A DNA stretch of 27,139 nucleotides, from positions 1 through 27,139 of the forward strand of contig CAVGVM010000053.1 in the NCBI GenBank assembly GCA_963632645.1. The letters run 5' to 3'. The translations under genes were made by a program, and so were the position numbers. Of the stretch, positions 1 through 27,139 are shown piece by piece (within the stretch, counting starts at the first letter, position 1; the number at the start of each line of letters is the position of its first letter). The notes under the pieces are model-generated. The model saw only the letters and a list, made by a program, of their open reading frames with translations. It did no database searches and was not told the origin of the DNA. The stretch is from Lachnospiraceae bacterium (GTDB taxonomy: Bacteria; Bacillota_I; Bacilli_A; RF39; UBA660).

Positions 1-603
1 TCAAAATATGGAACATGTTCTGGTGGTAGTTGTGTAGAGATTGGAATAAATAATAACTCTAATTATTTGACTGGATGTGGTTCTACTGCTGGAAGTTCAT
101 CAAGTACTACATGTAATAGTTATAATACAAGTAATGGAATGCTAGCCTCTACAACTGGAAATATATATGGCGTGTACGATATGAGTGGTGGAGCAAATGA
201 TTATACTATGGGGAATGTGGTATATACTGATGCAAAATCATTTATTTCTGGATACGATGAATCTTATAATTCAGGATATAGTGGGCTTTTATATAATTCT
301 GGTAGTTTTTCATCGTATAGTGGTATTTCTTATCCTGATGCTAAATATTTTGATAAGTATAATTATGGTGTTAGTGAATTATCTAGGTCAAGGAGCAAAT
401 TGGGTGATGGTATAAAAGAATTTTATATTGAAAATGATTATGGTTGGTATGGCAATTTTTCTCGTGTTGCTAATTCTGGTTATTCTTGGTTTGTTAGATC
501 TGGTTATTATGGCGATGGTGATTATGCTGGTGTGTTTTTTTCATATGATGCTAATGGTCGTGTGTATGTACATTATTCCACTCGTCTTATAATATCTCCA
601 TAA
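1..603 (+). CDS. C-terminal part (5'-truncated by window) of a probable surface protein with an FGE-sulfatase/C-type-lectin-like domain
   Basis: Frame is open from base 1 (SKYGTCSGGSCVEIGINNNSNYLTGCG...), so the TTG at 67 is probably not the start. STTGNIYGVYDMSGG resembles the FGE-fold N.xGLYDMxGN motif. C-terminus WFVRSGYY..G..AGVF.......STR resembles the RGG...GFR terminal segment of CLec-fold proteins. Confidence 0.65.
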   Translation, partial: SKYGTCSGGSCVEIGINNNSNYLTGCGSTAGSSSSTTCNSYNTSNGMLASTTGNIYGVYDMSGGANDYTMGNVVYTDAKSFISGYDESYNSGYSGLLYNSGSFSSYSGISYPDAKYFDKYNYGVSELSRSRSKLGDGIKEFYIENDYGWYGNFSRVANSGYSWFVRSGYYGDGDYAGVFFSYDANGRVYVHYSTRLIISP

Positions 604-638
604 AAAAAGTTACTCTAGTAATTAAGAGTAATTTTTTT
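602..638. terminator. Probable bidirectional intrinsic terminator between convergent genes
   Basis: AAAAAAAGTTACTCT-agtaatta-AGAGTAATTTTTTT inverted repeat with A/T tails; overlaps the 3' end of the Crp gene. Confidence 0.6.
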
Positions 639-1250
639 GTTGTTTGTTTTAATTAGATTGTCTTCTTTGAGGTTTTTTAGTTCTCTTTGCATGGCACTTC
701 TGTCTATACCTAGATAATCTGCTAGATCGGTATATGTTAATGGTATTGTGAATGTTTTTGATAGTCTTTTTTTTGACATGATATCAAAGTATGCTAGGAG
801 TTTTTCTCTTATTGTTCTTTTTGCTAATATTTCTATTCTTTCGTTGGTGTTTACTATTTTTTCTGAGAGAATGTTTAGGGTGTTTTCTACTAGTTTACTA
901 TGATATTGACAGGCTTTTTTACATCTTTTTGTGATATGGTAATAGTCTATGAATAATATTTCTGTTTCTTCGTTTGCTTTTATACTTAGTTCATCTGTGT
1001 TATAACTTGAGAATACTTCACCGAATATATCGTTTTCTGTTAGGGTTTCTATGATTGTTCTGTTACCATTGTAATCGTTTCTTATTAGTTCTGCGGTTCC
1101 TTTTGTTATTATTCCTATGGTACTGGTGTTTCCTATGTAGTTCATGATTATTGAATCTTTTTTGAAGGTTCTTTTTTTTGCTTCGAAGCATTTTAACATT
1201 TTGTTAATATCTTCTTGGTTTATGTTTTGAAATATTTTTGTTTTTGTCAT
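615..1250 (-). CDS. Crp/Fnr family transcriptional regulator
   Basis: Cyclic-nucleotide-binding-like domain (GIITKG...DIFGEVF) and C-terminal HTH (TYTDLADYLGIDRSAMQRELKNL); AAGGAGG RBS upstream. Confidence 0.93.
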   Translation of the reverse strand: MTKTKIFQNINQEDINKMLKCFEAKKRTFKKDSIIMNYIGNTSTIGIITKGTAELIRNDYNGNRTIIETLTENDIFGEVFSSYNTDELSIKANEETEILFIDYYHITKRCKKACQYHSKLVENTLNILSEKIVNTNERIEILAKRTIREKLLAYFDIMSKKRLSKTFTIPLTYTDLADYLGIDRSAMQRELKNLKEDNLIKTNNKKITLNY

Positions 1251-1302
1251 TTTTTTCCTCCTTGTGTAAATTGTTTTGTTCTATTTTTATTATATTTTAT
1301 TT

Positions 1303-1320
1303 TTGTTGCAAATGCAACAA
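1303..1320. promoter_or_regulatory. Perfect palindrome, candidate operator of the adjacent Crp/Fnr regulator
   Basis: TTGTTGCA-AA-TGCAACAA in the divergent intergenic region between the regulator and nrdD; TGT-N10-ACA geometry is typical of Crp/Fnr-family sites. Confidence 0.7.
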
Positions 1321-1380
1321 TGTGTTTTTGTTTTTTGTGTTAGAATTAGGGTGTAATAAAACTAGAGAGGAGTAAATGAT

Positions 1381-3507
1381 ATGAAAGTAATTAAACGTGA
1401 TGGTCGTGCTGTAGATTTTGATAGAGAAAAGATTAAAATTGCTATTGCTAAGGCTAATCAAGATGTTAGTGAGGAGGAGAGAGTTAGTGATAGGCAAATT
1501 TTAAATATTATAAAGTATATTGAGGGGTTAAATAAGAAGAGAATTTTGGTTGAGGATATTCAAGATATTATTGAAAAGAAGCTTATGGATATAAAGAAGT
1601 TTGATCTTGCTAAGGCTTATATTATATATCGTTATAATAGGGCTCTTGTTAGGAAGAGTAATACTACTGATGAGTCTATTCTTAGTTTGATTAAGAATGA
1701 AAATAAGGAGCTTAATGAGGAGAATTCTAATAAGAATCCTACTGTGGCTTCTACTCAAAGGGATTATATTGCTGGAGAGGTTTCTCGTGATCTTACTAAG
1801 AGAATTCTTCTTCCTGAGAAGATTAGTAAGGCTCATGAGGAGGGTGTTTTTCATTTTCATGATGCTGATTATTTTGTTCAACCAATATTTAATTGTTGTC
1901 TTATAAATATAGGTGATATGCTTGATAATGGTACTGTTATGAATGGTAAGATGATTGAGACTCCTAAGAGTTTTCAAGTTGCTTGTACTGTTATGACACA
2001 AATTATTGCTGCGGTTGCTAGTAATCAATATGGTGGTCAGTCTGTTGATGTTAGTCATCTTGGTAAGTATTTGAGGTATAGTCGTGAAAAGTTTAGAAAG
2101 AAACTTGCCTCTAAGCATAAGGATAAGTTATCTAAGGAAGAAATAGATACTTTGGTTGATGAGAGATTAAGGGAGGAACTTGCTGCAGGGGTTCAAACTA
2201 TACAATATCAAATTAATACTTTAATGACTACTAATGGTCAAACTCCTTTTGTTACTTTGTTCTTGTATTTAAGAGAAGATGATCCTTATATTGAAGAGAA
2301 TGCTATGATTATTGAGGAAATTCTTAATCAAAGATTAAAGGGTATTAAGAATGAAAAGGGTGTTTATGTTACTCCGGCTTTTCCTAAACTTATTTATGTT
2401 TTAGATGAACATAATATTTTAAAGGGTGGTAAGTATGATTATTTAACTAAGCTTGCTGTTAAGTGTTCTGCTAAGAGAATGTATCCTGATTATATTTCTG
2501 CTAAGAAGATGAAGGAAAATTGTGAGGGTAATGTTTATAGTCCTATGGGATGTCGTAGTTTTCTTGCTCCTTGGAAGGATAAAGATGGTAATTATAAGTT
2601 TGAGGGTAGATTTAATCAAGGTGTTGTTAGTATTAATTTGCCACAAATTGGTATTTTGAGTGAGGGGGATGAGGATAAGTTTTTTGAAATTCTTGATGAA
2701 AGACTTGATCTTTGTTTTGAGGCTATTATGTGTCGTCATTATGCTCTTCTTGGAACTTATTCTGATACTAGTCCTATTCATTTTCAACATGGTGCTATTG
2801 CTAGACTTAAAAAGGGTGAAAAGATTGATAAGCTTTTAAAGAATGGTTATTCTTCTATTTCTCTTGGTTATATTGGTATTTATGAGACTACTAAACTTGT
2901 TAAGGGTGTTAGTCATACTGATCCTGTTGGTGAGGAGTTTGCTCTTAAGCTTATGAATAAACTTAGAAGTACTACTGATAAGTGGAAAGAGGAAACTGGT
3001 ATTGGTTTTGCTTTATATGGTACTCCAGCTGAGAGTTTGTGTTATAGATTTGCTCGTATTGATAAGGAAAGGTTTGGTACTATTAAGGATGTAACTGATA
3101 AAGGTTATTATACTAATTCTTATCATGTTGATGTTAGGGAAAAGATTGATGCATTTGATAAACTTGCTTTTGAGAGTAAGTTTCAAAAAATATCTAGTGG
3201 TGGTGCTATTAGTTATGTTGAGATTCCTAATATGAGACATAATTTGAAGGCTCTTGAGGAACTTGTTAAGTTTATATATGATAATATTCAATATGCTGAG
3301 TTTAATACTAAGAGTGATTATTGTCATGAATGTGGTTTTGATGGAGAGATAATAATTAATAAAGATTTGGAATGGGAATGTCCTAATTGTGGTAATAAGG
3401 ATAAAAACAAGATGAATGTTACTCGTAGAACTTGTGGTTATCTTGGTGAGAATTTTTGGAATGAAGGTAAAACTAAGGAAATTTCTCAAAGAGTTTTACA
3501 TTTGTAG
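1381..3507 (+). CDS. nrdD: Anaerobic (class III) ribonucleoside-triphosphate reductase
   Basis: N-terminal ATP cone (MKVIKRDGR..FD.EKI), MGCRSFL, TPAESLC, zinc-site CxxC...CxxC and glycyl-radical loop RRTCGYLG; GAGGAG RBS. Confidence 0.98.
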   Translation: MKVIKRDGRAVDFDREKIKIAIAKANQDVSEEERVSDRQILNIIKYIEGLNKKRILVEDIQDIIEKKLMDIKKFDLAKAYIIYRYNRALVRKSNTTDESILSLIKNENKELNEENSNKNPTVASTQRDYIAGEVSRDLTKRILLPEKISKAHEEGVFHFHDADYFVQPIFNCCLINIGDMLDNGTVMNGKMIETPKSFQVACTVMTQIIAAVASNQYGGQSVDVSHLGKYLRYSREKFRKKLASKHKDKLSKEEIDTLVDERLREELAAGVQTIQYQINTLMTTNGQTPFVTLFLYLREDDPYIEENAMIIEEILNQRLKGIKNEKGVYVTPAFPKLIYVLDEHNILKGGKYDYLTKLAVKCSAKRMYPDYISAKKMKENCEGNVYSPMGCRSFLAPWKDKDGNYKFEGRFNQGVVSINLPQIGILSEGDEDKFFEILDERLDLCFEAIMCRHYALLGTYSDTSPIHFQHGAIARLKKGEKIDKLLKNGYSSISLGYIGIYETTKLVKGVSHTDPVGEEFALKLMNKLRSTTDKWKEETGIGFALYGTPAESLCYRFARIDKERFGTIKDVTDKGYYTNSYHVDVREKIDAFDKLAFESKFQKISSGGAISYVEIPNMRHNLKALEELVKFIYDNIQYAEFNTKSDYCHECGFDGEIIINKDLEWECPNCGNKDKNKMNVTRRTCGYLGENFWNEGKTKEISQRVLHL

Positions 3508-3515
3508 GTGATATT

Positions 3516-4058
3516 ATGAAGTATGCGACTATAAAGAAATATGATGTTGCTAATGGACCTGGTGTTAGGGTTTCTATATTTGTTAGTGGTTGTAATCATC
3601 ATTGTAAGGGTTGTTTTAATGAAGAGGCTTGGGATTTTAATTATGGAACTGAGTTTACGGATGAGACTATTTCTACTATTATAGATGCTATGAAACCTGA
3701 TTATATTAGTGGTCTTTCAATTTTAGGAGGTGAGCCTTTTGAACATGTTAATCAAGTTGGATTATTAAGGCTTGTTAAATGTGTTAAGGAGGTGTATCCT
3801 TATAAAGATATATGGGCTTATTCTGGATTTTTATTTGATCGTGATATAGTTGGTAAGCAATCTAAGATTTTTCCTGAGACTAGTGAACTTCTTAAATATA
3901 TTGATGTGTTAGTTGATGGTAAGTTTGTTGAAGATAAGAAGAATCCTAATTTGTATTTTAGGGGTTCTTCTAATCAAAGAATTATTGATGTTAAGGAAAG
4001 TTTAGAATTTGGTGAGGTTAGTGAAATTATTATGGAAAAGGAGAAAGTTTTATGTTAG
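3516..4058 (+). CDS. nrdG: Anaerobic RNR activating protein (radical SAM)
   Basis: NGPGVRVSIFVSGCNHHCKGCFN (CxxxCxxC), GGEPF, FRGSSNQRII; directly follows nrdD. Confidence 0.97.
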   Translation: MKYATIKKYDVANGPGVRVSIFVSGCNHHCKGCFNEEAWDFNYGTEFTDETISTIIDAMKPDYISGLSILGGEPFEHVNQVGLLRLVKCVKEVYPYKDIWAYSGFLFDRDIVGKQSKIFPETSELLKYIDVLVDGKFVEDKKNPNLYFRGSSNQRIIDVKESLEFGEVSEIIMEKEKVLC

Positions 4059-4498
4059 AAGGTAAAGTAAATATTAAGAAATTGGATAAAAGAGCTAAGA
4101 TTCCTACTTATGGTACAGAGTTTTCTGGTGGAGCTGATTTATATGCTGTTTTAGATGAAGATGTTGTTATAAAGTCTGGTTGTACAGTTTTTGTTAAAAC
4201 TGGTCTTGCTATGGAGATACCTTATGGTTATGTTGGACTTATATATGCTAGAAGTGGTCTTGCTTGTAAGAAAGGGCTTGCTCCTGCTAATAAGGTTGGG
4301 GTTGTTGATGCGGATTATCGTGGTGAAGTAATGGTTGCACTTCATAATCATTCTTTGGAAGATATTACTATTGGTAATGGTGAGAGAATTGCTCAACTTG
4401 TTATAACTCCATATTTTAGAGCAGATTTTGAGGTTGTTACAGAACTTGAGGGCACAGTTCGTGGTACTGGAGGATTTGGTTCTACTGGGGTGAAGTAA
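4052..4498 (+). CDS. dut: dUTP diphosphatase (trimeric dUTPase)
   Basis: Motifs GADL, ARSGLA, GVVDADYRGE, RIAQLV, RGTGGFGSTG. Confidence 0.97.
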   Translation: MLEGKVNIKKLDKRAKIPTYGTEFSGGADLYAVLDEDVVIKSGCTVFVKTGLAMEIPYGYVGLIYARSGLACKKGLAPANKVGVVDADYRGEVMVALHNHSLEDITIGNGERIAQLVITPYFRADFEVVTELEGTVRGTGGFGSTGVK

Positions 4499-4905
4499 TG
4501 ATTTTTCGTAAGATGAAAGTCTCTGAGATAGATGTTGTTAGAAAGATATATTTTGAGTCTTTTGAAACTAGGGTGGTTGGTAGTTTAGAGTATACTGCTG
4601 ATAATATATATGTTGTTGTTAATGATGATGATATTGTTGGTATGTGTATGGTTAATTATATTGATCATATTTTTTCAGGAGTTCGTACTTTATATCTTAA
4701 TGATGTTTGTGTTGCTAAGGATTTTAGGAGACATGGTGTTGCTACTTTTATGCTTGATGAGGTTACTAAAATGGCTATTAGTAATGGGGTTAATTATATT
4801 ATGCTTACTTCTAGCAAGAAGAGAAGTGGTGCGATTGGTTTATATAATAAAAGTGGTTTTTATAGATATGATACTAATGTTTTTAGAAAAGAGTTAGGTA
4901 AGTAA
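4498..4905 (+). CDS. GNAT family N-acetyltransferase
   Basis: Acetyl-CoA motif A (VCVAKDFRRHGVAT) and motif B (AIGLYNKSGF); start overlaps the dut stop (TAATG). Confidence 0.9.
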   Translation: MIFRKMKVSEIDVVRKIYFESFETRVVGSLEYTADNIYVVVNDDDIVGMCMVNYIDHIFSGVRTLYLNDVCVAKDFRRHGVATFMLDEVTKMAISNGVNYIMLTSSKKRSGAIGLYNKSGFYRYDTNVFRKELGK

Positions 4906-4906
4906 T

Positions 4907-5329
4907 ATGGATTTTTATGATAAGCTTATTAATGTTAGAGGACTTGATATTTCTTCACAGATTGAAAAGTCTTTGGAGTATGCTAGTGATTATTATGAGA
5001 ATTTGACTCATGATAGGACTTGCTTTATTTATACTAGTCTTGTGTATGATAAACTTAAGTCTTTAGGGGTTAGTTCTTGTCTTGTTAATACTAATGATTT
5101 AGGTTTAGATTATTTACATTATTTTGTGCTTGTTCCTTATGGTAAAGATAAATATTATTTGGTTGATCCTACTTATTCTCAGTTTGGTTTTTCAGATAAT
5201 ACTATTTATGATTTGCTTGAAAATGGTTATGTTTCTTTGAATGATGATATATGGAATAAGTATATGAGTAGTATTTTTAAGAATTGTGATATTACTATTG
5301 ATGAGACTTTTAATCATATAAAAAAATGA
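4907..5329 (+). CDS. Hypothetical protein with a possible transglutaminase/papain-like Cys-His-Asp triad
   Basis: 140-aa ORF starting 1 bp after the GNAT stop; ordered motifs RTCFIYT, LHYFVLV, YYLVDPTY. Confidence 0.6.
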   Translation: MDFYDKLINVRGLDISSQIEKSLEYASDYYENLTHDRTCFIYTSLVYDKLKSLGVSSCLVNTNDLGLDYLHYFVLVPYGKDKYYLVDPTYSQFGFSDNTIYDLLENGYVSLNDDIWNKYMSSIFKNCDITIDETFNHIKK

Positions 5330-5393
5330 GTTTTTTGGGTTAAACTTTGTTTCTTTTAGGGAATTTGTTTAATTCATTTTAACTCATTTTTTT
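5320..5393. terminator. Long imperfect hairpin / bidirectional terminator between convergent genes
   Basis: Outer arms AAAAAAATGAGTT ... AACTCATTTTTTT; inner arms GGGTTAAAC ... GTTTAATTC pair using G-U. Confidence 0.5.
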
Positions 5394-5394
5394 G

Positions 5395-6501
5395 TTATTT
5401 TATTCTTGGTTTTAGTTCGTTGTTTGCATATTTTTGAATGGCTAGATGAAATACTTTTCTACTTATGGGGATGCTTTTTTCTTTTAGTGTTTCTAATATT
5501 GCTAGTTTTTCTTGTGGTGTTATTTCTGTTCCTGTGTTTTCTATGTATCTTCCTTCTTCATCTATTTCTGGTTTAACTATTACTTTTTCGTTTATGAGAA
5601 ATTTTATATCACGAGATGTACATTCTTTTGCAAGTTTGTTTTTTGATATAAATACTTCTAGGAGTCTGTATTCTTTTTGTGTTATTTTATTTTGTTTTAA
5701 TAATTTTTGTGCTAGTTCTTGGAATTCTGCAAGATTGGTAGTTGTTATTAGGTAATAGTCTAATAGATTGAAGTTGTTGTTGTCATTTTTTAGAGTTTCT
5801 ATTATTAATGGTATGTTTGCTAGGAGTTTTTCTTTTTCTTTATCTTTTAGGTGTTCTATTTTGTTTATGAACATGCTGTAGGTTACTCCGTCCATTTCTT
5901 TTACTGTTTTTAAGTATGATTCAAATTCTTTACTAGTGATGTCATGGGCTTCACAGAAATCTTCTTTTGAAATATCTTGGTTTATTGAGAATGATAGAAT
6001 TATTCTGTGGGCTGTTTTTAGTTCTTGTTCTTGTGGTGTTTGATTGGTTTGTGTTTTGTTATTTTCTTTATATTGTTTATATAAGTTTATTTTATTTTTT
6101 AAATCATTTATTATTTGTTCTTTTTCTTTTTTTCTATAGGTTGCAGCATATATATTTATTTTTGATTTTAAATAGGTTGTTTCTAGTTTACTATTTGATA
6201 TGATGTTAATTATTTCTTTTTCATTGTTGGTATCACTTAGTTTTTCTAGGGTTGTGAATGTTGCATTTGTTATATCGTTAATTCCGTTTAATCTTTTTCT
6301 AGATATTGTTAGTGTTTCATAGAATTCTTGTGGTGTTATGTGTAGTTTTTTTGTTGCGTAGGTCATTGCACATTTTCTTATGGTTTGGACATCTAGATCT
6401 GGGGTGCTTAGATTTGCTAGGGTGTTAGTATTCCAACTTGCGTTTTCCCAGTACTCATAGTAATATTTGTATATTTCATAATTAATATTTTCTTTTTTCA
6501 T
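5395..6501 (-). CDS. Hypothetical soluble protein (368 aa)
   Basis: Long ORF with AAAGGA upstream and minus-strand-type codon usage; no family motif recognised. Confidence 0.8.
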   Translation of the reverse strand: MKKENINYEIYKYYYEYWENASWNTNTLANLSTPDLDVQTIRKCAMTYATKKLHITPQEFYETLTISRKRLNGINDITNATFTTLEKLSDTNNEKEIINIISNSKLETTYLKSKINIYAATYRKKEKEQIINDLKNKINLYKQYKENNKTQTNQTPQEQELKTAHRIILSFSINQDISKEDFCEAHDITSKEFESYLKTVKEMDGVTYSMFINKIEHLKDKEKEKLLANIPLIIETLKNDNNNFNLLDYYLITTTNLAEFQELAQKLLKQNKITQKEYRLLEVFISKNKLAKECTSRDIKFLINEKVIVKPEIDEEGRYIENTGTEITPQEKLAILETLKEKSIPISRKVFHLAIQKYANNELKPRIK

Positions 6502-6578
6502 AAAACTGATTATTCCTTTCGTTTTATTTAAGTATTGGTGTTTTAGTATGTATTTTTTTATGGATTATTTTTGAATTT

Positions 6579-6601
6579 AAAAAATGAGGGTTACTCATTT
6601 T
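6579..6601 (-). terminator. Probable terminator after def
   Basis: AAAAAATGAG-ggtta-CTCATTTT; U-tract follows the stem on the minus strand. Confidence 0.45.
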
Positions 6602-7151
6602 ATATTGGTCTATATCTGTCTTCATATTTGTATGGGTCTTTTTTATCTATTTTGTCAGTAAATAATATTCCATTTAAGTGGTCTAGTTCGTGTTGAAAGG
6701 CTACTGCTAGTTCTTCTCTTCCTCTTAGTTTTATTTTGTTTCCTTCCATATCGTAACCTTCTAGGGTTACTCTTGCGTGTCTAGGTACTATTCCTTCGAC
6801 GTCTCTATTTACACTTAAACAGCCTTCGCCTTCTTCGACGTATATCATTTCTTCAGATGTTGAAACTATTTTGGGATTAATTATTATGTAGTTTTTGAAT
6901 GTTTCTTTTTTTTCTTGTTCGTGGACTACTACGAAATATCTTTTGTCTATTCCTAATTGAATTGCAGCCATACCCATTCCTGGTCTTAAGTCATATTTTT
7001 TAGCTAGTTTTTCTATTTGGCTATTTGTTAGGTATTCAATTATTAATTCTATTGTTTTTTTATCTTCTTCTTCTAGTGGAAAGGTTACTTCTTTACTTAT
7101 TTTACGAAGTCTTTTATCTTTTTCATCTAGAATATCTTTATTTTTTAACAT
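6600..7151 (-). CDS. def: Peptide deformylase
   Basis: Three PDF motifs: GMGMAAIQLG, EGCLS, QHELDHLNG; GAGGTG RBS. Confidence 0.97.
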   Translation of the reverse strand: MLKNKDILDEKDKRLRKISKEVTFPLEEEDKKTIELIIEYLTNSQIEKLAKKYDLRPGMGMAAIQLGIDKRYFVVVHEQEKKETFKNYIIINPKIVSTSEEMIYVEEGEGCLSVNRDVEGIVPRHARVTLEGYDMEGNKIKLRGREELAVAFQHELDHLNGILFTDKIDKKDPYKYEDRYRPI

Positions 7152-7174
7152 ACTATCACCTCAAAGACAAGTGT

Positions 7175-7183
7175 ATTATAACA
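7175..7183 (-). promoter_or_regulatory. Extended -10 sigma-A promoter element for def
   Basis: TGTTATAAT (TGn-TATAAT) on the minus strand about 24 nt upstream of the start codon. Confidence 0.5.
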
Positions 7184-7220
7184 TAGTTTTTTAGAAAAGG
7201 AAAGAAAAATGTTTTTTGAT

Positions 7221-8525
7221 TTAATTTCTTTTTTCTCTTTTTATTAGTTTTGCGTGAAGGACTACTTTTTCTTTTTTGTCCCAGCAGGTTGATAGGGTTA
7301 GTATGTTATCGTTGGTGTTTACGTCTGTATCGAAGTTGTGATAACTTCTTTTTATTAGTTTTTGTGTAAAGTTATTCCACTCTGTGTCTGTTTTGAAGTT
7401 TATTTTTAGGTAATCGTTTGTTGTTGGTATATGGTAGACACTGAAGACTTGCCACATTGTGTTTTCATATTCTGTTGATAGTCTAATTACATAGTTTTGT
7501 TTGTTATCTAGCCAGCCACTTGATACGATGTTTTTTAATGATCCAAACATTGTTTTATCATACATTCCATGAGCATATAATATGGTGTTTTTACTTTCTA
7601 TTGCTGTGTTATTTCTATAATCTAGAAATACCCATCCTCCGATGTTTTCACTTTTGTCGAAGGAATGGTTTAAGTAGTAGTCGTTGTTGGTTGTTTGTAC
7701 AAATGGGTAGTTTATGTTAGTTCCTTTTACTTGAATCCATCCAACTGTATCGGGGTTTTGTTTTTTTAGTTTAGTGAAATCAACATTTATTAGTTTCATT
7801 TTTATGAAGTCCCAGTAGGGATTTTTTTTATTTATTTTTTTTTGTTTTATTATTTCAGTGTTGGTGTTATCTGCTATTTCAGTTATTTCTGTTTCTATGT
7901 TTTGATTTTTGTTTTTATGGGAGTCTATGGTCCATAGTATTACTTTTGTTAGGGATGCTATGAATATTAGAATTAAAATTATTAGAATTATTATCATTGT
8001 TTTTTGTTTTTTCTTTTTTTTGTTTTTTTGTTTTTGTTTTGTGTTATTTGAACTGTTTATTTTATTTTGAGTGGTTGTTTCGTTGTTTTTTGTGGTTTCA
8101 TTTATTTGTTTATTTTGTGGTTCATTTGTGATTTCAGTTTTTTCTTCTTTTGTTAGTTCCTTTTGTGTTTCTACGTTTTTTGATGTTTCTTCTTTGGTGT
8201 TTACTGTGTTTTCTTGGTTGTTTTCAACATTTTTAATGTTTTCTTCTTGAATTTGTTTATCTTCGTTAATTGATGAGTTTTTTTTGATTGGTGTTTCTTG
8301 GGTTTGTTCTGTTAATTCTGTTTGTTCTGCACTTTTTGATGAAGTGTTTTCATTTTTGATATTAATATTATTTTTTTCTATTAGTTTTTTTATTTTATTT
8401 ATTTTTTCACTATTACGGTTTACTTCTGTTATTGTTTTGGTGTTGTTATTGGTTTTATTATTTTCTGTTGTGTTTTGTGTTTTTGTTATTTCTTTTTGTG
8501 ATTTTTGTGGTATTTCTTTTTTCAT
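7221..8525 (-). CDS. srtB: Class B sortase with long low-complexity N-terminal extension
   Basis: One TM helix after a K-rich patch, then NPDTVGWIQVKGTNINYP, NDYYLNHSF, GWVFLDYRN, ILYAH, WQVFSVY and TLSTC, all typical of sortase B. Confidence 0.88.
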   Translation of the reverse strand: MKKEIPQKSQKEITKTQNTTENNKTNNNTKTITEVNRNSEKINKIKKLIEKNNINIKNENTSSKSAEQTELTEQTQETPIKKNSSINEDKQIQEENIKNVENNQENTVNTKEETSKNVETQKELTKEEKTEITNEPQNKQINETTKNNETTTQNKINSSNNTKQKQKNKKKKKQKTMIIILIILILIFIASLTKVILWTIDSHKNKNQNIETEITEIADNTNTEIIKQKKINKKNPYWDFIKMKLINVDFTKLKKQNPDTVGWIQVKGTNINYPFVQTTNNDYYLNHSFDKSENIGGWVFLDYRNNTAIESKNTILYAHGMYDKTMFGSLKNIVSSGWLDNKQNYVIRLSTEYENTMWQVFSVYHIPTTNDYLKINFKTDTEWNNFTQKLIKRSYHNFDTDVNTNDNILTLSTCWDKKEKVVLHAKLIKREKRN

Positions 8526-8604
8526 AGTGTTTGGACTCCTTTTTATTTTCTATTTATATAATAACATATATGTTTATAATTTTTAATAGTTTTTTTGAAA
8601 TAGA

Positions 8605-8624
8605 AAAAGAGATTGCTCTCTTTT
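8605..8624 (-). terminator. Terminator after the YjcZ-family gene
   Basis: AAAAGAGA-ttgc-TCTCTTTT immediately downstream of the stop at 8628. Confidence 0.55.
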
Positions 8625-8627
8625 ATG

Positions 8628-8792
8628 TTATGCCCAATTTCTGGCACCGATTATGATTATTAGTAAGATAAATAGTACTAGGATTATGGCATATCCGTTA
8701 GAGTAGTTTCCGCCATAGTAACTACCGTAATTCATTGGGGTGTTACAGCCACAGGTTCCACCGTAGCCATAGGAATTTCCGTAATAATACAT
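8628..8792 (-). CDS. YjcZ/SscA family small sporulation protein (54 aa; absent from ORF track)
   Basis: Manual translation MYYYGNSYGYGGTCGCNTPMNYGSYYGGNYSNGYAIILVLFILLIIIIGARNWA; G/Y-rich N-terminus plus the family VLFILLII(I/V)G hydrophobic motif; AAGGAGG RBS 6 nt upstream. Confidence 0.9.
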   Translation of the reverse strand: MYYYGNSYGYGGTCGCNTPMNYGSYYGGNYSNGYAIILVLFILLIIIIGARNWA

Positions 8793-8913
8793 ATACATCC
8801 TCCTTTTTGTTATCTAATATAGTTTATTATAAGTAGTCAGTTTTTGACATTATAAAAAACTATTTTTATTTAATTTTTATTTAATTTGTGATATTATGAT
8901 ATAGAGGTAGATT

Positions 8914-10050
8914 ATGTTAAGAGTATTAAAGAGAATAGATAAACCACTTTTAATTGTTTCATTAATTTTATTTGCTTTGGGTCTTATTACTATTTATTCA
9001 GCTTCTAATGTTACTGCTTATATGCTTAATGATGCTGATCCTAGTAGATATTTTTTGAAGGAGTTAATATTTTTAGTTGCTGGCTTTTTGGTGTGTTTAT
9101 TTTTTATTTTGATTCCTACTAGGAAGTATTATGGTTTTTCATGGCTTGCTACGATTGGAATTTCTGGGGTTATTGTTGTTTTGTCTCTTTTGGGGCAGGT
9201 AATAAATGGGATGAGTGGTTGGATTAATTATAATGGTTTAGGTATTCAACCGAGTGAGTTTGTTAAGGTTGCTATTATTCCTCTTATTGCTACTTATTAT
9301 GATAGGAATGCTAAGTATAGTGATAATTTTATTAGGATGATGGTTCCTATGTTTGTGGCTTTAGTTGTTGCGGGTACTATTGTGTTTCAGGGGGATTTAG
9401 GGACTGCGATTATATTTGTTGGTCTTTGTTTGCTTATGTTTTTTATATCTCCGGTTTCTAGTAAGATAAAGTTTAGGATTGCGGGGCTTGGAGTTATATT
9501 TGCTGCTTTTGTTGCTATACTTTTAGTTACTTGTGGGGATAAGATTATTTCTGAGGATAAGATGGAACGTTTTAATTTTCATAATCCTTGTAGTAGATAT
9601 ATTACTACTGGTAATCAACTTTGTAATGGTTATATTGCTATTAATGGGGGAGGTCTTACTGGAAAGGGATTAGGTAATAGTACTCAAAAGTATTTGTATT
9701 TACCTGAGGCTCATACGGACTTTGTGTTTGCTATATATGTTGAGGAGACTGGTATTATTGGTGCGATTGTGTTATTTGGTTTGTATTTTGTTTTAATTGT
9801 TAGAATTATTGTTATTGGTAAACGTTCTTCTTATATTTCGGGTAGACTTATTTGTTTTGGTACTTCTTTTTATATTTTTATGCATATTATGGTTAATTTG
9901 ACTGGTGTTATGGGAATTTTACCTATGACTGGGGTACCTCTTCCATTTATGAGTTATGGTGGTAGTGTTTGTTGGTGTATTTTGGTTGCTCTTACTATGG
10001 TTCAAAGGGTTAGTTATGAGAATAATGTTAAAAAGTTAAAGAAAAGTTAA
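8914..10050 (+). CDS. FtsW/RodA/SpoVE family SEDS peptidoglycan glycosyltransferase
   Basis: Multi-TM protein with IQPSEFVK, QGDLGT, GGLTGKGLGNS.QK..YLPEAHTDFVF, TGVPLPFMSYGGS. Confidence 0.95.
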   Translation: MLRVLKRIDKPLLIVSLILFALGLITIYSASNVTAYMLNDADPSRYFLKELIFLVAGFLVCLFFILIPTRKYYGFSWLATIGISGVIVVLSLLGQVINGMSGWINYNGLGIQPSEFVKVAIIPLIATYYDRNAKYSDNFIRMMVPMFVALVVAGTIVFQGDLGTAIIFVGLCLLMFFISPVSSKIKFRIAGLGVIFAAFVAILLVTCGDKIISEDKMERFNFHNPCSRYITTGNQLCNGYIAINGGGLTGKGLGNSTQKYLYLPEAHTDFVFAIYVEETGIIGAIVLFGLYFVLIVRIIVIGKRSSYISGRLICFGTSFYIFMHIMVNLTGVMGILPMTGVPLPFMSYGGSVCWCILVALTMVQRVSYENNVKKLKKS

Positions 10051-10117
10051 AAAGTTTTGAAAAAATTTAGGTGAAGAAACACTTTCTTGTTAATAGTATA
10101 GTAGGAGGTGTTTTTTT

Positions 10118-10873
10118 ATGGAAAAATTTTTAGAGATTTATTCTAAATATAGAGATTATATTTTATCGTTTTTATTATTTATTATTTTTATGGTGATTCA
10201 GGGATTATCTTTTTGGTATTTTTCTGGGGAGATTAGCTCTGTTAAGGATACTATTAAAGATAAGAATGTTGTTTCTAAGAAAAGTGTTAGTAGTGCTTCT
10301 GGTAAGTTAATTGTTGATATAAAGGGTGAGGTTAAAAGACCTGGTGTTTATTATCTTGATAATGGAAAAAGAGTAATTGATGTTGTTAAAAAGGCTGGAG
10401 GTTTTACAATAGATGCTGATAGTTCTATTAATAATCTTAGTAAGAAGATTTCTGATGAAATGGTTATTGTTATATATAGTAAGGAAGAAGTTAGAGACTT
10501 TTTGAAACTTAAAGAAAAGAATGATTCTTTGCTTGAAATGTGTAATGGTAATATTGTTAATGATTCTTGTGTTAGTGATGAGAATAGAGATACTTATTCT
10601 GGTAATGATAAGAGTAAAAGTAATAATGATAAGAGTGATAGTAGTAGTTCTAGTAGTAAGAATAGTAATGGAGATGATTCTAAGAAGCTTGTTTCTATAA
10701 ATACTGGTACTTTGGAGGAACTTATGACACTATCTGGTGTTGGGGAATCTAAGGCTAAGGCTATAATTGAGTATAGGAATAAGAAGAAGTTTGAAACTAT
10801 TGAGGAGATTAAAGAAGTTTCCGGTATAGGGGATGCTTTGTTTGAAAAGATTAAAGATAATATTACAGTGTAG
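10118..10873 (+). CDS. comEA: Competence DNA-binding protein ComEA
   Basis: N-terminal TM, SLBB domain (VDIKGEVKRPGVY...AGG), S/N-rich linker, helix-hairpin-helix (INTGTLEELMTLSGVGESKAKAIIEYR...VSGIG). Confidence 0.96.
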   Translation: MEKFLEIYSKYRDYILSFLLFIIFMVIQGLSFWYFSGEISSVKDTIKDKNVVSKKSVSSASGKLIVDIKGEVKRPGVYYLDNGKRVIDVVKKAGGFTIDADSSINNLSKKISDEMVIVIYSKEEVRDFLKLKEKNDSLLEMCNGNIVNDSCVSDENRDTYSGNDKSKSNNDKSDSSSSSSKNSNGDDSKKLVSINTGTLEELMTLSGVGESKAKAIIEYRNKKKFETIEEIKEVSGIGDALFEKIKDNITV

Positions 10874-12923
10874 ATTTATATATGTTTTTATTCTTTTTTT
10901 CGCAATTGTTTCTTATTTTATTAGTAGTAATATAGAGCATGTTAGTAAGTATGATGATTTTAATAAAGAGGAGTTTGTTCTTACTAATATTTATGAAAAG
11001 GATTATGGTTTGAAGATTGAACTTTTTGGTAAGGAGAATGTTATTGGTTTTCTTTATTATAAAAATAGTAATGATATAGATTTGTTTTTAGATAATTATG
11101 GTCTTGGTGATAGGGTTATTGTTAGTGGTGATAAGGTTTCTGTTAAGAATAATACTGTTCCTGATACTTTTAATTATAAGCAATATTTGGTTAGTAATGA
11201 GATATATAATGTTATTAAAGTTACTGATATTAGTAAGAAGGCTGATAATAATAATATATTTTATGCTGTTAAGGAGAAGTTAATCAAAAGGGGTAAGAGT
11301 TTAGATAAATCTTATCCCTATATTAGTAGTCTTATTTTTGGAAATAATAGTTATTTGGATGAGGATGTTCTTTCTTCTTATAGGGAGAACGGTATAAGTC
11401 ATTTGTTTGCTATTTCGGGACTTCATATTTCGATATTTATTGGTATTTTAGGGTATATTCTTGGGAAAATGAAATTTCCTTTGTTTCTTAAGAGTTTGAT
11501 ACTTATTGGTTTTTTGCTTTTTTATATGTTTTTGACTAATTTTGCTATGTCTGTTTTGAGAGGGGCTATTTTTACTATTTTGTTACTTATTAATAAGTTT
11601 TTTAAGATTGGTATTTCTAGTGTTAATTTGCTTTTATTGGCTCTTAGTATTATTTTGTTTATGAATCCTTTGAATCTTAATAATGTTGGACTTCAGTATT
11701 CTTTTTTGGTTACTTTGTTTTTGATTATGTTTTCTGGAATAATTAATGGTAATAAGATTAAGGTTCTTTTTATGATATCTTTTATTTCTTTTTTGGTTTC
11801 TTATCCTATAACTATTAATAATTTTAATCAGGTTAATGTTTTATCTGTTATATATAATTTGTTTTTTGTGCCTTATGTGTCTTCGATTTTGCTTCCTTTA
11901 ACTTTGGTTAGTTATGTGTTTCCTTTTCTTGATAGTGTTTTGTTCTTTTTTATTAAGATAATTGAGGTTTCATCACAGTTTTTGAACTCTGTTGATATTT
12001 TGAAGTTTAGTATGTGTAAAATGAATGTGTTAATGATAGGTATATATTTTGTCATAGTTTGTAGGTTGTTTATGGTTTGGGATAGTAAGAAATTTAGGTA
12101 TTTATGTCTTCTTTTGTTCTTTTTTGTTGTTCATTTTTTGATGCCTTTTAGGGGTGGTGATTATGTTATGTTTTTTGATGTTGGACAGGGTGATAGTGCT
12201 CTTATTAATGTTAATAAGAATGTTACTTTAATTGATACTGGTGGTATGGTTAGTTTTGATGATAGTGAATATAAATATAAGATTGCTAAGAATAAAATTA
12301 TTCCTTATCTTAAGGCTAATGGTATTAGAAAAATTGATAATATGATACTTACTCATGGAGATGCTGATCATATGAAGGAGGCTGTTTATATTGTCAATAA
12401 TTTTAAGGTTGGTAAAGTTATTTTTAATTGTGGGGAGTTTAATTCTTTGGAAAATGAATTAATTGATGTTTTAAAAAGGAGGAATATTAGTTATTCTAGT
12501 TGTGTTAATGAGGTTGTTGTTGATAAGTATAGACTTAAGTTTTTGAATACTGATATTTATGATAATGAGAATGATAATTCTAGTGTTATATATTTTAAGT
12601 ATGATGATTATAAATTTTTATTTATGGGTGATGCTGGGGTTAATCGTGAAGGTGATATTCTTAATAAATATAAGTTAGGAAAGATTGAGTTTTTGAAAGT
12701 TGGTCATCATGGTAGTAATACTAGTAGTGGTTATGAGTTTATAAGTAGTATTAGTCCTAGGTATTCGGTTATAAGTGTTGGAGAGAATAATAGGTTTGGG
12801 CATCCTAGGAATGAGGTTTTGGATGTTTTGTCTAAAAGTAAAGTGTATAGGACTGATATGGATGGTTCTGTTAAGATTTTTTTGAATAAAGATTCTTATG
12901 ATATTAGGCTTTGGAGGCCATGA
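10842..12923 (+). CDS. comEC: DNA uptake channel ComEC/Rec2
   Basis: Competence domain GISHLFAISGLH, TM block, metallo-beta-lactamase domain (DVGQGDS, LTHGDADH, FMGDAG, KVGHHGS, FGHP, RTD..G). Start is probably TTG 10842 (AGGGG upstream); ATG 10833 is the alternative. Confidence 0.96.
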   Translation: MKRLKIILQCRFIYVFILFFAIVSYFISSNIEHVSKYDDFNKEEFVLTNIYEKDYGLKIELFGKENVIGFLYYKNSNDIDLFLDNYGLGDRVIVSGDKVSVKNNTVPDTFNYKQYLVSNEIYNVIKVTDISKKADNNNIFYAVKEKLIKRGKSLDKSYPYISSLIFGNNSYLDEDVLSSYRENGISHLFAISGLHISIFIGILGYILGKMKFPLFLKSLILIGFLLFYMFLTNFAMSVLRGAIFTILLLINKFFKIGISSVNLLLLALSIILFMNPLNLNNVGLQYSFLVTLFLIMFSGIINGNKIKVLFMISFISFLVSYPITINNFNQVNVLSVIYNLFFVPYVSSILLPLTLVSYVFPFLDSVLFFFIKIIEVSSQFLNSVDILKFSMCKMNVLMIGIYFVIVCRLFMVWDSKKFRYLCLLLFFFVVHFLMPFRGGDYVMFFDVGQGDSALINVNKNVTLIDTGGMVSFDDSEYKYKIAKNKIIPYLKANGIRKIDNMILTHGDADHMKEAVYIVNNFKVGKVIFNCGEFNSLENELIDVLKRRNISYSSCVNEVVVDKYRLKFLNTDIYDNENDNSSVIYFKYDDYKFLFMGDAGVNREGDILNKYKLGKIEFLKVGHHGSNTSSGYEFISSISPRYSVISVGENNRFGHPRNEVLDVLSKSKVYRTDMDGSVKIFLNKDSYDIRLWRP

Positions 12924-12938
12924 AAAGGAGATGATAAA

Positions 12939-13473
12939 ATGACTGAAATAAAAGAATATACAGAAAAAATTTTTGAGGACATTAAACATATTGATGATAA
13001 TGGTAATGAATATTGGTTAGCTAGAGAATTACAAGAAACATTAGAATATACACAGTGGAGAAGATTTGAAAATGTAATAGATAAAGCTAAAGTAACATGT
13101 GAAAACTCAAACATTAAGATTTATGACCATTTTGCCGACATCGGCAAAATGGTTGATATAGGTTCAAATACTAAAAGAATAACTAAAGATTATAGATTAA
13201 CAAGATATGCTTGCTATTTAATTGCACAAAATGGTGATTTTAGGAAAAAAGTAATATCACTTGCTTAAACTGATGCTAAATTAAAAAGAGATAGTATTGA
13301 TAATGGGTATAAGACAAATTATGTTTATTATAAAGTGGGAAAAGAAATAAGAAATAGCATTAAAAGAAGGAGGAACAATGCCAGAGGACTTACCAATATC
13401 ATATAAAAGTTTAAAGTAATTAGAAAAAGAAGAATAAAAAATTAGAGATAGAAAAACTAGATTAATACAATAA
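12939..13473 (+). pseudogene. dinD: DNA-damage-inducible protein D (Bro-N-like) pseudogene
   Basis: N-part EYWLARELQ..LEY..WRRF..VIDKAK, DHFADIGKMV, DYRLTRYACYLIAQNGD. TAA at 13266 is followed in frame by DinD C-terminal sequence TDAKLKRD...VGKEIRNSIKR, then a frameshift near 13368 to GGTMPEDLP..KSLK, with further stops. Confidence 0.85.
13126..13153. repeat. Perfect intragenic palindrome in dinD
   Basis: ACCATTTTGCCGA-CA-TCGGCAAAATGGT (13-bp arms, 2-nt spacer). Confidence 0.9.
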
Positions 13474-13523
13474 ACATATGACAAATGATGATAAAATAAT
13501 AGCAATTATAATATTTCAGACTA

Positions 13524-13636
13524 TTTTATTTATGTGTGATGTTGGGGTTAATTGTGAAGGTGCTATTCTTAATAAATATAAGTTAGGAAAGATTGATTTT
13601 TTGAAAGTTGATCATACTAGTAGTGGTTATGACTTT
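13524..13636 (+). repeat. Decayed direct-repeat copy of the comEC segment 12616-12740
   Basis: Manual alignment gives about 7 substitutions and one 12-bp deletion relative to the comEC codons for FLFMGDAGVNREGDILNKYKLGKIEFLKVGHHGSNTSSGYEF. Confidence 0.93.
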
Positions 13637-13659
13637 TGTTCCATAGGGGGGATTTAATT

Positions 13660-14544
13660 ATGGATTATTATGATGAAATAAAAAGTGAACTTATTGGTAG
13701 TGAAGCTAATAGAAAGATTAAGAATTATTCTATTAATAAAAGTGATTTGAATGCTTATTATAATGTTGGTAAAATACTTAGTGAAGCGGGAAAACATTAT
13801 GGTGATGGGATAATAAGAGAGTATTCTAAAAAACTAACTATTGAGGTTGGTAAAGGATATGGAATATCTAATTTAAAACGAATGAGGCAATTTTATTATA
13901 TGGTTGAAAAAGGTGTTGCACTGCCACACCAATTAAGTTGGTCTCATATTTTGAAGTTATTACCTTTGACTGATGTAACTGAAATTAATTATTATATTAA
14001 TGTTACAATAGCTAATAATTATGGATATAGGGAATTAGGAAATCTAATAAAAAATGATGAATATGGTAGATTAGATATTGATACTAAGAATAAATTGGTT
14101 AATGGTGGTAATTATGATGTCATAGACTTTGTTAAAAATCCTATATTAATTAAGAATTGTTATAATTATGAAATTGTATCAGAAAAAATATTGCAAAAAT
14201 TGATTCTTGAAGATATTGCATTTTTTATGAAAGAACTTGGTTCTGGGTTTAGTTTTATAGATAATGAGTATAAAATTAAAGTTGGTGATAGATATAATTA
14301 TATAGATTTATTACTTTATAATATAAAATTTAAATGTTATGTGGTAGTAGAGTTAAAAGTAACTGAATTGAGTTATAATCATACAGGTCAAATTCAAAAT
14401 TATATGAATTATGTTGATAAAAATATAAAGAATATAGATGATAATAAAACTGTTGGTATTATAATTTGTAAAAAAAATAATAAGTATGTGATTGAATATT
14501 GTAGTGATAATCGAATAATTGCAAGAGAATATGAGTTGTTGTGA
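13660..14544 (+). CDS. YhcG/DUF1016 family PD-(D/E)XK nuclease
   Basis: N-terminal domain (YYNVGK, SNLKRMRQFY, LSWSH) and C-terminal nuclease domain (ELGSGFSFI..EY, YIDLLLYN, YVVVELK, GQIQNYMN, TVGIIIC). ATG 13660 follows a GGGGG RBS. Confidence 0.92.
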   Translation: MDYYDEIKSELIGSEANRKIKNYSINKSDLNAYYNVGKILSEAGKHYGDGIIREYSKKLTIEVGKGYGISNLKRMRQFYYMVEKGVALPHQLSWSHILKLLPLTDVTEINYYINVTIANNYGYRELGNLIKNDEYGRLDIDTKNKLVNGGNYDVIDFVKNPILIKNCYNYEIVSEKILQKLILEDIAFFMKELGSGFSFIDNEYKIKVGDRYNYIDLLLYNIKFKCYVVVELKVTELSYNHTGQIQNYMNYVDKNIKNIDDNKTVGIIICKKNNKYVIEYCSDNRIIAREYELL

Positions 14545-14553
14545 TAGTTTATT

Positions 14554-14582
14554 GTATATTTTTCTTTGTTTTTGTCATACTA
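14554..14582 (+). promoter_or_regulatory. Candidate sigma-G/F-type promoter
   Basis: GTATA-N17-CATACTA, similar to the Bacillus forespore consensus GnATA...CATnnTA. Confidence 0.4.
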
Positions 14583-14642
14583 CTAGTAGTTAGTAGTTGA
14601 TTTTAATAATTGGCTCTAGATATTTGGTCGGTTTAAATGGTA

Positions 14643-14668
14643 ACATATTTTGTTTTTTGCATAAGATA
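14643..14668 (+). promoter_or_regulatory. Candidate sigma-K/E-type promoter
   Basis: AC-N15-CATAAGATA; the -10 matches CATAnnnTA, spacing is slightly short. Confidence 0.35.
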
Positions 14669-14671
14669 TAT

Positions 14672-14732
14672 TAGACGCGACCCGTGAGGTGTTCTCGCGT
14701 TTACATAGATGAGAGCTTTTTGCTCTTTTTTT
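14672..14732 (+). ncRNA. Candidate small structured RNA
   Basis: GC-rich stem TAGACGCGA/TCGCGTTTA enclosing CC-GTGA-GG (GNRA loop), then terminator GAGAGC-tttt(t)-GCTCTTTTTTT; no ORF. Confidence 0.45.
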
Positions 14733-14782
14733 CTTTAAAAATTAATGGTTTTATGATAAATTAAAATAGAGGAGTAGTTTGT

Positions 14783-15343
14783 ATGATGAAGTGGTTTAAT
14801 AAGATTAATAGTAAGGATTATAGTTTTAATACTCTTGATAAGATTTGTCTTTATGTTTTGATATTTTTAGCAGGTTCTTTAGCAGGTTTTATTTATGAGG
14901 AGCTATTTTGTTTGATTTTTGATCATGAATTGGTTAAGAGAGGTTTTTTGTATGGGCCTTATTTACCTGTTTATGGATTTGGTGCTGTGTTAATGGTGTT
15001 TTTACTTAAAAGATTTAAGAAGAATCCTTTGGTGGTATTTTTACTTTCTATGTTGGTTACTGGAGTTTTAGAGTATTTTACGGGTTATGCTTTATGGAAT
15101 ATTTTTCATAAGACTTGGTGGGATTATACTGGTTTATTTTTAAATATTGATGGTTATGTTTGTCTTAGATCGGTTCTTACTTTTGGAGTTGGAGGTATTT
15201 TACTTATTTATATTGTAGAACCTTTGGTAAGTATGTTTGTTTCAAAGTTTGCTAAATATAAGATATATATTCTTTCTTATTGTGTTTGTTGTGTTGTTGC
15301 TTTGGATTTTATTCTTACATTAATTTTTAGAAATAAGTTGTAA
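14783..15343 (+). CDS. DUF1113/CmpB-like membrane protein (putative ABC transporter permease family)
   Basis: GFIYE, RGFLYGPYLPVYGFGA, LEYFTG, WWDYT...NIDGYVCL motifs; several TM helices; GAGGAG RBS. Confidence 0.85.
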   Translation: MMKWFNKINSKDYSFNTLDKICLYVLIFLAGSLAGFIYEELFCLIFDHELVKRGFLYGPYLPVYGFGAVLMVFLLKRFKKNPLVVFLLSMLVTGVLEYFTGYALWNIFHKTWWDYTGLFLNIDGYVCLRSVLTFGVGGILLIYIVEPLVSMFVSKFAKYKIYILSYCVCCVVALDFILTLIFRNKL

Positions 15344-15344
15344 T

Positions 15345-15380
15345 AAAAAAATAGTTCGTGTTATTTTGAACTATTTTTTT
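15345..15380. terminator. Bidirectional terminator
   Basis: AAAAAAATAGTTC-N10-GAACTATTTTTTT between convergent genes. Confidence 0.7.
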
Positions 15381-16291
15381 GTTTTGTTAGCTATTTTTAA
15401 TTCTGTTGTTGTGTATAAATCTAGGTTTCCTGCTTTGGCGTTTTCATAGATTTGATTCCATATTTGGCTTTCTATGTGTCTTGATTTTTTAGGATGTGCT
15501 AGATATCTTATAGTTAATTCTACATAATCTTCGGTTAATTTTGTATAGATAATTGGTTCTAGGTTGTTATAGTAGATTCTGTAGTTTCCTATTACATTTG
15601 TTAGTTGATCTTTCATTTTTTTTGGTATTCTTTTTACTATGTCATTGTTTGTTACTATATCGTATAGTACTTTTTTGTTTTGTGGAAGGTCAGCATTTAG
15701 ATTTATTTTTACTTTTAGTTCGTTCCAAACGTATTTGAAGGCTTTTGTGTAATTTTTTATGGGATCTGTAAATACTTTTGAATTTGGTATTTGGATTATT
15801 ATTCCTGTTGATTGTTCTCCTTCTTCTTTGTCTTTTACTTCGAGAATTTCGAAGTTTAGAGTGTTTATATTAACTACATCTCCGATTATGTTTCCTACGA
15901 CATCTCTTATTTCTATTCTGTCTTCTATTTTGAATGGTTTTTTTATTGATATAAATATTCCAGCGAAGAAGTTTAGAATTACATCTCTTAGGGCTAGTGC
16001 TGTTGCCGCACTTATGAAACTTACTAGGGTTATGATGTCTTTTATTTGTTTTTCCCAGATGAATAGTAAAATGATTGTTGTTAGTATTAGTTTTACTATT
16101 TTTACTTTTTTGTTAAAGATATATAGATTTCTTTCGTTTTCTATTAACTGAGTGTTTAGAAATATTATTCCTTTGCTTATTAGTTCTATAATTATTATAG
16201 AGATTATACTATATGTTATGAGTAGTATTGGTGTTTGACTTATTCCAGATAGGTCAGATAGAGTTTTGCTGAATTCTTCTAAAAAGTTCAT
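15371..16291 (-). CDS. mscS: Small-conductance mechanosensitive channel family protein
   Basis: Three TM helices, ALALRDVILNFFAGIFI..KKPFKIEDRIEI, G.V..I, IPNS.VF...I.NY; AAGGAGG RBS. Confidence 0.92.
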   Translation of the reverse strand: MNFLEEFSKTLSDLSGISQTPILLITYSIISIIIIELISKGIIFLNTQLIENERNLYIFNKKVKIVKLILTTIILLFIWEKQIKDIITLVSFISAATALALRDVILNFFAGIFISIKKPFKIEDRIEIRDVVGNIIGDVVNINTLNFEILEVKDKEEGEQSTGIIIQIPNSKVFTDPIKNYTKAFKYVWNELKVKINLNADLPQNKKVLYDIVTNNDIVKRIPKKMKDQLTNVIGNYRIYYNNLEPIIYTKLTEDYVELTIRYLAHPKKSRHIESQIWNQIYENAKAGNLDLYTTTELKIANKTKK

Positions 16292-16452
16292 ATTATTCCT
16301 CCTTTTTCATTTTTATATTATCATATTTTATATATTTTATGTTTTTTAGACAAGTATTATTGATGAGGTTGTCTTGTTGTTTACACTTTTTTGTAAACTT
16401 GTGTTTTTGTTTCTTTTAATATATAATTTATTCTTGAAAAAGGGATGATGTT

Positions 16453-17196
16453 ATGAATTTTAAAGATAAGGTTGTTTTGGTTACTGGTTCTAGTAGGGGA
16501 ATTGGTAGGCAAATAGTTTATGATTTTGCTAAGAAGGGTGCTAGTGTTATTATTAACTATAACAGTAGTGAGGATGATGCTAAGTTACTTGAGGAGGAGA
16601 TTGTTTCTTTATTTGGAGTTTCTGTTATGAGTGTTTGTTGTGATGTTTCTGATGAGGAATCTGTTAAGAAAATGGTTTCTAGTGTTTTGGATAAATTTGG
16701 TAGGATTGATATTCTTGTTAATAATGCTGGTATATGTAATGATACTTTATATGATGAGAAAAGTTATGATTCTTTTGAGAGGGTTTTAGGAGTTAATTTA
16801 ATTGGTACTTATTTAGTTAGTAAGTATGTTTGTTCTGATATGCTTTTAAGGAAGAGCGGTAAGGTTATAAATATTAGTAGTGATAATGGTCTTATGAATG
16901 GTTATCCTGAAAGTGCGGAGTATGATGCTTCTAAAGCAGGGGTTATTTCGCTTACTCATAATATGGCTAAGTTTTATGCTCCTTATATTAATGTTAATTG
17001 TGTGTGTCCTGGTTGGGTTGATACAGATATGAACTTTATGCTTGATGAGTCTCAAGTTAATGATATTAATTCTGGTATTATGCTTGGTAGATTTGGTACT
17101 GTTTCTGAGATTTCTAATGTTGTTATGTTTTTGGCTAGTGATTTTGCTAGTTATGTTAATGATTCTGTTATATGTGTAAATGGAGGTAGTTTATGA
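16453..17196 (+). CDS. SDR family oxidoreductase (FabG-like)
   Basis: TGSSRGIG, DILVNNAG, NISS, YDASK (YxxxK), VCPGWVDT. Confidence 0.93.
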   Translation: MNFKDKVVLVTGSSRGIGRQIVYDFAKKGASVIINYNSSEDDAKLLEEEIVSLFGVSVMSVCCDVSDEESVKKMVSSVLDKFGRIDILVNNAGICNDTLYDEKSYDSFERVLGVNLIGTYLVSKYVCSDMLLRKSGKVINISSDNGLMNGYPESAEYDASKAGVISLTHNMAKFYAPYINVNCVCPGWVDTDMNFMLDESQVNDINSGIMLGRFGTVSEISNVVMFLASDFASYVNDSVICVNGGSL

Positions 17197-18440
17197 GAAA
17201 TGATATAGTTATTAGTGATGATGTTCTTGAGATGGGAAAATGTGCTGATTTAGAACTTTGTTCTATATATAGTAAGTGTGATGAGCTTTGTTTTTTGAAT
17301 ACTAGGAAGGTTCTTAATGCCTTTATTAATAATAATGTTTCTACTAATGATTTTAATGGTACGAATGGTTATGGTTATAATGATATAGGTAGGGAAAAGA
17401 TTGATTCTATATTTAGCGAGGTGTTTGGAGCAGAGGATGCTTTGGTTCGTGGGCAATTTGTGTCTGGGACTCATGCTCTTACGGTTTGTTTGTTTGCTAT
17501 GCTTAGACCTGGTGATGTTATGCTTAGTATTACTGGTGAGCCTTATGATACTTTACATGAGGTTATTGGTATTAGGGATAATTCTAGTAGTTTAAAGGCT
17601 TTTGGTGTTGGTTATGAGCAGGTTGATTTAATTAATGATGAGTTTGATGTTGAGGGTATAAAAAATGCTTTGAAGAATAAGAAGATTAAGTTGATTGAAA
17701 TTCAACGTTCTAAGGGTTATTCTAATAGAAAAAGTATTACTATTTCTATGATTCGTGATATTGTTAAGGAAATTAGAAGTGTTTCTAGTGATGTTATAAT
17801 AATGGTTGATAATTGTTATTGTGAATTTGTTGAGGAACTTTCTCCTTTGGAGGTTGGTGCTGATATTATGGTTGGTTCACTTATTAAGAATTTAGGGGCT
17901 GGTATTGTTCCGAATGGCGGTTATATTGCTGGTCGTAAGGATTTGGTTTATCTTGCTAGTGAAAGGCTTGCTGTTCCTGGGGAAGGTAAGGATATTGGTG
18001 CGACACTTGATATGAATATTAAAATACTTGAGGGTCTTTATATGGCTCCTTCGGTTGTTAATGCTAGTGTTAAAACTGCTATTTTTGCGGCTTATATGCT
18101 TGAGAAACTTGGATTTGAGGTTAAACCTAGATATAATGAGGAACGTGCTGATATAGTTGAGGCTATTATTTTTAATGATCCTGATAAACTTGTTAAGTAT
18201 TGTGGGGGGATTCAAATGGCCTCTGCTATTGATTCTTATGTTAGACCGATTCCTGATGATATGCCTGGTTATGGTGATAAAGTTATAATGGCGGCTGGTA
18301 CTTTTGTTCAGGGGTCTACTATTGAACTTTCTTGTGATGGTCCTTTTAGGGAACCTTATATTGCTTATCAGCAAGGCACACTTACTTTTGAATATGGTAA
18401 GTTAGGGGTTATGAAGGCTATTACTGAGATTAGGAAATAA
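17193..18440 (+). CDS. Methionine-gamma-lyase-like PLP enzyme (YnbB / aluminium-resistance family)
   Basis: GYGYNDIGR, FVSGTHAL, PYDTL.EVIG, IQRSKGY, VDNCY.EF, GSLIKN.G, AGTFVQGSTIELS.DGP; ATGA overlap with the SDR gene. Confidence 0.93.
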   Translation: MRNDIVISDDVLEMGKCADLELCSIYSKCDELCFLNTRKVLNAFINNNVSTNDFNGTNGYGYNDIGREKIDSIFSEVFGAEDALVRGQFVSGTHALTVCLFAMLRPGDVMLSITGEPYDTLHEVIGIRDNSSSLKAFGVGYEQVDLINDEFDVEGIKNALKNKKIKLIEIQRSKGYSNRKSITISMIRDIVKEIRSVSSDVIIMVDNCYCEFVEELSPLEVGADIMVGSLIKNLGAGIVPNGGYIAGRKDLVYLASERLAVPGEGKDIGATLDMNIKILEGLYMAPSVVNASVKTAIFAAYMLEKLGFEVKPRYNEERADIVEAIIFNDPDKLVKYCGGIQMASAIDSYVRPIPDDMPGYGDKVIMAAGTFVQGSTIELSCDGPFREPYIAYQQGTLTFEYGKLGVMKAITEIRK

Positions 18441-18441
18441 A

Positions 18442-18473
18442 AAAAACAGAGTTTTGTTTTAGACTCTGTTTTT
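18442..18473. terminator. Bidirectional terminator
   Basis: AAAAACAGAGT...ACTCTGTTTTT between convergent genes. Confidence 0.75.
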
Positions 18474-18480
18474 AGTTTCT

Positions 18481-19701
18481 TTATTTTTCTTTGTTTGTTT
18501 TTTTAGTATTTGTTTTTGTTTTGTTACTGGTTGTTTTGTTTGTTTTTGGTTTTTTGTTTTCTACTTTTGCTTCTACTATGGTTTCTTTTTTTGTTTCTTG
18601 TTTTGGTGTTTCTTCTTGTTTTTCTATTGTTTTTTGGTTGTTTTCATCTTTTTGAACAAGGTTCCAAATAGTAGAAAGCCCAAGTGTTAATGCTATTAAA
18701 CCTAATATTGTACCTAATACTGGGATTAACATTAGTAGTTTTAGTAGGATTATACCAATTATTCCAGATAGGTATTTGTTTGTGTTTAGGTTCATTAGTT
18801 TTTTTAGTAATAGGTTACCTAGTATGAATCCTGAAATAATAAATGATATGTAAAGGGCAATTAGATATAGTCCTGTGATTATTAGTCCTAGATATATTCC
18901 TATGTTACTTACTAATAGTAGAATGCTGATTAGTGGTATACATATTAGTAGTAGGAATCCTATACCGATATTTTTTAGATATTTTGTGTTTTTGTTATTA
19001 TAGATTTTTTCTGTTTTATCTATTGTTTGTGGTATTAGTATAGTTATACATAGGAATACTACGACCATATTTAGAATGCTTTGTAATATTTCTGTTGTAT
19101 TTATTTTTGTTTCATTGATTGTTTTGTATGTTTGTGTTTTTGCTATTTGGGCATTTTTTGATATGGTTTCTTTTGCAGTGTTGTTATATTTTAGTGTTCC
19201 TTCAATTTTAACATTATCTTTTATTATTATTTCTGATGTGTCTATGTTGATGTTACCGTTTATGGTTGTACCATTTTCAATTATTACTTTTGATGCGCTT
19301 ATGTTAATGTTTCTTTCTAAGTTACCATTTAGTGTTATGGTGTCTGCGACTAGGAATATGTCTCTTCCTATGCTAGCATCTTTTGTAAATGTTATTGTTT
19401 GTCCTGCGGCATATATGTTTTTTGTTATGTTACCGTTTATTGTTATGTTTTGTCCAGCGACGAAGCCATATTCTAGGTTTCCTTTTATGTTTATTGTTTG
19501 TCCGGCGATGAAGCCTATACCATCGATGTTTCCAGCCATATCGATGATGTTTCCGGCGATAGCACTATCACCGTTTACTGTGTCTTGTAGTTTTACGTTA
19601 TCATCTGATGTAGCATAGAAGTTGTTTATTTCTTTTGCTTCGACTGGTATTGCTATTATGAATGTTAGTAAAACTAGTAATGCTAATAATTTCTTTTTCA
19701 T
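18481..19701 (-). CDS. Membrane protein with signal peptide, bactofilin-like beta-helix repeats and C-terminal TM bundle
   Basis: Signal peptide ending VEA; about 17-aa repeats (AGQTINIKGNL, AGQNITINGNI, VADTITLNGNL); several TM helices with IPVLG; K/T-rich tail; AAGGAGG RBS. Confidence 0.8.
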   Translation of the reverse strand: MKKKLLALLVLLTFIIAIPVEAKEINNFYATSDDNVKLQDTVNGDSAIAGNIIDMAGNIDGIGFIAGQTINIKGNLEYGFVAGQNITINGNITKNIYAAGQTITFTKDASIGRDIFLVADTITLNGNLERNINISASKVIIENGTTINGNINIDTSEIIIKDNVKIEGTLKYNNTAKETISKNAQIAKTQTYKTINETKINTTEILQSILNMVVVFLCITILIPQTIDKTEKIYNNKNTKYLKNIGIGFLLLICIPLISILLLVSNIGIYLGLIITGLYLIALYISFIISGFILGNLLLKKLMNLNTNKYLSGIIGIILLKLLMLIPVLGTILGLIALTLGLSTIWNLVQKDENNQKTIEKQEETPKQETKKETIVEAKVENKKPKTNKTTSNKTKTNTKKTNKEK

Positions 19702-19828
19702 TATATAATCCTCCTTTGTTTAATTATAATACATTTGTTTTGGTTGTAAAAGAAATTTTTTTTATTTTTTTGTATATTTTTTGGTATTTTTAATCATTAT
19801 TATTTTGGATGAAAAAATTTTAAAAAAA

Positions 19829-19855
19829 TTAGCACTCATATATTGACAATGCTAA
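19829..19855. promoter_or_regulatory. CIRCE element 1 (HrcA operator) overlapping the -35
   Basis: TTAGCACTC-N9-CAATGCTAA versus consensus TTAGCACTC-N9-GAGTGCTAA. Confidence 0.85.
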
Positions 19856-19871
19856 CACATAATATTATAAT
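19843..19871 (+). promoter_or_regulatory. Consensus sigma-A promoter of the heat-shock operon
   Basis: TTGACA-N17-TATAAT. Confidence 0.92.
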
Positions 19872-19875
19872 GGTA

Positions 19876-19902
19876 TTAGCACTTGAGTATTAATTGTGCT
19901 AG
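19876..19902. promoter_or_regulatory. CIRCE element 2 at the transcription start
   Basis: TTAGCACTT-N9-TTGTGCTAG. Confidence 0.78.
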
Positions 19903-19916
19903 AAGAGGTGTTTTGT

Positions 19917-20906
19917 ATGCTTACGACAAGACAAGAAAGGGTTTTGGAAATCATTATTAGAGAATATGTTAAGAATGTTACTCCAGTGGGTTCTAAACTT
20001 ATATGTAATGAACTTAATTGTTCTTCGGCGACTGTTCGTAATGAAATGTCTGTACTTGAGAATTTGGGATATTTGGAGAAGACGCATATTTCTTCTGGAA
20101 GGGTTCCTAGTGAATATGGTTATCGTTATTATGTTGATAATCTTATGAAACCTAAGGAAATGACTGGTGAAGATATGTTGAAGCTTCAGACTATTTTTAA
20201 TAATAATAAGCTTGAGATTAATGATTGTTTGAAGAAGAGTTTGGAGATTATATCAGAACTTACTGATTATACTTCGGTTGTTTTGGGTTCTGATTCAAGT
20301 ACTAATAAGCTTAAAAAGGTTGAAATTCTTCCTCTTGATAGTGATAAGTCAATTGCTATTATTATAACTGATAAGGGACATATTGAACATAAGCAGATTA
20401 GAATAGAAGGTGTTAGTTTAGAGGAGATTAGTAAGAGTACTGAACTTATTAATAAACTTATTGTTGGTACTCCGATTAATGAGGTTAAGGAAAAGCTTGA
20501 GTTTGAGGTTAAACCTGTTATTAATCGTTATGTTAAGCAACATGAGGTTATATATAATGCTTTTTATGATGTGTTTAATGATTTTGTTATGAAGAGTGAT
20601 GTGTCTTTTGTTGGAAGAAATAAGATTTTAAATCAACCTGAATTTAATAATGTTGAAAAGATTAAAAAGATTTTTGATAAGCTTGATGATGATGCTTTGG
20701 TTAGGACTACTTCTTTGGACGATAAAGATATTAACATATATATTGGTAATGAGTCTAATGTTGATGAGGATGTTACGATTATAAAGACAAAGTATCAGAC
20801 TGAGGATGATGAGGGTGTTATTGCTATAATAGGTCCTAAGAGAATGGAGTATTCTAAGGTTGTTTCTCTTTTGAATTATGTTAAAGAGAATTTAGATAAA
20901 AAATGA
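19917..20906 (+). CDS. hrcA: Heat-inducible transcription repressor
   Basis: MLT.RQ..VL..II.EY....PVGSK, SSATVRNEM..LE..GYLEKTHISSGRVPS..GYRYYVD, IGPKRMEY; ATG 19917 after GAGGTG. Confidence 0.97.
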   Translation: MLTTRQERVLEIIIREYVKNVTPVGSKLICNELNCSSATVRNEMSVLENLGYLEKTHISSGRVPSEYGYRYYVDNLMKPKEMTGEDMLKLQTIFNNNKLEINDCLKKSLEIISELTDYTSVVLGSDSSTNKLKKVEILPLDSDKSIAIIITDKGHIEHKQIRIEGVSLEEISKSTELINKLIVGTPINEVKEKLEFEVKPVINRYVKQHEVIYNAFYDVFNDFVMKSDVSFVGRNKILNQPEFNNVEKIKKIFDKLDDDALVRTTSLDDKDINIYIGNESNVDEDVTIIKTKYQTEDDEGVIAIIGPKRMEYSKVVSLLNYVKENLDKK

Positions 20907-20918
20907 TGAGGAGTGTTT

Positions 20919-21479
20919 ATGGAAAAGAATAATGAAGATGTTAATGAAACTGTAGATAATGTTTCTTCTTGTGATGTTTCTGAAGTTTCTAATGAAAAGA
21001 AATCTAAAAAGGATAAAAAGAGTAAGAAGAATGATGAGATTTTAGAACTTGTTGGTAAGCTTAAGGCTTTTGAGGAGGAAACCCTTAGGGCTAAGGCTGA
21101 TCTTATTAATTATCGTAAGCGTAAGGATGAAGAAGTATCTAATATTCTTAAGTATTCAAATGCTGATATTTTGATGTCTTTGCTTCCTGTTCTTGATAAT
21201 TTTGAAAGGGTTATTGATAAAGAGGATGTTTTAGATGATGTTAAGGTATATCTTGATGGTTTTAGATTAATTTATAATCAAATTATTGATATACTTAAGG
21301 CTAATGATGTTAAAGAAATAGATGCTTTAGGAAAGCCGTTTGATCCTTTGTTTCATCAATCTGTTACTATGAGAAAAGATGAATCTAAGGAATCTGGTAT
21401 TGTGCTTGAGGTATATCAAAAAGGGTATACATATAAAGACAAAGTTTTAAGACCTGCAATGGTTATAATAAATGAGTAA
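20919..21479 (+). CDS. grpE: Nucleotide exchange factor GrpE
   Basis: RAKADLINYRKR, LLPVLDNFER, FDPLFHQSV, QKGY..KDKVLRPAMV; ATG 20919 after GAGGAG. Confidence 0.97.
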   Translation: MEKNNEDVNETVDNVSSCDVSEVSNEKKSKKDKKSKKNDEILELVGKLKAFEEETLRAKADLINYRKRKDEEVSNILKYSNADILMSLLPVLDNFERVIDKEDVLDDVKVYLDGFRLIYNQIIDILKANDVKEIDALGKPFDPLFHQSVTMRKDESKESGIVLEVYQKGYTYKDKVLRPAMVIINE

Positions 21480-23312
<1,833 letters not shown>

Positions 23313-23319
23313 TAGTAGT

Positions 23320-23342
23320 AAGCCTTACATTTTGTAAGGCTT
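23320..23342 (+). terminator. Stem-loop after dnaK (weak terminator or stability hairpin)
   Basis: AAGCCTTACA-ttt-TGTAAGGCTT with only a short U-tail. Confidence 0.55.
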
Positions 23343-23374
23343 CTAATATAAATAAATAATAAAAAGGAGAAACT

Positions 23375-25165
23375 ATGTCAAAACAAAGAAAAGAAATAAG
23401 TGATAAGTATAAGTGGAATTTATCTAAGGTGTATAGTAGTAGTGATGAAGTAAAGGCTGATATCAAGAAGTTGAAGGCTATGGTTGATGATTATTTGAAA
23501 TATAAGGGTAAGATTACTAGTAGTAGTGATATGCTTCTTAAGGCTACAGATGATTATTTTGCTCTTGCTAGAATTCTTGATAAGTTAATTGTTTATTCTC
23601 ATATGAAATTTGATGAAGATAAAGGTGTTTCAGAGAGTGAATCATTAATGGGAATTGTTGATAAGTTTGCAGATGAGGTATCTGAAAAACTTGCTTTTTA
23701 TACCCCAGAGGTGTTAAGTGCTGATTATGATAAAATTAAGGAGTTTATTGCTGATAATGAATCTTTAGAAAAATATAGTTTTATGTTTGAGGATTTATTT
23801 AGGGAAAAGAAGCATATACTTACTTTGAAACAAGAGGAAATGATGGCTCGTTTAGGAGAGGTTTTATCTAGTCCTGAAAATACTTTTAGAGTACTTGATG
23901 ATGTTAATTTGAAGTTTGATGATATAACTGATGAAAATGGTAATAAAGTAGTACTTAATAATAGTAATTATTCTAATTATTTAAAAAGTGAGGATAGAAA
24001 TGTAAGAAAAGAGGCATTTGAAAGTTTATATAAATCATATAGTAATTATAAGAATACTTTTGCTTCTTTACTTCGTGGTAATGTAAAGAGTAATTTCTTT
24101 GTTTCTAATACTAGAAAATATAATAGTCCTCTTGAGATGTCTTTGTATAGTGATAATATTGATAAAAAGTTATATACTTCTTTGATTGAGAAGGTACATA
24201 ATAATTTAGATATCATGAAGGAATATATGAAGGTTAGAAAAGATATTCTTGGTGTTAGTGATGTTCATATGTATGATGTTTATGCTCCGCTTGTTAAGAA
24301 TATAAGTAGGAATTATACTTTTGAGGAAGCAAAGGATCTTGTTTTAAAGGCATTAGAGCCTCTTGGAGAAACATATATTAATGATTTAAAAGGTCTTTTT
24401 GATAGTAATTGTATAGATGTTTATAATAATTTAAATAAGAGAAGTGGTGCTTATTCGTGGGGATGTTATGATACTTTACCTTATGTTTTACTTAATTTTG
24501 AGGGTAAGTTTTATGATGTTTCTACTATAGCACATGAACTTGGACATTCTATGCATAGTTTATATTCTACTAAGTATCAAGATTATCATGATCATGGATA
24601 TCCTATATTTTTAGCAGAGATTGCTTCGACTGTTAATGAGATTCTTCTTAATAAGTATTGTAGTTTACATGCTGAAAGTAAGGAAGAAAAGGCTTATTAT
24701 TTGAATAATTTACTTGAAAATTTTAGAACTACTTTGATTAGACAAACTATGTTTGCAGAGTTTGAACTTATGATTCATGATTTGGAGGAAAACGGAGAGG
24801 TTTTAACTGATGAACTTCTTTGTAATACTTATTTAAAGTTAAATAAGAAGTATTTTACTGATGAAGCTATTAGTGATGATTTGATTAAGTTTGAATGGGC
24901 TAGAATTCCACATTTTTATACTAGTTTTTATGTATATAAGTATGCTACTGGTATATCTGTTGCTTCTAGAATAGTTAGTGATATTTTAAGTGAAAAAGAG
25001 GGTGCTCTTGATAATTATATGAAGTTTTTAGCGAGTGGTGGTAGTGATTATCCACTTGAAATACTTAAGAAAGTTGATATTGACATAGAAAATGATGATA
25101 CAATAGATAAGGCTCTTGATATGTTTAGGGAAACTTTGAAAGAGTTTGAAGAAATAACGAAGTAA
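23375..25165 (+). CDS. pepF: Oligoendopeptidase F (peptidase M3B)
   Basis: [32 protein letters not shown] (HExxH), [26 protein letters not shown]. Confidence 0.96.
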
Positions 25166-25178
25166 GGAAGAGGTAGTT

Positions 25179-26309
25179 ATGGCAAAACGCGATTATTATG
25201 AGGTTCTTGGCGTTGATAAGAATGCTGATGAGAAAGAGATTAAACTTGCTTTTAGACGTTTAGCAAAGAAATATCATCCGGATGTTAACAAAGATAGTGG
25301 TGCTGAGGAAAAATTTAAGGAAGTTCAAGAGGCTTATGCAGTTTTATCTGATGAGAAAAGAAGGGCTCAATATGATAAGTTTGGGCATGCTGCATTTGAT
25401 GGTTCTGCAGGAGGTGCTGGAGCTGGAGGCTTTGATTTTTCTGGATTTGATTTTTCTGATTTGTCTGATATTTTTGATAATATGTTTGGTGGAGGAGCGA
25501 GTTCGTTTTCTTATTCTTCATCTTCTCGTGGTGGCTCTAGGAGAAAGACTAGAGGAAATGATAGTCTTTTAGTAATGGAAATATCTTTTATGGAGGCGGC
25601 ATTAGGTGCTGTTAAGGAGATTGAGATTACTACTACTGAGAAATGTAGTGAATGTAAAGGAAAAGGTGGCTTTGGAGAACATACTTGTGATGAGTGCCAT
25701 GGTAGTGGTACTATTACGGGCACACAAAATACAATATTTGGTAGTTTTTTAACAAAGACTACTTGTACTAGATGTAATGGTGAAGGTGTTGTTTATGATA
25801 AAGTGTGTTCTAAATGTCGTGGTAAAGGAAGAGTTAAAGTTGTTAAAGAAGTAGATGTTAAGGTTCCAGAAGGTGTTGATACTGGTAATAGAATTAGACT
25901 TTCTGATATGGGAGAAGCGTCTCCGAATGGGGGGCCTAATGGTGATTTATATATTGAGTTTAAAGTTAAAGAACATGATTTTTATGAAAGAGATGGAAAT
26001 GATGTTTATTTAGAACTTCCTATTACTATTACTGAGGCTATAATGGGAACTAAAAAGGATGTAAAACTTTTAAGAGATGTTGTTACTCTTACTATTCCTG
26101 CTGGATCTAATTCAGGAGATAAGCATAGATTAAGAGGTAAGGGTATAAAAGATGTTAATTATCATAATCATGGAGATTTTTATGTTGTTTTAAAAGTTAT
26201 TACTCCTAAAAAGCTTTCTCGTGAACAAAAGAAATTAATTGAAAAATTAAATGAAACAGATTTATCTGATAAAGTTATTGATAAATATAATAAATTTGTA
26301 GAGCAATAG
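25179..26309 (+). CDS. dnaJ: Chaperone DnaJ
   Basis: J domain with HPD, G/F-rich linker, four CxxCxGxG repeats, C-terminal domain. Confidence 0.98.
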
Positions 26310-26323
26310 TTTTGCTCTTTTTT
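26300..26323 (+). terminator. Terminator of the heat-shock cluster
   Basis: AGAGCAA-tagtt-TTGCTCT followed by a T-run, overlapping the dnaJ stop. Confidence 0.65.
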
Positions 26324-26348
26324 GTATATTAAAAGATATGATTTATAT

Positions 26349-26421
26349 AAGAAACAGAAAGCGCCACTGGATTAGGCCAATGACGCTTTCAGAATTTCCT
26401 TTTACCTTTGGTAAATGAGTT
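26349..26421 (-). ncRNA. Candidate about 73-nt sRNA convergent with dnaJ
   Basis: Minus strand: 5' hairpin TTTACC-aaa-GGTAAA, linker AGGAAATTCT, 14-bp stem GAAAGCGTCATTGG/CCAGTGGCGCTTTC with two G-U pairs, then TGTTTCTT tail; promoter directly upstream. Confidence 0.6.
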
Positions 26422-26427
26422 ATTTGA

Positions 26428-26456
26428 ATTGTAATACTTTTTAAATTAATTGTCAA
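26428..26456 (-). promoter_or_regulatory. Sigma-A promoter driving the candidate sRNA
   Basis: TTGACA-N17-TACAAT on the minus strand. Confidence 0.65.
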
Positions 26457-26758
26457 TGTTTTAATATAAATTGCGTTATTTGAATATATGTTATATGATG
26501 TACAGTTTTTTGATTAAATTTCATTTTTTATTTCATAATGTAATGAAAAAGTGAATGTTTATAAATATCTGTGATATACTTGTATTATTCTTGCTGTTGC
26601 TTCAATAACGTTGTGATTGGATGGCTATTTTATTTCTAAGTATTTAGCTGTTTTTTGAAAAAAAGTATATATGAAATATTTAATAGGTTTGAAAATATAA
26701 AGAATAAATTAATTGTATTAAAAATGGTGAAATTTATTTAAATAAAGGTGGTGAAGAA

Positions 26759-27139
26759 ATGGGAAAAGTGAATATTGATGTAAAAGAGATTGAAAAAATT
26801 ATAGGAGAATCAGTGCAAAGTATAGAAAAAATTACTTATGGGTATACGAATGAAATATATTCAATTAATGAAAGATATATTTTAAAGATTTGTATTAATG
26901 AAAGAAATAAAGAAAATTTTAAGAGAGCTAGTCTTTTTTGTCAAAAATATTATAAAAGTATTAATTGTCCAAAAGTTTTATATAGTTGTTTGAATACAGA
27001 TAATGTTTGGCAAATTGAGGATGAGTTTGAGGGAGAAAATTTATTTTTTAAGTGGAATAAGTTAAATAAAGATGAAAAAGAAGATGTAATTAGAAAAATT
27101 TGTAAAGAATTAAGAAAAATACATGAGATACCAGTAATG
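26759..27139 (+). CDS. Aminoglycoside phosphotransferase / choline-kinase-like protein, N-terminal part (3'-truncated by window; absent from ORF track)
   Basis: AAGGTGGTG RBS; MGKVNIDVKEIEKIIGESVQSIEKITYGYTNEIYSINERYILKIC...CPKVLY...FEGENL...W...ICKELRKIHEIP matches the APH-type N-lobe pattern (GxxN, YILK, PKV, G..L, L..IH). Confidence 0.8.
   Translation, partial: MGKVNIDVKEIEKIIGESVQSIEKITYGYTNEIYSINERYILKICINERNKENFKRASLFCQKYYKSINCPKVLYSCLNTDNVWQIEDEFEGENLFFKWNKLNKDEKEDVIRKICKELRKIHEIPVM

Follow-up and report, generated by a model that had tools for sequence, protein, structure and literature searches.

A comEC locus with a spare gene tail as a probable decayed member of a family of integrase-less cassettes

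Arrays of single variable genes that lie on the same strand, each closed by a recombination site, characterise the integrons, in which the tyrosine recombinase gene intI and the attI site stand at the array and the attC sites are recombined as single-stranded hairpins. Stacking at one site is also known from the CIMEs, in the setting of cis-mobilisation and site-specific accretion in the ICESt1/ICESt3 family, which the accessible part of their description presents as passengers that lack genes for integration or transfer, pile up at a single att site and are taken along by a neighbouring element (PMC5704250). The Dehalococcoides ssrA islands, associated with the serine recombinase DsiB, lie in tandem, and a copy of the 3′ end of the gene, which a conserved motif immediately precedes, bounds each of them; according to the available text, 15 have no integration module, many encode their own integrase, and 20 bp of an RNA gene make up the repeat (PMC3146451). 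The serine-recombinase prophages Phi1207.3, Phi10394.4 and Tn1207.1 are described, in the portion available, at a fixed dinucleotide (core GA) inside the streptococcal comEC, or celB (PMC4260502). A 2025 review gives comEC, in the sections accessible, only as a disrupted target (PMC12378983). The usual reading of insertions in competence genes is that of parasites switching transformation off.

The comEC units described below share features with each of these systems, as far as the excerpted sources describe them. Like the CIMEs they have no integration or transfer genes of their own, but their ends are of attB or attR type whereas a CIME retains attL and attR, their putative helper is a serine-integrase phage, and each unit (0.5–3 kb) includes one variable gene and a 570-nt protein-coding replacement tail. 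Like the ssrA islands they stand in tandem behind a conserved gene and are bounded by copies of its 3′ end; here, however, the repeat amounts to 190 codons of protein, and the scanned cargo contains no recombinase. As in the streptococci, serine-recombinase phages insert inside comEC at a fixed dinucleotide, which is CA rather than GA, and the spare tail and the cassette stack seen here are not described for the streptococcal elements in the accessible text (PMC4260502). A literature search, mostly outside subscription journals and supplements, returned no description of tail-carrying comEC cassettes.

The comEC locus of the window

The window (the whole stretch of 27,139 nucleotides that was analysed) had been annotated, from its letters alone, as an intact comEC followed by a dinD pseudogene, a copy of the comEC tail and yhcG. 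This layout was confirmed using open reading frames, Pfam and BLASTN, and comprises the following features.

10118..10873, + strand: comEA (SLBB + HhH; Pfam), upstream operon partner of comEC
10833..12923, + strand: comEC, intact, 696 aa (open reading frame, score above the ComEC_Rec2 cut-off)
12327..12382, + strand: attB-type site, about 27 nt on each side of the core CA (position match with relatives; putative function)
12354-12923, + strand: working tail of comEC, native to the host in type (a close relative's contigs, from 4 runs, match up to 12930)
12922..12938, + strand: left junction, comEC stop and ribosome-binding site common to the incoming dinD unit (contig comparison)
12939..13434, + strand: dinD pseudogene (Pfam; 83-84% nucleotide identity to cassette dinD genes in relatives' loci)
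13435..13523, + strand: A-rich spacer, att arm not detectable (arm-matrix scan, comparisons with comEC and dinD)
13524..13636, + strand: decayed copy of comEC 12616-12740, about aa 596-636 (BLASTN, sequence comparison)
13637..13659, + strand: probable remnant of a comEC 3′ end (CCA-TAG, 13637-13646) and 13-nt spacer to yhcG (from gene ends in 79 loci)
13660..14544, + strand: yhcG, intact DUF1016 PD-(D/E)XK nuclease gene, 294 aa (DUF1016_N + YhcG_C; Pfam)
14783..15343, + strand: gene for a membrane protein of the CmpB family, with which the conserved host genes resume past the variable slot (Pfam)

The core CA (12354-12355) lies inside the His codon of THGDADH (THGDxDH in relatives), and 12327..12382 was named attB-type because its position equals that of four attL junctions and of the start of the relatives' downstream tails. 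After 12930 the sequence of the close relatives departs from the window, and a contig of another organism, with a different tail end, joins it at 12922. At the other side of the variable slot, the CmpB-family gene occupies the same position in 10 genus-level relatives (cluster c3).

That comEC is whole and its tail duplicated, as the initial annotation held, followed from the 696-aa frame and the copy at 13524-13636. When comEC was compared with its own genome by BLASTN, the copy aligned over 125 columns with 7 mismatches and one 12-nt gap (E 8e-36), and all remaining matches were of 53 nt or less; the copy had thus been correctly described as about 113 bp with some seven substitutions and a 12-bp deletion costing it HGSN (V-G-H-H-G-S-N-T in the gene, V-D-H-T in the copy). 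All seven changes are non-synonymous, with zero synonymous differences. A weaker similarity proposed to reach upstream to about 13476 was not above chance (shuffle p=0.27), the tail profile aligning only from 13516. The copy begins at -307 relative to the comEC stop and not at -569. Four of five diagnostic bases in the copy agree with the window's comEC rather than with that of the close relative, which would make the copy younger than, or overwritten after, the split from that relative; a local event would also fit these bases. Six further near direct repeats of at least 100 nt are present in the same genome.

Between 12940 and 13660 no att arm was found, the best arm-matrix score being -27, a value reached at 2,029 positions of the genome, and a remnant arm seen by eye at 13460-13495 was rejected by the position matrix. 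The spacer is neither comEC nor a second dinD: a candidate dinD fragment at 13495-13530, based on two short BLAST matches, was dropped (profile E 0.12, shuffle p 0.53), and a search of 16 genus genomes with the spacer gave short AT-rich matches only. From CCA-TAG to the start of yhcG there are 13 nt, the same spacing as after intact comEC in relatives. The dinD pseudogene retains a DinD/Bro-N fragment at 12939-13268, ending in a stop codon (13266-13268), and differs from full dinD by an internal loss of about 300 nt, this stop and a 2-nt deletion. Both cargo genes had been called richer in A than the host's + strand genes, which holds for dinD (third-position A 0.45 versus 0.12-0.19 in the flanking + strand genes) and not for yhcG, whose 0.33 equals the 0.34 of dnaK. 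The reported absence of an integrase from the window was upheld for 13 open reading frames scanned with Pfam, the remaining ones being judged by eye.

Cassettes and phage attachment sites in relatives

In many genera, the downstream tails start at one dinucleotide, the CA of the His codon in THGDxDH, 569 nt ahead of the stop, and are preceded by a 27-nt arm that is not comEC and that was found in 44 of 400 genomes of the family. The pattern of a phage arm joined to a comEC tail (attR-tail) occurred in 119 stretches of genome contigs; flanking DNA was obtained for 80 of these, and the architecture counts refer to 73 distinct loci from L229-L305, of which 72 were real. The pattern matches L294, L345 and L350 arose by chance and were dropped. 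A unit reads tail, yhcG or dinD, variable gene, terminator and arm. The 73 arm-adjacent genes belong to 49 families, 70 of them lie on the + strand, and in 68 of 70 cases the recombination site lies 18-76 nt past the stop of the cargo gene. The expectation that cargo alternates with tails and varies between relatives was borne out, the same units being repeated with changing cargo (GNAT, NUDIX, HD and many unknown proteins) in arrays of up to six tails. First behind intact comEC is yhcG in 37 of 79 loci examined, and yhcG or dinD leads 65 of the 79. At the cassettes no attL was found, the left end being either intact comEC or another arm-tail junction. No recombinase family was detected by Pfam among 94 slot and cargo proteins (49 + 45 scanned; the set of 45 left out 28 of the 73 arm-adjacent genes, some of which were in the set of 49). 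Two other interpretations were rejected: as plain right ends of prophages the cassettes should resemble phage loci, which their cargo does not, and no lysin family was seen among the scanned cargo; as for terminators acting as genome-wide cargo-loading repeats, the commonest terminator family is absent from the window's own genome.

The 27-nt arm proved to be the left arm of a 56-bp attP in a phage contig; this attP has 12-nt inverted repeats placed symmetrically around CA and lies next to a gene encoding Resolvase, Recombinase and Zn-ribbon domains, and 25 of 81 arms are letter-for-letter identical to the attP arm of that phage. With this match, candidate ends of the dif/Xer, group II intron, Tn7 and oriT kinds were given up. 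In total, six attP with core CA were recovered next to genes of phage large serine recombinases (clear inverted repeats of 9-12 nt in L092, L095, L097 and L098), along with four attL junctions in which the 5′ part of comEC, CA, the right arm and the recombinase follow one another (L093, L100/L131, L346, L347). For large serine integrases, the accessible text of PMC11722253 gives the outer motif of attB a position 5 bp nearer the centre than that of attP; when the comEC half-sites were compared with the outer attP motif, a 5-bp shift was the best of 10, weakly so (0.38 and 0.39 versus 0.31 and 0.35 for the next best). Within the 2-10 kb read at the six attP loci there was no comEC tail, none of the best 80 among 174 viral tail matches exceeded 49% identity, and viral contigs gave no match to the attR-tail pattern, to strict patterns with both arms of an attP of type A or type C, or to the type C arm pattern. 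The sole lysogen, G313, has a single tail behind its prophage. A close integrase occurs in only one of the 400 genomes and was not found in the window's own genome (assembly 85% complete), and in assemblies cassettes outnumber close integrases by about 40 to 1.

The right ends of the units are sharp. In 17 of 20 locus pairs (not mutually independent) whose last cargo gene is at least 95% identical, identity was at most 84% over the 50 nt past the core, and three pairs kept identity beyond it; one unit of 1,854 nt is 99.6% identical from core to core, although it heads one array and is the second unit of a different one. The left ends are graded and variable, many of them probably made by homologous recombination in the tail. 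In 24 of 50 loci the working tail and the copy share a near-identity tract; 18 of these tracts begin within 15 nt of the core, against one of 45 tracts in 892 between-genome pairs, and six begin inside the tail. The third-position A/T bias of the host correlates with the last copy (rho 0.62, n=28) and not with the working tail (rho -0.14), and the 5′ and 3′ parts of comEC, whose comparison had been proposed, were decoupled across relatives (rho 0.06 over 1,100 pairs).

Explanations of the cassettes and of the window

The initial annotation had proposed units added without an integrase, by recombination in the conserved MBL-domain sequence, possibly fed by the transformation machinery. An integrase-free origin is contradicted by the right ends, each of which is the phage's half of an attachment site for a serine integrase, with its junction at a fixed dinucleotide, and by shared-unit identity falling at the core; feeding by transformation is not supported, and recombination in the MBL sequence, failing for the right ends, survives as a probable second step for many left ends. 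A version in which the att arms are fossils and spread occurs solely via transformation and homologous recombination between conserved tails would account for the graded left ends and the six of 24 tracts beginning inside the tail, using a homology that every competent recipient offers; since 17 of 20 pairs have their right ends at the core, identity tracts are anchored there and 25 of 81 arms equal a present-day phage arm, it is largely refuted for right ends and unlikely overall. Marginally less unlikely is the insertion at comEC, by a phage integrase in trans, of small excised circles that never ride in a phage genome: the att evidence is equally compatible with it, a unit with cores at both ends exists, and both the 40 to 1 excess of cassettes over close integrases and the viral searches without a cassette-bearing phage speak in its favour. 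Such a circle would, however, have an attR-type site, whose pairing with attB is not canonical; the available part of PMC11722253 describes product sites as locked unless the directionality factor is there, and a route for transfer between genera is not evident.

For the window alone, a one-off dinD insertion with a short local comEC duplication by microhomology, unrelated to the att system, is about as improbable as spread by transformation. It would suit the missing arm, the start at -307, the lack of synonymous differences and a genome with six other such repeats, but in 65 of the 79 loci it is again one of these two cargo genes that stands first, and tails that start near aa 598 occur behind an intact arm in L239 and L276. 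The sister genome G007, 95.2% identical to the window over 9.9 kb from 14105, moreover has, ahead of the same yhcG-cmpB stretch, a terminator, an arm and a tail that matches 12354-12524 at 94% identity. Misassembly is very improbable: among the public sequencing runs, none of them listed as RNA, not one covers the locus in full (the highest share of words being 0.24), yet the copy differs from the gene by substitutions and a deletion of its own, sits within a contig of 27 kb and has a matching arrangement in G007.

We consider it likely, with some reserve, that the window contains a cassette in decay from an integrase-less family, whose members each have a spare comEC tail and a phage-half att end and are likely moved by the serine integrases of comEC-inserting phages. 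A phage would integrate at comEC ahead of a resident cassette, excise at the far attR and so take the cassette along, and integrate with it in the next host, where the phage part would be lost by excision at the near attR or by a homologous crossover of intact comEC with the cassette's tail. The outcome would be a whole comEC, with the host's old tail displaced downstream behind the arm, where it decays. In the window, the crossover may have fallen at the very end of comEC (12922-12930), which would leave both tails of host type; the arm, together with the greater part of the old tail, would then have been lost to deletions. The attP and attL sites of the phages, the attR-type junctions that end the cassettes, the sharp right ends, the variable cargo and the arrays are observed; we infer the shuttle step, since no phage or prophage bearing a cassette was found in the attP loci, the viral contigs or lysogen G313. 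With regard to cis-mobilisation by an adjacent element, core-bounded transfer was seen, and no composite intermediate in the loci and viral contigs scanned. As the arm is absent from the window, its membership rests on G007 and on context. The entry of new genes into cassettes is not accounted for by the model, the cargo genes having no match in phage loci.

Possible gene capture at a competence gene

Like those of integrons, the comEC arrays are rows of single-gene cassettes on the same strand, every cassette ending in a site (70 of 73 genes on the + strand, 49 families). Unlike integrons, they have comEA-comEC upstream and no tyrosine integrase among the scanned proteins, their sites are serine-integrase halves, explained as attP halves, and the platform, repaired by every unit, is a coding gene. 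An integron-like gene capture assembled from borrowed parts, with comEC as the platform, phage serine integrases as the enzyme and a spare tail by which the gene is repaired and the docking site restored, is a tentative reading, somewhat short of even probability.

The window, its att arm gone, is a poor specimen of a system present in a tenth or more of one large family among the uncultured gut bacteria. A site used by phages here bears small cassettes that leave comEC whole, with variable genes stacked behind it, and these cassettes swap a third of the ComEC protein between genera; comEC trees in this group are chimeric, which calls for caution in phylogeny. The attP, attB, attL and attR sites and the integrase family provide defined substrates for studying cis-mobilisation by serine integrases. 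If the integron-like reading is true, phages that destroy competence would end up bringing their hosts accessory genes across genera.

The comEC tail copy in the window

The initial annotation had described an intact comEC followed by a decayed duplicate of its tail, and both were confirmed: the 125-column alignment of positions 13524-13636 to comEC 12616-12740 (E 8e-36) has 7 mismatches and a single 12-nt gap, which takes out H-G-S-N as had been claimed. This is the sole long second match to comEC in the 909-kb genome, and all of its substitutions (7/7) are amino-acid-changing. The weaker similarity thought to extend upstream to 13476 proved to be at chance level (p 0.27). The dinD gene is indeed a pseudogene, with ~300 nt lost internally, a stop and a 2-nt deletion, and yhcG is intact. 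Because the bases 3′ of the copy terminate in CCA-TAG, 13 nt upstream of yhcG, and resemble true comEC ends in relatives, the copy was read as an internally deleted old tail, to which its own yhcG would still be attached.

A phage attachment site in comEC

A search for the comEC tail covered 400 genomes of the family and 60 relatives. The related loci were assigned to uncultured Bacilli/Mollicutes (e.g., CAG:472, CAG:877 and Candidatus Faecisoma), which we take to be the RF39 group. In 29 family genomes sampled irrespective of copy number, several of whose contigs stop directly after comEC, a downstream tail piece was present in six (the sister genome G007, the genus relative G012, and G002, G018, G025 and G026), with G001 a likely seventh. 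In genomes picked for multiple matches, most copies start 569 nt upstream of the stop, at the THGDxDH His codon. Each such copy is preceded by a motif that is not part of comEC and comes in two main types (A and B). A T tract lies at most 40 nt upstream of this motif in 75 of 79 cases, and the hairpin ahead of it is stronger than in controls. A strict motif pattern had matches in 61 of the 400 genomes (11 matches for the reversed control); a hand count from the listed matches placed the true motif in 44 of the 400, in 35 genera. This is a lower bound, as the strict pattern overlooks decayed cases, this window and G007 among them.

The type B motif also matches two viral contigs, where it forms the left half of a site of 56 bp that has 12-nt inverted repeats arranged symmetrically around CA and adjoins the end of a large serine recombinase gene (473 aa). 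Relatives of this recombinase yielded six attP sites, as well as four attL junctions. In these junctions, one of which lies in the family genome G313, the comEC 5′ part ends at the same CA and is followed by the right arm and then the recombinase. For both comEC half-sites, the best match to the outer motif of attP is obtained with a shift of 5 bp, a geometry described for large serine integrases (PMC11722253). Given the shared CA and this geometry, the intact comEC is, as judged from sequence, the attB, and every downstream tail an attR-type junction. The arm of one phage (L092) is identical to 25 of 81 arms. Prophages with serine recombinases that insert in comEC are known from streptococci (PMC4260502), and a 2025 review names comEC as a gene that an island disrupts (PMC12378983); no description of cassettes carrying a comEC replacement tail was found in the literature searched.

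Several further features were seen at these sites. The attL of the L346 prophage has an upstream comEC 5′ part reduced to about aa 426-509. In the attP loci L095 and L098, a 352-aa ORF ~3-4 kb before attP is, from its N-terminal sequence, presumably a reverse transcriptase of the diversity-generating type. By eye, the type A arm gives an in-frame ATG (L035 and other type A junctions), so that the displaced tail is a predicted 196-aa ORF, and the type B arm holds the sequence motif TTGACA ~16 nt upstream of a TATGAT-like hexamer. A second fixed junction, with the core GT and its own conserved arm, lies 146 nt before the comEC stop in loci L058 (genome G296, five units in tandem), L066, L067, L069, L070, L237, L245, L282 and L295; its arm resembles right arms beside related recombinases located in other genes (L101, L102, L104), and no phage site matching it was found.

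Contents and ends of the units

A genome-wide scan gave 73 distinct loci, one of them a chance pattern match; the remaining loci showed no phage genes ahead of the arm. If DNA further upstream is available, the order is tail, mostly yhcG or dinD, one variable gene, terminator and arm, and a long upstream comEC was flagged by script in 43 loci. The 73 arm-adjacent genes fall into 49 families; 70 are on the + strand, 68 of which stop 18-76 nt ahead of the arm. Pfam assignments among the cargo are GNAT, NUDIX, HD, Fic, peptidases and hydrolases; the majority of the genes have no family. In L244, L299 and L305, the sole cargo is an in-frame dinD-NUDIX domain fusion (439 aa in L244 and L305); in L064 (genome G346), a deletion joins comEC to the dinD C-terminus and the fused unit is repeated at 100% identity, and in L043 (genome G032) several tandem dinD fragments stand behind comEC, with no tail copy detected.

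The ends were followed in 20 locus pairs (overlapping, hence not independent) whose last genes are at least 95% identical. Identity directly before the core is 82-100%, and over the following 50 nt falls to 84% or less in 17 of the 20. The left ends are graded, apart from a 1,854-nt unit that is 99.6% identical core to core and occupies the first position after comEC in L235 and the second one in L268. The last copy correlates with the host in third-position bias (rho 0.62, n=28), unlike the 3′ half of the working tail (rho -0.14); comEC 5′ and tail identities are near-uncorrelated (rho 0.06, 1,100 pairs). Of 50 loci, 24 have a tract in which the working tail is nearly identical to a copy; it starts at the core in 18 of these 24, versus 1 of 45 between-genome tracts. 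As these sequence patterns were read, the right end probably stems from a site-specific exchange in the comEC of the host itself, and the left end from an event at the core or from a homologous crossover whose position in the tail varies.

Origin of the window's arrangement and a possible shuttle

The window appears to be a decayed specimen, in which no att arm survives. The only recombinase of this kind in its own genome is distant: a large serine recombinase of the Ccr-like kind (G000:C32:3-1196, L099) that shares 24% identity with the enzyme targeting comEC.

Contigs of a ~95% identical relative (four runs) match comEC up to 12930 and then carry different sequence, hence the slot is polymorphic. 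The dinD unit, which joins at the comEC stop and ribosome-binding site, shares 83-84% identity with the dinD genes of cassettes at relatives' loci. Compared with G012, the window's working tail is 75.8% identical to the displaced copy and 69.6% to the working tail there, and is thus of the host type. G007, 95.2% identical to the window over 9.9 kb downstream, has a terminator, an arm and a host-type tail ahead of the same yhcG-cmpB stretch, and its tail carries a deletion different from that of the window copy. Of the 5 positions that distinguish the window's gene from the relative's, the copy has the base of the window's gene at 4, so it was recently made or overwritten; a local one-off duplication is a possible origin. 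None of the public sequencing runs spans the locus. Our reading is of a unit with its left crossover at the gene end, the arm and the first 262 nt of the tail having been deleted later.

As to movement, a phage would insert into comEC upstream of a unit already present, excise using the far attR, integrate in a new host, and then be lost at the near attR or through crossover with an intact comEC copy. No phage carrying a cassette was found in the attP loci, lysogen or viral contigs examined, and a single genome of the 400 encodes a close integrase. Such a shuttle would be the same cis-mobilisation as described for CIMEs (PMC5704250) and proposed for the Dehalococcoides ssrA islands (PMC3146451). 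The comEC cassette system is real, and is a form of accretion at an att site, its cassettes presumably being moved by cis-mobilisation via canonical integrase reactions.
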